A DNA stretch of 57,256 bases from a virus (IMGVR_UViG_3300025294_000007:1-57256); one strand, 5' to 3'. Positions 1-57,256 are shown, counted from the stretch's first letter. A program made the numbers and translations. Notes: generated by a model from the sequence alone, not told the origin.

Positions 1-127
1 CTCTCTCCTTTTCAATTAATTTCGCTAGACTAAACGCAATCTTCTCGATGTCTGCTTCTTCGCGAACAGTGAATGAGTTGCCGGTAACTAAGACTCCACC
101 GCCGGTCCCGCCGCCGTTGCCTTCAGA
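1..127. repeat. Terminal overlap: identical to 57130..57256 (circular-closure / assembly overlap)
   Basis: Read directly: bases 1..127 are repeated base-for-base at the window end. 127 nt is a typical de Bruijn k-mer overlap of a circular contig. Confidence 0.95.
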
Positions 128-2212
128 ATACTCACGATTTTCTTTAGCAGTTAAAACGCGTTCTCCTTTGTGTAATCGTGCTGAGTATCCGTCATAGGGA
201 ACTGTGTCTAAACCGCTGTAGTGTGATTTCTTACCGTCCTTTTTACCATCGCCACCACCAAATAATCCGCCAACAAAGTTCACGCCTGCGCTGATTCCGT
301 TCGTAATCCAACTTGGCGGTTTAACTTTTCCGATATAGCCAATGAATTCCCTAATTTTATCGTAAACTGACGATATCCAACCAGTTAACGATTCGAACCA
401 ACCTTGTACGGTTGATAACGCGCCAGATAATTTATCAAACGCAGTTTTGACAGATGATGTAAGGAAGTCAACTAATGGGGCTAGTACGTTGTCCCATACC
501 CATTTAATAACCGCAGATAATGCCTCCCAAGCTAACCCTAGAGCCATTAAGATCGGCTGTGCAATTGCCCATAAAGTCGCGAATAGCTGCGCTAAGAACG
601 AAATTGCCGGAGCTATTATGTTATTGTAAACGATCATTACGATGTCTCCGAGCATCTGTATCCAATCCCATAAACCACTCAAAATCGGTGATATAATGTC
701 CCATGCGCTTGTTAAGATGTCAGATACAGTAGTCCAAACTGTAGAAAACGCCTCTTTCAATTGGTCAAATATCGGCTGGAATTGCGTTATTTTTTCAGTA
801 ATGTACGACTTGACTTCTTCAAATTTTGTTTTCAGCGACTCAAAGGAGCCTTCTCCGAAAATTTTATCGAATACTCCTCCTACACCACCTTCGTTAAAAG
901 CCGTCATCAACTCGGAAATTTTCGTTTTGATTCCATTAATGATTCCGTTGATTTTTTCAGCTACATCCGGTGGAAATAGAACGCTTATTAATCCTTCCAC
1001 ACCGCCTTTTTCGAAAACTGACCACAAGTCTTTTACTACGGTAACAACTCTTTCAATAGCACCGCGGAATGTTTCGCTATTGTCGTAAAGTGTTTTGAGT
1101 CCAATTGCTGCAGCTGCGATTCCGGCTGCGATTAACGAAATTGGGTTTAAGAGTGCCAAAATTGTACCTACTACAGCTAACGCAGCTACAAACGTAGCGA
1201 TAGCGCCTAAAGCGTATGTGATAGGCTCTCGCCATTTCATGAACGCGTCATACAGTGCGATTGCTTTATCTGTGACCTTTCCGAGCATTGAGCCAAGATT
1301 ATTAGCGATAGATTTGGTATCAAGTTTTCCAAATGCTGCGTTTACTCGCTTTAAGGCTTCGGATAGTTTGGAATTACTTTCCATGCCAATATCTCTAAAT
1401 AACGTCTGCATGCCCTCGCCAAGTTGAGACCATTGACCGAGCGTCGTATTGCCCATCTTATCAATCATTGATTGCCCTACGCCCATTTTGTCAAATGCAG
1501 CGCCTAAAGCCTTTACCCTGGGCATTAGCCCATCCATTTTAGCGATACTTTGTAGCGTTTTCTTGTCTACGCCTCCAACAGCATCTTGGAACGAGATATA
1601 ATCTCCTTGAAATAGCTCCTTAACTGAGAAAGCTGCTTGCTTTGTATCTACGCCTGAGAGCGCCTGTGCACGCTCGACTAATGACCATACCTGTTTTAGT
1701 TCGTCAACGTTCTTAGACATTCCGACAAATGCTTTAGAGTTATCTAACATGTCAGTACTATTTAATACGGGACTAGCCTGAGCTAATTTATCAACCATAT
1801 TAAGGTAGTCTTTCGTAGCCTTCTTATCCCCGATCATTCCTTCTAGAGCCATAGAGCTTTGTTCAAATCTAGCAGCTGCTCCTATTGTCGCTTCAAATGC
1901 TTTTGCAGCACCTTGTGCACCTACATAAGCTCCAGCGATACCAACTAATGCGCTTTGCATACCGCCTAATGACGCACTTAGTCCGCTAGAACTTACGTGC
2001 AATCTACTCACTTGCGTAGCAAATCCGCCCATTCGACTAGACGTCGAAGATACTGCGCCACCAAGTCTAGTAGTAGCAGATTGAGCCCTCGTCATACCAT
2101 CACCAGTCGCTTTACTGGTTCTATTCATTTGATCCATCATCTGCGTGATTTTGCGCATCTTCGAGGAGCCTTCGTCTTTCATCTTAAAAATAGCCGTCAA
2201 GTTTACTGCCAC
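1..2212 (-). CDS. Tail tape measure protein (5' 2212 nt; the ORF runs off the window start and finishes at 57116 after circular closure, about 741 aa in total)
   Basis: GTG at 2212..2210 follows SD AAAGGAGG. I read the frame as open to base 1, and it is in frame with 57129..57116 (..IEKERVQVG, stop TAA 57118..57116). The protein is Ala/Gly/Leu-rich with hydrophobic segments, and the gene sits directly after the chaperone pair. The plus-strand ORFs listed for 447..2311 are its antisense shadows. Confidence 0.85.
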   Translation of the reverse strand, partial: MAVNLTAIFKMKDEGSSKMRKITQMMDQMNRTSKATGDGMTRAQSATTRLGGAVSSTSSRMGGFATQVSRLHVSSSGLSASLGGMQSALVGIAGAYVGAQGAAKAFEATIGAAARFEQSSMALEGMIGDKKATKDYLNMVDKLAQASPVLNSTDMLDNSKAFVGMSKNVDELKQVWSLVERAQALSGVDTKQAAFSVKELFQGDYISFQDAVGGVDKKTLQSIAKMDGLMPRVKALGAAFDKMGVGQSMIDKMGNTTLGQWSQLGEGMQTLFRDIGMESNSKLSEALKRVNAAFGKLDTKSIANNLGSMLGKVTDKAIALYDAFMKWREPITYALGAIATFVAALAVVGTILALLNPISLIAAGIAAAAIGLKTLYDNSETFRGAIERVVTVVKDLWSVFEKGGVEGLISVLFPPDVAEKINGIINGIKTKISELMTAFNEGGVGGVFDKIFGEGSFESLKTKFEEVKSYITEKITQFQPIFDQLKEAFSTVWTTVSDILTSAWDIISPILSGLWDWIQMLGDIVMIVYNNIIAPAISFLAQLFATLWAIAQPILMALGLAWEALSAVIKWVWDNVLAPLVDFLTSSVKTAFDKLSGALSTVQGWFESLTGWISSVYDKIREFIGYIGKVKPPSWITNGISAGVNFVGGLFGGGDGKKDGKKSHYSGLDTVPYDGYSARLHKGERVLTAKENREYSEGNGGGTGGGVLVTGNSFTVREEADIEKIAFSLAKLIEKER

Positions 2213-2781
2213 CTATTTTCCTCCTTTCTGGCGCTCTTTCTCCGCCTTTTCTTCCTCTTCAATAACAAGCATCTCAGATGCGTAGATGAAATTCTTATGA
2301 CGCCTATCTAACGCAAATATTTCTTGTGGTAACTTATGCTTATCTTGCCATATGCGGTGCAGCAAGTACGCCTCGCCGCCCGCCTTAATTAGTTTTTTAC
2401 TTCTTCGATTTCTTCTTCATCGTCAAATCCAGATAGCGTCATAATTGAACTTTGTAAAGTCAGAATTTCACCGGCTAATAACGCCTTTTGTACGCACTCT
2501 CCAGCGTCAGATGCTTTAAAATGCGTAAGTAAATCAGTATTAGCAAAGTTAGGTTCGATTGTCGCCTTAACGATGAGTGAGCGAGACACTTCTTCCTCGT
2601 TCACTTTTAACTCCGTTTTCTTACCGTTTTTAACTGGGTACGTTGCTTGCTCTCGAATCTTATCAATGTCCTCGCCTGTCAATGCCTTAATCGTAAAATC
2701 CGTACCTAATCGTTTGATCTTCACCTGATCCGTAATTTCTGTTGCTGGCTTTGCGCCTAATAATGCTTGTAATGCATCCAT
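2213..2781 (-). CDS. Tail assembly chaperone, -1 frameshift-extended product (gpGT-like), about 189 aa
   Basis: After the slip at 2392..2398 the -1 frame stays open for 58 codons (LIKAGGEAYLLHRIWQDKHKLPQEIF...EKERQKGGK). It stops at TAG 2215..2213, abutting the tape measure GTG. The extension has no SD and no start codon near its 5' end. Confidence 0.75.
2389..2781 (-). CDS. Tail assembly chaperone (gpG / XkdN-like), 130 aa
   Basis: Small acidic protein between the tube and tape measure genes. It ends in the slippery heptamer A_AAA_AAC immediately before its stop. Confidence 0.8.
   Translation of the reverse strand: MDALQALLGAKPATEITDQVKIKRLGTDFTIKALTGEDIDKIREQATYPVKNGKKTELKVNEEEVSRSLIVKATIEPNFANTDLLTHFKASDAGECVQKALLAGEILTLQSSIMTLSGFDDEEEIEEVKN
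2392..2398 (-). promoter_or_regulatory. Programmed -1 ribosomal frameshift heptamer A AAA AAC
   Basis: It matches the X XXY YYZ pattern in the correct zero frame (GTA AAA AAC TAA). Confidence 0.75.
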
Positions 2782-2816
2782 GTATAATTACCTCCGTTAT
2801 TTGAGTTTATTTTCGA

Positions 2817-2851
2817 ATTAAAAAGACGCTAAGAGCCGTAGCTCTTGCGTC
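2817..2851 (-). terminator. Intrinsic terminator after the tail tube gene
   Basis: Minus-strand stem GACGCAAGAGC/GCTCTT(A)GCGTC (11 bp, one bulge) followed by TTTTTAATT. Confidence 0.6.
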
Positions 2852-2862
2852 ATTGCGTTAAT

Positions 2863-3294
2863 TTAAATAGTGATATATTCATAGCCTTCGCAGACGAACT
2901 GCAATTCTTCCTCAACTAGCGAGCCGTGCTCGAAGTTGATTACTGGAATATTCGTAAACTGCACGCCTTTAATTCGGATTTTCTCCGCACTAACAGGCGC
3001 ATTTTCCGGGTCCTCTAAAGCTACGATAAGCTCCGTTACAAACGCACCTTTAGTGTCATCCGTAATCTGTCCAATCTTCTTCGCAAAATCGTTGCTCATT
3101 TTGTAAGACTTTATCGTGCCAGTAAATTCGAAGTCCATCGCTTTTTTACCTTTAGCGCGAGTACCCGAACGCTTAACATCTTCGTAGTTAATTTCGCCAT
3201 TTACTTCAACGCCATATACGTTTGTAAGCCATTGTCCTTCGTGGATTAGCTTCCCAAACGTCCCACTTACGGCATCTGTTGATTTCATAACCAT
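2863..3294 (-). CDS. Tail tube protein (XkdM-like), 143 aa
   Basis: Size and position immediately downstream of the sheath gene. Confidence 0.75.
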   Translation of the reverse strand: MVMKSTDAVSGTFGKLIHEGQWLTNVYGVEVNGEINYEDVKRSGTRAKGKKAMDFEFTGTIKSYKMSNDFAKKIGQITDDTKGAFVTELIVALEDPENAPVSAEKIRIKGVQFTNIPVINFEHGSLVEEELQFVCEGYEYITI

Positions 3295-3338
3295 TCGCTA
3301 TTACCTCCTGCGTTATATTTACTTTGAAAAGACGACTA

Positions 3339-4418
3339 CTAAACAGTAATCGTCAAGAAAATACGTTCCATGCTGTCGACTTCTTTGTAATTTACAGCAA
3401 GGAATACTTTGTCACCTTCGGATTCATATCGAGAGTCAAGCGCTACTTGTGGATCCATCAAAACGTTATCGGTTTCCATCAACTCTAAATATCCTTTAAT
3501 TGCGCCGATTAAGGAAGCCTGACCAAGAGGATTATTATCGACTTTACCGATATAGCTGTCACGCGCTGTTGATGGAATATCCGTCGCAATAGCTTGCTTA
3601 GCCCTAGCTTTACGGATTTTACCTCGCTCGCCAGCATTTGAGTCCGTCGTGATACCTTGCTCGATACGCACTTTATTACCGTCTTTGATGATTACGAGTG
3701 AGCCACTAATCAACGCTTTGTTTACTTGCGAATTTTTAAGTCGTAAAGTAACATCTGCAATCGGTAACTCAGCGTAAGTAATCGATTTATTGATCGGCGT
3801 GCCTGCGATAAGTCCTGCGATAAATGGCGCATAATCCGCCGATTGAACTTCTCTACCGTCTGCCAAAATAACGCCAGTTACCAGGTTGACGATGTATGGA
3901 TCTTTTAAAAGAATTGAACGTGCGTTGCCAGACTCAATATCTGCATCGCTTGCGGCATCTCCCCCAGCTACATACATGAAGTGCTTGCCTTCTTCGCGAC
4001 AGCTCTCTACCCACGCTTTAGTCGCTGTTTGCTCTGTAGCATCGACTACAGTAGGGTAAACAAAGACGTTAAAGTCTTGTACCGAAAGTGCATCTCGTAA
4101 ATTAGCGTATTGTACATTGCCTTCTTCCGGGACAACAAGCGCCGGTACTGCGTATACTAAAACCTCTTTAGCACCACCTTGTAAAATACGAGTAATTGGC
4201 GTTGAATTAGCGTTACCCACTAACTCGATACCGTCTGATACGGTTTCAATCGTATAAAATTTTCCGGATTCCGCTGTACCCCCATACGTAAAAATCGGTA
4301 CTGCTACAGTTCCTCGTGACCCCCCAGTAATGGAAGCGATAGCTGCGTCTCGGAAATTGATATACAGTCCAGGACGGACCGGTAATGATGTAGCTTCCCA
4401 CTGACCACCATTTGCCAT
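3339..4418 (-). CDS. Contractile tail sheath protein (XkdK-like), 359 aa
   Basis: Size and position upstream of tube/chaperone/tape measure. The N-terminus MANGGQWEATSLPVRPGLYINF is typical of small sheath proteins. Confidence 0.8.
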   Translation of the reverse strand: MANGGQWEATSLPVRPGLYINFRDAAIASITGGSRGTVAVPIFTYGGTAESGKFYTIETVSDGIELVGNANSTPITRILQGGAKEVLVYAVPALVVPEEGNVQYANLRDALSVQDFNVFVYPTVVDATEQTATKAWVESCREEGKHFMYVAGGDAASDADIESGNARSILLKDPYIVNLVTGVILADGREVQSADYAPFIAGLIAGTPINKSITYAELPIADVTLRLKNSQVNKALISGSLVIIKDGNKVRIEQGITTDSNAGERGKIRKARAKQAIATDIPSTARDSYIGKVDNNPLGQASLIGAIKGYLELMETDNVLMDPQVALDSRYESEGDKVFLAVNYKEVDSMERIFLTITV

Positions 4419-4420
4419 AA

Positions 4421-4882
4421 CTAAATTCCTCCTTCGTCAATTGCTGCGTGAATTTCACGCATTTTTTCATATTGTAGTTGCGTGTATGCCTCACGTAATG
4501 AAACGTTAAGAACACCAACAACCGCATAAACTCCGTCCGTATCCGTTTTGAATGGTGCGGACATAGAAAAAGACTCAAACGTCATAAAGTCGCTAGAGCC
4601 TCGAATTTGTACTTTTTTAGATAAGTAATCGCTCAATTTTGACCGGATTAGTTTCGATTTACTTAAACAGTCAACTTCATTGTTTCCGAAATATATTATC
4701 TGGTAATTACGATCAATTTCGTACGCTGCTTGCGTGAAATCCGTATCTGAGTCACCTTGCCATCGAATGCCTATCGTATTAGCGACATAGCTCTTCGGTA
4801 AATCTTGCTTATAGAAGCGAGTGACGCCTACAGCCGTCAGTAAATCGCCAATTGTATTAATTTCTCCGATTATGTCCGCCAT
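4421..4882 (-). CDS. Tail completion / sheath-proximal protein (XkdJ-like position), 153 aa
   Basis: Gene order only. Confidence 0.5.
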   Translation of the reverse strand: MADIIGEINTIGDLLTAVGVTRFYKQDLPKSYVANTIGIRWQGDSDTDFTQAAYEIDRNYQIIYFGNNEVDCLSKSKLIRSKLSDYLSKKVQIRGSSDFMTFESFSMSAPFKTDTDGVYAVVGVLNVSLREAYTQLQYEKMREIHAAIDEGGI

Positions 4883-4885
4883 AGA

Positions 4886-5290
4886 TTACCACCCAGCCTT
4901 TCTAAGTTCGGATTGTATTTCATCCTCTAACCATTGCGCCCATTTATCTTGATTTCGTTGCGCTGGTTTATCGAGGAATTTCTTTTCTCCATTGACACTT
5001 TTGCCGCCTGCATTTTCTTCGTGAATGTAATAAGCGTAATTAAAGCGCCTTAATCCGCGAGTTGCATTTGCGGAAATTTCAACACCAGGCCCGTTACCGT
5101 CCGTAAATACTTCGGTTTTTATCTGCTCACGTAAGTTACCCGTATCGATTGGTGCAATATCAACCGATTCTGCTTTCCAATCGTTCTTAATATCTGTAAG
5201 TCCATTTTTTAATCCGCGTGCTGTAGCGTCAATAGACTTACGTAGTGCTTGTGATAATAGATCGGATTCGAAATAAAATTCGCCTGCCAT
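4886..5290 (-). CDS. HK97 gp10-family head-tail joining protein, 134 aa
   Basis: Central ..RFNYAYYIHEENAGG...KFLDKPA.. pattern, plus position. Confidence 0.6.
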   Translation of the reverse strand: MAGEFYFESDLLSQALRKSIDATARGLKNGLTDIKNDWKAESVDIAPIDTGNLREQIKTEVFTDGNGPGVEISANATRGLRRFNYAYYIHEENAGGKSVNGEKKFLDKPAQRNQDKWAQWLEDEIQSELRKAGW

Positions 5291-5299
5291 TTCGCCACC

Positions 5300-5623
5300 T
5301 CACAGAAAAACGGATGTTAACGCTACTTTTCCACTTACCATCCGTGTGTATTTTATTGATATTGGCTTACGCTCAATAGTGACGCCAAGTTCATTTGTAA
5401 ACGAAAACTTATCGTTGTATCCAACGTCAGGCATTTTATCGAACATTAATTTCAGTGAGGATGTTACTTCTTCACCAAGTTGATTCGTAACAGCCTCGAA
5501 TCGTTCTGTGGCTCTGACCGCATATTCAACTGGCTCTGCGTAATCATCAGTCGACCAACCATCGTTATTGTCTGCGACGTATTTATGCACAGTTGCCTTC
5601 TGTTTCAGTGGTACAATCGCCAT
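5300..5623 (-). CDS. Head closure / head-tail adaptor protein, 107 aa
   Basis: Gene order and size. Confidence 0.5.
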   Translation of the reverse strand: MAIVPLKQKATVHKYVADNNDGWSTDDYAEPVEYAVRATERFEAVTNQLGEEVTSSLKLMFDKMPDVGYNDKFSFTNELGVTIERKPISIKYTRMVSGKVALTSVFL

Positions 5624-6133
5624 CTACAACGTCACCCACTTTATACGACCGTTATTACTGTCGATTTTGGGATTAGCTTCGGCGATCAAATCACGAATAT
5701 CATCCGTAATGAGATCATCGAGTTCTTTCTTTGCCCAATCCTTGAATGTAAAGCTAATGCCATCAATACTAAATCCTGCAATACCTCGTTGAGCCATTAC
5801 GGTAGTATCATTAAAGTTTGCGTTGAGGACGCAGGAAAATAGATAAGTTGCTTCGATTGGAATAACATAGCCTTTATATGCACGCTGTAATGTTCGCTTG
5901 GCAACGTTTAAAAAACGTACCTGCGTCGTAGAGTCTGACGATAAAAAGTCCTCATTATCGACTGCCTGATATGTTACATATTCAATTGTTTCCGTAAGAT
6001 TCCACCCACTGATGATAATCGGCTCATTTTCTGTTGTTGTTTCCGTTTCATTCGGTTCTGGAGTCTCCGGTGGTTGCTGCGGTTCTGATTCAATAGGGTC
6101 GCCCCACTCGTCATACTGTGTCATATGCGTCAC
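5624..6133 (-). CDS. Head-tail connector (gp6/YqbG-like) with an acidic Pro/Glu/Thr-rich N-terminus, 169 aa
   Basis: Gene order. The N-terminal 45 aa are low complexity (EPQQPPETPEPNETETTTENEP). Confidence 0.5.
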   Translation of the reverse strand: MTHMTQYDEWGDPIESEPQQPPETPEPNETETTTENEPIIISGWNLTETIEYVTYQAVDNEDFLSSDSTTQVRFLNVAKRTLQRAYKGYVIPIEATYLFSCVLNANFNDTTVMAQRGIAGFSIDGISFTFKDWAKKELDDLITDDIRDLIAEANPKIDSNNGRIKWVTL

Positions 6134-6138
6134 CTCCG

Positions 6139-6345
6139 TTATTTTGCGGAGGCTCTACGTGCTGACGTTTTAGCGGCTGGCTTTGCCTCCGGTTTTGGTT
6201 CATCAACGCAAATTGCGTCTGCAATTTCGTCTAGTACGGCAATATCATCCTTGTTGGTGGTTACATAAGTGCCGTTATTAAATCGCTTTAATTCATCGTT
6301 GACGTAAAAGCCTAACGACTTATAACGAGATTCATACTTTGCCAT
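6139..6345 (-). CDS. Small head-associated protein, 68 aa (start moved to the ATG behind SD AAAGGAG)
   Basis: The ORF-track start at 6369 is a TTG upstream of the SD. ATG 6345 follows AAAGGAGCGCAATC. Confidence 0.5.
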   Translation of the reverse strand: MAKYESRYKSLGFYVNDELKRFNNGTYVTTNKDDIAVLDEIADAICVDEPKPEAKPAAKTSARRASAK

Positions 6346-6376
6346 GATTGCGCTCCTTTCGTATTTCAATAAAGCG

Positions 6377-6398
6377 TTAAAGGCGGTACGTGACCGCC
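6377..6398 (-). terminator. Hairpin after the major capsid gene
   Basis: GGCGGT-cacgt-ACCGCC followed by CTTTAACGCTTTATT on the minus strand. The U tract is weak. Confidence 0.4.
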
Positions 6399-6407
6399 AA
6401 TTCGCTA

Positions 6408-7493
6408 TTATTTTAAGCCTTTGATACGAGCGTGCGCTTTCTCTTGCTTAAATTCTAGTAAAAATTCGCCTACGATTTGACCTTCTTGGTAATCGCCCTT
6501 TACTCCTAAGAATGTATGTGCAAACTCGCGACCTTTAAGTGGTTTAATTTCTGTACGGTTAGCATCGATAATAAATACTTCGTCAGGCGCTACGTTGTTG
6601 TTCAGTAAGATTTCTGCAGAACCGAAGTCTGATAAGAAGTGATCTACGACTTGACCACGACCGTTATCTTGGCGAGCGATTGAAATCTTATCTTTGTCTG
6701 CTGCGGATAAAGCACGTTTTTGTTTAGCGCCTACAATAATTTTATAGTTACCACCTGTAGCGAAACCGCCTGCCTCATAAATCGCTTGGAAAGCGTCACC
6801 TAAAGCATCAAGTGTTAATTCAGCGTCAGCCTTATCGAATACATTCGTTTGAATAAAGTTACGAATACCGCCAGTTTGACGTACTTTACCGTCTGCTGAT
6901 TCGTATTTCACGCCATTGATTACTGCTTTTTCAAGTTGTAATGCAAGTTCTAACAGTTTCTTTTGTTTTTCGTATTCGTAAAGATCGTCAATGCCGTATT
7001 CAGAAGTTGCTGCGGCTGTACCAGAAATTGATACTGTTTCGTCGAAGATTTGTGTTAAGTTAGATACACGTTTACGTGATTTGTGACGTGCTTTACGAGC
7101 GTCAGCACCTTCGATACCTTCAACGAATTGGAATTCTACTTTAGCGCCATCTACTATAACGCCTGCTGTAGTTCCAGCATAGCCACGAGTTACAGTAAGT
7201 TCATTCGCATTAACTACCTTAACTAGTAGCAATTCTTCGCCTACTTTTACTACATGCTTCGGTTCAAAGATAGATCCGTCTGCAACTGTAATTTTAGTAG
7301 CATCCACTGCGGCTGCTGATGCAGTCGTTTCATCTGCATACATTTCATCCTCAAACCATTGATGTTCAACTTGGGCTACTGGATCGCCAAAGCCTACTAA
7401 GTTAATCATTGGTGTCTGATGTGGATTTAAAAGTAATAGTTCGTCTGTTACCGACTCTTTCTTGCCTACGATTTGATTCTGTAAAATTGTCAT
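6408..7493 (-). CDS. Major capsid protein, 361 aa
   Basis: Size, position after the scaffold gene, strong SD, and a hairpin downstream. Confidence 0.8.
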   Translation of the reverse strand: MTILQNQIVGKKESVTDELLLLNPHQTPMINLVGFGDPVAQVEHQWFEDEMYADETTASAAAVDATKITVADGSIFEPKHVVKVGEELLLVKVVNANELTVTRGYAGTTAGVIVDGAKVEFQFVEGIEGADARKARHKSRKRVSNLTQIFDETVSISGTAAATSEYGIDDLYEYEKQKKLLELALQLEKAVINGVKYESADGKVRQTGGIRNFIQTNVFDKADAELTLDALGDAFQAIYEAGGFATGGNYKIIVGAKQKRALSAADKDKISIARQDNGRGQVVDHFLSDFGSAEILLNNNVAPDEVFIIDANRTEIKPLKGREFAHTFLGVKGDYQEGQIVGEFLLEFKQEKAHARIKGLK

Positions 7494-7583
7494 AAATTAT
7501 TAACTCCTTTAAGTTGTTTTAGATTTGATGTGTGCGGATTTTCCGCAATATAAAAAGCCGTCAGCTATATATCTGCTAAACGA

Positions 7584-8303
7584 CTATTTACCGAGTTGTT
7601 TTTTCAATTGTGCGTATGCAGCCTTATCCTTTAGTAAGCCCGTTTGTCGCGCTTTTTCTGCTGCTTCTGAGAGTAATTGGTCGGTTGTTTTTTCTACCGA
7701 CTGTTGACCACCGTTGGTAGCCTGTCCGATAGGTTGCGTTTGTTTCTTTGCTACCAGGTACGGTTTATTTTCAATAAGCGTCTTAATAACGTCATCTACA
7801 CCGTTTACTTTGCCATCTTCACTGATTTCAATTGAAGTTAGATCAGACAATGCAATGGCTGCGTCAATGTCGATAACGTTTGCGCTTGATGCTACCTTAA
7901 TAAACTCACTCTTAATCGCTTGTTGGCGTGTATTGTTACGTTCGGCTTCAAGCTGTGCCGTTAATTCCGTTAACTGTACCTCGAAATTTTTGGCTTGTTC
8001 TTGTGCTTTTTCAACTTCGCCTAATTCAGCAAGGCGTTGTTCTTCTGCCTTTTGTTCATATTTCTCTAACTGTGTTTTTAAATCATGGTAGTCAGCAAAC
8101 TTTTTACGTTCACGTTCAATGCGTTTAGCGATTAATTCATCTAATTGCGTTTGGGTAAACGTCTTTTCTGTGTTCTCAGACGCATCGAGTTTTGTTTCTG
8201 CGGACTCTTGTCCATTTGGATTCGTCTCAGGCGTAGTTGACTCGCCGTCTTCTGCAAAATATTGTAGGTTTAGCGTTAATAAGGCGTTGAATTTGTTAAT
8301 CAT
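7584..8303 (-). CDS. Capsid scaffolding protein, 239 aa
   Basis: Coiled-coil protein rich in Glu/Lys/Gln/Ala, immediately upstream of the capsid gene. Confidence 0.75.
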   Translation of the reverse strand: MINKFNALLTLNLQYFAEDGESTTPETNPNGQESAETKLDASENTEKTFTQTQLDELIAKRIERERKKFADYHDLKTQLEKYEQKAEEQRLAELGEVEKAQEQAKNFEVQLTELTAQLEAERNNTRQQAIKSEFIKVASSANVIDIDAAIALSDLTSIEISEDGKVNGVDDVIKTLIENKPYLVAKKQTQPIGQATNGGQQSVEKTTDQLLSEAAEKARQTGLLKDKAAYAQLKKQLGK

Positions 8304-8380
8304 AGCGTATTACCTCCGTTTTTTGAGCCTACGTAGGCTGTAGTTTCCGTTATTATTTAACGTCCTTTCCGTTCGGACAT

Positions 8381-8422
8381 AAAAATACCGCAACTCATTT
8401 ATTTCTCAGAGTGCGGTTTTTA
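8381..8422 (-). terminator. Bidirectional-looking hairpin after the toxin/immunity pair
   Basis: ACCGCA (8387..8392) pairs with TGCGGT (8412..8417), flanked by A- and T-runs. Confidence 0.45.
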
Positions 8423-8722
8423 TGAAAGATAAGATTCTGCTATTTCTATATCGTGCGCTATTAGTAAATTAGGATATTTTTTATCTAGTCTTTTGAGGCA
8501 ATCAGCGTATTCTTTACTTTGAAATACGTGTGCCAAGTCGTCAAAAATTGATGAAATCCAAGAAGCTTCTTCTTCGGTACATGTATCCAAAAAATGAATT
8601 GTATCTTTTTCAGCATTAAATTCTAAAACCAACTGATTCCAATAATTTTCGATTGCAGGATCGTTTATGTGCAATTCTTTCATTTTCTCAATAATATTCG
8701 TAATGTTACCTGTGTTAATCAA
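8420..8722 (-). CDS. Candidate immunity protein for the MuF C-terminal toxin, 100 aa, acidic
   Basis: TTG start 6 nt after SD GAGGAAGGTGA and 2 nt after the toxin stop, which suggests translational coupling. The region is visibly AT-rich and is followed by a hairpin. Confidence 0.5.
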   Translation of the reverse strand: MINTGNITNIIEKMKELHINDPAIENYWNQLVLEFNAEKDTIHFLDTCTEEEASWISSIFDDLAHVFQSKEYADCLKRLDKKYPNLLIAHDIEIAESYLS

Positions 8723-8724
8723 AT

Positions 8725-10005
8725 CTAATCACCTTCCTCTAAATGAGATTGCTTATTTGTAGGGAAAATAGTACTGATAACCTTATTATCATTTAGGTTT
8801 AAAAATACACCAATTTCAATATTCTTGTAAACACCAAATATTTGAAATCCATTAACAATTTTATTATTAGGATTGTTGGCTACATGTAAACCTGCTTTTT
8901 CAATATCATCTTTAGTCCAATTTTCAGGAAACCATGACTGTCCTACTCCAGTTTTCTTTGTCTTAGACTTATGTCTAGGAACGTTTCCTATGCGAACTCC
9001 GTTAGAGAAAATCTTTTCAATATTGTAATCAATATTATTTTCTTTTAAGAAACTAATATTATCTTGACCATGACCTCCACTTTTCATTTTAGAAATCTCT
9101 TGTGTGCGAGGTTCTATCGTAAAGTCTCCTAGATTAGCATGTTTAAGTGTTGATTCTGTTGGTTTCATCTCTGGTATATTAGATCGGCTATACTTCTCCG
9201 GATCACGCAATGGACTGATCAAATGTTTACAACGAGGATGAAATAGCTTTTTCCGTGGAATATCGCCGATGTAAGGATAATCTCCAGGTGCATTTTCTAC
9301 TAATTTTACAATTTTCCCCTCGTATTCACTGCAAGCGTCCTTAGCTCCATGACGACTAATTCGACCATAATAGGATTCTTCTGATAATGCTTCGTTAATA
9401 CTTGCTTCGCGATGCGCGTTCATCATATTTGTTCTGGCGACCACATCGGCATAGTTTTCAACTTTCCACCGATTACCCCTAGCGTCAATAATCGCAACGC
9501 CAGTAGCATTAATGATACGTTCCCGTATCTCTTTTGATATGTCAGAGGTGGCATTAATACCATTAGCAAGTTTAGCACGCATGGCTTCGACTGTTGCTTT
9601 TCTGATTGCCACCTTCGATTGTCGCTCCATATTTTGAGTTATCGCAAGTAAATCGGACTGTGTATTTGCTATAGCTGCGGCAATAAAGCGTCTATTTACC
9701 GTATTAAACTTTACAATTTTAAGGGCATCCTCATAAGACTTAGTAAGCTCTAAAGTATAAATAGTCGATGCGATACCTTCTGTTGCTGATTTAGTTAAGG
9801 CGACGGCAGACCATTCGTTTCCATATTTTTCAATGTCGGATAATATGTTACGGATAGACTTTTCAACGGCGATGATCTGCGCGCTCTCGAAATCCGTAAA
9901 AAATAAGTTGTTAAGTTCATTTTGAACGTCTTTTAATGCTTTTGTATAAGCTTTTTGTATCTTTTTAACGTCATAATCGTAATCTGGCTGAGGTACTTCA
10001 CGCAT
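8725..10005 (-). CDS. MuF/SPP1 gp7-like minor head protein fused to a C-terminal EndoU-like nuclease toxin domain, 426 aa
   Basis: The MuF core ends at ..KLFHPRCKHLISPL. The extra 150 aa or so carry SGGHGQDN..NGVRIGNVPRHKSKTKKTGVGQSWFPENWTKDDIEKAGLHVANNP, which matches the bacterial EndoU toxin pattern as I remember it. Confidence 0.7.
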   Translation of the reverse strand: MREVPQPDYDYDVKKIQKAYTKALKDVQNELNNLFFTDFESAQIIAVEKSIRNILSDIEKYGNEWSAVALTKSATEGIASTIYTLELTKSYEDALKIVKFNTVNRRFIAAAIANTQSDLLAITQNMERQSKVAIRKATVEAMRAKLANGINATSDISKEIRERIINATGVAIIDARGNRWKVENYADVVARTNMMNAHREASINEALSEESYYGRISRHGAKDACSEYEGKIVKLVENAPGDYPYIGDIPRKKLFHPRCKHLISPLRDPEKYSRSNIPEMKPTESTLKHANLGDFTIEPRTQEISKMKSGGHGQDNISFLKENNIDYNIEKIFSNGVRIGNVPRHKSKTKKTGVGQSWFPENWTKDDIEKAGLHVANNPNNKIVNGFQIFGVYKNIEIGVFLNLNDNKVISTIFPTNKQSHLEEGD

Positions 10006-11561
10006 CAGGCGTCAGTCCCTTCGACCGTTTCTGTATCAGGGTCATTAAAGATGGAAGCATCGACTGTACCAACTTCACGTTCTGTATCAGCTTTAATTCT
10101 TTCAATAATTTGTGCAGCTTGTAAGTCATCAAGCGAATCTAAGCGCTTAATAGCTGTAGCAACATCAATCGTTGGCTTGTTACCTGTACGGATTGCCATG
10201 ATTTCGGCTTGCTCTTTTTCTGAATGAGGTAATCCGTCTTGCCATTGTATTGTAGGATAAACGGCCTCGAAGTTAGCTTCACCATGCGCTATATCAAGCA
10301 ATTGGCAGTTATATAGTGCGTCTCGTAGAGCGCGGTCATAGTGCGTTCTAATACGAGCTACCTTCGTTAAGATTGGCATGAAACGAGCTTTAATCGCTGC
10401 TCCATCCGTATGTGACGTACCTGTTCCGCCTGCGTTTTGATCCCCGAGAACTGTACCGAATAGCCATTGTGGTGTTTCGGCGATTTGGAACGCCATTCCG
10501 ATTAACGTTTCGAGTTCTTTAAATGCACTATTTAACTGTCCATCCCATGTCATATAACCTGGCGTTTTATCTTCGGCAGTTAGAGGAATATATGCACCTG
10601 TTAAACGAGCTGAGCCTGTCGTTCCTAATTCTGGACCGTATGCTGTTGGATCACTATGTTTCCAGAGAATATAATCTAGCTGTACTAAACGGTCATTAAT
10701 CGCAATTAAGATGGATTCTAGAGCCTCCAGCGTACCTTTCCCTTCCCACTGATCGTCCGTTGATTTATATGGGATGTGATGGACTAGTAAATGCGGAACT
10801 CCAGTTTCAGTTGTTGTTGTTTCTCCAACTTTCTCGACGATTTTAAACAACTGTACTGGATAACCATAGCTAGTATCTATTCCGCCTTCATATGACTGTA
10901 ACTTATATCGCTCATTTATGATGTATCCAGGTAAATGACGCTCTACATTTAAAAACGGAATATCCTCTTTTGCAGTAACTACCCACTCAACTGACGCAAT
11001 TACAACAGACTTGAAGCTCTTAACGTTCCCTGCACTTGTTTGCGGGAAAACACAGTCTGCTGCGACATGCTCAATAATTGGCTCCATTTCTGCGTCAATT
11101 GGTAGTTCTAAACCCATTTCAGTCAAAACGCTATAGTCTTGACGGTAGTCATAGCGTACCTTGAACCAAGAATCTCCACGATAGCCATTTGCTAAGGCTG
11201 ATTCATGAATTAGCTTCACTAAGTCGTTTTCCTCTACGTATGAATTAATAGCCGTTTGTTGCGGTGAGTCATCAGCTAAACCACTATCAAAGATCGGAGG
11301 TTCTCCGACTAGTAAATCAGGAGGCTTGGTTACAATTATGTCTGCAATATTGGCTGCGATATATAACTTTTCTAACTGTGGTGCGTGCGGCGTATCACGT
11401 AATAAAGCCGTAGCACGTTCGTAAATTTCCGCTTGTTTCCCATCATATAACTTTTTCATTCGACGATATTTTGCGATACGCTCAATTGCGTTAGCAGGTG
11501 GAAATTGCTCTCCTGGCTTGAATGTATCGACATTGTATGTGACGCTTCCAGTTTCGTTCAT
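10005..11561 (-). CDS. Portal protein, 518 aa
   Basis: Size and position between the terminase and MuF genes. Confidence 0.8.
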   Translation of the reverse strand: MNETGSVTYNVDTFKPGEQFPPANAIERIAKYRRMKKLYDGKQAEIYERATALLRDTPHAPQLEKLYIAANIADIIVTKPPDLLVGEPPIFDSGLADDSPQQTAINSYVEENDLVKLIHESALANGYRGDSWFKVRYDYRQDYSVLTEMGLELPIDAEMEPIIEHVAADCVFPQTSAGNVKSFKSVVIASVEWVVTAKEDIPFLNVERHLPGYIINERYKLQSYEGGIDTSYGYPVQLFKIVEKVGETTTTETGVPHLLVHHIPYKSTDDQWEGKGTLEALESILIAINDRLVQLDYILWKHSDPTAYGPELGTTGSARLTGAYIPLTAEDKTPGYMTWDGQLNSAFKELETLIGMAFQIAETPQWLFGTVLGDQNAGGTGTSHTDGAAIKARFMPILTKVARIRTHYDRALRDALYNCQLLDIAHGEANFEAVYPTIQWQDGLPHSEKEQAEIMAIRTGNKPTIDVATAIKRLDSLDDLQAAQIIERIKADTEREVGTVDASIFNDPDTETVEGTDA

Positions 11562-11624
11562 ATCTGCGTCACTCTTTCTGAATAATTTAATTGTGCTCTC
11601 CTCCTTTGTATTAGATTTGCCAAC

Positions 11625-11655
11625 ATAAAAAGCACCATCATTCTGACGGTGCTTT
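11625..11655 (-). terminator. Intrinsic terminator overlapping the 3' end of the HNH gene
   Basis: Minus-strand AGCACC-gtcagaatgat-GGTGCT followed by TTTTTAT. Confidence 0.6.
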
Positions 11656-12729
11656 CAATATTCCTAGCGATTCTGCTGAATGTCGTATGTCTCTTGCTAA
11701 CACTTTGTGGCGTCGACTATTAAACTTTTTAGCTATATTTGCTGGACAGTCGCGCTTTAGTTCGTTCTCTAACCACTCTTTATGCTCGTACGCAAAAGTG
11801 AGGGAATCGTTTTGTATTACCTCTATAACTTTGTATGGACGAATTTTTAAATCTGTTGCAATTTCGCTGACTGACTTCTTGTAATGATTATCGTGAATAT
11901 ATTGACGTCTTCTTTTCTCTGCAATTTCAAACGGTATTACCTTAAAATCTTCGTCGATATGCTGCTTATCGTGACATGTCTCGCATAAAGTGATTAAATT
12001 ACTCAAATCCGTCAATCTTGCGTCATTTTCGCAAATATCAACGAAAGAAAATCTGTCTTGTTCGTCCAACAAGTTAATGTGCTTGTTTTCGGATAATATG
12101 TCATGGATAATGTCAGAAAACCTACGTATATGATGTGCGTGCATTTCTCCACCTTTGACACCACAGGATTGGCAAGTAAACTCATCAACAATTAGCCTCT
12201 CTTTAGATACCCAAGATAGTCTGTTGCGAATAAGACCCGTGACTGTTGTAACCCCGCCTTTCCATAGCGGATGATTCTCTTTCGAACTCCCGTATTTTAC
12301 TTTACGCTCGTCGTGCGTAAATGATGGATCGTTTCGTAGTCGTTTTGGTATTCCGTAAATATCTAGCCTTTTACAAATTAATTTATTAGAACAGCCAAAT
12401 TGCTTAGCTACTTCGCGTGTACTCATGCGCTTTATTACGTATAGGTCGTGAAGGACTTCTTTTGTTATGTTCTCGTATGCGTTGAATGTCCGTCTGCTGA
12501 TACTAGCTTCTTTTAACCTTCGTAATACTACACTTTTATTGACGCCTAAAATTCCGGCAATTTCTATAGATGACTTTCCTTCGAGGTATAATTTAGAAAC
12601 TACCTCTTTTGTAATATCCTCTCGTCGATTGTGCGCTACTCTTACCATACTAATCACCTCTCGATGTGATTTCTCGGTATTAAATAAGGCGGAAACACAC
12701 CGAGATATGCACTTGTCGATTCGGCTCAT
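11638..12729 (-). CDS. HNH endonuclease with tandem N-terminal HTH modules (homing-endonuclease-like); the likely true start is ATG 12648 behind AGAGGTGA
   Basis: HNH core ..GGEMHAHHIRRFSDIIHD...NLITLCETCHDKQH. There are two sigma-region-4-like HTH repeats (SIEIAGILGVNKSVVLRRL and STREVAKQFGCSNKLICKRL). Confidence 0.8.
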   Translation of the reverse strand: MSRIDKCISRCVSALFNTEKSHREVISMVRVAHNRREDITKEVVSKLYLEGKSSIEIAGILGVNKSVVLRRLKEASISRRTFNAYENITKEVLHDLYVIKRMSTREVAKQFGCSNKLICKRLDIYGIPKRLRNDPSFTHDERKVKYGSSKENHPLWKGGVTTVTGLIRNRLSWVSKERLIVDEFTCQSCGVKGGEMHAHHIRRFSDIIHDILSENKHINLLDEQDRFSFVDICENDARLTDLSNLITLCETCHDKQHIDEDFKVIPFEIAEKRRRQYIHDNHYKKSVSEIATDLKIRPYKVIEVIQNDSLTFAYEHKEWLENELKRDCPANIAKKFNSRRHKVLARDIRHSAESLGILKAPSE

Positions 12730-12798
12730 GACTTCCGTTTCTATCCGCCTAAGTATTATATCTGTTAAAGTTTGCGTTAATTTAGCGTTTATAAAAAA

Positions 12799-14511
12799 TT
12801 ATAACCACGCTGGTTTTTCTTGTAATTGTATTTTCTTTGTACCCTGCGCCAACTGAAACGCCATTGCGAGGGCATCCGGTCCATCATCATGTCTAGCGTT
12901 TGGGTAAACTTCCAGTTGTTCGATTAATAAACGATGCTTCTTGCTGAATCGGATTTTCCCATTCTGTATGTCAGGCAACAGCGCTTCAATACGTAAAGAC
13001 TTTCGCATACGTTGCTTAACCTCTTTGACACGAGTGATTCCTGGGTAGCCGTAGCGTTGTAGTTCGTCTTTTACTTTATGTGCGAACCATTCTTGCGCCA
13101 TCTGCGCCTCGACTGCTATTCCTACGTATTGGTACTGTAGCGCTTTTTTTACGACTGTATTTAGTAGTATATCCGGATGAACACGTTCGATAAATGTATC
13201 GACTACGTAGCAAGTACCTGTTTCGCGGTTTCTAGCGAGTGTTACAATAGCGGAGTAGTCACCTTTTTCTTTCCCCATCGCAAAATCCACCGCTGCGTAA
13301 TAATCGACTTTCATCCCATCTAATTCAGAGTCGTAGAAGTACGTAAATTCCTCCGGTTTAAAAATCTGCGAATCGGGATCAGTAGGATTTCCAAGATACT
13401 CTTGGTTGAACGCTCTCCCACCCATTGATTCACGTTTTTCCATAAAGTATTTATATGAGTACATCTGTGGCCATAACGTTTTAGTTCCGCGTAGCATCTC
13501 TTTTTCATTTTCCACGTAAAAAGCGTTGGCTTTTTCGTTGGAAGCTACATCGTCGCTATTATAAATCTCACGCCACTGATCCCATAAATCTTCGCGCTCT
13601 GTCCACGCTAAAATCGCAGGAAACTTACGGCTAATAAAGTCTTTTCGTTGTGTGATGACGTGATTAAGTAAGGAGTCTGGACCTAAAATCGTACCCATGT
13701 AAATACAGATACCACCGAACCCTAACGCCTCCATCATTTCTGACCGGAACCAGTGTAAGTTTTTCGTACGAAGTTCAGGCGTATTTGTATTTGCGTTACT
13801 TTCAAGGTCATCTAGCAAGAAAAGTCCTGGGCGATTACTAAGGTGGCGGAGTCCCCTCATTTGCGTACCCATACCCTTCGCCTCGACCTTTGTACCACTA
13901 GTCGTAATAAATTCTAACTTGTTATCTACCTCGTTAGCTTGCGATTTTTGGTATAATAGTTCGCCAAAATCAGCACGTAGGCGTTCGTTAAATTTTAGAT
14001 TCTGCGCAGTAAACTTTATGAAATCTGCTGCTACGTCAGTAGTCTCGGAAACTTCGATTATATATTTTTGTTTACGATACACAACTTGATGGCATAAGAA
14101 CGCGTTAGATAGGTACGCAGTCTTTGCATGGCGTCGTCCTACCGACCATGCTACGTTTGATTCCGACTTTCCTTTTGCTATATCGTCTAATAGCCCACAT
14201 AACTCACGGTGGAAATCAGCCGCATCTGAGAAGTGCTGTCCTTTCGGAATTAGATTTACTTCATTATCTGGATTAACTTCGTCTGAAAAGTATTCGTATA
14301 CGAAATATAATAAGTCACTTTCGCATCGATGGATACGTTCTAGTCGTTCCAGCTCCGTTAATCTTTCGTGGTAATCATCGATAAGACCAGCGCTAATAAT
14401 GTCGTCAATATCGGCATACTTTGTGTCTATAGTTTCGATGTATTCGCGATACACTGCGATTAGTGCTTCACGTTTATTTCTTTCGAGCCATTCTCCGTCT
14501 ACCCACGCCAT
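12799..14511 (-). CDS. Terminase large subunit, 570 aa (start moved to ATG 14511 behind GGGAGG)
   Basis: Walker-A-like VGRRHAKT, then an acidic LLDDLE motif and a nuclease-like C-terminal half. The ORF-track start at 14640 lacks an SD. Confidence 0.85.
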   Translation of the reverse strand: MAWVDGEWLERNKREALIAVYREYIETIDTKYADIDDIISAGLIDDYHERLTELERLERIHRCESDLLYFVYEYFSDEVNPDNEVNLIPKGQHFSDAADFHRELCGLLDDIAKGKSESNVAWSVGRRHAKTAYLSNAFLCHQVVYRKQKYIIEVSETTDVAADFIKFTAQNLKFNERLRADFGELLYQKSQANEVDNKLEFITTSGTKVEAKGMGTQMRGLRHLSNRPGLFLLDDLESNANTNTPELRTKNLHWFRSEMMEALGFGGICIYMGTILGPDSLLNHVITQRKDFISRKFPAILAWTEREDLWDQWREIYNSDDVASNEKANAFYVENEKEMLRGTKTLWPQMYSYKYFMEKRESMGGRAFNQEYLGNPTDPDSQIFKPEEFTYFYDSELDGMKVDYYAAVDFAMGKEKGDYSAIVTLARNRETGTCYVVDTFIERVHPDILLNTVVKKALQYQYVGIAVEAQMAQEWFAHKVKDELQRYGYPGITRVKEVKQRMRKSLRIEALLPDIQNGKIRFSKKHRLLIEQLEVYPNARHDDGPDALAMAFQLAQGTKKIQLQEKPAWL

Positions 14512-15154
14512 ATTAGCGCCTCCCTTCGTATTTAACCTCTTATTACGTCGATTTAGCGTTTCTTCGTCGTTCTTTATAAAGTATTGTCTCATTGCGTAAA
14601 ACAGCGTACAGGCTATGCTAGATAGGGGAAATGTTGTCACGTCACGTTACCTTTCCGCAAGGTCAAAGCGAAATTTTGGTACGCCGATTTATTTGCTACC
14701 AGAAAAGCCGACTCAGAAATAGGTGGCTTGGGGGATTTTCTTTTTATTTAACGTTATTTCAACGCATTGAATATCGATTGAATAAATATTCGTTTTCAGC
14801 TTCCTATAACCTTAATTATGTAAACTTGATTAATCTTCAAGCCTTAGTATATCAACGTTCTTTAAGTACGCGTAAAATAAGCGTATGCAGTTTCTTATAC
14901 ATACGCCTTAAACTCGCTATTTACGTACACTTACGTTTAGTAATCGAACAAATATTTCATCAGCACTTGCATAAATTACTGTATATTGTTATGCCTTTTA
15001 TTTCGCCCATTTACACTTTATACGCCAAAGTGTTCTAGGTGTACGCCCATTTCCGCCCTCTGCCCGACAAACCTACGTCAAATGGGAAGTTTAGTGCGGT
15101 ACATTTACGTAATAATATGGAGTTTCTTCCTATATAAACACTGTGAAGGATTCG

Positions 15155-15535
15155 TCACTTCCCACGTATGCGCTCTATGTCTGCTTTCATAGCCTCTATC
15201 GAAGTACTGTCATTCTTTGTCTCTACTTCTACCTTTTCTGTTAACATTCCAAATGATTGTAACAACGTTCTAAACATCGCCGCATTTCCGTCTTTAATAA
15301 TATGGTCGGGAATAGACTCCATAATTTCAGGCAATCTATCGATTGTATCTCGCATAATCTGACGCTTTAGTTCGTCATTAAATGCGTCATCCTTTCGCCA
15401 CTCTTGTAGTTGTCTACGAGAAATGCCGACTTCATCCGCGACTTGTTCGTAAGTAAGTCCGCCACGTTTCGGTTGTGATAATATCGCAATAGCTGAGTAT
15501 TGCTTATCGTTTAGATTTGGCATTATCTTATACAT
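15155..15535 (-). CDS. phBC6A51-type HTH protein / putative small terminase subunit, 126 aa
   Basis: N-terminal LTYEQVADEVGISRRQLQEWRKD HTH. It lies upstream of terL but is separated from it by about 640 nt of non-coding DNA. Confidence 0.55.
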   Translation of the reverse strand: MYKIMPNLNDKQYSAIAILSQPKRGGLTYEQVADEVGISRRQLQEWRKDDAFNDELKRQIMRDTIDRLPEIMESIPDHIIKDGNAAMFRTLLQSFGMLTEKVEVETKNDSTSIEAMKADIERIRGK

Positions 15536-15586
15536 CCTTTCTTTTTATTTTTACGTCATTTTAACGTTATTTTTTACAAATATTCG

Positions 15587-15615
15587 TTGACGTTATATTT
15601 AATTCATAGTATAAT
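15587..15615 (+). promoter_or_regulatory. Sigma-A consensus promoter of cassette A (TTGACG-17-TATAAT)
   Basis: -35 at 15587..15592 and -10 at 15610..15615. The leader AGTATAGAAAAGGAGGTGAA is nearly identical to the cassette B leader. Confidence 0.75.
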
Positions 15616-15642
15616 AAGAGTATAGAAAAGGAGGTGAACAAA

Positions 15643-15801
15643 GTGGATTACGAAACTATACTAAAACACACAGCTACAATTGTTGGTATCTTAGGTGGAC
15701 TTTCTTCATTTGCTCTCAACATACAGCAACTAAAGAATAACAAGCGTAAGAAGAACAACAAAAAGCGACGTCAGCCGACCAAGCCTAAACGTCGCAAGTA
15801 G
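15643..15801 (+). CDS. Small TM + poly-Lys/Arg peptide, 52 aa, Hol-Tox/TxpA-like (below the ORF-track cutoff)
   Basis: GTG start 7 nt after AAAGGAGGTG. Sequence: VDYETILKHTATIVGILGGLSSFALNIQQLKNNKRKKNNKKRRQPTKPKRRK. Confidence 0.6.
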   Translation: MDYETILKHTATIVGILGGLSSFALNIQQLKNNKRKKNNKKRRQPTKPKRRK

Positions 15802-15832
15802 TGATATGAAGGAGGTGAAAACCTCCTTTATA
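15757..15832 (-). ncRNA. Predicted ~75-nt antisense RNA to the 3' end of the 52-aa peptide gene
   Basis: Minus-strand promoter TTGCAT-17-TAGAAT (15867..15839). Then a hairpin with a GAAA loop on the plus strand (15809..15828), and the stem GCGACGT/ACGTCGC (15795..15763) followed by U5. Confidence 0.4.
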
Positions 15833-15861
15833 CTTAGTATTCTATCGTAACCACTAACGAA

Positions 15862-16059
15862 ATGCAAACGACGCTCAAACGAATATTTAACATTACTATC
15901 ATCATAGCACTTACCATTTTAATACCACGGACAACGGACTTTAATAATCTAACGACGTCAGACTATGTTTTCTTAGCACTGTACGTCTTAATTGTGATTC
16001 TTTTCATAGTTAACACCATACTAGAAGTAATTAATAAACGAGGTGATAACAATGACTAA
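15862..16059 (+). CDS. Two-TM small membrane protein, 65 aa
   Basis: Two hydrophobic helices. No obvious SD. Confidence 0.45.
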   Translation: MQTTLKRIFNITIIIALTILIPRTTDFNNLTTSDYVFLALYVLIVILFIVNTILEVINKRGDNND

Positions 16060-16252
16060 AAAATCACCTGACGCAGATAGTCCGTTATTTAAAATAATGG
16101 ATACCGCAGAAGCATCCGAATTATGGGGACTGACTCAACAGCATATTAAATTGCTATGTACGAAAGGAGAAGTCATTTGCCGTAAGATTGGTCGAGTATG
16201 GTTGCTTGAAAAAGACCAACCAAATCCGAGAAAGTATGAATCTCATATATAA
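16052..16252 (+). CDS. Small HTH DNA-binding protein (excisionase/MerR-like fold), 66 aa
   Basis: ATG 16052 follows GAGGTGA. HTH: AEASELWGLTQQHIKLLCTKGEVICRKIGRVWLL. Confidence 0.6.
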   Translation: MTKKSPDADSPLFKIMDTAEASELWGLTQQHIKLLCTKGEVICRKIGRVWLLEKDQPNPRKYESHI

Positions 16253-16267
16253 GTTCGACTGATTATT

Positions 16268-16301
16268 GACACCTTAATATTATTGTTAGGGTGTCTTTTT
16301 T
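16268..16301 (+). terminator. Intrinsic terminator of cassette A
   Basis: GACACC-15 nt-GGTGTC followed by T6. Confidence 0.7.
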
Positions 16302-16336
16302 ACTTTAGTTTCACCACTAATTACACCACTAATAGC

Positions 16337-16552
16337 GCACAGTAAATATTACTGTGCGGTGTATTTCTTTATCGTATTCTTTAAAGGAATTACGATAAAA
16401 TATATTATTATTGATAGCTACGATTATTTGCGTTAGCAAATGAGCGTAAATGTAATTATTTATAGTAAATATTTATAGTAAATATTTATACGCAGTAAAA
16501 ACTACTGTACCTTACAGTAAATTCTACTGTGTCGTACAGTAAAAACTACTGT
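16337..16552. repeat. Array of four 17-bp palindromes ACAGTA-N5-TACTGT plus tandem TATTTATAGTAAA repeats (candidate origin or operator array)
   Basis: Sites at 16339..16355, 16492..16508, 16514..16530 and 16536..16552. The last three are spaced 22 bp apart. Tandem 14-nt repeats lie at 16458..16490. The region is an AT-rich convergent intergenic gap. Confidence 0.8.
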
Positions 16553-16562
16553 ATGCTATCTG

Positions 16563-17036
16563 TCATAACCATTCTGAAACAGCGTCTCCATCACTTTTTG
16601 CTACTGTCTGAGCCTCTTGATACGCTTCTTTATCGACTGACTTTCGTCTAGCTACTTTATCAGCCGTTTCTTGTTTCGCTTCCCACATCTCTTTTGCTTC
16701 TGGAAACTTAACGAAAAACTCTTTCACATCTTCTATCGGTTCGTGTACATAATACACATTGTTGTGAAACGTCGCTCCTTTATGTTTACAGACTGTCACT
16801 AAACCGCAAGCGACAAGCGTCTTTACCGCATTATTAAAGGTTTTATCGCTAATCCCTAAATCTCGCATAACTTGCGTATTAGTCGGAAATGCATATCCAT
16901 AATCAGAGTTATTTAATTTTGTAAGATACCCGTAAACTTGTATTGAAGTACCGTTATACTTTGGATAAAAGTTATAGTGGGTAAATATCGCGTTAGAAAT
17001 CTGTACGAATCCACGTTTTGTTTGATTTATCGTCAT
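16563..17036 (-). CDS. wHTH replication-initiator/DnaD-N-like protein, 157 aa
   Basis: Pattern GFVQISNAIF...YGYAFPTNTQVMRDLGISDKTFNNAVKTLVACGLV. It is adjacent to the iteron array. Confidence 0.5.
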   Translation of the reverse strand: MTINQTKRGFVQISNAIFTHYNFYPKYNGTSIQVYGYLTKLNNSDYGYAFPTNTQVMRDLGISDKTFNNAVKTLVACGLVTVCKHKGATFHNNVYYVHEPIEDVKEFFVKFPEAKEMWEAKQETADKVARRKSVDKEAYQEAQTVAKSDGDAVSEWL

Positions 17037-17060
17037 TCTACTTAACCTCCTAGCACCGCC

Positions 17061-17246
17061 TTACTTAGCGGGCTTATTCTCCGCATATGACATAAGAGCA
17101 GTACTTAGTTCTGGCGTGCGTTCATACTGCCAAAACTGACGCATAGTGGATTCGTTAAGTCCTGTACAAATGTAACGGAATCCTAACGCTTTCAAGTGAC
17201 GATATAAATTCGGTGAGTATGCATAATAAAAACTATTGTTTGTCAT
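17061..17246 (-). CDS. Small conserved phage protein, 61 aa (start at ATG 17246 behind GGGAGG)
   Basis: SD-supported start. MTNNSFYYAYSPNLYRHLKALGFRYI resembles small Firmicute phage proteins. Confidence 0.5.
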   Translation of the reverse strand: MTNNSFYYAYSPNLYRHLKALGFRYICTGLNESTMRQFWQYERTPELSTALMSYAENKPAK

Positions 17247-17439
17247 ATGCAATCGCCTCCCTAGCGCTAATTCCATTTACAAAGACATCAACATCGGCAA
17301 ATAATTCAATATTTCCGTTAACCTCTATATGTGCCAATAAATACCCTTCACGGTCTGTTATCGCAAAAATCACATCATTTTTGTTAATTAAGTCCTGTTT
17401 CGGAATGTACTTGATTCGTTTCATTCTACTTATCCCCAT
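17233..17439 (-). CDS. Hypothetical protein, 68 aa or less
   Basis: ORF with coding-like composition. The start is uncertain (17439 or 17424). Confidence 0.4.
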   Translation of the reverse strand: MGISRMKRIKYIPKQDLINKNDVIFAITDREGYLLAHIEVNGNIELFADVDVFVNGISAREAIAYDKQ

Positions 17440-17615
17440 TTCGTTAATTTAAAACATCTCAATTGCGGAACATACCCGTCACATGTGTTTACCGAGCGAA
17501 TAAAATAACCGAGCCTTTCACATCTTGTATTAGCGTGAGTTTGCTCGGCTTGTATCTTCCTATAATGTAAAGGTACAAAACGTTATAAAATATGGATTAT
17601 TTCTCTGATATAAAT

Positions 17616-17644
17616 AAAAAAAGCCACACCTTAATAGATGTGAC
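17616..17644 (-). terminator. Intrinsic terminator of cassette B
   Basis: Minus-strand RNA stem GUCACA/UGUGGC (one G.U pair, which would be a C.A mismatch on the plus strand) followed by U7. Confidence 0.6.
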
Positions 17645-17785
17645 TTCTTTGGCTATTTTGAAAGTTTATATAAGGCATATTAGTTAATCGAAACGCCTTC
17701 TTCCTCTGCCTGCTCTGATAGATATTATGCAAACTTTTCGGCAAGCGAACTACAAACTTTCCATAATGCCAAATTTGGGCGAGAC

Positions 17786-18019
17786 TTAATTGTTAGCTTT
17801 CTTATCCATGTCATTTTTACGCTTAACAATATCTTCTTTAAAGAACAGCCTATCTCTAGGTAAATCTTTAATTGGTATTATCACACCACGTTGCACTAAG
17901 TTATTCAGATTTTGACGTGAGCATTGCAGTATCTCCAACGCTTCAGTTGTATTAATTATTTCATCTTGTATATATTCCGTTAATTCTTCACGTGAGTTGA
18001 AAGAGTAGTTTTCAGTCAT
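17786..18019 (-). CDS. Small HTH DNA-binding protein (excisionase/MerR-like fold), 77 aa
   Basis: HTH: TTEALEILQCSRQNLNNLVQRGVIIPIK. It occupies the same position in cassette B as 16052..16252 does in cassette A. Confidence 0.6.
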   Translation of the reverse strand: MTENYSFNSREELTEYIQDEIINTTEALEILQCSRQNLNNLVQRGVIIPIKDLPRDRLFFKEDIVKRKNDMDKKANN

Positions 18020-18032
18020 TTATTTCCACCAC

Positions 18033-18119
18033 CTAGCGTTTATTTTTTCGCATTGTAATAATCGTTGCGCCAATCACTATCAATGTTATAACAGTTAATA
18101 TTAAGGTTACAATTGACAT
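18033..18119 (-). CDS. 28-aa single-TM peptide (MSIVTLILTVITLIVIGATIITMRKNKR)
   Basis: ATG 8 nt after GAGGTG. Below the ORF-track cutoff. Confidence 0.45.
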   Translation of the reverse strand: MSIVTLILTVITLIVIGATIITMRKNKR

Positions 18120-18191
18120 ACTATAAACACCTCTACTTATTATTAAATTATATTCATTGTATAACATTCTAAATTCGTTTATATTATAGGT

Positions 18192-18266
18192 GAAGGCTAA
18201 GGGTGCGAGCCTTAACCTTCTTTTACTAGCTTGACGCTACTCCTCTGGAGTGGTGTCTTTTTTTTT
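18192..18266 (+). ncRNA. Predicted ~75-nt antisense RNA overlapping the 3' end of the 44-aa peptide gene
   Basis: Promoter TTGTAT-17-TATATT (18157..18185). 5' hairpin AAGGCT/AGCCTT (18193..18213). An 11-bp terminator stem at 18233..18257 has two G.U pairs that form only on the plus-strand RNA, and is followed by U9. Confidence 0.5.
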
Positions 18267-18371
18267 GTTTTCTTTACTTTTCTTGCTGTTCATCTTCGCT
18301 GTTTGGAAATTAATCATTGCGATTATCAAGTTGATGAACGCTGTTAGTGCAACTACTCTTTCAATGTCCAT
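18237..18371 (-). CDS. Small TM + Lys-rich peptide, 44 aa, paralogue of 15643..15801 (Hol-Tox/TxpA-like)
   Basis: ATG 6 nt after GGAGGTG. Sequence: MDIERVVALTAFINLIIAMINFQTAKMNSKKSKENKKKDTTPEE. It aligns without gaps to the cassette A peptide. Confidence 0.6.
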   Translation of the reverse strand: MDIERVVALTAFINLIIAMINFQTAKMNSKKSKENKKKDTTPEE

Positions 18372-18397
18372 TTCTTTCACCTCCTTTCTATACTTTT

Positions 18398-18426
18398 ATT
18401 ATAACATTTATATTTACTCACGTCAA
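18398..18426 (-). promoter_or_regulatory. Sigma-A consensus promoter of cassette B (TTGACG-17-TATAAT)
   Basis: -35 is the reverse complement of 18421..18426, and -10 is the reverse complement of 18398..18403. Confidence 0.75.
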
Positions 18427-18469
18427 TATAAATATGCAATTATTTTATATAAAAGGGTATTTTTAGAAT

Positions 18470-18495
18470 TAAAAAAGACCGCCATTCGGCAGTCT
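18470..18495 (-). terminator. Intrinsic terminator after 18516..18890
   Basis: Minus-strand RNA AGACUGCC-GAAU-GGCGGUCU followed by U6. Confidence 0.65.
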
Positions 18496-18515
18496 TAAAC
18501 GGTTATTCCAAAATA

Positions 18516-18890
18516 TCAACCAAACACTTCACGCATACGGCGGTCACTATCTCGTGTTCTAATACGATAATCAACTCCGTCTGTTGCTACATCTTGCGCA
18601 GCTTTTAAGGAACGTTCATCCTTTTTTCGGTATAACTCTTGAGTATCACTAAGTAATGGGTACTCTGTGTTACGCATCTTCATACGGTCATTATCAGCTA
18701 ATTCGTCCTGTAATATTAGCGTTGCCATACGGTCAAGTACGTGTGTTGCTGGCATATTTCCATGTTGAATGAAATATTTTTCTGTTAATCGTTCGGCAAA
18801 CTTCATACGATGCTGTCGGTTAGTTCTCGTATTTTTAAAACGAGTAAACTCGAAAGTAACTTCGTTGTGCAAGTCTTGATTAGTTATCAT
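18516..18890 (-). CDS. Hypothetical early/regulatory protein, 124 aa
   Basis: ORF with an SD. No motif recognised. Confidence 0.4.
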   Translation of the reverse strand: MITNQDLHNEVTFEFTRFKNTRTNRQHRMKFAERLTEKYFIQHGNMPATHVLDRMATLILQDELADNDRMKMRNTEYPLLSDTQELYRKKDERSLKAAQDVATDGVDYRIRTRDSDRRMREVFG

Positions 18891-18912
18891 AAATAATTGC
18901 CTCCATCTTATT

Positions 18913-19233
18913 TTAAAATTCTTTTTGCGTCAATTCTTCGTCCATTAAAGCCCACATCTCGTATATTTCATCAATTTTGACCGTAGCGGCATCAATGTGG
19001 GAGCTTACTACGTCCTGACCAACTCCCATTTCTTTACCTGCTTTCTCTTGCGTAAACCCTAGGCTATATACAAAATGAATAGCCTCTTTTTGTCTTTTCG
19101 TCAATTTCGCCATCTCACACGCTCTCTCAAAGTCAATGAGAGTATCACTGGCGTTTAAATCTCCGACATAACGACGCTCTCTTAGTGCGTGTAAGTTTGA
19201 TAATATTGCTTTTGCTGTTGATTTTCGTTTCAT
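18913..19233 (-). CDS. Sigma-70 region-4-like HTH regulator, 106 aa
   Basis: LTKRQKEAIHFVYSLGFTQEKAGKEMGVGQDVVSSHI. Confidence 0.55.
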   Translation of the reverse strand: MKRKSTAKAILSNLHALRERRYVGDLNASDTLIDFERACEMAKLTKRQKEAIHFVYSLGFTQEKAGKEMGVGQDVVSSHIDAATVKIDEIYEMWALMDEELTQKEF

Positions 19234-19253
19234 ATATACTCCTCGCTTTTACG

Positions 19254-19282
19254 TTGATTTCACGTTTATAATTTGATATAAT
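19254..19282 (+). promoter_or_regulatory. Sigma-A consensus promoter (TTGATT-17-TATAAT)
   Basis: -35 at 19254..19259 and -10 at 19277..19282, upstream of 19323..19916. Confidence 0.7.
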
Positions 19283-19322
19283 TGGTCATAATAATAACGT
19301 TAACTTAACGGAGGTTTTACGT

Positions 19323-19916
19323 ATGACCGTTTCTAAATTTTATACGCTAGAAGAACTATTACCCATAATTGACGAATCCGCACGCTCATATTGCGAATCT
19401 GTTGCTGATACATATATTGCAGGAATCGAACACAATAACGAACTATTTCCAATGATTACACTAGATACTCCTGCTGAAGCGGATGCATATTGCGCGGAGC
19501 TTGACCGAACACTCGAATATCATTTTAAGCCAGTACCTAATACGGAATTTGACGATGAAGAAGCGGAATTGCTTGCTGGATTTACGTTTGTTCCAAATAA
19601 AGGAATGTCGAAGATTTACGTCGGTAAACGTAATCGACTATATCTAAAAGGCGATGTACTATCACAGCTCGGCATTAAGCCCCGTTCACGCGTCCTTATT
19701 GCGTTCAATCCTGCTGAAAAGGCTTTTGCTATCGTTAAACCATCAGCGCCTTCACTTAGCGAAGAAATGCGTGCAGCTGGCTATTTCGTAAGTAATCGTA
19801 AAGACGTTACTGCAGCAAAACTTTTTAATCAATTTAAGTTAGATAAATACGAAGGACAGACTTTTTACGCTGATACTGCTTCACTAAGCGGTAATGTCGT
19901 TATTTTTAAGCAATAG
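19323..19916 (+). CDS. Protein with a C-terminal AbrB/SpoVT-like looped-hinge DNA-binding domain, 197 aa; stand-alone plus-strand gene
   Basis: RLYLKGDVLSQLGIKPRSRVLIAFNPAEKAFAIVKP. It has its own promoter and terminator. Confidence 0.5.
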   Translation: MTVSKFYTLEELLPIIDESARSYCESVADTYIAGIEHNNELFPMITLDTPAEADAYCAELDRTLEYHFKPVPNTEFDDEEAELLAGFTFVPNKGMSKIYVGKRNRLYLKGDVLSQLGIKPRSRVLIAFNPAEKAFAIVKPSAPSLSEEMRAAGYFVSNRKDVTAAKLFNQFKLDKYEGQTFYADTASLSGNVVIFKQ

Positions 19917-19930
19917 AAACGAGAAAACTC

Positions 19931-19970
19931 GCCTACCTCAACGGTAACATTCCGCTAGGTAGGCTTTTTT
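19931..19970 (+). terminator. Intrinsic terminator (GCCTACCT ... AGGTAGGC + T6)
   Basis: 8-bp stem at 19931..19938 and 19957..19964, followed by a T-run. Confidence 0.65.
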
Positions 19971-19984
19971 CTTTTTCAGTTTTA

Positions 19985-20575
19985 TCAACATCGTTTCTGC
20001 GTCTCAACATACGTTAATAGCGCATAACCGGCTAAATCAAGAAGTGTATCCGATATACTTTCGCTAACTTTCGCTTTGTCGCCGTCCTGTAAAGTCTCTA
20101 AACGTCGCATCTTATCGTCCATGCGGATTAATGCACTCATAAGTCCGTATTTATCGTACTGTTGTGAGAAACTATCGCCGTAATCGTGATTCTTACGAAT
20201 TAATAAGTCCCCTAAAGCCTCTACAGCGTCTCGAATAGCTACTTCTCGCGGTACTAGTTCGTCTCGAAGGTATTCCTCGCCAACCTCTGCCAACGCTATA
20301 AATCCGGATGCCATTCGTTCTGCATACGCGTCAGTAACTGTTATCTTACGTGGATGCTCTTGGACTTCGGTATGTTCATCTTCTTCACCAGCTTTTCGGT
20401 GGATTTCGTATTGTCCTGTGGAGGCGTAATAAACATCTTCAGTATCATCAATATAAAATCGAGGATAACCGTCACTTGAAATACTAATCACCTCGTAAAT
20501 TCCGCCAACACCGTACGACCAATCCTCTGGTACTGAAATAATTCGAATCAAATCGCCCTTCTGTGCTTTTGCCAT
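19985..20575 (-). CDS. DUF1599-like / MazG-like all-alpha nucleotide pyrophosphohydrolase-fold protein with an N-terminal beta domain, 196 aa
   Basis: C-terminal half has ..LIRKNHDYGDSFSQQYDKYGL..IRMDDKMRRL. Confidence 0.45.
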   Translation of the reverse strand: MAKAQKGDLIRIISVPEDWSYGVGGIYEVISISSDGYPRFYIDDTEDVYYASTGQYEIHRKAGEEDEHTEVQEHPRKITVTDAYAERMASGFIALAEVGEEYLRDELVPREVAIRDAVEALGDLLIRKNHDYGDSFSQQYDKYGLMSALIRMDDKMRRLETLQDGDKAKVSESISDTLLDLAGYALLTYVETQKRC

Positions 20576-20578
20576 ATA

Positions 20579-21289
20579 TCATCGTCCCTTTCCGTTTTTA
20601 AGTATCGTTACTTTCACTGTCTGTTTCCCTAATGTGTAAGCTTCATTAACGCTTGCAACGAGTACATCAATCTTACTACCTTTAATTGCCCCACCAGTAT
20701 CAGCGCAAATAGCCTTAAACGAAGTACCGTTTGGATATTCAACACGTACTATTGAACCTAGAGCAATTACAGTCGGATCAACGGCAATTACTCGTAGTCC
20801 GTTTGCAAATATAGTCTGTCGTACGTCATATCCCGTTGCAGTGATTCCAGAACAGCCATTGCAGCTCGATGTATAGTGAGTTGCTACCATTTTAAATTGC
20901 GTTAAATCAGCGTCGTTGTTTCGACTAATTTGCGCCTGCTCTTTTCGCTTCTGCGACTCTAATCGCTTTTGTTCCACTAACTTTTTGGCTTCCGCGCGAT
21001 GACGCTCGAGTTCTATTCTGCGTTTCTCCTCTGCAACCTTAGCTTCATATAACCTATGTGCTTCTTCTAACGCTTGTTGACGTTTGATGTTGAGTTCTGA
21101 TGCGGCTTGTTGGCGTTTCTTTTTGAGGACTTGAGCGTATAGTGCGTCAAATCCATTGTATTCTGTGTGTTCTAGCGTGCGTCCGGTGGGACTTTCGGAA
21201 AGCTGTTCGTGACTTTCTGGTTTATATACTATAATGAGCAGCGTTGCTACGATTATTAGCGCCATAATTGACGCGGAAATACGCTTCAA
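20579..21289 (-). CDS. Membrane-anchored coiled-coil protein with a C-terminal 3D (MltA/YabE-like) peptidoglycan hydrolase domain, 236 aa
   Basis: N-terminal TM helix, a Glu/Lys/Arg coiled-coil stretch, then HYTSSCNGCSGITATGYDV...IAVDPTVIALGS...ICADTGGAIKGSKIDV. Confidence 0.65.
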   Translation of the reverse strand: MKRISASIMALIIVATLLIIVYKPESHEQLSESPTGRTLEHTEYNGFDALYAQVLKKKRQQAASELNIKRQQALEEAHRLYEAKVAEEKRRIELERHRAEAKKLVEQKRLESQKRKEQAQISRNNDADLTQFKMVATHYTSSCNGCSGITATGYDVRQTIFANGLRVIAVDPTVIALGSIVRVEYPNGTSFKAICADTGGAIKGSKIDVLVASVNEAYTLGKQTVKVTILKNGKGR

Positions 21290-22002
21290 TCGGTAACCTT
21301 CGCTTCAATGAGATGTTGCGCTGAAATCGGAAAATCTTCACGAACAATCTGTAATACCGCGATAGCATAGTCGTAAATTTCCTTCTGAGCATCGTTCTTT
21401 AAGCGCTGGTCAAGGAAGTGACAAATCGCCTGTAATGAAGCAGTGTAGCGCCATCTCACCATTAATCCATAGGCTGGCAAGAATAATCTCGCTTGTTCCG
21501 GAGCAATTCCTGCATCCATAGCCGCCTCGTATGCAACCTCTCCATCTTTGTATACCTGCTCTAATGCCTGAGTCCATTTAATTCCTTCTGCCTCATCTAG
21601 TGGAGCGCCTGAACCTTGCTTTGAATTAGCTGGTTTACTGCGCCATTCGCCTGCGCCCGGCAAGTAAAACTCCGTCTTTTCCGTGATGTATCGTCGGCTA
21701 GATTCACTCCAAGGCGTACCGTCCTCAATGTGCTGGCTATCAATTGCGTAACGCCACCACTGACGAGCTACGACTAACGGTGCGTAGACTTCGAATGAAA
21801 TACGAGGTGACCGGAAAGGCGACATATGTTTTTCACGAGCTAAGAATGCGATAAGACGCTTGTCACTATCTGTTAATTCCGCCGATTCCTTGTCGTACGA
21901 GGCTCTAGCGTTGTTAACTACAGTTAGGTCCGAACCAAAGGTTTCGAGGTGTCTTACGTAGCCTTTATCTAATACGTTAATTTTGCGTTCGTTTTTTTCC
22001 AT
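21286..22002 (-). CDS. thyX: Flavin-dependent thymidylate synthase ThyX, 238 aa
   Basis: ThyX-like ..ARQWWRY...SESSRRY.. signature region, plus size and context. Confidence 0.7.
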   Translation of the reverse strand: MEKNERKINVLDKGYVRHLETFGSDLTVVNNARASYDKESAELTDSDKRLIAFLAREKHMSPFRSPRISFEVYAPLVVARQWWRYAIDSQHIEDGTPWSESSRRYITEKTEFYLPGAGEWRSKPANSKQGSGAPLDEAEGIKWTQALEQVYKDGEVAYEAAMDAGIAPEQARLFLPAYGLMVRWRYTASLQAICHFLDQRLKNDAQKEIYDYAIAVLQIVREDFPISAQHLIEAKVTD

Positions 22003-22061
22003 AAGTAACCTCCACTATTTTAATTTCTTTACACGAGCTGCTCTTTTTTCTATCCTCTTAT

Positions 22062-22592
22062 TCACACGCCACTACTTCCCCAACCGTTTGTGCCTCTATC
22101 GCTATCCTCTAACTCTCCCGTAATCTCAACAGCAACCGTATTTGGACGTGGTTGTACGGTTAACTGAGCAATTTTAACACCTTTACGGATAATGTACGTT
22201 ACATTAGTGATGTTAGTTTTCGGATCATCTATAGTAGCTGTAAGTGGCTGAAATTCTACTAATGGGGCGTTAGTATTGTCCATGATAATCCCGATCTCCC
22301 CTCGATACCCTTCATCAATTGGCGGACTTACTACTCTAAGTTTCGTTTTACTAGAAATTCCACTACGATTTTTAATGTAGGCGTCATGACCCTTTGGTAA
22401 GACTACTGCTAAGCACGTCTTAATTACCTTAGTCTCACCTGGAGCAATAACGACGTCCTCTGCTGCGTATATATCGTAGCCAGAGTCGCTTGCGTGCGCC
22501 TTTGTTGGCAATATTGCGTCATCTGTTAAACGTTTAAATCCGATTACTAATGGCATATTTTGCGTCTCTTTCTCAATTAAATTTGCGTCCAT
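22062..22592 (-). CDS. dut: dUTPase, 176 aa
   Basis: Motifs SDSGYDIY, NRSGISSK, IDEGYRGEIGI and RGTNGWGSSG. Confidence 0.85.
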   Translation of the reverse strand: MDANLIEKETQNMPLVIGFKRLTDDAILPTKAHASDSGYDIYAAEDVVIAPGETKVIKTCLAVVLPKGHDAYIKNRSGISSKTKLRVVSPPIDEGYRGEIGIIMDNTNAPLVEFQPLTATIDDPKTNITNVTYIIRKGVKIAQLTVQPRPNTVAVEITGELEDSDRGTNGWGSSGV

Positions 22593-22804
22593 TATTCATC
22601 CTCCTCCTCGTAATATTCATCGTCTTCCGTCATAAATCCGATAACATTTGTACTCTCAGGTTGAGTCAATAATGGGTTAATACTCACTTGTATCTCCATT
22701 TCGCTTGCGACTCCTAGCGTATCAATAAACGCTTGGATGTCTGTAGCTGCTTGTGGTAATTCTGACGAGTCATTTACGTTTAAGCCGATTACATACCTTT
22801 TCAT
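22592..22804 (-). CDS. Small acidic protein, 70 aa
   Basis: ORF coupled to dut. The C-terminus is DDEYYEEEDE. Confidence 0.4.
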   Translation of the reverse strand: MKRYVIGLNVNDSSELPQAATDIQAFIDTLGVASEMEIQVSINPLLTQPESTNVIGFMTEDDEYYEEEDE

Positions 22805-22817
22805 TACGTAGCCTCCT

Positions 22818-23471
22818 CTACCATGTCATTTCATCCGCAATAGTCGATAAACGACCTCGAAAGTTTTTCGTTAACTGTACGACATTTACAAAGTCGTACG
22901 GCACTAAGTGTTCGATATATGGTACAAACCCACTCTTATTTGGATTTGATAAGTCATTCTGTCCGTCATGCCCTTCAATGATTACCGTACAACTATCATG
23001 GATTCGCGTCAGAACCTTCTTCAGTTCGCCTCGCGTAAAGTTCTGCGCTTCTGCGATTATCACAGTCGAATCCTTGATATTTGTACCACGAGCAAAAATA
23101 TGACTGCGTGGATAAACCCACACATCACCATGTTTTTGCGCTTCGTTATTCTCTACATCATAAATCACCTTAGAAGGATTTTCGCCAATTTCATATAAAG
23201 CATCGATTAACGGCTGGTAGTATTCAGCTTCTTTATCCCGTTGTGTACCTGGTCGAAATCCCATTTTTCCTTCTTCAACTGGTGCGAAAATGTAAACGAG
23301 TGGCTTATTGAGTAAGGCAGCGCAAGCTACTGCAAGTGTAGTCTTACCACTGCCAGCCTTCGCATTTACAATTGTAACTTGCTTATCAAAAATACTATCG
23401 ACATATTCACGTTGCTCTTGCGTCATTTTTTCAACAAATCCAAATAACATTGTATCTCTAGGTAACCCCAT
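22818..23471 (-). CDS. PhoH-like P-loop ATPase, 217 aa
   Basis: Walker A NAKAGSGKTTLA and Walker-B-like VIIAEAQN. Confidence 0.7.
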   Translation of the reverse strand: MGLPRDTMLFGFVEKMTQEQREYVDSIFDKQVTIVNAKAGSGKTTLAVACAALLNKPLVYIFAPVEEGKMGFRPGTQRDKEAEYYQPLIDALYEIGENPSKVIYDVENNEAQKHGDVWVYPRSHIFARGTNIKDSTVIIAEAQNFTRGELKKVLTRIHDSCTVIIEGHDGQNDLSNPNKSGFVPYIEHLVPYDFVNVVQLTKNFRGRLSTIADEMTW

Positions 23472-23533
23472 AATTACGCCCCCTAATCGATAATGTAATT
23501 AAATTCGAATCCTTAACGTTCTTCTGAATACCT

Positions 23534-24502
23534 CTAGTCGAAATAAAAGTCTGAATCATGAACCGGTTCAACTGTTGCTTTTTTGTAGCCATTACCTTTC
23601 ATTGAGAAGAAGTCATGAGATTTTGTTTTCGTTGATAGTCCATTTAAAACTATTGGATTAAAGTTATCGTGTTTATAATATTCTTTAAAACCAACGTTAG
23701 ATAACGCCTTATTAGCATTGTATTGTACAAAATTAAGCACATCATGTGTAAGTCCGATCTCGTCGTAAATATCAGCAGTATACAAAGCTTCGTTTTGATA
23801 TAACTTTTCAAGTGTTCCATATACCCATTCAGACAGTTCGCTCTGAACATCTGATGACTGACGGTTATAGATTTCCTGTGCTAATAGCCCGACATATACT
23901 CCGTGAATACTTTCATCACGAATGATTAAGTTTATGATCTCTCCAGCCTGCATTAGTTTTCCTTGTCCGTACATATACAATGGATAGTAGAAGCCACTGT
24001 AAAATAAGAATGATTCAAGGAATACGGATGCAACTAGCGCCTTATAAAGTGTAATATCGTCATTACTTTTAACCGACTTGTACTGCGTCACTATAACGTC
24101 GGCTTTTGACTGTAAATATTGGTTTTCCTGCACCCATTCAAATACCCCTTTAATTTCCTCACGGTTTGCCAGTGTTAAGAAAATGTTCGAGTAAGACTTC
24201 GCATGTACTGAGTTTTCCATAGCTGACATGAAGGTAAGCAACGCTTGTCGTTGATGTCCTTTAATAAGAGGAATTAATCGCGGTATACCAACTCCTTGTT
24301 CTGTATCAAGTAAAGTCAGTCCTCCAAGTACACGCATATATGTTTTTTGTTCTTCTTTCGAAAGTGCTTTCCAAGTCAATAAATCCGGTGTGAGTGATAT
24401 TTCCTCTGGTAGCCAAAATTGCGAGTGATTCTGCTTTAAAAATGCCTGCGTAAATGAGTCGTCATCTACCGCGTAGTTAGCAGCCGTGTATACATTGGTC
24501 AT
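23534..24502 (-). CDS. nrdF: Class Ib ribonucleotide reductase beta subunit
   Basis: Ferritin-like di-metal motifs ([17 protein letters not shown]), 322 aa, next to nrdE and nrdI. Confidence 0.85.
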
Positions 24503-24514
24503 TTAGCATCCTCC

Positions 24515-26596
24515 TTAAACTTGACACGCTAGACAAGTATCTGCGCCTGTATCTTTTGTTCGTGCATAGTAAAGCGTCTTAATCCCTTTGTGATGAGCAT
24601 ATAAATCAATCTTTGTTAAATCGCGTGTTGTCATTGTGTCACGTAAGAATAACGTAAAACTTATACCTTGATCTACATGGCGTTGAATAGTTGCAATTAA
24701 ATCGACAACTTTTCGCATATCCATTTCATATGCTTCTTTGTAATAAGCCCATGTTTTATAGGATAGGTTAGGCATAGGATAGTAAGTTTTCGAGTTTCCG
24801 TAAGTTCGTTCCTCAATACGCTCCATAATCGGCATAACGCTCGCTGTCGCTGATTGTACATAGCTTATTGAACCTGTTGGAGCAATAGCGAGGCGATAGG
24901 CATTGTATAAGCCATATTTAGCTACATCGGCTACTAGTTCTCGCCAGTCGTCGATCGTTGGTAGCTCGATGCCGTCAAATAAAGATTTAATATACTCGTC
25001 TTTAGGTAAATGACTATTGTTTACGTAGTCCAAAAAGTAACTGCCATTTGCATAACTTGATTTTTCAAACCCTATAAATACAGTTTCTTTTTGTTTAGCT
25101 AACCCCATAGAACGTTTAATAGAATAATAGTTGACGGCTGCAAAGAATACATTTGCAAATTCCATTGCTTGTGGGCTTTCATAGTTAATTCCTACACTTG
25201 CTAGATAGCCATGTAAGTTCATAGCACCTAAACCAATCGAGTGCATTTCCTGATTAGCCTTTGAAACAGCTGGAGCATTAGCGATAATAGTTGACTCTGA
25301 CACAACTGTTAATGCATCCGTAGCTAAAGATACTGCACGATCCATGTCTTTTAATCGCATGATATTAGCAATATTTAAAGATCCTAAGTTACATGAAATA
25401 TCTAAACCAATTTCATCAGATTGTCCGTAATCTGTATACGTAGATTGCTCTGATAGTTGCAAAATTTCGCTACATAAATTCGAAAATTTAACAGTGCCAT
25501 CTAACGCATGAACATTGTTCACATTGTCGCTAAACATGATATACGGATACCCAGACTCAAAGCGAAGTGCAGCAATCTTTTCAAGCAATTGGCGTGGATT
25601 AATTCGGTCTTTTCGAATCGTAGGATTCGCCACTAATTCATCATAACGTCTGGATATATCTATGTTTGAGAAACGTTCTCCTGTTGCCATCTCTACAGTA
25701 TGCGGGTAGAACACATAAGCCGGCTTATTCTCTCGGGCAAGTTCGATAAACTTATCTGGAATAACGACGCCAATGGATAGCGTTTTTACTCGTACATCTT
25801 CATCAGCACTAATTTTTTTTGTATCAAGAAAATCATTAATGTCTGCGTGAAAGACGTTTAAATAAGCTGCTCCAGCCCCAGGGCGTTGTCCCATTTGGTC
25901 CGCATAACGAAAAGCATGATCAAGCATCTTCATAACGCCTACGACGCCTTTAGCAACGTTTTTAATACCTTTAATGGATTCACCTTTTGCACGGATATTG
26001 GAAAGGTTTAATGATACGCCACCGCCTAATTTTGAAAGCTGTTTTGCAGTTGATTCTGCCATGTTAATATCGTTTAAACTGTCGCCTACTTCCGTTAAGA
26101 AACACGACACTAATTCGCCCCTACGTTTACGTCCGACATTTAAAAATGTTGGTGTAGCCGGTTGATACTCTTGTTCGATTAGCAAGTCTGCATAATCAAG
26201 CGCCTTTTGCGGATCACCTTTCGCAAAGAATAAAGCATTTACTGCTATACGATCTTCATAGCGTTCCAAGATACATTCTCCATCGTCCGTCTTTAAAGCA
26301 TAGTCATTATAAAACTTGTATGCTGACATAAAAGAAGGAAAACGAAATTTCTTCGCATAAGCACGCTTGTAAACTGCTTTTACCTGTTCAAATGTGTATT
26401 GATCGAATAACTCTTGTTCGTAATAGTTATTTTCAAATAAGTAGTTAAGTTTTTCATGTAAGTTATGAAAAAACATGGTCTTTTTATTGACGTAATCCAA
26501 AAAGTAAGCGCGAGTTGCTTCCTGATCTTTTTCGTATTGGTAAATGTCTTTATCACCTTGCAGCATTATCTCATTATTTAATTCGTAGTATCGCAA
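24515..26596 (-). CDS. nrdE: Class Ib ribonucleotide reductase alpha subunit
   Basis: 693 aa. Contains ..NLCSEI.. and a C-terminal ..CLACQV redox pair. Confidence 0.9.
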   Translation of the reverse strand: MRYYELNNEIMLQGDKDIYQYEKDQEATRAYFLDYVNKKTMFFHNLHEKLNYLFENNYYEQELFDQYTFEQVKAVYKRAYAKKFRFPSFMSAYKFYNDYALKTDDGECILERYEDRIAVNALFFAKGDPQKALDYADLLIEQEYQPATPTFLNVGRKRRGELVSCFLTEVGDSLNDINMAESTAKQLSKLGGGVSLNLSNIRAKGESIKGIKNVAKGVVGVMKMLDHAFRYADQMGQRPGAGAAYLNVFHADINDFLDTKKISADEDVRVKTLSIGVVIPDKFIELARENKPAYVFYPHTVEMATGERFSNIDISRRYDELVANPTIRKDRINPRQLLEKIAALRFESGYPYIMFSDNVNNVHALDGTVKFSNLCSEILQLSEQSTYTDYGQSDEIGLDISCNLGSLNIANIMRLKDMDRAVSLATDALTVVSESTIIANAPAVSKANQEMHSIGLGAMNLHGYLASVGINYESPQAMEFANVFFAAVNYYSIKRSMGLAKQKETVFIGFEKSSYANGSYFLDYVNNSHLPKDEYIKSLFDGIELPTIDDWRELVADVAKYGLYNAYRLAIAPTGSISYVQSATASVMPIMERIEERTYGNSKTYYPMPNLSYKTWAYYKEAYEMDMRKVVDLIATIQRHVDQGISFTLFLRDTMTTRDLTKIDLYAHHKGIKTLYYARTKDTGADTCLACQV

Positions 26597-26940
26597 ACCA
26601 TCGACATCCTCTCGTTAAAAATTAGCACATCTTCATCTGTACCTGCCAGCTCGAATTTCTGCAGTAGAGGTACACCATATTCCTGTGCTATTAAGTCGCC
26701 AGCTTTACCGTAATTAACTCCCCAGTTACGATTACCACTAACGGCTACAGCACGCATTAAATGTCCGTTATTTCGCAGCCATTTCTTGACCTCTATTGGT
26801 ACTTCACCAAAGCCAAATGTATAAGTAATTAATACATAAGGCTCTGATGCGTTTTCTTCACGAATGCACTTCGCTTCAATATTTAGCTTTTCAACAAACC
26901 GCTGTACATTTCCAGTCAGACTCGCGTAATAAATTAGCAT
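26578..26940 (-). CDS. nrdI: NrdI flavodoxin-like protein
   Basis: MLIYYASLTGNVQRFV N-terminus, 120 aa, overlaps nrdE. Confidence 0.8.
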   Translation of the reverse strand: MLIYYASLTGNVQRFVEKLNIEAKCIREENASEPYVLITYTFGFGEVPIEVKKWLRNNGHLMRAVAVSGNRNWGVNYGKAGDLIAQEYGVPLLQKFELAGTDEDVLIFNERMSMVCDTTN

Positions 26941-27242
26941 TTATCGTCGCCCTTACTCTTGTTAGCCCCTACAAATGCAACACCTAAAATTGCAGTGATT
27001 AGTGTTAACAATCCGAAGACTTTTGGCAGGTCATCTTCTCTTACATTAGTTAATCCTAGTGCATTGAACGCTTGTACAACGTAATCACCTGTAAAGGCCT
27101 CTAGCACATAACCGAACCCCATGCCGACTAATAGTGCCAGCAATGGCAATACTGCAAAAGAAATAATCAGAAGAAATACTATTAGAATAAATGCTAGAGT
27201 ACTAGCAACAAATCCCATATTTTTACGTTTGTTTTGCGTCAT
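26934..27242 (-). CDS. Membrane protein with 2-3 TM helices, 102 aa
   Basis: Hydrophobic helices only. Confidence 0.45.
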   Translation of the reverse strand: MTQNKRKNMGFVASTLAFILIVFLLIISFAVLPLLALLVGMGFGYVLEAFTGDYVVQAFNALGLTNVREDDLPKVFGLLTLITAILGVAFVGANKSKGDDKC

Positions 27243-27740
27243 TTAATCAATTACACCCTTTCGTTTTAAGTAAACAATGCCAACCGCGATTGAATCAGAA
27301 ATATCTCCGCCTTTATTGTTGCGTAATTCGTCAATTCCGAAGTATTTCTTAACGGCTAACTCTACGTTTTCCTTCTTCATTCCGTCTTTTCCGGTAACTC
27401 CTGTAACTTCTCGTGCCCATTTCTTAACTGACGCAATATTGATTGGCTCTAGCTGGTAATCAGCGAGGCTAAACTCGATAACTCCCCGCGCTTTTGCAAT
27501 CTGCTTAGTTGCGGTATTAAAGCGAACAATGCCGTCCTCAATTGGAATAACCGAGCCAATATCAGGATACTTTCCGAGAATTGCGAGAATCCCCGAATGT
27601 AACTCTCGTAATCGCTCTCCATCACTCAACTTTGCGTTAGTTTTAATTAAACCGTAACTAACTACTGTTGCTTTTCTTTCATGAACAGACAAGACCACCC
27701 ACCCTGACTTTGTTAGCGAGGTATCTAGCGCAAGTATCAT
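27243..27740 (-). CDS. RuvC-like Holliday junction resolvase, 165 aa
   Basis: N-terminal MILALDTSLTKSGWVVL, plus size. Confidence 0.65.
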   Translation of the reverse strand: MILALDTSLTKSGWVVLSVHERKATVVSYGLIKTNAKLSDGERLRELHSGILAILGKYPDIGSVIPIEDGIVRFNTATKQIAKARGVIEFSLADYQLEPINIASVKKWAREVTGVTGKDGMKKENVELAVKKYFGIDELRNNKGGDISDSIAVGIVYLKRKGVID

Positions 27741-27742
27741 AA

Positions 27743-28822
27743 TTAAACACCCTCTGCTAAATAGTTTCGTAGATTCGTATGTTCCTGTTTGCCTGCCATG
27801 TTAGACTTTGACATTGTTTTTTCAACTTCAACCAAACGCGTTAATTCAACGTCTGTTAAGACTTTTTTACAGTGAGATTTAAATGGACAAAAACCGCATT
27901 TTGAGGTCATCTCTACGTTCATTCCAGGTATCTCACCGTTATATACTAGCTCAGCTTGTCGTGATAGATCATCAAGCAATTCATTCTTCATTTCATCCGT
28001 AATATAGAAGTACATCGCTCGAAAGTCAGGTAAAGGTTTGCCGTTATGCCAAGTCTTACGTGTTTTAGGTACTGATTTACGTTCTTCATCTGAGAACCAA
28101 GACGGCTTATGCATCGACTCGTACACTACAAAGCCTTCGTTAATTCCGTACACAATCGCTTCTGCAGTTACTTGGCGTAAATGATCGGCTTGCGCTCCGT
28201 TATAATCGAGCTTTCCGTTCATTTCAACGACCCCAGAAGCCTTTGTTTTATATTCAAAGATGAAACGTCGCTCTGGATCATTTGCATAGTTTAGGATTCC
28301 ATCCGGCTTAACTGTAATAGCAAATTTAACACCATTATGCTCAATCACTTGACGTACTTGCATAGCATCCTCCATCGCATAATCGCCATCGGATGTTATT
28401 GCAAAAGTAAATAATGCATCATTTCCTAGTCGCTTTTCCATGTGTGCAATGTCTAATTGTAAGTATTCGATAACTGCGCTACCTACACGGCGTTGACGTC
28501 CTCTAAATGGAATGTCTGGTGTCTTTTCTACTTTAACTTTCGCATTTTTAAAGAAGATTTCACGATCGCATTTGTTCGTTCCTGACGCGCCGAACGTTAC
28601 AAGCCCGTCATTTGGATACGGAGTAAAATTGATATGCCGTAAACGCTGCTCGTAAAAATTCCGAGCTATTTTGTTATCGTGAAAACTAGATGTTGGAGAC
28701 GCATAATAAATGTCAAATTGCGATTGAAATAGCTGTGCTAACTCTGCGCCTTCTTCGTATTTATCCATTAAAAACTGCTTATTGTTGTCGCCATATAAAG
28801 CTGTAAGTGCCTCATTGTTCAA
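27743..28822 (-). CDS. PD-(D/E)XK exonuclease of the Cas4/RecB type with a 4-Cys cluster, 359 aa
   Basis: ..FIFEYKTK.. core. One N-terminal Cys (GTNKCD) plus a C-terminal CGFCPFKSHC. Confidence 0.65.
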   Translation of the reverse strand: MNNEALTALYGDNNKQFLMDKYEEGAELAQLFQSQFDIYYASPTSSFHDNKIARNFYEQRLRHINFTPYPNDGLVTFGASGTNKCDREIFFKNAKVKVEKTPDIPFRGRQRRVGSAVIEYLQLDIAHMEKRLGNDALFTFAITSDGDYAMEDAMQVRQVIEHNGVKFAITVKPDGILNYANDPERRFIFEYKTKASGVVEMNGKLDYNGAQADHLRQVTAEAIVYGINEGFVVYESMHKPSWFSDEERKSVPKTRKTWHNGKPLPDFRAMYFYITDEMKNELLDDLSRQAELVYNGEIPGMNVEMTSKCGFCPFKSHCKKVLTDVELTRLVEVEKTMSKSNMAGKQEHTNLRNYLAEGV

Positions 28823-28823
28823 A

Positions 28824-29111
28824 TTATCGACTCTCCCTTGCTTGTTTTACTGCATCAAATACCTCCGTAATGTTACATATACCGTTAATTCGCGCCATTT
28901 CAATACCGTTTCGTTCAAATATAAGAACTGGAACACTCGTAATTTTATATTTATCGACTAGTTCTGTTTCTTGAGTAATATCATGCTCGATTACTGTTGC
29001 GCCAAGTGCTTCTAATTCCGTCATTTCTTCGGCTAGTGCATACCCTAATACTTGGCACGGTCGGCAATTGGGCTTTGATAGTTTCCTAATCTTAATTTGC
29101 GTTAATCCCAC
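28824..29111 (-). CDS. Thioredoxin/NrdH-like redoxin, 95 aa
   Basis: CRPC active-site motif near the N-terminus. Confidence 0.65.
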   Translation of the reverse strand: MGLTQIKIRKLSKPNCRPCQVLGYALAEEMTELEALGATVIEHDITQETELVDKYKITSVPVLIFERNGIEMARINGICNITEVFDAVKQARESR

Positions 29112-31264
29112 GTTAGTTCCTCCTTGTTATTAAACCATTCATTTACCGACATACCTTCCCCCCAGCGTAAGCTGATTTCAAGGTCGGTTTTATTCGGAAC
29201 ATTTAATTTAACCGTATTTAACATAACTGCTTCAAATTCTGCTACTTCTTCTCGTGTAATGGTATTTGGCACATATACGCCAATTTCATCATGGATACTA
29301 AACGCAGGGAACCAGTTACCTTTTCTCTTACACAGCTTGCTGACTTCGATCATAGTCTTTTTAGTTTGAATAGCAGCGCTGCCCTGTACGTAACTATTCT
29401 TAACTTGTCGTTCTGCTCGCGCCTTTTCCCGATAGTCTCTCGATCTAATCAACGGTACGCGACGTTTGCGATCAAATAACATGCGGATATATCCATGCTT
29501 TTTAGCATGATTTACTAACCCGTTCATGAAGTCACGAACACACGTATATTCTTCATAAAAATCGTCAATGAACGCCTGTGCTTCTTCTTTTGTAATACCT
29601 AGCTGCTTTCCGAGTGTGTATGGACCAGTGCCGTACATAACTGCAAGCATACCTGTTTTCATCATTTTTCGGTATTTCGAACCATCTCCACATTCTTCTG
29701 GCGGTTTCTTAAATAACTTTGACGCAGCCATTGTATATAAGTCTTGGCCTGTAGTATAAATTTCGGTTAAGTACGGTTCTCCACTGGCATGTGTTAATAT
29801 CCGTGGCTCTTGTTGAGAAAAGTCTCCGCTAAGAATGACATAACCTGGTGGCGCAACAAACATCGTCTTGGCAACTGCGGGTAAATTTTGTAGGTTCGGT
29901 TCTCGGCTACTGAAACGCCCTGTATCTGTAGTGTCCTGATTAAATTCGCCATGTACCCGTCCATCTGACTGGACCTGGCGAGGCATACTGTCGAAGTAAG
30001 TGCCGAAAGTTTTTGACGCTGCACGATATTTTAATAACATAGCAACACCGTCATGATGATTAGCGAGTATTTGTAAAGCTGTTTTATCAGTTGAATAATA
30101 CCCACTGTCACCACGTTTTAAGTCGGTTTTATTGAGATATTTATCGAGCTTCAGTTGATCGTATAAAAGAGACCTTAATTGCTGAGTACTGTTAAAGTTG
30201 AATTCATTATCTACCTCGAATGACTTTCGCATTTCAATATCAAGGCTATCTAACTTCTTTTTTTCTTCGGTCGCTAATTGTTCAACTCGTTTTTCGTCTA
30301 AATACAATCCTGCTCGTTCCATATCAACCACAACAGAAATTAACGGATTTTCCACTGCCATGTAATACTCATATAACTGCGTTCTCTCTAAATGGTGACG
30401 TTGAAAGTCTCGAAGTTTAATTGTAATGTCCCCATCTTTAGCTGCGTAGGCAAGTGCTAAATCCATTGGTACCTGATGAAAGCCTAGTTTACCGAACAAT
30501 TGACTGTATTTTAACGAAGGTATTCTTAGATATTTCGTTGCCAAGTCTTTTAGTGCCTTACTTTCCTCGTTTTCATTTAGAACATGACAGGCTACTTGTG
30601 TATCAAATACGAGTCCTTGTAAATCAACGCCCTCATTTCGCAACATGTGAATATCAAACTTTGCGTTGTGCGCGATTTTACCGAGTGATTCATTTTCATA
30701 ATAAGGCTTTAATTTCTGTATGACGTAATCATGGTCAAGTTGTTGAAAATCTGTCTCATGTTTAGTCGGTATATAAACATGAATGTTTGCTTTAACTGCT
30801 GAAATTACTTGCCCTACAATAAAGTCTTTGTAAACGTCTGTGCCAGTTGTCTCTACGTCAAAACATATTTCCATTTCATTATCCAACAGCTTGCATAATT
30901 CATCTAATTGATCCGAAGTTGTAACTAACCAGTAATTATCTGGAGTTTGCTCAATCATTTCTTGTCTAATTTGATTGATTCTCTCCTGTTGTAATGTAGC
31001 ATATAAGCGTAAAGCCTCCGCCTTGCTAAATCGTTTACCAGCACTGGATTCTTCACGACCAACTATTCCAGCAGCCATTGCTCCTTTTACTTCGTATAAC
31101 TTGCGCAAATCAGCATTACTATTTTTCATAGATAGAATTCGAACCCATGCTTCTTCGATTGTTTCATTTGCGCTAGCCTTACGTTTACTTGCATCCTTTA
31201 ATGCAGTCGAGGAGGACGTTTGTTTTGACATATTCAATTGAATTTTTAATTGCATCGTCATCAT
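29102..31264 (-). CDS. Family A DNA polymerase with a 3'-5' exonuclease domain, 720 aa
   Basis: Exo I FDVETTG; Pol motif A DFSQQEPR; motif B KTGMLAVMYG; motif C SIHDEI. Confidence 0.9.
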   Translation of the reverse strand: MMTMQLKIQLNMSKQTSSSTALKDASKRKASANETIEEAWVRILSMKNSNADLRKLYEVKGAMAAGIVGREESSAGKRFSKAEALRLYATLQQERINQIRQEMIEQTPDNYWLVTTSDQLDELCKLLDNEMEICFDVETTGTDVYKDFIVGQVISAVKANIHVYIPTKHETDFQQLDHDYVIQKLKPYYENESLGKIAHNAKFDIHMLRNEGVDLQGLVFDTQVACHVLNENEESKALKDLATKYLRIPSLKYSQLFGKLGFHQVPMDLALAYAAKDGDITIKLRDFQRHHLERTQLYEYYMAVENPLISVVVDMERAGLYLDEKRVEQLATEEKKKLDSLDIEMRKSFEVDNEFNFNSTQQLRSLLYDQLKLDKYLNKTDLKRGDSGYYSTDKTALQILANHHDGVAMLLKYRAASKTFGTYFDSMPRQVQSDGRVHGEFNQDTTDTGRFSSREPNLQNLPAVAKTMFVAPPGYVILSGDFSQQEPRILTHASGEPYLTEIYTTGQDLYTMAASKLFKKPPEECGDGSKYRKMMKTGMLAVMYGTGPYTLGKQLGITKEEAQAFIDDFYEEYTCVRDFMNGLVNHAKKHGYIRMLFDRKRRVPLIRSRDYREKARAERQVKNSYVQGSAAIQTKKTMIEVSKLCKRKGNWFPAFSIHDEIGVYVPNTITREEVAEFEAVMLNTVKLNVPNKTDLEISLRWGEGMSVNEWFNNKEELTWD

Positions 31265-31270
31265 CTCTCC

Positions 31271-31666
31271 TTACGCATTTTCAGAGATTTTAAGAGGCAG
31301 ATACCGCCATTTTTTTGATACATCGGCTGACTTACACCAATACTCACTTATAACACGATTTTCAGTTAAATAAACGTGTTCCCCAATTACACCGATAAAT
31401 GAATCACAGTCCGTTAAGTCGTATACCTGACCACTGTTTTTTAAACCGCGAATTACGTAGTATAGGACGTCATCTTTTTCTCGTTGTTTAATCGTTTTAA
31501 CTTGTATACGTTGCGTCTTACCAGCCTTTATTGCTAATAAGTCATGTGCTTCTGGTGTGGTGGTTTCATGAACCACCCAACCGTCAGCAATTAACGCAGC
31601 CATTGCTAGTAGTTCCGAATGTCTGCCGATGCTAGAAGTAGAAAGTCGGCTGTTTTTCTGCGTCAT
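31271..31666 (-). CDS. Small PD-(D/E)XK endonuclease (Hjc / group-I-intron-endonuclease-like), 131 aa
   Basis: GRHSELLAMAALIADGWVV...HDLLAI...RIQVKT. Confidence 0.55.
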   Translation of the reverse strand: MTQKNSRLSTSSIGRHSELLAMAALIADGWVVHETTTPEAHDLLAIKAGKTQRIQVKTIKQREKDDVLYYVIRGLKNSGQVYDLTDCDSFIGVIGEHVYLTENRVISEYWCKSADVSKKWRYLPLKISENA

Positions 31667-31684
31667 TTACGTCACTTCCTTGTA

Positions 31685-32413
31685 CTAGAATGGCAATGGC
31701 TCATCGTCAGCATTTTCATTTCGCGTCGAAGATACGTTGTCATAACCTACTAAACTTACGTCAAAGCCTGCTTGTTTTAGTAATTCAATCATTTGTGCTT
31801 CATTTTGTTCGTACCAGATACCGTTAAATACAGTTTGGTCAAACTCTGTTGGTGCTTTATCGAAGTTAGCACGTTGTTTTTCTGTTAAATCTTCTAAATC
31901 GAGTGGCGATAACATAACACTTGTCGATGTGCCTGATCCAACTTTTTCGAGTTCAAATCCTTTTTTACCGAGCTTGCTCTCGTTTTTACTGATAACTGTT
32001 GCAATAGACTGTGCCTGCTTTTTAGATAGATCAACGATAATGTATTCGCCTTTATCTAGATCAAAGAACGCCATTGCAAATCGTTGTTTAGCACGATATT
32101 TACTTGCTTCTTGACCGTGTTCGTCGTTAAAATCTTTAGATTTATCCTTGTGGTACTTGTACGCTTTATCCCACGGAGTTAAGTTATCCGTAGGGAATCC
32201 GTTAGGCGTTTTGATAGAAGGTTCTTTCGCCACAAACGAATTCACTTGCTTGAAAATACCGTAGCTGTACGCCATTTGTACGGCTGCTTTGTCAATAACA
32301 CGAACAATGAACTTACTGCCAGATTTTATCGAAGTAAATTCTCGGTTATTACTTGATTCGTTGTTAGAGTTTAATGCTGCCAAAGCGTCTGCACCTGTTG
32401 TAAAGTTTGTCAT
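31685..32413 (-). CDS. T7 gp2.5-like single-stranded DNA-binding protein, 242 aa
   Basis: Size, location beside the polymerase gene, and an acidic C-terminal tail ending in an aromatic residue (..NENADDEPLPF). Confidence 0.55.
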   Translation of the reverse strand: MTNFTTGADALAALNSNNESSNNREFTSIKSGSKFIVRVIDKAAVQMAYSYGIFKQVNSFVAKEPSIKTPNGFPTDNLTPWDKAYKYHKDKSKDFNDEHGQEASKYRAKQRFAMAFFDLDKGEYIIVDLSKKQAQSIATVISKNESKLGKKGFELEKVGSGTSTSVMLSPLDLEDLTEKQRANFDKAPTEFDQTVFNGIWYEQNEAQMIELLKQAGFDVSLVGYDNVSSTRNENADDEPLPF

Positions 32414-32466
32414 TAAAGCATCGTCCCCTTTTCATTGGTTTTAGTTTTTTTGAACAGTGAATGTCA

Positions 32467-32540
32467 CCGTCCGTTAATGTACCGAAGGCAGTAAAGGAAA
32501 GGAAGGAGGGCGAATATTCCTTCGATACATTAACGAACGG
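32467..32540 (-). promoter_or_regulatory. 22-bp stem / 30-nt loop RNA hairpin in the leader of the SSB-polymerase operon
   Basis: Arms at 32467..32488 and 32519..32540. The two mismatches are C.A on the plus strand but G.U on the minus (sense) transcript. Confidence 0.6.
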
Positions 32541-32589
32541 GCAGACGCTAGCTGCCTGCCAAACTTTTAACGTTACACTAGCGTTAATT

Positions 32590-32757
32590 TCACATAAGTT
32601 TAATGACTTTTAAAAAGTCAATGTTATCTGCATCATCCTCGTATTTTGGCAGACATCCGTGATAGTCAAAATACGTTTGTGAAATATATGCAGAATTATT
32701 AAAACGAGTAATATTTACCTGAGAAATATCCTCACATTCGGCGTAGAATAGTACCAT
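32590..32757 (-). CDS. Small acidic protein, 55 aa (below the ORF-track cutoff)
   Basis: ATG 32757 follows GGAGAGTGAGCGAAA. Sequence begins MVLFYAECEDISQVN. Confidence 0.4.
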   Translation of the reverse strand: MVLFYAECEDISQVNITRFNNSAYISQTYFDYHGCLPKYEDDADNIDFLKVIKLM

Positions 32758-33007
32758 TTTCGCTCACTCTCCATAGGTTTTTAAGCATTTCGTGTTTAAA
32801 AATAACGAACTCATGCTATAATTCCTTTAAAGGCGGTTGACTATAGGCAATAAAATTAATAATTGCATAAATACCGCCATCGTTTAATTAACTTTTAAAA
32901 GGAATACATACGACGTAATTAAACACGCCTGTATGTCGCTTGGTTAAGCGTGACTGACACTTCCGTTTCTGAGGCGTGTGTCCGTCAAGATTACTACAAT
33001 TTGATAG

Positions 33008-33568
33008 TCATGCGTGTTTGATTAAGAGGTTGTTTGCAACACACTCTTTTTCTAAACGACCCTGACACTTCGTTCTATAACGTTGGACCCAAATACGGAG
33101 ACTGCGAGAATTGCCTCCAAAACGGAGCGCCAACTCCTTGGCAATATCGCTGTCAGATTTTTTGTCAATCCAAGCGTTGAGAACAAATTTTTCCAAGTCC
33201 GTAGCCGCCAAGCTGCGGATTTTTTCGTTTAATGAGGATTTTTCTATCACCGACTCCTCGACGCCCGCCAAAGCATCTCTCGGTTCAAACTTTAACGATT
33301 CGCCAAAATCGTTTTTACTTACTATCGAGTCAAATGACACTGCATTTTGTTTTCTGTACTGATTCATTGCCAGTTTTATTTCTCTGTTAACCAACCGACA
33401 TGCGTGTCTATATCCACTCTTTCCAGTCGCATAGTATGCTGCTAATTGTGAGTAGATACGCCTTTCCAACTTGCAAGTATTGGTTATTATATGTGAAATC
33501 TCACTAACCTTCTGTTGGACATATGTCATAATAGATCTATCTCGATATACAATTGTTAGTTCTTGCAT
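33008..33568 (-). CDS. Sigma-factor-like protein (ECF/Xpf-like), 186 aa
   Basis: C-terminal region-4-like LEKFVLNAWIDKKSDSDIAKELALRFGGNSRSLRIWVQRYR. Confidence 0.5.
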   Translation of the reverse strand: MQELTIVYRDRSIMTYVQQKVSEISHIITNTCKLERRIYSQLAAYYATGKSGYRHACRLVNREIKLAMNQYRKQNAVSFDSIVSKNDFGESLKFEPRDALAGVEESVIEKSSLNEKIRSLAATDLEKFVLNAWIDKKSDSDIAKELALRFGGNSRSLRIWVQRYRTKCQGRLEKECVANNLLIKHA

Positions 33569-33740
33569 TTTGTTCCTCCTTGTACTCTTACCTTATACTA
33601 TATAAAGCACACTAACGCACCCTTGTTTGCAACAATTACTGGGATATTTTTTAAATAAATTACTAAAATGTGAATCTAAGTTATTATTGGAAACGTATCC
33701 ATGCACGTATTAGATAAATTGTGTACGTACTTACCTGTCT

Positions 33741-34724
33741 CTATTGACCAAATAGTTGAACATGTAGATGATTGATTATATTGGCACTGTCAGCTAAGGC
33801 ATGTAAGGCATTATCTCCTTTCGCTAGTAAAAGATCGTTTGCATCTTTAAACGGACAATTACGCCACTGTATGACGGCTAAGTCACGCCCTTTTAACGCT
33901 TGTACAATCTGCTCGTTAAATCTAAATCCAGCCTTATCGTTATCTCCCGCAACTACTAACCTTTTAAACGGAAGTCTACGAATTATATCAACTTGTTGTT
34001 TTGTAAATGATACACCTCCGATTGCGACAGCATTATATCCTGCGACACGCCACGACAAAGCGTCTATTTCCGCCTCGCAAATAATTAAATCATCATATGA
34101 TTGATTATATAAATCTGCACCAAAAACAAGCTCCCGAATAGGTTTTGCATTACGTTCGTAGAAAAATGTTTTACCCTTTGTAGCGCGATATTTTACGTTG
34201 GACAACTGCCCGTCAGGTGAGTACCAGGGAATGGCAACAAAGCCGTAATGACTGGACTTCCCAACCTTTGCCTCAATCTGTACTTCTAACGAAATTCCGC
34301 GATTGGTTAAATATGGGGATTGTTGTATCTCAATGATGTCACGTTGCAGGTTTCTTTTAAATGGTTCTAAATTGAATCTCGGTAAAACGATCCTTACATC
34401 ACCATCTATCGAAAATTCGCCAGATTTCAATATAAGATAATCTTGCGTTTCCTCATACGTTTCATTACGTAGGAAGGAAAGTAACTTAACTATACCACCT
34501 GACTTCCATTCGTCATCATAAGCACCTGAATCGCCCCATGATCCAGCCGGATACTCTCCATTTTCTTCTAGCAAGACAAAGAAAGAAGGTGAACGATCAT
34601 ATCGAAATGGTGACGCTGCTATAAGCTTATTGCTCGTCCATTTTGCACGATGCCATTCGAATTCTTCTAATTCAGCTCGTATGTCTATTCGAACATCGTG
34701 CCCACGTATTTTTATGTTTACCAA
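33741..34724 (-). CDS. DNA primase (TOPRIM), 327 aa
   Basis: TOPRIM motifs LIICEAEIDALS and VVAGDNDKAG. Confidence 0.75.
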   Translation of the reverse strand: MVNIKIRGHDVRIDIRAELEEFEWHRAKWTSNKLIAASPFRYDRSPSFFVLLEENGEYPAGSWGDSGAYDDEWKSGGIVKLLSFLRNETYEETQDYLILKSGEFSIDGDVRIVLPRFNLEPFKRNLQRDIIEIQQSPYLTNRGISLEVQIEAKVGKSSHYGFVAIPWYSPDGQLSNVKYRATKGKTFFYERNAKPIRELVFGADLYNQSYDDLIICEAEIDALSWRVAGYNAVAIGGVSFTKQQVDIIRRLPFKRLVVAGDNDKAGFRFNEQIVQALKGRDLAVIQWRNCPFKDANDLLLAKGDNALHALADSANIINHLHVQLFGQ

Positions 34725-34875
34725 TATCGACCACTCCTTTATATTAGCATAGCGTTAACCCCTAATTTGCTAAAAAAATCTACAAATTCCATTCTTGAGC
34801 GCTAAGTGCGCAAAGACTTTTTCTAAATTTCCCTTTCGGTACAACGAAGAACCTAAACTATCCACTTTTTCCAAA

Positions 34876-36219
34876 TTAGAAGTCAAACTGCGCAACTGAT
34901 GCCTCACCAACTTCAATTTCTCTTACCACTCCAACTTGCGGAACATACAAAATCTCAACTACTTCTCCCTCACCACCATTACGTCCTTTATTAATTCCTA
35001 CAAGCCCTCGACCTTGCTTGTAATCTGTGTCTATTGCGACTAACATAGATGCGTCTTCAAGCAAAGCCTTCGTTTTCTTAACACCTTCACGTTCTGGTAG
35101 TGCAAGTTCACGAACACCATCTTCGTCCTTGTTCTCCTTACCTTCTTCTGCTTGCGTAATCGCCAACGTTACTACTTGCAAAGTCCCTGTAAGTCTACGC
35201 AATTTCTTCGATGTATCTGCTGCATCTCCACCAGCAGTCTTTGATGTGTTTTTTTCGTAGTCTAAATAATAAAATGGATCAATAACGACGACATCTGCCT
35301 TCGTTTGTAAAATGTCCGACTCTAACTGTTTTAGCGATCGATTGCTAAAATCGTCATCATCAACTCCTCGTACAATAAGGTTGCCAGGAATCTCGTCATT
35401 TAACGTATCTAAAAATGCACGAAATGCAATTTCGAACTCATACGCCATATTGCCATTACGAACATCATTTGCGTTAAAACCACCGGATAAATCAAGTCCT
35501 GCAACATTTACTTGTGTTAACCCTTTACGTCCCGATAACGCGACATACAATCGTACAAGTACCTCAAACCATGGCATCTCCATCGACCATATGAGTACAT
35601 TAGCGCCTTGTATCGCCATATTTAGCGCTTCTTCAATCGAAGTGATTACCGATTTACCACGTCCTGACTTCGCATAGAATACGTACATGTTTCCACTGAC
35701 ATATTCGCCAATGTTCGAAAAGTTCGATTTCCAAGTTTTAAACGATTCCCCATTTTTACGACGGTCAAATTCATCAAGGAATTTTGAAGTATCATTTTTG
35801 ACATCCGTACCAACTTTTTCACGAACGTTTGTTCTGTATTTTATATTATCAAACTTTTCCATGAGCTTGTCAATGAGCGTATGGACATCATTTTTGTATT
35901 CGTCAAATAACGGTTGAATATCGTTTTGTACAACATCCACAAACTCTACTCGTCCAGCGTCATTTAACAAACGACGCGTCAACCATTCGTAGCTATCACT
36001 CACTTGTGGTACATAAAAGAAATCGGGTACTTGTTCGACTACCGTAGCGTATGATGGTGATTCTCCTCTATTTTGTTCGGCATAATTGCGAATAAATTCG
36101 TAGGCTTTGCGGTCAGCTTCGACTTTAAAATGCCCTGCAGTAATATTGTGTCGCGTAAGTGCTTGTACATCATTGTCATCAAGTATTTTTGATAATAATA
36201 GCGTTCCATTGTTACTCAC
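34876..36219 (-). CDS. DnaB-like replicative helicase, about 447 aa (start moved to GTG 36219 behind GGAGGTG)
   Basis: Walker A YAKSGRGKSV and Walker B VVVIDPFYY. Confidence 0.8.
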   Translation of the reverse strand: MSNNGTLLLSKILDDNDVQALTRHNITAGHFKVEADRKAYEFIRNYAEQNRGESPSYATVVEQVPDFFYVPQVSDSYEWLTRRLLNDAGRVEFVDVVQNDIQPLFDEYKNDVHTLIDKLMEKFDNIKYRTNVREKVGTDVKNDTSKFLDEFDRRKNGESFKTWKSNFSNIGEYVSGNMYVFYAKSGRGKSVITSIEEALNMAIQGANVLIWSMEMPWFEVLVRLYVALSGRKGLTQVNVAGLDLSGGFNANDVRNGNMAYEFEIAFRAFLDTLNDEIPGNLIVRGVDDDDFSNRSLKQLESDILQTKADVVVIDPFYYLDYEKNTSKTAGGDAADTSKKLRRLTGTLQVVTLAITQAEEGKENKDEDGVRELALPEREGVKKTKALLEDASMLVAIDTDYKQGRGLVGINKGRNGGEGEVVEILYVPQVGVVREIEVGEASVAQFDF

Positions 36220-36289
36220 GTAGAGTCCCACCTCCTGTAAATAAGTCTAAATCGTAATTTATATGCTTATATTAAATAAAGCACCTGAC

Positions 36290-36409
36290 TTATTCTTTAC
36301 TCTTATTTTTCCGATATTCTGTAAAATTTATATATTGATCTGCAAAAATTAATGCAATAGCTATCACGATAAATATTATCTCGACAGCAGTTCTAATATG
36401 CGTTAAAAT
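36290..36409 (-). CDS. Candidate 39-aa TM peptide with an apparent ATT start
   Basis: GAGGAGG, then 9 nt, then ATT 36409..36407. No ATG, GTG or TTG lies near the SD. Sequence: ILTHIRTAVEIIFIVIAIALIFADQYINFTEYRKNKSKE. Confidence 0.3.
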   Translation of the reverse strand: MLTHIRTAVEIIFIVIAIALIFADQYINFTEYRKNKSKE

Positions 36410-36662
36410 GGCGTCAAACCTCCTCTGCTGTAGCCTGACTCCAAAATTGTGCGACTATGTGCTGGCTATCCTAAAATTTGTCCTCTATCCCGTTTATGGT
36501 ATAATAAACGCTAACTACATACATGGTATTTACCGTCTGGTAATACCGTCTTTACTCGATTCTTTCCGTTCGAATGTATAATTTAAGTATACTGAACGAA
36601 CTGGACAATATTTGTCCATAAACCAAAATTTATTTAAAAGTATATAGATTTACATCCCAATT

Positions 36663-37403
36663 TTACCGTCTACCACGCTTGGATCCACCCTCAAATGCGA
36701 TTACAGCACATTGATCCCGAACTCTATCTGCCAATCGCGCATCGAAAACGGAAGCTAACTCATTAATAGGAACATTACTTGTGTATACTGTTGGCTTATC
36801 CGAAGTTGTTCTTGCGTTAATAATCGCATGTACTAATGATCTAAAACTTTCAGTTGAACCGCGCAAACCTATATCATCACAAACTAAGAAATCTACACTT
36901 GATGCTCGCTTGATGATGGATTTAATTTCGTTTAATCCGTTCTCGTCATTTGTCATAGTTGCAAGATTATACTTTGTCTGCATTTCGTTAATGTCTAAAA
37001 ATAGTGCTGGTTGTTGAATTGGTTGAACTCCGTGTTTCAATGCTCCCAAATAAGTTGTAATGATATATTCGTTCATGGCAACTACGGCAGTAGTTGTTTT
37101 ACCAGTTCCCGGAGACTCACTGTAAAGATACAAGGACTTAATGCGATTGTTTCCTGCGTCGAATATACGTTGATAAGTCGCAATATATTTCTCCAATAAA
37201 TCGTACGCCTTTGACTGTGTATCTCGTGCAGGTGAGTTTTTTAATGTCAAATCTCTATAACTAGAAGGTGCGCCTGCTGATGCAATGCGTCCGCCTTTTC
37301 CGTTTAAGCCAGTGAGGCTGATTTTATGTGGGCATGTTGGCGGACATGATGAACAACCATTGCGATTGCGTTCGTTAAGTATGCAATTTTGAACTATAGC
37401 CAT
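36663..37403 (-). CDS. DnaC/IstB-like AAA+ helicase loader with an N-terminal Cys-rich segment, 246 aa
   Basis: Walker A ESPGTGKTTTA and Walker B FLVCDDIG. Confidence 0.75.
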   Translation of the reverse strand: MAIVQNCILNERNRNGCSSCPPTCPHKISLTGLNGKGGRIASAGAPSSYRDLTLKNSPARDTQSKAYDLLEKYIATYQRIFDAGNNRIKSLYLYSESPGTGKTTTAVVAMNEYIITTYLGALKHGVQPIQQPALFLDINEMQTKYNLATMTNDENGLNEIKSIIKRASSVDFLVCDDIGLRGSTESFRSLVHAIINARTTSDKPTVYTSNVPINELASVFDARLADRVRDQCAVIAFEGGSKRGRR

Positions 37404-37783
37404 TCTGCCACTTCCTTATACTCTTCTTTCGCTTGTTCTGTCGCTTCTTTCCGTTTTTCAATCAATTCTGCCTGTTGCAACAATCGTGTCATATACGTCA
37501 CCATGAACCAGAATGTCAATCCAGGATATTGTTGCGTAGGTTTATAGTGCATGAAACATGCATCAATAAACGCTTTTACCGTCTCTTTACGATACAGACC
37601 TGTCTTACGAGCTGTTCCGATGTATTTTGTAATTAAATTACGTTCGGCTACTACACCACCTGCGCAGGTATATTGAATTCCATAGTATCTAACGTGTTGA
37701 TCGCGTAAGTAGGCTTGAAAATGCGCGCTATTCCATCTGTCTATTGACATTTCCGTATAATGATTAGACTTTTTAGTTTTCAA
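37394..37783 (-). CDS. Hypothetical replication-module protein, 129 aa (TTG start)
   Basis: ORF behind AAGGAG. No motif recognised. Confidence 0.4.
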   Translation of the reverse strand: MKTKKSNHYTEMSIDRWNSAHFQAYLRDQHVRYYGIQYTCAGGVVAERNLITKYIGTARKTGLYRKETVKAFIDACFMHYKPTQQYPGLTFWFMVTYMTRLLQQAELIEKRKEATEQAKEEYKEVAEWL

Positions 37784-37870
37784 TTTTCTTCGCTCCTTAA
37801 AAGAATAAAGGGTAATTATTACACTACCCCCTATTTATTTTGCGTTAAATCAGGGTTTAAAAAGCGTTTT

Positions 37871-40366
37871 TTAATCAAATACACCTGATATTAAATAAAT
37901 CTTATTATCAATGTTTGCATTTAGTCTTTTCATTTGGACTTTTAAAATAATACTTTCTTTAGCTTCCTTTGTTTCATAGTAAAATTCATCTTCTACAATT
38001 CCTTGTCTAACAGTTTCAGTACCTGTTGGTGTAAGAGCTACAAACTCCTCTTGTTCATTCTTTGATGTCATAGATAACTCTGCATTAAGAATAAGGTTTT
38101 CATCACGTTGAATCCAAAATAATACTCCTTTAGCTATTCCTTTGGGTGGCTCAATTTTATAGCGTGCAACAGACTCTAAAACAGGTGTATTAATCTCATT
38201 CTTATTTAGCGTAACTTTCTTCTTCGTTTTTGCTCCGTAATTGTCAATGACTTCAATCAGTATTTGATTTTCGCCAACTCGTAAATGTTCCAACAAGACT
38301 TCAAATTTCCATTCTCCGCCTGTACCACTATAAATCTCAACTGCTTTAGCGCTGTTAATTTGGTAATTTACTGTAACTGTTGAATTTGCATCTTGATCAT
38401 AGGCAGTACCACTAATTGTGAATTTATCAGTATCAATGGATCCACTAGGTACAACAGTATCTACAGACAATAACGGAGCTCGGTTAGGTACAACATAGAA
38501 TGATTTTTCAACGACTGATGACGATACGTTTTCGCTGTCTACAGCCCACACTTTTAATTTGTGCGCTACACCATCAGCTAGATTACCTGTAATAGCTATA
38601 TCACCATCGTAAAGTTTTCCGGCTTTGAATTTAAGCTGTTTTGATAATGATATTTGCGTTTGACTGACATTTGTCGCTAAAACTTTTCGTGAATCGCTGT
38701 TGATCTGATAATACACTGTAACTGATTGGTCTTTATCTTGATCATAGGCATCTCCGTTAATATTCATTACATCATTTTCGTATAGTGTCTGCTTGTCCGT
38801 TGGAGATACAACAGCAATAGACGGCGCACTATTCTGTGTATATGTCCCTGTATATTCGATACTAGTATTAGTTAATTGATAAACCAAAGCCGGAATTGTA
38901 CCGAAATTACCACTATAAGAGTTATCTTGTAAAACTGATGGTAACGTTGCTTCACCGCTAGTTCTGCTTGTCACTGCCGGCACATTATACCACGCACCGT
39001 TAATAACGTAACGCGCTATAATATTGTTGACTGTAGTTGATATTGATGGGTTTATTCCTGCGTATACAACAGCTACTTTACCGGAACTATCGACTGAAAG
39101 GGATGGGTTAAACCAACTGTAGTCATAACCTGTTACACCTTCAGGAGTTCTCCAAGTAGCGCCCCCATCTAATGACTTACAGTAAACTATACTGTACTTA
39201 CTACCTTCCCCCTTACTTTGCCACGCTACATGAATATTGCCGTTTTTGTCGATGACTGCCGACGGATTAAGTTGTTGAAAACTGCCTCCGCTATAGATTT
39301 TGCTTTCTTGCCATGAACCATTTTCGTATCTCTTAGCTATTATGTTGTAAATAGAACCATCGTACTGCTGATAAATGATAACAGGAACGGTGTCTTTTCT
39401 ACCCACTATCGTAGGTGTTGAGTTGTGTGTACTGGAAACATTAAAGCTTGTTGCATTAACAACAGGTTCCCAGGAAACACCGCCGTTAGTACTCCTAGCA
39501 TAACGAATATTCCATGCATTTGGGTATGTTGATGTTACGCACGACCACGCCGCGTGCAAAAATCCGGACGTCGGATCAAATGCTAAAGACATAGTTGCTA
39601 CTGATGTTGGTGAATCAAGTGTTGTCTCAGCGGCGAACGAAAAAATACTACCATTTCTCACTAATTTTCTAAAACGAATAGAGTTACCATACGAGTACAT
39701 AAACCCAACCTCATTAGCATTTATAACCGTTATAACTACATCTGTAGTATCTACACCAGCTAAACCAAGTTGAGTAGCATACGTCCATGATGATCCTTCG
39801 TTTTGCGATATATATACTTTAATATAATCGACGTTTCTAATGACCGTCATTAATGTTCCGTCTGATACTCTGACTAACTTACGCCCCCCGTTGCCGTTTA
39901 CGCTATACGGTTGATTAATAACTTGTCCAGGAAGTACTGGTCCAACTGCTGCACCTTTAACATACCAATAGCCATCGCTCTGTCGTCCGTTTGCCGGGTA
40001 TGTTCCTTCTTCTACAGCGATATTACTTTGTACTAACGAACCTTTGGAGTACGATGTATTAGTACCTGTTTGAACATACGTTGATTTACCTGTTGTTTTT
40101 TTGACTTTTGAACCTAGGGTAGCTGTAGATCGATATACGTCTCTGCCTCCACCACTATATAGAGTACCGGTTGGGCCATTTACTGAATCATAATTTACAT
40201 AAGAACCTGACAATTGAACGTAACCTTCACTATCTAAGTAATATGAAGTGTTTCCCGCATATGTTCCATCATACGCTTCTTGTTCAGCCCCCCATACAAC
40301 CTGCCAATTATAAATTGGTGTCTCGTCTTTTATTGATGTAAACTTGTCATAATAATATAAAGCCAT
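37871..40366 (-). CDS. Tail fibre / receptor-binding protein paralogue with a BNR (Asp-box) beta-propeller, 831 aa
   Basis: Asp-boxes SLDGGATW, STNGGVSW and SQNEGSSW. The N-terminus MALYYYDKFTSIK and the C-terminal 320 aa or so are shared with 40448..43078 and 49948..51945. Confidence 0.7.
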   Translation of the reverse strand: MALYYYDKFTSIKDETPIYNWQVVWGAEQEAYDGTYAGNTSYYLDSEGYVQLSGSYVNYDSVNGPTGTLYSGGGRDVYRSTATLGSKVKKTTGKSTYVQTGTNTSYSKGSLVQSNIAVEEGTYPANGRQSDGYWYVKGAAVGPVLPGQVINQPYSVNGNGGRKLVRVSDGTLMTVIRNVDYIKVYISQNEGSSWTYATQLGLAGVDTTDVVITVINANEVGFMYSYGNSIRFRKLVRNGSIFSFAAETTLDSPTSVATMSLAFDPTSGFLHAAWSCVTSTYPNAWNIRYARSTNGGVSWEPVVNATSFNVSSTHNSTPTIVGRKDTVPVIIYQQYDGSIYNIIAKRYENGSWQESKIYSGGSFQQLNPSAVIDKNGNIHVAWQSKGEGSKYSIVYCKSLDGGATWRTPEGVTGYDYSWFNPSLSVDSSGKVAVVYAGINPSISTTVNNIIARYVINGAWYNVPAVTSRTSGEATLPSVLQDNSYSGNFGTIPALVYQLTNTSIEYTGTYTQNSAPSIAVVSPTDKQTLYENDVMNINGDAYDQDKDQSVTVYYQINSDSRKVLATNVSQTQISLSKQLKFKAGKLYDGDIAITGNLADGVAHKLKVWAVDSENVSSSVVEKSFYVVPNRAPLLSVDTVVPSGSIDTDKFTISGTAYDQDANSTVTVNYQINSAKAVEIYSGTGGEWKFEVLLEHLRVGENQILIEVIDNYGAKTKKKVTLNKNEINTPVLESVARYKIEPPKGIAKGVLFWIQRDENLILNAELSMTSKNEQEEFVALTPTGTETVRQGIVEDEFYYETKEAKESIILKVQMKRLNANIDNKIYLISGVFD

Positions 40367-40447
40367 CCTTATACTACCTCCCCTAATTCAACATTTAATA
40401 TTTTGATGTGTATTGTATTATTAATTTCTATGCTGCTCCTTCTTTTA

Positions 40448-43078
40448 TTAATCTATTACACCTGATATTAAATGAATCTTATTATTAACAGTCTCATCTG
40501 GTCTTGTCATTTGGATTTTTAAAATAATATTTTCTTTAGCTTCACCGGTCTCATAGTAGAATTCGTCTTCCACTATACCTTGTTTAAGCGCCACTGTATT
40601 TATTGAGGTAAGTTCTACAAACTCCTCTGGTTCACTCTGTTCTGTCATGGATATTTCTGTATTCATAGTAAGCTTTTCATCACGTTGAATCCAGAATAGG
40701 ACACCTTTAGCAGTTCCCTGTGGCGGTTCAATTTTATAGCGAGCAACTGATTTTAAGACAGGCTTATTATTCTCAGTTTTTCTGAGTTTAATAGTTTTAC
40801 TAGTTTTAGCACCGTAGTTGTCAACAATTTCAACTACAATCGTATTTTCACCAACCAAAAGTTGCGTTAGAAAAACGTCAAATCTCCACGATCCACCTGT
40901 ACCATTGTAAATTTCGACTGCATTACCTGCATTGATTCTATAGGCTACCTTTACGGAGGAATTCGCATCTTGATCCGATGCAGTTCCACTTATTTTAAAT
41001 TTATCAGTGTTGATTGTTCCGCTTGGTATGACTTCATCAATTGTTAGTAGAGGTGCTCTGTTAGGTACGACATAAAATGATCGTTCGACGATTGTAGAAG
41101 AAGCTTTTTCACTGTCCTCTGCCCACACTTTCAATGCATGAGCTACACCTTCAGCGAGAGTTCCTGTAATGGCCGATTCGCCATCGTAAAGTTTGCCAGC
41201 TTTAAATTTAAGTTGCTTAGATAACATTATTTGCGTTTGACTAATATTTGTTGTTAAGACCTTCTTGGAGTCGCTATTGATTTGATAATAAGATGTAACT
41301 GACTGATCTTTGTCAGCGTCGTATGCATCGCCTGAAATATTGAACGTGTCATTTTCGTAAAGCGTTTGATTGTCGCTAGGCGATAAAACGGCGATTGACG
41401 GTGGGTTATTTTTGACGATGGCACCCGCCAACAATACCCCTTTATCCGATGTTTCATGAATGTAAGGAGGTGGCGAACCTGTATTTCTACCAAACGAAAG
41501 ACGGAATTCTGGGTCGTGTAGTAACTGAGGGTATTGGCTGTCCGTATTTACTAGCGTTGATGATTCCCATGATAACCCCCTGTCTTTGGACATAAAGGCG
41601 TAAACATTACTAGTTGCTGGACTAAAACCCATAGCCCATAGATTGCCGTTTGTTTTATCGTAAGTTATCGTGGCACTTGTACATTTGTTATCATTTAAAA
41701 AATTTCCTGTAGGTTCTTGCCATGCAGTACCGCTATCAGACCACAGTGTCGTTAATTGCGCAACACCATTAGTAGTCGTCGTTTTTAGATAAATCAAGTG
41801 AAAACGGTCATTACTATCCATAATTAGTTTAGGCGCTGTAGCTAGTTGTACGCTAGCAGACACCGGGTACGCATTATTAAATGTTGCGCTATTGTTTGTA
41901 CTGTATAGGATGCCAATGGAGAACACACTACCTTGTACAATGCTATAGGCTATCCAGATTTTGTTTCCTTTTGCCACAATAGATGGCGCGTAATTGTCCT
42001 TATTTAACTCTGTAGAGTTTGTAAGCATCTTGGCATTAGTCCACGCGTTTCCTTGAGCGGCAACACAATTCATGTATCTAATATTATAATTTGATGGGTA
42101 GATACTAGTTCTCACACTAAACGCTAAGTGTAGGATGCCTGTTGACTTGTCATAGAACATACTTGCACCAGCGCCGTTTTGTGAAATCGCATCTGTTGCA
42201 AGGATTGCGCCCGTTACCGTCAATGTGTGAGTTTCTAAGTTATACAAGTAATACAATAACTGAGCGTCTTTTTGTACTATCCATGCCACGCTATTACCTA
42301 CGGCGCATATGGTAGTGTCTTTCACACCTCCAATACCTAGCATGTACCCTTGTTCCCATGTTACGCCGTTATCTTTTGATACGAATAACGCTGTATTAGT
42401 ATCTTTTATATACGGCGCAGCAACTAGCCACCCATTGTCAAGGTATACAAATTTTGCATTCGCAGTAGGTCGTAATAATGACGTAATAATAGGTGTTACC
42501 GTCCCTGGTGGCGTCGGTCCCACGGCTCCCTTTTTAACGTACCAGTAGCCGTCAGTATGGCGCCCATCTGCTGGGTACGTGCCATCTTCTGCTGCTATGT
42601 TCGCCTGTACGAGTGCGCCTTTTGAGTAGGTTGTCTTGATAACAACAGGCGTTAATTTATAAATAGTTACCGTGTAGAAGTGCCCTGGGTTCTGCTCCTC
42701 GTAATCAGCGAACATATTAACCTTATATGTTCCGGCTCCGGGACCTGTAAATTGCATATAACAATATCTATGACCGTATGAACCGTAGTTAGTAGTGAAC
42801 TCGTATAAAGTTTTAAACACCGTTTCTTTAAGGTCACGATTTACAATAGGTTTCTCCATTCCAATCTTACCTGTTTTATCAATGGAAATACCATTATACG
42901 CAGTAGTCGGGTTTATTACAGTACCAGCGCCCAAATTATCAGGAATTAGTGGATTAAGCATTTGTACTACATCGACATTACTTATTGCTATTCTGGTTCC
43001 TGGAATAGCTACACTCTCGTAATAGTCGTATGTCTCATTTTTAATCGATGTAAACTTGTCATAATAATACTGTGCCAT
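40448..43078 (-). CDS. Tail fibre / receptor-binding protein paralogue with a BNR (Asp-box) beta-propeller, 876 aa
   Basis: Asp-boxes SKDNGVTW, SKDRGLSW and SDSGTAW. N-terminus MAQYYYDKFTSIK. Shares the C-terminal module. Confidence 0.7.
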   Translation of the reverse strand: MAQYYYDKFTSIKNETYDYYESVAIPGTRIAISNVDVVQMLNPLIPDNLGAGTVINPTTAYNGISIDKTGKIGMEKPIVNRDLKETVFKTLYEFTTNYGSYGHRYCYMQFTGPGAGTYKVNMFADYEEQNPGHFYTVTIYKLTPVVIKTTYSKGALVQANIAAEDGTYPADGRHTDGYWYVKKGAVGPTPPGTVTPIITSLLRPTANAKFVYLDNGWLVAAPYIKDTNTALFVSKDNGVTWEQGYMLGIGGVKDTTICAVGNSVAWIVQKDAQLLYYLYNLETHTLTVTGAILATDAISQNGAGASMFYDKSTGILHLAFSVRTSIYPSNYNIRYMNCVAAQGNAWTNAKMLTNSTELNKDNYAPSIVAKGNKIWIAYSIVQGSVFSIGILYSTNNSATFNNAYPVSASVQLATAPKLIMDSNDRFHLIYLKTTTTNGVAQLTTLWSDSGTAWQEPTGNFLNDNKCTSATITYDKTNGNLWAMGFSPATSNVYAFMSKDRGLSWESSTLVNTDSQYPQLLHDPEFRLSFGRNTGSPPPYIHETSDKGVLLAGAIVKNNPPSIAVLSPSDNQTLYENDTFNISGDAYDADKDQSVTSYYQINSDSKKVLTTNISQTQIMLSKQLKFKAGKLYDGESAITGTLAEGVAHALKVWAEDSEKASSTIVERSFYVVPNRAPLLTIDEVIPSGTINTDKFKISGTASDQDANSSVKVAYRINAGNAVEIYNGTGGSWRFDVFLTQLLVGENTIVVEIVDNYGAKTSKTIKLRKTENNKPVLKSVARYKIEPPQGTAKGVLFWIQRDEKLTMNTEISMTEQSEPEEFVELTSINTVALKQGIVEDEFYYETGEAKENIILKIQMTRPDETVNNKIHLISGVID

Positions 43079-43080
43079 TT

Positions 43081-43293
43081 TTAAACCACCTCTACTAATT
43101 CAACATTAAATGTTTGCCAATCACCGACAATTAGATCATTATCATATGGCAAACCCATAAATTTAGAATCGTCTGTATAGCGTTGTACTAACGAACAGCT
43201 TTCACATTTAAAAACATAATCGCCATCTTGTATTGAAAAACTGAATACGTGGTTACAACATGTTTGCTGGTTAAGTAATTGATTACGTTTCAT
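43081..43293 (-). CDS. Chimeric 70-aa protein: Cys-rich N-terminus plus the last 14 aa of the fibre-adaptor protein
   Basis: CCNH...CESC, then ..GDWQTFNVELVEVV. Compare ..GDWQTYSVDLVEVV at the C-terminus of 52051..52629. Confidence 0.5.
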   Translation of the reverse strand: MKRNQLLNQQTCCNHVFSFSIQDGDYVFKCESCSLVQRYTDDSKFMGLPYDNDLIVGDWQTFNVELVEVV

Positions 43294-43502
43294 AGCAACC
43301 TCCTTCTTTTATTTGCGATATACTTTTTAGATTAAGATATTCAAAGATTATATTGATATGGAGCAATAGCGACATAGAGGATTTATGCGAATGCATAAAG
43401 ACTCGTTAATATTTTAAAGATATTAGTTTAGTTAAAAAGAAAGTAGTATAGTTCGTGTATCTAGCTTGACGCCCCTGAGGCATATTCCATCTGACACCCC
43501 TA

Positions 43503-43805
43503 TCATCTTTTATCGAGTAAATAATAGACGTTTGTTGTCTGTTTCCCTTGCCCAAAAACTCGTTTTTCTCTCCGAATATAGCCTACAGATTCTAGAGATT
43601 TTAACGCCCTAAATACACTATTACGACCAACACCAACTATTTCAGCAAGTTTCTGTGCGCTTGGGTATGCTTGTTTACTATTGTTGTCCGTAAATAGACT
43701 AAGCGCTATGTATACCATTTTATCTCGATGTGTTAACGATTTATCGAGTGCTAGTGATTGTGGTATCATAACGAATTTAGTTGTCTGATAATCGATTATT
43801 TGCAT
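43503..43805 (-). CDS. Winged-HTH DNA-binding protein (Rep-N / DnaD-like family), 100 aa
   Basis: FVMIPQSLALDKSLTHRDKMVYIALSLF...AYPSAQKLAEIVGVGRNSVFRALKSLESVGYI. Confidence 0.55.
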   Translation of the reverse strand: MQIIDYQTTKFVMIPQSLALDKSLTHRDKMVYIALSLFTDNNSKQAYPSAQKLAEIVGVGRNSVFRALKSLESVGYIRREKRVFGQGKQTTNVYYLLDKR

Positions 43806-43953
43806 TTGATGACCTCCTTACCTCTAGTAGCACACTAGCAGTACGTCATATGCAACAAATTTTCTTAATTAATTACAATTAATCCAAAATACCTACGTAC
43901 TTTGTCGTAAAATATACATATAACAGGTAAATATATCAAGTGGAGGTAGTTGT

Positions 43954-44637
43954 ATGAACGAGAAGAAGCCGTGGTATACAAAAAAGAAGGTTTGGAAATG
44001 GATCGGTATAGTTTTCTTAGCATTGTTTATCATCGGTAAAGTTTCTGAGATTACAGGATATAGCGATAAGTTAGAGGCTCAAAAGGCGGAGGAAAAAGCT
44101 GAAGTTCAAGCTGAAAAGGATGCCAAACAGAAGAAAATAGAGGCTGAATTAGCTAAAGAAAAAGAGAAAGAGCAGGCTAAACAAAAGGCTGAAGCCGAGA
44201 AAAAGGCTGCTGAAGAAAAAGCAGAGAAAGAACGTCTTGCTAATCGAACAATTGACGAGAAAGTAAAAGACGCGGTTATTGCTGTTGTAGGAAAAGAAAA
44301 TTACCGAAGCCATAAATTTGAAGATAATACACTTTGGATACAAGTAACATTGCAAGATAATTTTACACAAAACATGATGCTTAAGGGTACTTATATGGAC
44401 ATGCTAGATATTGCTGAAAAAGTACGTGAAGAATCTTTACTCAATGGCGCAAATGATGTCGATGTGTCTTACTATACAGAACTAACAGATGCATACGGTA
44501 AAACATCAGATGGAGTAGTTGTTGAAATCGGCATGAATAAAGACACGCTTGATAAAATCAACTTTGAAAACGTATTACACAAAAATGTACCGACTATTGC
44601 GAATTACTATTGGGAGCACCCTTTGTTCAAGCAATAA
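43954..44637 (+). CDS. Membrane-anchored protein with a KAE-rich coiled coil, 227 aa (moron-like: plus strand with its own terminator)
   Basis: N-terminal TM WKWIGIVFLALFIIG, then a Lys/Glu/Ala repeat region and a globular C-terminus. Confidence 0.55.
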   Translation: MNEKKPWYTKKKVWKWIGIVFLALFIIGKVSEITGYSDKLEAQKAEEKAEVQAEKDAKQKKIEAELAKEKEKEQAKQKAEAEKKAAEEKAEKERLANRTIDEKVKDAVIAVVGKENYRSHKFEDNTLWIQVTLQDNFTQNMMLKGTYMDMLDIAEKVREESLLNGANDVDVSYYTELTDAYGKTSDGVVVEIGMNKDTLDKINFENVLHKNVPTIANYYWEHPLFKQ

Positions 44638-44688
44638 TTAAGAAATTGACGTTATATTGACAATACAATATATAGAGAATATGAACCA

Positions 44689-44713
44689 GGCGCCAATCAA
44701 GGCGTCTTTTTTT
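44689..44713 (+). terminator. Intrinsic terminator after 43954..44637
   Basis: GGCGCC-aatcaa-GGCGTC (one G.U pair) followed by T7. Confidence 0.55.
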
Positions 44714-44746
44714 ATTTTTAAAGCCCTAGTTCACTGATTTTTAAAT

Positions 44747-45541
44747 TTATCCTAAGAAACCATAATAATCATAACGAAGTTGTCTATTATAAATACCGCG
44801 AGTTGTCTTTTTTATTGCACTGTAAAGAACCGCAGGTAGTGACTTCACTTTTCCACGCTTAAATGCATTTATTACGCTCAAAATAGTTTCACGGAATGTA
44901 TCTTCGTGGTCCTCAATCTGAATATCACGATCAACAGATGCTTTTGCTTTATAAATTACACCAACCATTTCATACAATTCCTCTGCATCAAAGAAAGGAG
45001 CTAATACGTATTTTAATGTTTCTGGTAATTTACTTACTAGCCCATTTTTAATGAGCGCAGCGTTTTCTCCTGTATCATATGTATTATTTAAATCTTTTTT
45101 AGGAGTTTGATTAAGAGTATTAGTATGACACTCGGTATGACATTGCATATTATCCGACACGACTTCAATTACTTGTCCGAATGCTTCTCGCGCTGAAATT
45201 TGTGTTAAGAAAACAATCGCATTTGACGATTGGCGTTTATCACCGTTAGCACGATCCAATTGATATTGAGCGATAATTCCCATTGATCCTAACGTGTTGC
45301 AAATACGTACTACCTGGCGAGTACTTAATCCGACCATTTTTGCGATAGATGACTTCGCCAAATAACATACTCCGTAAAATTTAGATGCATAGCGATGTAA
45401 AACGTCTAGTACGTTAAGCATTGATGTCGTCATAAATTCTCCGAATTGCAGGCGGATTGCTTTTGTATTAGCGTTCAGTTGTTCGATAGATTCAAAAGGT
45501 TGTAACATTCTATAAGTTTTTTCTGTGTTTAACAGTTTCAT
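44747..45541 (-). CDS. Plasmid Rep-like winged-HTH protein, 264 aa
   Basis: Central wHTH SIAKMVGLSTRQVVRICNTLGSMGII. It is divergent from parMR and has a long structured leader. Confidence 0.45.
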   Translation of the reverse strand: MKLLNTEKTYRMLQPFESIEQLNANTKAIRLQFGEFMTTSMLNVLDVLHRYASKFYGVCYLAKSSIAKMVGLSTRQVVRICNTLGSMGIIAQYQLDRANGDKRQSSNAIVFLTQISAREAFGQVIEVVSDNMQCHTECHTNTLNQTPKKDLNNTYDTGENAALIKNGLVSKLPETLKYVLAPFFDAEELYEMVGVIYKAKASVDRDIQIEDHEDTFRETILSVINAFKRGKVKSLPAVLYSAIKKTTRGIYNRQLRYDYYGFLG

Positions 45542-45568
45542 TACAGTTTGCCTCCTATATGGAAACAG

Positions 45569-45614
45569 AAAAAAGCGTTACATCGCATAAATACTAGCGA
45601 CATAACGCTTTTTT
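45569..45614 (-). terminator. Terminator/attenuator hairpin in the leader of the Rep-like gene
   Basis: A6-GCGTTA...TAACGC-T6 with an inner TCGC/GCGA stem, about 20 nt upstream of the SD ATAGGAGG. Confidence 0.55.
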
Positions 45615-45616
45615 CG

Positions 45617-45645
45617 TTGACGAAACCGAATAAACAAGATATAAT
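45617..45645 (+). promoter_or_regulatory. Perfect sigma-A consensus promoter TTGACG-17-TATAAT pointing away from the Rep-like gene
   Basis: -35 at 45617..45622 and -10 at 45640..45645. The palindrome AAGATAT-N7-ATATCTT (45637..45657) overlaps the -10. Confidence 0.7.
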
Positions 45646-45651
45646 TAGCAT

Positions 45652-45757
45652 ATCTTATATATAACGATTAAGTCGGCAAGTGTTAGTCGCGAGTCTGGTT
45701 CGCGGTTGACGGTTATAAAGTGTTGGTAGCACTTTATAACAGCCGGCTTTTTCTTTT
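45652..45757 (+). ncRNA. Predicted ~105-nt non-coding RNA (candidate countertranscript to the Rep leader)
   Basis: It starts after the consensus promoter and has no SD or ORF. It contains the hairpin CGCGA/TCGCG and an 11-bp perfect stem GTTATAAAGTG/CACTTTATAAC (45712..45740), followed by AGCCGGC and T5CT5. Confidence 0.5.
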
Positions 45758-45834
45758 TCCGTGCGTTTATTTGTTACCACAACTTTACACTGTAAAAAAC
45801 GGAAATGCAAGAACAAACTTCATCTATTCCCTAC

Positions 45835-45869
45835 GCGCAACTCTAAAAAATGAGTTGCGCTATTTTTAT
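45835..45869 (+). terminator. Second plus-strand intrinsic terminator (GCGCAACTC / GAGTTGCGC + TATTTTTAT)
   Basis: 9-bp perfect stem at 45835..45843 and 45852..45860. Confidence 0.55.
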
Positions 45870-45881
45870 AAAATCATTAGA

Positions 45882-45966
45882 AATACGGTAAATCATACGT
45901 AATGAATTACGGTAATGAATATAGAAAGTATTGCATTACGGTAAATTCGTGATATAATTACGGTAT
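45882..45966. repeat. parC-like centromere iterons (A)TTACGGTA(A), four copies
   Basis: Copies at 45882..45891, 45906..45915, 45935..45944 and 45957..45966. They overlap the parM promoter. Confidence 0.65.
45931..45958 (+). promoter_or_regulatory. parMR promoter TTGCAT-16-TGaTATAAT
   Basis: -35 at 45931..45936 and extended -10 at 45950..45958. Iterons are interleaved with it. Confidence 0.65.
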
Positions 45967-45988
45967 AAAACAAATCGGAGGCGATTAA

Positions 45989-47065
45989 ATGCAATTGTTT
46001 GCGTTAGATTTAGGAAACCGTCAAGTAAAATTAATGAGTGAAAAAGCTACAAAAGTCCTACCTAGTTACTTTGTAAATGCTGCAGAATACGGGAAGCGTG
46101 ACGTGCTTGCGTTAGGTAAAAAAGAAAAGGAACAGACAACTAGCGATTATGTAACAGGTCGTGACGCAGATTTTACTTACGTTTGGGGAACGGGATTAGA
46201 TATTAACCGCAAACGTGTTACGGATACATTGGACTTCAATAGACGATATGATACGTTAGAATTTAAGGTGTTAGCAGATTTAGCACTTACTGAATTAGCG
46301 CGTGACTTTAAAGAATCTACAAAGAGCGCTATTGACGTGGCAGTTGTAACTGGTGTACCTACAGACGATTACGATAATGACGAGACAATTAAGCACATTA
46401 GAAACGCTTTAATCGGCGTACATAGCGCCTCGATTGACGGGGTAGATCATTATGTTCATGTACGTTCTGTAGACGTTCTTATGCAGCCAGTAGGCACAGC
46501 TATAGACGCAATGGTTGACGCACTTGGCAATATTAAAGAAGATAACGATATTGAGGACGGATATATTGGAGTAGTCGATGTCGGAGGTGGTACGGTTATC
46601 ATCAACGCTTTCGATAAGATGAATCTTGATACAAAGCACCGTGTACAAATGGAGGACGGATCATATTCATTATTCACAGAGATCCGCAATCGAATCATTG
46701 ATAAAGGCTACAAAATTTCTGAACACGAAGTTGAGCAAATTGTCCGTGATGGTAACGATAAGGAAGTATATACGTGGTCGCCAAACGGTCGTGAAACGCT
46801 TGATTTTACAGATATGGTTATGAAAGAGCGTAAATTATACACTCGTAACATTGCTCAATCTGTGAAATCAACGTTTAAAGCGATGTCTAGTATGCGTAAA
46901 ATATACGTAACTGGAGGTACTGCAAATCTTCTTATTAAAGATGAATTTACACGAGTAGTCAAAATTGCACATTTTGTAAACGACAGTGAAACGGCAAACG
47001 TGCGCGGGTATTATAAATACGGATTAATAAATGAGGTGACTGCTGTTGACGAAGCTACGAATTGA
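45989..47065 (+). CDS. Actin-like segregation ATPase (ParM/Alp family), 358 aa
   Basis: Phosphate-1 ALDLGNRQVK, phosphate-2 VVDVGGGTVII and adenosine motif YVTGGTANL. Confidence 0.8.
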   Translation: MQLFALDLGNRQVKLMSEKATKVLPSYFVNAAEYGKRDVLALGKKEKEQTTSDYVTGRDADFTYVWGTGLDINRKRVTDTLDFNRRYDTLEFKVLADLALTELARDFKESTKSAIDVAVVTGVPTDDYDNDETIKHIRNALIGVHSASIDGVDHYVHVRSVDVLMQPVGTAIDAMVDALGNIKEDNDIEDGYIGVVDVGGGTVIINAFDKMNLDTKHRVQMEDGSYSLFTEIRNRIIDKGYKISEHEVEQIVRDGNDKEVYTWSPNGRETLDFTDMVMKERKLYTRNIAQSVKSTFKAMSSMRKIYVTGGTANLLIKDEFTRVVKIAHFVNDSETANVRGYYKYGLINEVTAVDEATN

Positions 47066-47330
47066 GGTCGTACTAACGGAAGCAGATGCGGATATAATCG
47101 AATTTATACAAAGTAGTAGTGTGCCTCGCGCTACTCAATTTAAGCTGGCAATGCGCGAAAAGATGCAACGCCGTGAAGAGGAAAAGTTTGATACTAGAGT
47201 TAAACGATTGCTGGACGAAGTACTAGCGCAACGAGGCGTAAGTAATCCGGTAATTAATGAAGTGAAACCGTCAAAGAGACTTGGATTCGGCGGAAAAAGA
47301 CTTTATGACGATGAAGGCGACAGAAAATAA
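47046..47330 (+). CDS. ParR-like ribbon-helix-helix adaptor, 94 aa (TTG start behind GAGGTGA)
   Basis: N-terminal RIEVVLTEADADIIEFIQ beta-strand/helix pattern. Overlaps the parM stop. Confidence 0.55.
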   Translation: MTKLRIEVVLTEADADIIEFIQSSSVPRATQFKLAMREKMQRREEEKFDTRVKRLLDEVLAQRGVSNPVINEVKPSKRLGFGGKRLYDDEGDRK

Positions 47331-47342
47331 ACAAAAGAAAAA

Positions 47343-47385
47343 ACCGAGTGGACAATTGCGACGTCTACTCGGTCTTTTTCTTTTT
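47343..47385. terminator. Bidirectional intrinsic terminator
   Basis: ACCGAGTGGAC / GTCTACTCGGT stem flanked by an A-rich run and T5CT5. Confidence 0.7.
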
Positions 47386-47478
47386 CTTCGTCTTTTTAGG
47401 TGCAGTAGGCAATCCATATTTCTCCGTTTGCTTACGAACGCCTTCCGCAAATTTGTCCAACTTTGCTTTATTGTACAT
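47365..47478 (-). CDS. 37-aa Lys-rich small protein (MYNKAKLDKFAEGVRKQTEKYGLPTAPKKTKKKKKTE)
   Basis: ATG 7 nt after GAGGGAGGTGG. The stop lies inside the bidirectional terminator. Below the ORF-track cutoff. Confidence 0.5.
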   Translation of the reverse strand: MYNKAKLDKFAEGVRKQTEKYGLPTAPKKTKKKKKTE

Positions 47479-47652
47479 CGATATTCCACCTCCCTCTATC
47501 TTCAGTATGAGCAAATAAGTCCGCGACTAAACATAGCAGGACAACTTCAATATTGTACTAGGACAACCTCGATATCTCATACGCTATATAAAATAAGCCC
47601 GCGACTTTACTAATGTGTCGCAGACTTAAATCGGCTTTGGGAGGCGAGAAAG

Positions 47653-48279
47653 ATTCAAAAGGGGAGCACTAGAAAGGTTCGGTCCGATAAGAAACGTGAG
47701 GTAAGACCTGTCATCAAACTAGAACTCAAAGACGCAATTTATCGCTTGTCCTACATCACGTATACTCCGGTCAAAGACGTCTGTGAGCAGTTGTGCATTT
47801 ATGTTGTTTACGATAAGAGGATCATCGAACATTTATCGCAATTCTTTAAACGTGATGTACGCATGTCCAATACGTTATATTTCGGAAATGCTACGAATAA
47901 GATCATTAGCAAACGAGAACGAGGCGATAATCAGCGTGTGTCGGTGAGGTTTACACAAGGTGTGTACGATTCGATTGCGGTACTTAGTTATGCGATGGAT
48001 TGTACGCCATCTCGCACAGTTGCGATTTTACTGAATATCGCAATGAAAAATGTAGAGTATGTAAATCGTTATATGAAGGAATATTTAGATGGTCATTTGA
48101 GCGAGCAGCAAATGCGTGAATTACGAGGCGTATTAAAATACGTTAATCATACAAGTGATGCGCAACAATCATGGATGGCGTTACTAGGGACTATACTTGA
48201 TGAGGTTAGTGCGCCTATGACGCGAGTTAAGGACGCAGTTAGCGAGTTCTTGTCGGGAATAAAAGATAAGGATAAATAA
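47653..48279 (+). CDS. Hypothetical protein, up to 208 aa if it starts at ATT 47653 (ORF-track start is TTG 47746)
   Basis: The frame is open from 47614. GGGAGG (47639..47644) lies 8 nt before the in-frame ATT. TTG 47746 has no SD. The extension IQKGSTRKVRSDKKREVRPVIKLELKDAIYRL looks protein-like. Confidence 0.5.
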   Translation: MQKGSTRKVRSDKKREVRPVIKLELKDAIYRLSYITYTPVKDVCEQLCIYVVYDKRIIEHLSQFFKRDVRMSNTLYFGNATNKIISKRERGDNQRVSVRFTQGVYDSIAVLSYAMDCTPSRTVAILLNIAMKNVEYVNRYMKEYLDGHLSEQQMRELRGVLKYVNHTSDAQQSWMALLGTILDEVSAPMTRVKDAVSEFLSGIKDKDK

Positions 48280-48320
48280 AAAAAAAGACCGCAAGGCAGC
48301 GATGCCCTACGGTCTTTTCT
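48278..48320. terminator. Bidirectional terminator between convergent genes
   Basis: A9-GACCG...CGGTC-T4CTT with an inner AGGCA/TGCC stem. Confidence 0.65.
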
Positions 48321-48323
48321 TCG

Positions 48324-49004
48324 TTATCTTTGCGAAATGATGATTTTCAATCCTTCGAAATCTCCGCCTGTCATAGTGCCAGTCTCGAATTTGTCGAGCC
48401 ACGCTTTATCAATTTTCTTACTATCGACAGCTTGCTGCAGTAAATCGCGTACTGCCGTTTTCGTTTCTTTAATCGTAAATTGCATTATATCGTCATCCTT
48501 TCCAGTTGCATCATTTTTATCGTTTATTGCGTACTCAATCCGTTTCAAGAAGCTATTCCAACGGCACTCATCTAAAATACGATGTGGGCAGTACTTACCG
48601 TTCCAGTCTCGGTGCTTCTTTACTCGCTCAATGCCCCATCCGTATTTCTTTAGTAGGCTGGCGATATATTGAACGGCATTTTCTTCCGCAGCTACGTAAC
48701 GAGCGCCCCCACTTTTGCTGTAGCAGATTTCAATGCCGATTGATTTACGATTGCCATTACCTTGACCATCTCCGCAATGCCAGGCGTTACGATTGAATGG
48801 AATGGCTTGAATAGCCTCCTTATCGTCAATGGCAACATGGTAGGATACTAGATTGTTGTTAGTTATCATGTATCTAGTTTCGTTTTCAGCTGATGCGTCG
48901 TTCGCCGTATTGTGCACCGTGATATATTGAGGCGTCATTGCGTAAGGCGACTTAATCGCATATTTAACTGACGCTAATAAGTTTTGTTTGAATACGTAGC
49001 TCAT
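48324..49004 (-). CDS. Endolysin: N-acetylmuramoyl-L-alanine amidase (PGRP/Amidase_2) with a PlyL/PlyG-type C-terminal domain, 226 aa
   Basis: ITVHNTAN..., YHVAIDD, WHCGDG and KKHRDWNGKYCPHRIL. Confidence 0.85.
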   Translation of the reverse strand: MSYVFKQNLLASVKYAIKSPYAMTPQYITVHNTANDASAENETRYMITNNNLVSYHVAIDDKEAIQAIPFNRNAWHCGDGQGNGNRKSIGIEICYSKSGGARYVAAEENAVQYIASLLKKYGWGIERVKKHRDWNGKYCPHRILDECRWNSFLKRIEYAINDKNDATGKDDDIMQFTIKETKTAVRDLLQQAVDSKKIDKAWLDKFETGTMTGGDFEGLKIIISQR

Positions 49005-49324
49005 TTCGCCTCACCTGGCTTATTATACGACATAGCACGCTGGCTATCGCTAATTCCCTTCGTAGTTGGGTCAATCAATGCGTTATAAACCGATACCCCA
49101 ATGAGCGATAGCACATACGGATTACTAAACGCATTAGCTAAGAGTTGCCATACGCTTCCCCACGTTGTTAAATCTGCGCCTGTGATTCCGTAGTAAGCGA
49201 ATAGTGGAGCAAGTATGGCTAGTGTCACCGTAATCCAAAACTGCGGATTCTTCGCCCGTACTTTCAAATTTAATTGCGTCATAATTACGTCATCTCCTTC
49301 TGTTTTAGTGTGATAATAGTGCAA
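49001..49324 (-). CDS. Holin (phi LC3 / holin 4-1 family); the start may be ATG 49282
   Basis: NPQFWITVTLAILAPLFAYYGI...YVLSLIGVSVYNALIDPTTKG. Located between xhlA and the endolysin gene. Confidence 0.7.
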   Translation of the reverse strand: MHYYHTKTEGDDVIMTQLNLKVRAKNPQFWITVTLAILAPLFAYYGITGADLTTWGSVWQLLANAFSNPYVLSLIGVSVYNALIDPTTKGISDSQRAMSYNKPGEAK

Positions 49325-49574
49325 TGATAGCGACTACTATCGATGCAGTCGAAAAAACTCCGCCGATGACTGTACCTATCAGCCATCTACGATTATTGTT
49401 CGTCTCTGTGCGCATGTCTTTGAGTGCATCTTCATGCAATTCTGCGAGCCGTAGTGCTTGATTGGCGGTCGCGTCAGCTTGATTGGCTGTTTCGCGCACA
49501 GTTCTAAAATCGTCTATCTTCGCTTCAATTCCGCCTAAACGCTGATAGATGTCGCGCACTAAGGAATCTTCCAT
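49305..49574 (-). CDS. xhlA: XhlA-family haemolysin-like lysis protein, 89 aa
   Basis: Coiled N-terminus plus a C-terminal TM WLIGTVIGGVFSTASIVVAIIALL. PBSX-like position. Confidence 0.7.
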   Translation of the reverse strand: MEDSLVRDIYQRLGGIEAKIDDFRTVRETANQADATANQALRLAELHEDALKDMRTETNNNRRWLIGTVIGGVFSTASIVVAIIALLSH

Positions 49575-49605
49575 ACGTAGCCTCCTAGTGTTATTATGGT
49601 GTATA

Positions 49606-49737
49606 TTTATCGCCTGTGATTTCTTTAAATTGTGCCGTCGTAATCTTGCCAGCTACAACGAAAATCTTTACGTTATCTTTCGTATAAAATCGTGGATAGT
49701 ACGCTTTTGCTGCGTTTAAGTATACATCGTTATTCAT
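49606..49737 (-). CDS. XkdX-family small protein, 43 aa as read (C-terminus out of register, see findings)
   Basis: MNNDVYLNAAKAYYPRFYTKDNVKIFVVAGKITTAQFKE.. Below the ORF-track cutoff. Confidence 0.6.
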
Positions 49738-49948
49738 TTTTTGCGCCTCCTAATATTTGTAGTAACAATTCCGCTTGTAACGATTCTATCGCATCTAAAC
49801 GAATATCTTTTTCTATTAAAGAAAGCGTTAGAGACGCGTTTTCCTCCTCTAATCGCTCTACTCTTTCGCTAGATGTTTCGCCTTGACCGATTTTTTCTAC
49901 TGCGCCCAATGATCCGTCTGATAGGCGTGGTCTACGTTCAATAGCCAT
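49730..49948 (-). CDS. Small coiled-coil tail-fibre-associated protein (XkdW position), 72 aa
   Basis: Gene order only. Confidence 0.45.
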   Translation of the reverse strand: MAIERRPRLSDGSLGAVEKIGQGETSSERVERLEEENASLTLSLIEKDIRLDAIESLQAELLLQILGGAKNE

Positions 49949-51945
49949 TAAAGCACCCCCATAATTAATGTAATAGCGCTGTTTGCTTCAACATCCAATT
50001 TTTCCAATTCAAGTTGCAGGATAATAGAATCTTTCGCTTCATCAGATGCTAAGTAAAACTCATCTTCCACCTGACCGTTTTGTAGATTAGCTGTATTCGT
50101 CAGTGTCATAGGCTTAAACGATTCTTGTTCGCCTGATAGTGTCATACTTGCTGATATTTTTAACGTCAATTCAGCGTTATGTTGTACCCAAATGATAATC
50201 TCGGAAGCTGATCCAGTAGGAGGCGCTATTTTATAGCGAGCTGTTGATTTGTTAATGGGCACAACAACTTTATTTTTAAGGAGTTTTACCGTTTGAGTTG
50301 TTTTAGCACCGTAGCTGTCAACAGCTTCAACTGTTATAAGGTTTTCCCCAATGTTCAATGCGCCTAAAGAGACATTAAAGTCGAATGTTCCACTTGTGCC
50401 AGTTGCGATTTGAATGGAATTAGCACCGTTAATACGGTAGCTTACCGTCGTTTCGTTTTGGTCTTGATCCTCGAACGTTCCATCAATAACAAAGGTGTCC
50501 TTATCTATATTACCGGTTGTGGTAGGTGGATTAACTGTCAGCAATGGCACACGGTTAGGTACGACATAAAATGTTCGCACCACGTTCTCGGATGACGCAT
50601 TTTCGGTATCAACAGCCCAAACTTTTAAAGTGTGTGCTACACCTTCTGTTAAATCGCTTGTAATTGCTGTCTCATCGTCATAAAGTTTTCCTGCTTTAAA
50701 AGTGAGCTTTTTGGATAACGATATTTCTGTTTTACTTAGATTAGTAGCTAATACTTTTCGTTGTTCACTGTTTATTTGATAGTAAACTGTAACCGATTGA
50801 TCTGTATCAGTATCGGAAGCTGTACCTGTAATGTTTAATGTGTCATTTTCGTACAATGTCACGTTTTCAGACGGGCTGGTTAATATCACAGTAGGTGCAT
50901 TATTGTATTTCATTGTATATTCTGCGGAAGTAGTCCAAGCAGAAGCATCTGACGAATCCTTAGCACATACCCTAAATTGAATATATGTCCCTGTAATATT
51001 GGTTGGTATTGTCCAAGATATTCCGTTAGTAGTAGTAGTACTTATAGTAGTCCAAGACTGGCCTCTATCCTTCGTGTACTGGAATTGATAATTTACTACA
51101 TCTCCGTCTGGGTCACTTACTGTTCCGGCAGTTATTGATACTGCAACACCCGGCTTGAAAGTTCCAGTAGCTTGTAAACTTCCGGGCTTAGGAGGAGCAG
51201 TATTTAAATGAGTAATACGAGCATATCCACCTCCGGTATTTCCGTTTCCTGAAGTTCCATTAGGGAGAAGCATGTAGTTAGCTCCATTAACGGAGTTACC
51301 GGAAGTGACTCCCCCAATGTATCCGGAACCACCGCCACCTCCGGCATCATCATCATCACTATGGCTAGGGTAGTCGGTTCCGCCGCCGCCACCTCCGTAG
51401 TAGCCACCGCCACCGCCACCACCTCCTACGGAAGAAGTGCCCTGTCCTGAACGTCCTCCTTGTCCTAAAGAACCTGATTCTCCAGAAGAACCTCCGGAAC
51501 CACCGGCTCCTCCTGAGCCAGAAGAACCTCCGGAACCACCCATTCTAGTAGAAGCAGCATCGGGAGCCTTTAATCCATCAATTCCTCCTCCGGCTCCTCC
51601 GGCATGTGCGTCACTATAGGAAATATATCTTCCAGCTCCACCGCCACCTCCGGCTACAAGGATACGGTTGGATAATGAAGTACCTCCTCTACGAAAATCT
51701 GTGGCTCCACCACCATATAATTCAGACTTATTAGCTGCTCCGCCACCATTATATCCGAACTGTCCACCTACATATATATACAGAACTTCTCCGGCAGTAA
51801 GATTTACTATACCTTCTGAGAATCCTCCCTTTCCTCCATAAGTACCTCCTTGCGCTCCCCATGCGTATAATTGGTATCGTCCAGTTGTGGGAACAGTAAA
51901 AGTTTGCACAGCATTTGTATTTCCAAAATTCCATGTTTGACCCAT
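49948..51945 (-). CDS. Glycine-rich-domain tail fibre paralogue, 665 aa
   Basis: N-terminal TFTVPTTGRYQLYAWGAQGG...GGGGGGGGYYGGGGGG glycine-rich domain. The C-terminal 320 aa or so are homologous to the two BNR fibres. Confidence 0.7.
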   Translation of the reverse strand: MGQTWNFGNTNAVQTFTVPTTGRYQLYAWGAQGGTYGGKGGFSEGIVNLTAGEVLYIYVGGQFGYNGGGAANKSELYGGGATDFRRGGTSLSNRILVAGGGGGAGRYISYSDAHAGGAGGGIDGLKAPDAASTRMGGSGGSSGSGGAGGSGGSSGESGSLGQGGRSGQGTSSVGGGGGGGGYYGGGGGGTDYPSHSDDDDAGGGGGSGYIGGVTSGNSVNGANYMLLPNGTSGNGNTGGGYARITHLNTAPPKPGSLQATGTFKPGVAVSITAGTVSDPDGDVVNYQFQYTKDRGQSWTTISTTTTNGISWTIPTNITGTYIQFRVCAKDSSDASAWTTSAEYTMKYNNAPTVILTSPSENVTLYENDTLNITGTASDTDTDQSVTVYYQINSEQRKVLATNLSKTEISLSKKLTFKAGKLYDDETAITSDLTEGVAHTLKVWAVDTENASSENVVRTFYVVPNRVPLLTVNPPTTTGNIDKDTFVIDGTFEDQDQNETTVSYRINGANSIQIATGTSGTFDFNVSLGALNIGENLITVEAVDSYGAKTTQTVKLLKNKVVVPINKSTARYKIAPPTGSASEIIIWVQHNAELTLKISASMTLSGEQESFKPMTLTNTANLQNGQVEDEFYLASDEAKDSIILQLELEKLDVEANSAITLIMGVL

Positions 51946-51956
51946 TTTTCATCCTC

Positions 51957-52049
51957 CTATACTAAGACAAGTAGAGTCTTTTCTTTCGTCGATTTCAAAT
52001 CATACCTGTTCTTAATTTTCGCATACGTAACATTATAATACTGAGTCAT
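51957..52049 (-). pseudogene. 30-codon remnant of a YYYDKF-type fibre N-terminus
   Basis: MTQYYNVTYAKIKNRYDLKSTKEKTLLVLV, compared with MAQYYYDKFTSIKNETYDY. It starts 1 nt after the ..VEVV stop codon. Confidence 0.5.
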
Positions 52050-52050
52050 C

Positions 52051-52629
52051 CTACACCACCTCAACTAAATCGACACTGTATGTTTGCCAGTCACCGACGC
52101 TCATCTCTGCATTAGTTGTATCAATCACAACATTACTACGAGCTACTTTAGCACCTTTTTTATATGCATTTTTAAGTTCCTGAACTTTAAGAGTATCTGT
52201 GCCTACCTCAGTAATAGTAACGTCTTCGCTGTTTTCATCATCAAAAATAGTGACTTGAGAAAGGGCTATAAATCCCTCTGTACTAGCGACTCTTAAAGTA
52301 GTTCTGCCTACAGCAACAGCTTCGATAATTTCTGTTGTTGTTTTGTCTAGTACCATTCTAGTAGCAGCACCATCAAAGGCATCAAAGAAACTACCTCCGT
52401 TACCAGGAGCACGACCGTCAATGTCAAGTTGAGCCTGCAATCGTTTAACTGTTGTCTCTAATTTGATAATATACTCGTATGCTCCGTAAACTCCGTCTTC
52501 TATATTGTTAGCACGTTTTTGATTAAAGCGTGTACCCTCTTGTATGATTTGTCCGGTCGTCACATCTTTGATTTGGTCGTACCAAACTGTCTTAATATAC
52601 GGATTTACTTTACGTCCTAATGTAGTCAT
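52051..52629 (-). CDS. Tail fibre adaptor / upper fibre protein (XkdV position), 192 aa
   Basis: Gene order. The C-terminal ..GDWQTYSVDLVEVV junction is reused at 43081..43125. Confidence 0.55.
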   Translation of the reverse strand: MTTLGRKVNPYIKTVWYDQIKDVTTGQIIQEGTRFNQKRANNIEDGVYGAYEYIIKLETTVKRLQAQLDIDGRAPGNGGSFFDAFDGAATRMVLDKTTTEIIEAVAVGRTTLRVASTEGFIALSQVTIFDDENSEDVTITEVGTDTLKVQELKNAYKKGAKVARSNVVIDTTNAEMSVGDWQTYSVDLVEVV

Positions 52630-52928
52630 TGCATACCCTCCTTAATCTCAATTTTTATCGCAAATACAATTACTAATCCGTCTTTCCCTTTTTCAACAAC
52701 TGTATTGTAAGTTTGTAGTTCACGCCCCATAGAATCCACAAGTTTTGCAGATGTAATTGATCCCGTTTCATTATCTAAGTAAACGAAATGTTTAATAGTG
52801 TCGCCCGTTTGTAACGTATTCAATAGTGAATACTCTCTTGATACGCCGCCAATTGTAACGACTGCTTTCGCTCCTAATCTCTTAATAGATTCCAATATTG
52901 CGCTTTTATATAACGCTTGTATCGCCAT
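52626..52928 (-). CDS. Small baseplate/fibre-associated protein, 100 aa (start at ATG 52928, overlapping the upstream stop)
   Basis: ATG follows GGGGGTG. The ORF-track start at 52961 is inside the upstream gene. Confidence 0.45.
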   Translation of the reverse strand: MAIQALYKSAILESIKRLGAKAVVTIGGVSREYSLLNTLQTGDTIKHFVYLDNETGSITSAKLVDSMGRELQTYNTVVEKGKDGLVIVFAIKIEIKEGMQ

Positions 52929-53575
52929 TAGTACACCCCCTGTGCTTCGAACTCTCCGCATATTAAATAAGGCACGTTAAAGTCGTATTCATCCGACTTA
53001 CCACTAACTGAAAGGCCTATGCCAATACCGTTTGCATCGTCTGTTGTAAATTCTCCGCAAATAAGATACGGTACATCGAACGCATACTCTGAGCTTCTTA
53101 AAGTGATTAAGTCCTCTATTGTACCAGTAACGTCAAATTGCAGATGGGCAGGCTTATACGTTGCAATGTCGGTATTTAACTCCGTTAATGCAATTCCGTT
53201 TTGCAAAGGTATGTTAACGATAACAACGCCAGGCTCCGGTAACTCAGTTAATGTCGCGTCTTTATGCGGTACGTGAGAATTAATAATAGCCAACATATTA
53301 ACGAATGTAGCTGGCGCAGCACCACGCAATTTCGCTAGTATCTGAGACCGCCTGGATTCGATGGAGCTATTCGGCTTTGGACTTACCGCCAATATGCGTT
53401 CCCACTCACGTAATCCCCAAGTTGCTGTGCTAGCGTTAAATTGTAGTAACAAGTCATCTATACTTGCATTTAGGCGCATAAACTCTGCATCTTCTACTTT
53501 TAATAGTTCGCTAGATTCGAGAAGCTCGTCGTAATATGAAGGTACGTAGTCAATTAATTTACGATCGTACTTCAT
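52928..53575 (-). CDS. XkdU/YmfQ-like (DUF2313) baseplate protein, 215 aa
   Basis: IDYVPSYYDE...LLLQFNASTATWGLREWERILAV. The C-terminal EY(A/D)F(D/N)VPYLICGEF motif is duplicated. Confidence 0.7.
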   Translation of the reverse strand: MKYDRKLIDYVPSYYDELLESSELLKVEDAEFMRLNASIDDLLLQFNASTATWGLREWERILAVSPKPNSSIESRRSQILAKLRGAAPATFVNMLAIINSHVPHKDATLTELPEPGVVIVNIPLQNGIALTELNTDIATYKPAHLQFDVTGTIEDLITLRSSEYAFDVPYLICGEFTTDDANGIGIGLSVSGKSDEYDFNVPYLICGEFEAQGVY

Positions 53576-54635
53576 TGATATTCACCGCCCCTAAAACAGC
53601 GACTTCTTCGTCAGAAATTTCGATATTTGCAATATCACCATTAACTGTAAGATTCTCGTAATCGACGATTTGTGGAATAGCTAAGAGAATGGCGGCGATT
53701 CGATTGTATCTGACTGTGGGGTCTTTAAACGCTAAAGGTTCTAAGTATTCGTTTAAAGCCTTTTCAATAGCCACCAGCACTTCGCTGATAGTCGCATCAA
53801 TAGAGAGCGTTAAATCCACGTCAATATTAATTGATATTTCTGTAGCTCCTACGACAGTGACGCGAGCACCAACAGGACGTTCTTCTTCAATTTTTGTTAT
53901 AGATTCGTCAATGACGGTTTGCGAAGGTGTTCGCTTATCGTCGCTAAGTAAAACGACTTTAACTGTGTTGGGACCGTTCCAAGTCGGGTAAACTCGTACC
54001 GCACCAACGCCAGATACTCCACGTGCCCATTGCTCGTAATGATAAACATTGCCTGACGTTGCAGGCTTGCGGACTTTATCGTAAACACGCTGTAATAAGG
54101 ATTCGTCTGATTCTTTATCTACTCCGTTATCAAACGCTGATTCGTTTTTGACGGTAAGTACACCGGCAAGGTCGCCCACAACGGTATTTATTTCATCTGA
54201 CCTAACATTTCCGCTAATTCCGCCAAGCTCTGCCTCAACAGTGACTTTTGTAGTTTCTTGCGTTAATGTTACGTCGTTAAGCACATTAAAGTACACGCCG
54301 TTGTCTGTTCGTACTTGCATATCTTTTGGGATAAACTGACCAATCTGTCCAGTAAACGTAACTTCGCCTTTTGCTGCAACAGGAGACTTACGATCAATAC
54401 CAAGATCTGATGCTGCCATTGTTAATAAATCTGATGGCATATCTTCGTTGAGGAAAGCGTAACTCAATGTCCTATCTAGCGCTATATATGCTTGCGCGAA
54501 TTCTTGCGCCGCAGGGTCGGATAAATCATAAGCAATCGAGCCTTGTCGCTTATCTACCTCTGGTACTATAGCGTCTAATAAACGTTCTAAAATTGCTGAT
54601 TCTGTTTGCTCGCTAAATTGCGGTGTTATCGCCAT
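53559..54635 (-). CDS. Baseplate J-like protein (XkdT-like), 358 aa
   Basis: Size, position and N-terminal ..ILERLLDAIV..DKRQGS. Confidence 0.7.
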   Translation of the reverse strand: MAITPQFSEQTESAILERLLDAIVPEVDKRQGSIAYDLSDPAAQEFAQAYIALDRTLSYAFLNEDMPSDLLTMAASDLGIDRKSPVAAKGEVTFTGQIGQFIPKDMQVRTDNGVYFNVLNDVTLTQETTKVTVEAELGGISGNVRSDEINTVVGDLAGVLTVKNESAFDNGVDKESDESLLQRVYDKVRKPATSGNVYHYEQWARGVSGVGAVRVYPTWNGPNTVKVVLLSDDKRTPSQTVIDESITKIEEERPVGARVTVVGATEISINIDVDLTLSIDATISEVLVAIEKALNEYLEPLAFKDPTVRYNRIAAILLAIPQIVDYENLTVNGDIANIEISDEEVAVLGAVNINEVRS

Positions 54636-55075
54636 TATAAAGTCACCTCCTCCGTAATAAATAGTCCTGTAGCCGTAATAACCGTTACCGCAATTAAGAT
54701 ACTGTCGGAATTATACTGCATCACAGTTACGTCGGATACTTCCTCGATACGGTCGTCTCCTTTGATAGCATCTCGTACTACTCGAGGAATCTCTACGTCC
54801 ATAAGTGCTTTTGTTAAATTCTGTCCGATTAAATCGTGTAATTCTTCGCCATACGTGTCGTCATAAATAAGATAACGATTACGCGCTGTTATAAGTACTT
54901 TTCGGATATATTGACGTATAGCTTCGTTGCCGTCGATAAAAGTACCGATACGTCCGTTTTCTAGGTCGATACGCCAAGTTTTAGACGTTTCTATTTCGGG
55001 TAATGCCTCCGATTCTAAATCGAGCCCATCTTCTTCCTCCGCCAGTATTTCGTATTCAATCGGTGTTAGCGACAT
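54635..55075 (-). CDS. XkdS-like (DUF2634, gp25-like) baseplate wedge protein, 146 aa
   Basis: WRIDLENGRIGTFIDGNEAIRQYIRKVLITARNRYLIYDDTYG. Confidence 0.65.
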   Translation of the reverse strand: MSLTPIEYEILAEEEDGLDLESEALPEIETSKTWRIDLENGRIGTFIDGNEAIRQYIRKVLITARNRYLIYDDTYGEELHDLIGQNLTKALMDVEIPRVVRDAIKGDDRIEEVSDVTVMQYNSDSILIAVTVITATGLFITEEVTL

Positions 55076-55076
55076 A

Positions 55077-55388
55077 TTAAACCACCGCCTTATCTAGAAC
55101 ATATACGACCTGGCCATCGTTTGCTATCACTACGATAACGGAATCTCCAACTTTCAAATCGCAACTAAATATCGCCTCTGCTCCGTTGATAGTGCGTTTA
55201 TGTTCTGTTAAATATTCAGCTACGATAATGCCTTCGACTGGCGTATCGATTGAGTCACCGTCAACTTGTACGGCAATAGTCGGAGGCAATGCTTTAATTG
55301 TTGCGAGTTTAATTTCGATTCCGGACGATCCCGAACCTCCTCCCAAAAGTTGATATAAACGAGACGCGCCACTTCCTTCCATTGTCAC
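55077..55388 (-). CDS. XkdR-like (DUF2577) baseplate protein, 103 aa
   Basis: Size and order between the XkdQ-like and XkdS-like genes. Confidence 0.55.
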   Translation of the reverse strand: MTMEGSGASRLYQLLGGGSGSSGIEIKLATIKALPPTIAVQVDGDSIDTPVEGIIVAEYLTEHKRTINGAEAIFSCDLKVGDSVIVVIANDGQVVYVLDKAVV

Positions 55389-56461
55389 TTTTTAGCTGCC
55401 TCCTTTTTCTTCTCGGCTTCGAGCGCCTTTTTAGAAGTTTTCTTTTTCTTTTTATCTTTGACTACTTCGGGTTTTAAATCGTCTGCACTTATATCTATGT
55501 CTGGTAAATCATAAGTGCGGCTAAGTTCGAGCGACATCAAATGATTCTCGGAATATGTGTGTTTTACCGAGGTTACATAAAATGCACCATAAATGCCAGT
55601 CATGGCGTTTTTAATATAAACAGGTGTACCGACATCGACCTCCGGAACGCCTAAAACATCAACTTGATACTGCTCGTCAATAACGCCTTTTTGCTTCATT
55701 AACGCATCAGCTCGTTGCTTTATCTGAGAAGCCGTAGCTTTTTCGTCCATTGTTTCAAGTGCTTGCATAACTCCGAATCGCTGTCGAAGCTTCTCGTTCT
55801 TAGCGACAACCGATTTCTCCTTACCTTTTTCACCGCCAATTACTTTGACTTGTGTAATCGTATCCTCGATAGATGATTTGAAAGATGCGCTAATTAAGTT
55901 CGCTCCGTCTTTAAAAACGTACTTGGTGTCAGCCTTTGCACCTTCTTTTAGCGTCAGGCTACCACCATCATTTCCGATGAAAAATCGCTTGCCAGTTTGC
56001 CCCTGCGTAAGCTTTAACGCAGTAACGACCATATCGAAAAGCGTCTTATTAGACATACGTAAGTAAGGAATAACGTAGCCTGTATCAGCAATTTTGCCCG
56101 TCTTGATACCGAAGTCTTTCGCTAACATCGTAATGATTTCGGAAGCTTTTTTGTTCTTGAATATCCGAGAGTCATTCGATTTCGTAAGATAAACGTTACT
56201 ATCGTAAGCCGTCAAAGTGACGTTACCGTCGCTATTTACTTCGTGGGAAAACACAACTCCAACAAAGAGTAATTTATTATCAATACGTAGGGAAATACGA
56301 CTGCCTTCGCTTATTCGGAAAAGTGGAGTACGTCCATCTTTAGTTACAATCGCGTTGACACTTAACTGCCGATTAAATTTCGAGGTGTCTCCGGACAAAT
56401 CAGCGGATATTACCATTTCGGATATATCGTAAGTGCCGTTAATTAAAATACGTAAATTCAT
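55385..56461 (-). CDS. XkdQ-like / late-control-D-like baseplate hub protein, 358 aa
   Basis: Size and order. C-terminal Lys-rich tail. Confidence 0.6.
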   Translation of the reverse strand: MNLRILINGTYDISEMVISADLSGDTSKFNRQLSVNAIVTKDGRTPLFRISEGSRISLRIDNKLLFVGVVFSHEVNSDGNVTLTAYDSNVYLTKSNDSRIFKNKKASEIITMLAKDFGIKTGKIADTGYVIPYLRMSNKTLFDMVVTALKLTQGQTGKRFFIGNDGGSLTLKEGAKADTKYVFKDGANLISASFKSSIEDTITQVKVIGGEKGKEKSVVAKNEKLRQRFGVMQALETMDEKATASQIKQRADALMKQKGVIDEQYQVDVLGVPEVDVGTPVYIKNAMTGIYGAFYVTSVKHTYSENHLMSLELSRTYDLPDIDISADDLKPEVVKDKKKKKTSKKALEAEKKKEAAKK

Positions 56462-57123
56462 ACAGGTATCACCAACTTTTGTCCAGGATAGATTTTATCT
56501 GGATTCTTGCCGATCGTCTTCTTATTAGCCTCGTAAATCTTGTTCCATTTAGCGCCATCGCCATATTTTGCTTTCGCAATTTTCCACAAGGAGTCGCCTT
56601 TCACAACGACATAAGTAGTCGGCTTTTTATCTGCAGTTTGTGTTTGCTTCGCGGGAGTAGTCGTTGTTTTACCTTTACTGTCCGTAATCAACTGCTTGGC
56701 GGTAAATGGTCGATGCTCTACTAAAGTAATCGAGTAATAGACATCCCCAGGTGCGCCAGCCTTTTCCGGCTCTAAGTCGAATGATTCAACGAATACCGGA
56801 ACGCTAATCGGAGTGCCTGTGATAATTAAGCGTAAGTTTAGGCGCGTATCTCGCCACTTTTCGATTTGCTCGACCCATTTCCACGGATCCATAAATCCGT
56901 CATACTCGCAATAAGTGGGGTTGTAATCGCGAGGAAAGAACGAACTAAACGAATACTTCTTCAACCCTCGCTCGCCAGGAACAATAATATCGCCGAGACT
57001 AGCGATTTTTACTGTCGTGAAATCGAAAGGAGACTCGCGACTAACTACTTCCGGATTTACTGGAAACTGCTTATAAACGTTATGACGATCCTTAAGCCAT
57101 ATAGCAATAGCATTCTTAGCCAA
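56458..57123 (-). CDS. LysM-domain tail protein (XkdP-like), about 221 aa (start moved to TTG 57123; the ORF-track start 57144 lies upstream of the SD)
   Basis: C-terminal LysM YVVVKGDSLWKIAKAKYGDGAKWNKIYEANKKTIGKNPDKIYPGQKLVIP. AAGGAGAG lies 8 nt upstream of TTG 57123, which overlaps the tape measure stop. Confidence 0.75.
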   Translation of the reverse strand: MAKNAIAIWLKDRHNVYKQFPVNPEVVSRESPFDFTTVKIASLGDIIVPGERGLKKYSFSSFFPRDYNPTYCEYDGFMDPWKWVEQIEKWRDTRLNLRLIITGTPISVPVFVESFDLEPEKAGAPGDVYYSITLVEHRPFTAKQLITDSKGKTTTTPAKQTQTADKKPTTYVVVKGDSLWKIAKAKYGDGAKWNKIYEANKKTIGKNPDKIYPGQKLVIPV

Positions 57124-57256
57124 CTTGAACTCTCTCCTTTTCAATTAATTTCGCTAGACTAAACGCAATCTTCTCGATGTCTGCTTCTTCGCGAACAGTG
57201 AATGAGTTGCCGGTAACTAAGACTCCACCGCCGGTCCCGCCGCCGTTGCCTTCAGA
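57116..57256 (-). CDS. 3' end of the tape measure gene (mostly the duplicated overlap copy)
   Basis: Same frame as 1..2212 after joining 57129 to base 1. Stop TAA at 57118..57116 overlaps the TTG (57123..57121) of the next gene. Confidence 0.8.
   Translation of the reverse strand, partial: SEGNGGGTGGGVLVTGNSFTVREEADIEKIAFSLAKLIEKERVQVG
57130..57256. repeat. Second copy of the 127-nt terminal overlap
   Basis: Identical to 1..127. Confidence 0.95.

Follow-up and report, generated by a model that had tools for sequence, protein, structure and literature searches.

The window analysed here, a stretch of 57,256 nucleotides, is a tailed-phage genome with genes for terminase, portal, major head protein, DNA polymerase, a DnaB-like helicase, primase and ribonucleotide reductase, and it also harbors a plasmid-type maintenance block in which par genes stand beside a divergent rep-like gene; the window is a phage-plasmid. 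On the 5' side of the rep promoter lie a terminator, parC-like repeats and a ParM-like gene, and the segment between this promoter and the rep-like gene contains the features that are the subject of this study (Table 1).

Table 1. Position of the rep-like gene, its leader, the antisense RNA and the neighbouring maintenance genes in the window
Feature	Position	Strand	Remarks
rep-like gene	44747..45541	-	264 aa, N-terminal winged HTH; candidate regulated gene
Shine-Dalgarno (SD) GGAGG of rep	45555..45551	-	read from the sequence
Attenuator (intrinsic terminator)	45614..45569	-	hairpin and U-run before the rep SD
Attenuator, A-run	45614..45609	-	
Attenuator, 5' arm	45608..45597	-	
Attenuator, 3' arm	45586..45575	-	
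Attenuator, U-run	45574..45569	-	
Spacer hairpin of the leader	45621..45675	-	predicted; contains the palindrome 45630-45642/45650-45662 and lies within the antiterminator helix
Preemptor CGCGACUAACACU	45691..45679	-	inside the antisense target; can pair with the terminator 5' arm
Predicted rep transcript start	about 45775	-	
rep promoter TTGCAT-17-TAAAGT	45810..45782 (TTGCAT 45810..45805, TAAAGT 45787..45782)	-	conserved in 12 loci
Antisense-RNA promoter TTGACG-17-TATAAT	45617-45645 (TTGACG 45617-45622, TATAAT 45640-45645)	+	11/12 consensus
Antisense RNA, ~106 nt	45652..45758 (end about 45757)	+	three-way junction
Antisense RNA, helix 1 (closing; terminator stem)	45670-45677 with 45742-45749	+	
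Antisense RNA, helix 2	45681-45693 with 45699-45711	+	
Antisense RNA, helix 3	45712-45724 with 45728-45740	+	
Antisense RNA, U-run	45748-45758	+	directly after helix 1
Second plus-strand terminator	45835-45868	+	
ParM/Alp7A-like actin gene	45989-47065	+	
ParR-like ORF, 94 aa			within the maintenance block
ATTACGGTAA repeats (parC-like)			around the parM promoter

The Rep-like protein matches HTH_36 and phrog_1835 and, weakly, replication-initiator PHROGs and Bac_RepA_C; its Pfam matches are of the winged-HTH type only, and searches of PDB and NCBIfam with it found no characterised relative. Homologues with 26-42% identity are encoded on the Sporosarcina plasmid pA38H2 (9.9 kb), Priestia plasmids (8.5-17 kb), pBM19 of Bacillus methanolicus (~32% identity to the window protein) and Geobacillus pGS18, as well as in phages and phage-plasmids, among them Lietuvens, BtCS33 and BMBtp1. 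A tblastn search of PLSDB (72,556 plasmids) returned 28 records, all from Bacillaceae or Planococcaceae. The parts of the small plasmids pA38H2 and pBM19 that were read have no annotated initiator candidate other than the Rep homologue, and the pBM19 homologue has been named repB, a "putative replication initiator" (bioRxiv 10.1101/2025.05.06.652373). The label "Rep-like" is reasonable for this protein, its initiator role being taken from annotation and context only, and the phage-plasmids and plasmids on which this HTH_36-type Rep occurs presumably replicate by a theta-type mechanism.

The initial annotation had seen an antisense-RNA copy-control region ahead of this gene, driven by a minus-strand promoter that is indeed present at the proposed place. 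With 7 of 12 consensus positions this rep promoter falls under the promoter-scan threshold, and by itself it is therefore no better than chance; its hexamers, position and spacing are nevertheless kept in 12 loci. Among these close loci the hexamers read TTGCAT or TTGCAA and TAAAGT, TAAATT or TATACT, exactly 17 nt apart (TTGCAA-17-TATACT in L014), while the spacer sequence drifts. From the predicted start the leader measures 234 nt, in agreement with the ~235 nt first estimated, and a long untranslated leader from a far-upstream rep promoter is a hallmark of countertranscript attenuation. A leader peptide was considered and rejected because the sole leader ORF (45541..45651) is not conserved. 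The palindrome AAGATAT-N7-ATATCTT that had been reported to overlap the antisense -10 does occur in the window; of the relatives, only the closest (L016) retains the palindrome, by way of a compensatory change; in the close loci, an inverted repeat flanks the antisense promoter.

Directly ahead of the rep SD, the A6-stem-U6 hairpin described by the initial annotation was recovered, at a distance of 13 nt from the SD rather than the 20 nt first given. An energy of -27.3 kcal/mol was calculated for its fold (z -7 to -8.3), and a strong hairpin with a U-run stands 10-25 nt ahead of the rep SD in 21/21 loci, as is typical of the attenuation class; the U-run usually continues as CGUUUCC, which is followed by the SD. 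In the 11 close loci, 98% of the alignment cells pair, and one invariant G·U together with three more wobble positions are valid on the leader strand only. Since the U-run is invariant on the minus strand, and occurs on the plus strand only in the window and L016 among the 12 close loci, the hairpin is read as a minus-strand terminator. RNAalifold predicted nothing from a MAFFT alignment of all 19 attenuators, this alignment not being structural, and we therefore used the close-clade alignment and a covariance model of the attenuator built from it (R2), which scores 65-88 bits on the leader strand vs 19-34 bits on the other strand (68 vs 34 bits in the window).

On the opposite strand, inside the leader, the proposed plus-strand promoter was confirmed, and no other site in the 4 kb scanned matches a promoter so well. 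The promoter occupies the same place with a 17-nt spacing in 12/12 close loci, where its hexamers vary, often with an extended -10. The non-coding RNA expected from it, first put at ~105 nt, comes out at ~106 nt, with a folding z-score of -5 to -5.6 and a structure that covaries; frame-breaking indels among the loci leave no conserved ORF in it, and a small RNA with its own terminator, transcribed from an opposite-strand promoter inside the leader, is again characteristic of the attenuation class. The plus-strand terminator annotated at 45712..45757 is also present; its stem, however, is not just the hairpin at 45712-45740 but helix 1 of a three-way junction, because the U-run directly follows helix 1.

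The three-way junction is supported by covariation. In an unfitted MAFFT alignment of 12 RNAs, 93.8% of the cells pair vs 27-51% in slid controls, with both-sided changes in 25 cells vs 8.7 in shuffles (0/500). A 20-sequence alignment, which was fitted to a covariance model and thus favours the structure, agrees in direction with the unfitted one, with 96.1% of cells pairing vs 37-51% in slid controls, covariation in 24/30 pairs from all three helices, and both-sided changes in 110 cells vs 28 in shuffles (0/500). Helix 2 contains four near-invariant G·U or U·G pairs that become A·C mismatches on the leader strand, and the G·U pairs of the antisense RNA work on the plus strand only. The covariance model R1, built from the 12-RNA MAFFT alignment, scores 117.6 bits on the plus strand of the window vs 18.3 bits on the minus strand, and 82-123 bits vs 16-25 bits over the 12 close loci. 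An alignment in which both strands were mixed (A9) was left out of the counts. When positions 44000-47000 were scanned with cmscan against all 4227 Rfam models at E values up to 10, no countertranscript family was found, the only hits being four chance-level matches to eukaryotic snoRNA models and one unrelated sRNA model.

Identity within a set of eight close relatives is 95-100% in the helix 2 stems, 61% in the helix 2 loop and 67% (minimum 45%) in helix 3. This pattern would fit the loops and helix 3 as recognition and specificity elements, and the 5' arm of helix 2 appears to be pinned by its three partners. YUNR U-turn motifs occur in the two loops of the window RNA and are absent from some relatives, so that no claim is made for them.

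A further element of the leader is the preemptor, the part complementary to the antisense junction and the 5' arm of helix 2, which can pair with the terminator 5' arm around the spacer hairpin. When the terminator 3' arm was blocked or absent in RNAfold, the 5' arm paired with the leader preemptor in 10/12 close loci; in loci of the L011 type the arm alone finds other partners, and the preemptor pairing needs flanking bases. In the nascent-leader ensemble of every locus, 57-95% (mean 75%) of the pairing probability of the 5' arm goes to the target region, and the best 5'-arm duplex over the whole target falls in homologous alignment columns in 13/21 loci, with z -2 to -3.4 relative to shuffled arms in distant lineages. 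The pairing changes in step between lineages, as seen from the preemptor and 5' arm of the window (GCGAC-UAAC / GUUA-u-GUCGC), Lietuvens (GACAG..GCCAC / GUGGU..CUGUC), pBM19 (CACGACAAACA / UGUUUGUCGUG), Priestia (GGUAAACAC / GUGUUUACC) and pGS18 (GGCAAACAC / GUGUUUGCC). Across 12 lineages, cognate preemptor/arm duplexes average -16.0 kcal/mol vs -10.0 kcal/mol for non-cognate ones; none of 20000 permutations reached the cognate mean (p<5e-5), and the cognate partner was the best for 9/12 arms. The window duplex itself is modest (-10.9 to -13.3 kcal/mol) and does not exceed shuffled arms (z -0.8). A preemptor inside the antisense target, the hallmark of attenuation of the pT181/pIP501 type, is thus present and co-evolves with the terminator arm; its pairing and the terminator are mutually exclusive, and in the window this pairing is weak. 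For the full-length leader, the terminator fold is in every case the more stable one (-76 vs -56 kcal/mol), and readthrough therefore has to be kinetic, as is accepted for classical attenuation systems. In addition, the leader 5' end (45745-45762) can pair with the attenuator tail beside the SD (45556-45574), and this complementarity co-varies.

Close loci were collected by a Rep search in IMG/VR, a ParM search and two DNA patterns, and the same intergenic module was found in 12 distinct related phage-plasmid contigs. Models R1 and R2 placed it in 9 more replicons, upstream of homologous rep genes, giving 21 in all, and the distant R1 matches lie antisense to rep, 70-140 nt upstream of the gene. 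Their scores are 43 bits for pBM19 (E 1e-9, filters off), 44-46 bits for two Priestia plasmids, 46 bits each for phage BtCS33 and B. wiedmannii p39783, 41 bits for phage BMBtp1, 30 bits for pGS18, 24 bits for pA38H2 and 23 bits for phage Lietuvens. The order sense promoter, antisense target, antisense promoter, terminator and SD, which the initial annotation had read in the window, is kept with the Rep family in these 21 replicons. The Rep genes behind the cassette are of two types, which are only 25% identical in their N-terminal 130 residues; the breakpoint falls at the SD. It is not universal in the Rep family, since R1 had no match in four B. subtilis-group Rep homologues (L147, L149-L151), which have a divergent cro-like gene instead. 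Other searches added little: a megablast with this region as query against collections of phages and plasmids, a Rep search of a genome-contig collection and a ParM search of phages gave no match or relative, a single match of a 20-base pattern in genome contigs, from a GC-rich MAG, was judged to be due to chance, and among 119 stretches from a metagenome pattern scan R1 found the RNA only in L086 and L129, the rest being chance matches.

Transcripts of a homologous module have been mapped in B. methanolicus MGA3, where a dRNA-seq study (Irla et al., 2015, PMC4342826; Table S4) lists two pBM19 "sRNAs of unknown function", BMMGA3_s0150 at 18246-18342 (+) and BMMGA3_s0160 at 18374-18286 (-), for which its authors give no function and no link to replication. 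The pBM19 module has the same attenuator, preemptor and promoter layout as the window, whereas no parMR was seen in the pBM19 stretch read. We mapped both RNAs onto CP007741, where the attenuator U-run lies at about 18135-18140. The start of s0150 coincides with the first base matched by R1 and lies 7 nt past the TATAAT of the homologous promoter TTGAAA-18-TATAAT, and s0160 starts upstream of repB (17309-18109, minus strand), 7 nt past the TATACT in the rep promoter homologue. Because these mapped starts match the predictions, both promoters fire in the homologous replicon. A point against the proposal is the listed length of s0160, 88 nt vs the ~237 nt expected of a transcript stopped at the attenuator; it ends in the leader loop just 5' of the preemptor, within the duplex region and not at the attenuator, for which duplex processing or a coverage threshold may be responsible. 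One estimate gives the plasmid a low copy number, 3.4 copies per chromosome (PMC5031790), and another paper quotes 10-16. Its two transcripts correspond to the leader and the antisense RNA of the window.

That antisense RNA can attenuate rep is textbook knowledge, derived from a few Gram-positive plasmid families. One of these is pT181 of Staphylococcus aureus, whose repC leader and countertranscripts RNAI and RNAII were reportedly described by Novick and colleagues in 1989. The parts of the window follow the same order as in pT181 (promoter, countertranscript target, countertranscript promoter, terminator, RBS), with a preemptor, located in the target, as competitor for the proximal arm of the terminator, and two countertranscript lengths, likewise as in pT181, would be possible owing to the two successive plus-strand terminators. 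The resemblance to pT181 and to pIP501/pAMbeta1 replicons that had been pointed out for the window holds for the order of parts, conserved in 21 loci, and extends to the preemptor. The pT181 Rep, however, is a rolling-circle initiator and the window protein an unrelated winged-HTH protein of the HTH_36 type, and the pT181 RNA is a series of stem-loops whereas that of the window is a three-way junction with the closing helix as terminator.

With inc18 replicons (pIP501, pAMbeta1 and pSM19035), in which RNAIII attenuates the repR mRNA, the window shares an antisense RNA of ~100-140 nt and a rep leader of 230-330 nt, the role in termination being inferred for the window, as well as convergent sense and antisense promoters and two loops that are likely recognition elements (PMC4981023). 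It differs from them in RNA fold and in having, upstream of the rep promoter, no CopR-like gene but a parC/parMR module, and no inc18 hosts were among the 28 PLSDB records found with the window Rep. The likeness to pT181 and inc18 is mechanistic and does not stem from homology. Translational antisense control of the type of pMV158 RNAII or R1 CopA was rejected, because the antisense target stops at 45652, 97 nt short of the SD, and thus lies neither at the RBS nor at a leader peptide.

The comparison between loci favours the interpretation of the initial annotation, and we consider it likely that the locus limits, by countertranscript-driven transcription attenuation, synthesis of the initiator with which a phage-plasmid replicates in its plasmid mode. 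The rep promoter would start the leader, and the promoter inside it would make the structured antisense RNA in an amount that follows gene dosage. When this RNA is lacking, the preemptor would pair with the terminator 5' arm around the spacer hairpin and block the terminator, so that RNA polymerase reads into rep. When it is present, it would pair with the nascent leader, probably beginning via the loops of helices 2 and 3, and sequester the preemptor; the terminator could then form, and transcription would end just before the SD. As the two promoters are convergent, rep transcription would also cross the antisense promoter, and transcriptional interference is possible, as in pIP501 (PMC4981023). 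We infer that the antisense RNA causes termination, that Rep is rate-limiting and that the circuit sets the copy number.

Other explanations of the same parts deserve consideration. The antisense RNA could act after transcription, either through cleavage or decay of the leader duplex or through an altered long-range structure of the leader on which access to the SD depends, the hairpin being a constitutive, leaky terminator. The thermodynamic dominance of the terminator would agree with this, as would the reported end of the pBM19 leader RNA at nt 88 in the duplex region, the co-varying complementarity between the leader 5' end and the attenuator tail, and the wide conservation of UUUCC next to the SD. 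We regard this explanation as unlikely, since the antisense target stops more than 95 nt upstream of the SD and pure decay or translational control gives no role to the co-evolving complementarity between target and 5' arm; post-transcriptional action and attenuation could, moreover, coexist.

The palindromes and repeats might instead be operators or origin elements for Rep or a partition protein, with the RNAs as by-products. This reading of the region as DNA draws on its position between the rep and par modules, beside parC-like repeats, on the palindrome that overlaps the -10 and is kept in L016, and on the fact that the origin of this replicon family has not been mapped. It is nonetheless very improbable in view of the one-strand-only G·U pairs in both RNAs, the U-runs conserved on a single strand, the strand-asymmetric scores of R1 and R2 and a covariation that preserves pairing and not sequence; furthermore, start sites are mapped in pBM19, and the palindrome is not kept beyond the nearest relative. 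Still less credible, and scarcely to be expected, is a role in insulation, in which the hairpin and the plus-strand terminators would separate the divergent modules and the plus-strand RNA would be non-regulatory or directed at parMR. The window hairpin is bidirectional (A6/T6) and a second plus-strand terminator exists, yet the U-run of the hairpin is universal on the minus strand and confined to the window and L016 on the plus strand, the DNA downstream of the hairpin is too short to hold a rep promoter, and the module follows rep and not parM, as pBM19, pA38H2 and the Priestia plasmids have it without an adjacent parM in the stretches read. The attenuator therefore remains our preferred explanation.

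A broader proposal is held only tentatively and may well prove too far-reaching: the window could be the first recognised member of a large unannotated family of countertranscript/attenuator modules for HTH_36-type Rep genes on Bacillaceae/Planococcaceae plasmids, phage-plasmids and temperate phages, comprising a portable cassette, a helix 3 and helix 2 loop that set specificity, and a second, translational pairing, three traits that would set it apart from the classical systems. On account of their fast divergence among otherwise near-identical RNAs, helix 3 and the helix 2 loop may set incompatibility or the specificity of a prophage toward a superinfecting phage, and the pairing of the leader 5' end with the attenuator tail may, from its predicted complementarity, add a translational layer.

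The searchable literature yielded no description of this RNA, nor any of how replicons of this family control their copy number. The module is a new, widespread and so far unannotated RNA family within a known mechanism, and the RNA could be submitted to Rfam as a new family. It adds to that mechanism an independent RNA family with a different fold and a different initiator, in plasmids and phage-plasmids of Bacillus, Priestia, Geobacillus and Sporosarcina. The proposal also offers a function for the two pBM19 "sRNAs of unknown function", pBM19 being the methylotrophy plasmid of an industrial strain and its replicon being considered for vectors. For phage-plasmids, it provides a testable handle on how they fix prophage copy number and exclude relatives.

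At its 3' end, the antisense RNA has a tail (window 45742-45760, plus strand) that resembles the attenuator tail (45586..45556, minus strand) in all lineages, and the two tails vary in step from one lineage to another. Therefore, the 5' end of the rep leader is complementary to the attenuator tail, which adjoins the Shine-Dalgarno sequence (SD). Cognate pairings between leader 5' end and attenuator tail gave -14.4 kcal/mol, against -11.4 kcal/mol for non-cognate ones (p = 0.0003). The pairing may constitute a second, translational switch. The leader also contains a 36-aa open reading frame, which is probably not a leader peptide, since its ATG is absent in the related replicon L016 and its frame is disrupted by indels in other relatives.

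In the homologous leader of pBM19 (CP007741), the RNA BMMGA3_s0160 (18286-18374; 1087-1175 of the compared stretch L146) is listed with a length of 88 nt (PMC4342826). Its 3' end falls in a leader loop, within the segment to which the antisense RNA is complementary, and not at the attenuator; this shortness may reflect processing of the duplex or, alternatively, an artefact of the coverage threshold.

A second terminator is located between the rep promoter and a set of parC-like repeats, and its stem carries compensatory substitutions among related loci. An extended version of the antisense RNA could end at this element, which would parallel the two countertranscripts of pT181; alternatively, the terminator could serve in the insulation of parMR. 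The repeats (ATTACGGTAA, four to five copies) surround the promoter-like motif TTGCAT-16-TGaTATAAT upstream of a ParM/Alp7A-like gene, whose end is overlapped by a 94-aa ORF without a Pfam hit. The repeats look like a parC centromere and the motif like the promoter of parM, and the ORF would encode a ParR-like adaptor. Furthermore, 1 kb away from the rep-like gene, a second HTH_36 gene encodes a protein similar to the DNA-binding domain found at the N-terminus of replication initiators from phages and plasmids (phrog_270, DnaD-like).

Features located in the window around the rep-like gene
Feature	Position	Strand	Description
Second HTH_36 protein	43503-43805	-	short (100 aa)
ORF inside the leader	45541-45651	-	36 aa; crosses the attenuator; overlap of its stop codon with the start of rep (TAATG)
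Second terminator	45835-45868	+	plus-strand-only; stem GCGCAACTC-N8-GAGTTGCGC, then TATTTTTAT
ATTACGGTAA repeats	45880-45965		
ParM/Alp7A-like gene and overlapping ORF	45989-47330		

In the B. subtilis-group phages and plasmids L147, L149, L150 and L151, which carry Rep-like homologues, the antisense RNA model found no match, and a short intergenic region and a divergent cro-like HTH gene replace the antisense module; consequently, the Rep family seems to be under different control in these replicons. Elsewhere, in L009 (L006 4860-5813), L008, L022 and L025, the same leader/antisense cassette precedes a different, 317-aa gene, whose product shares only 25% identity with the Rep-like protein of the window, limited to the N-terminal 130 residues. 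The antisense RNA of L022 is nearly identical to that of the window. Since a near-identical RNA precedes such dissimilar proteins, the control cassette seems to have been exchanged as a unit, with the SD as the apparent breakpoint.
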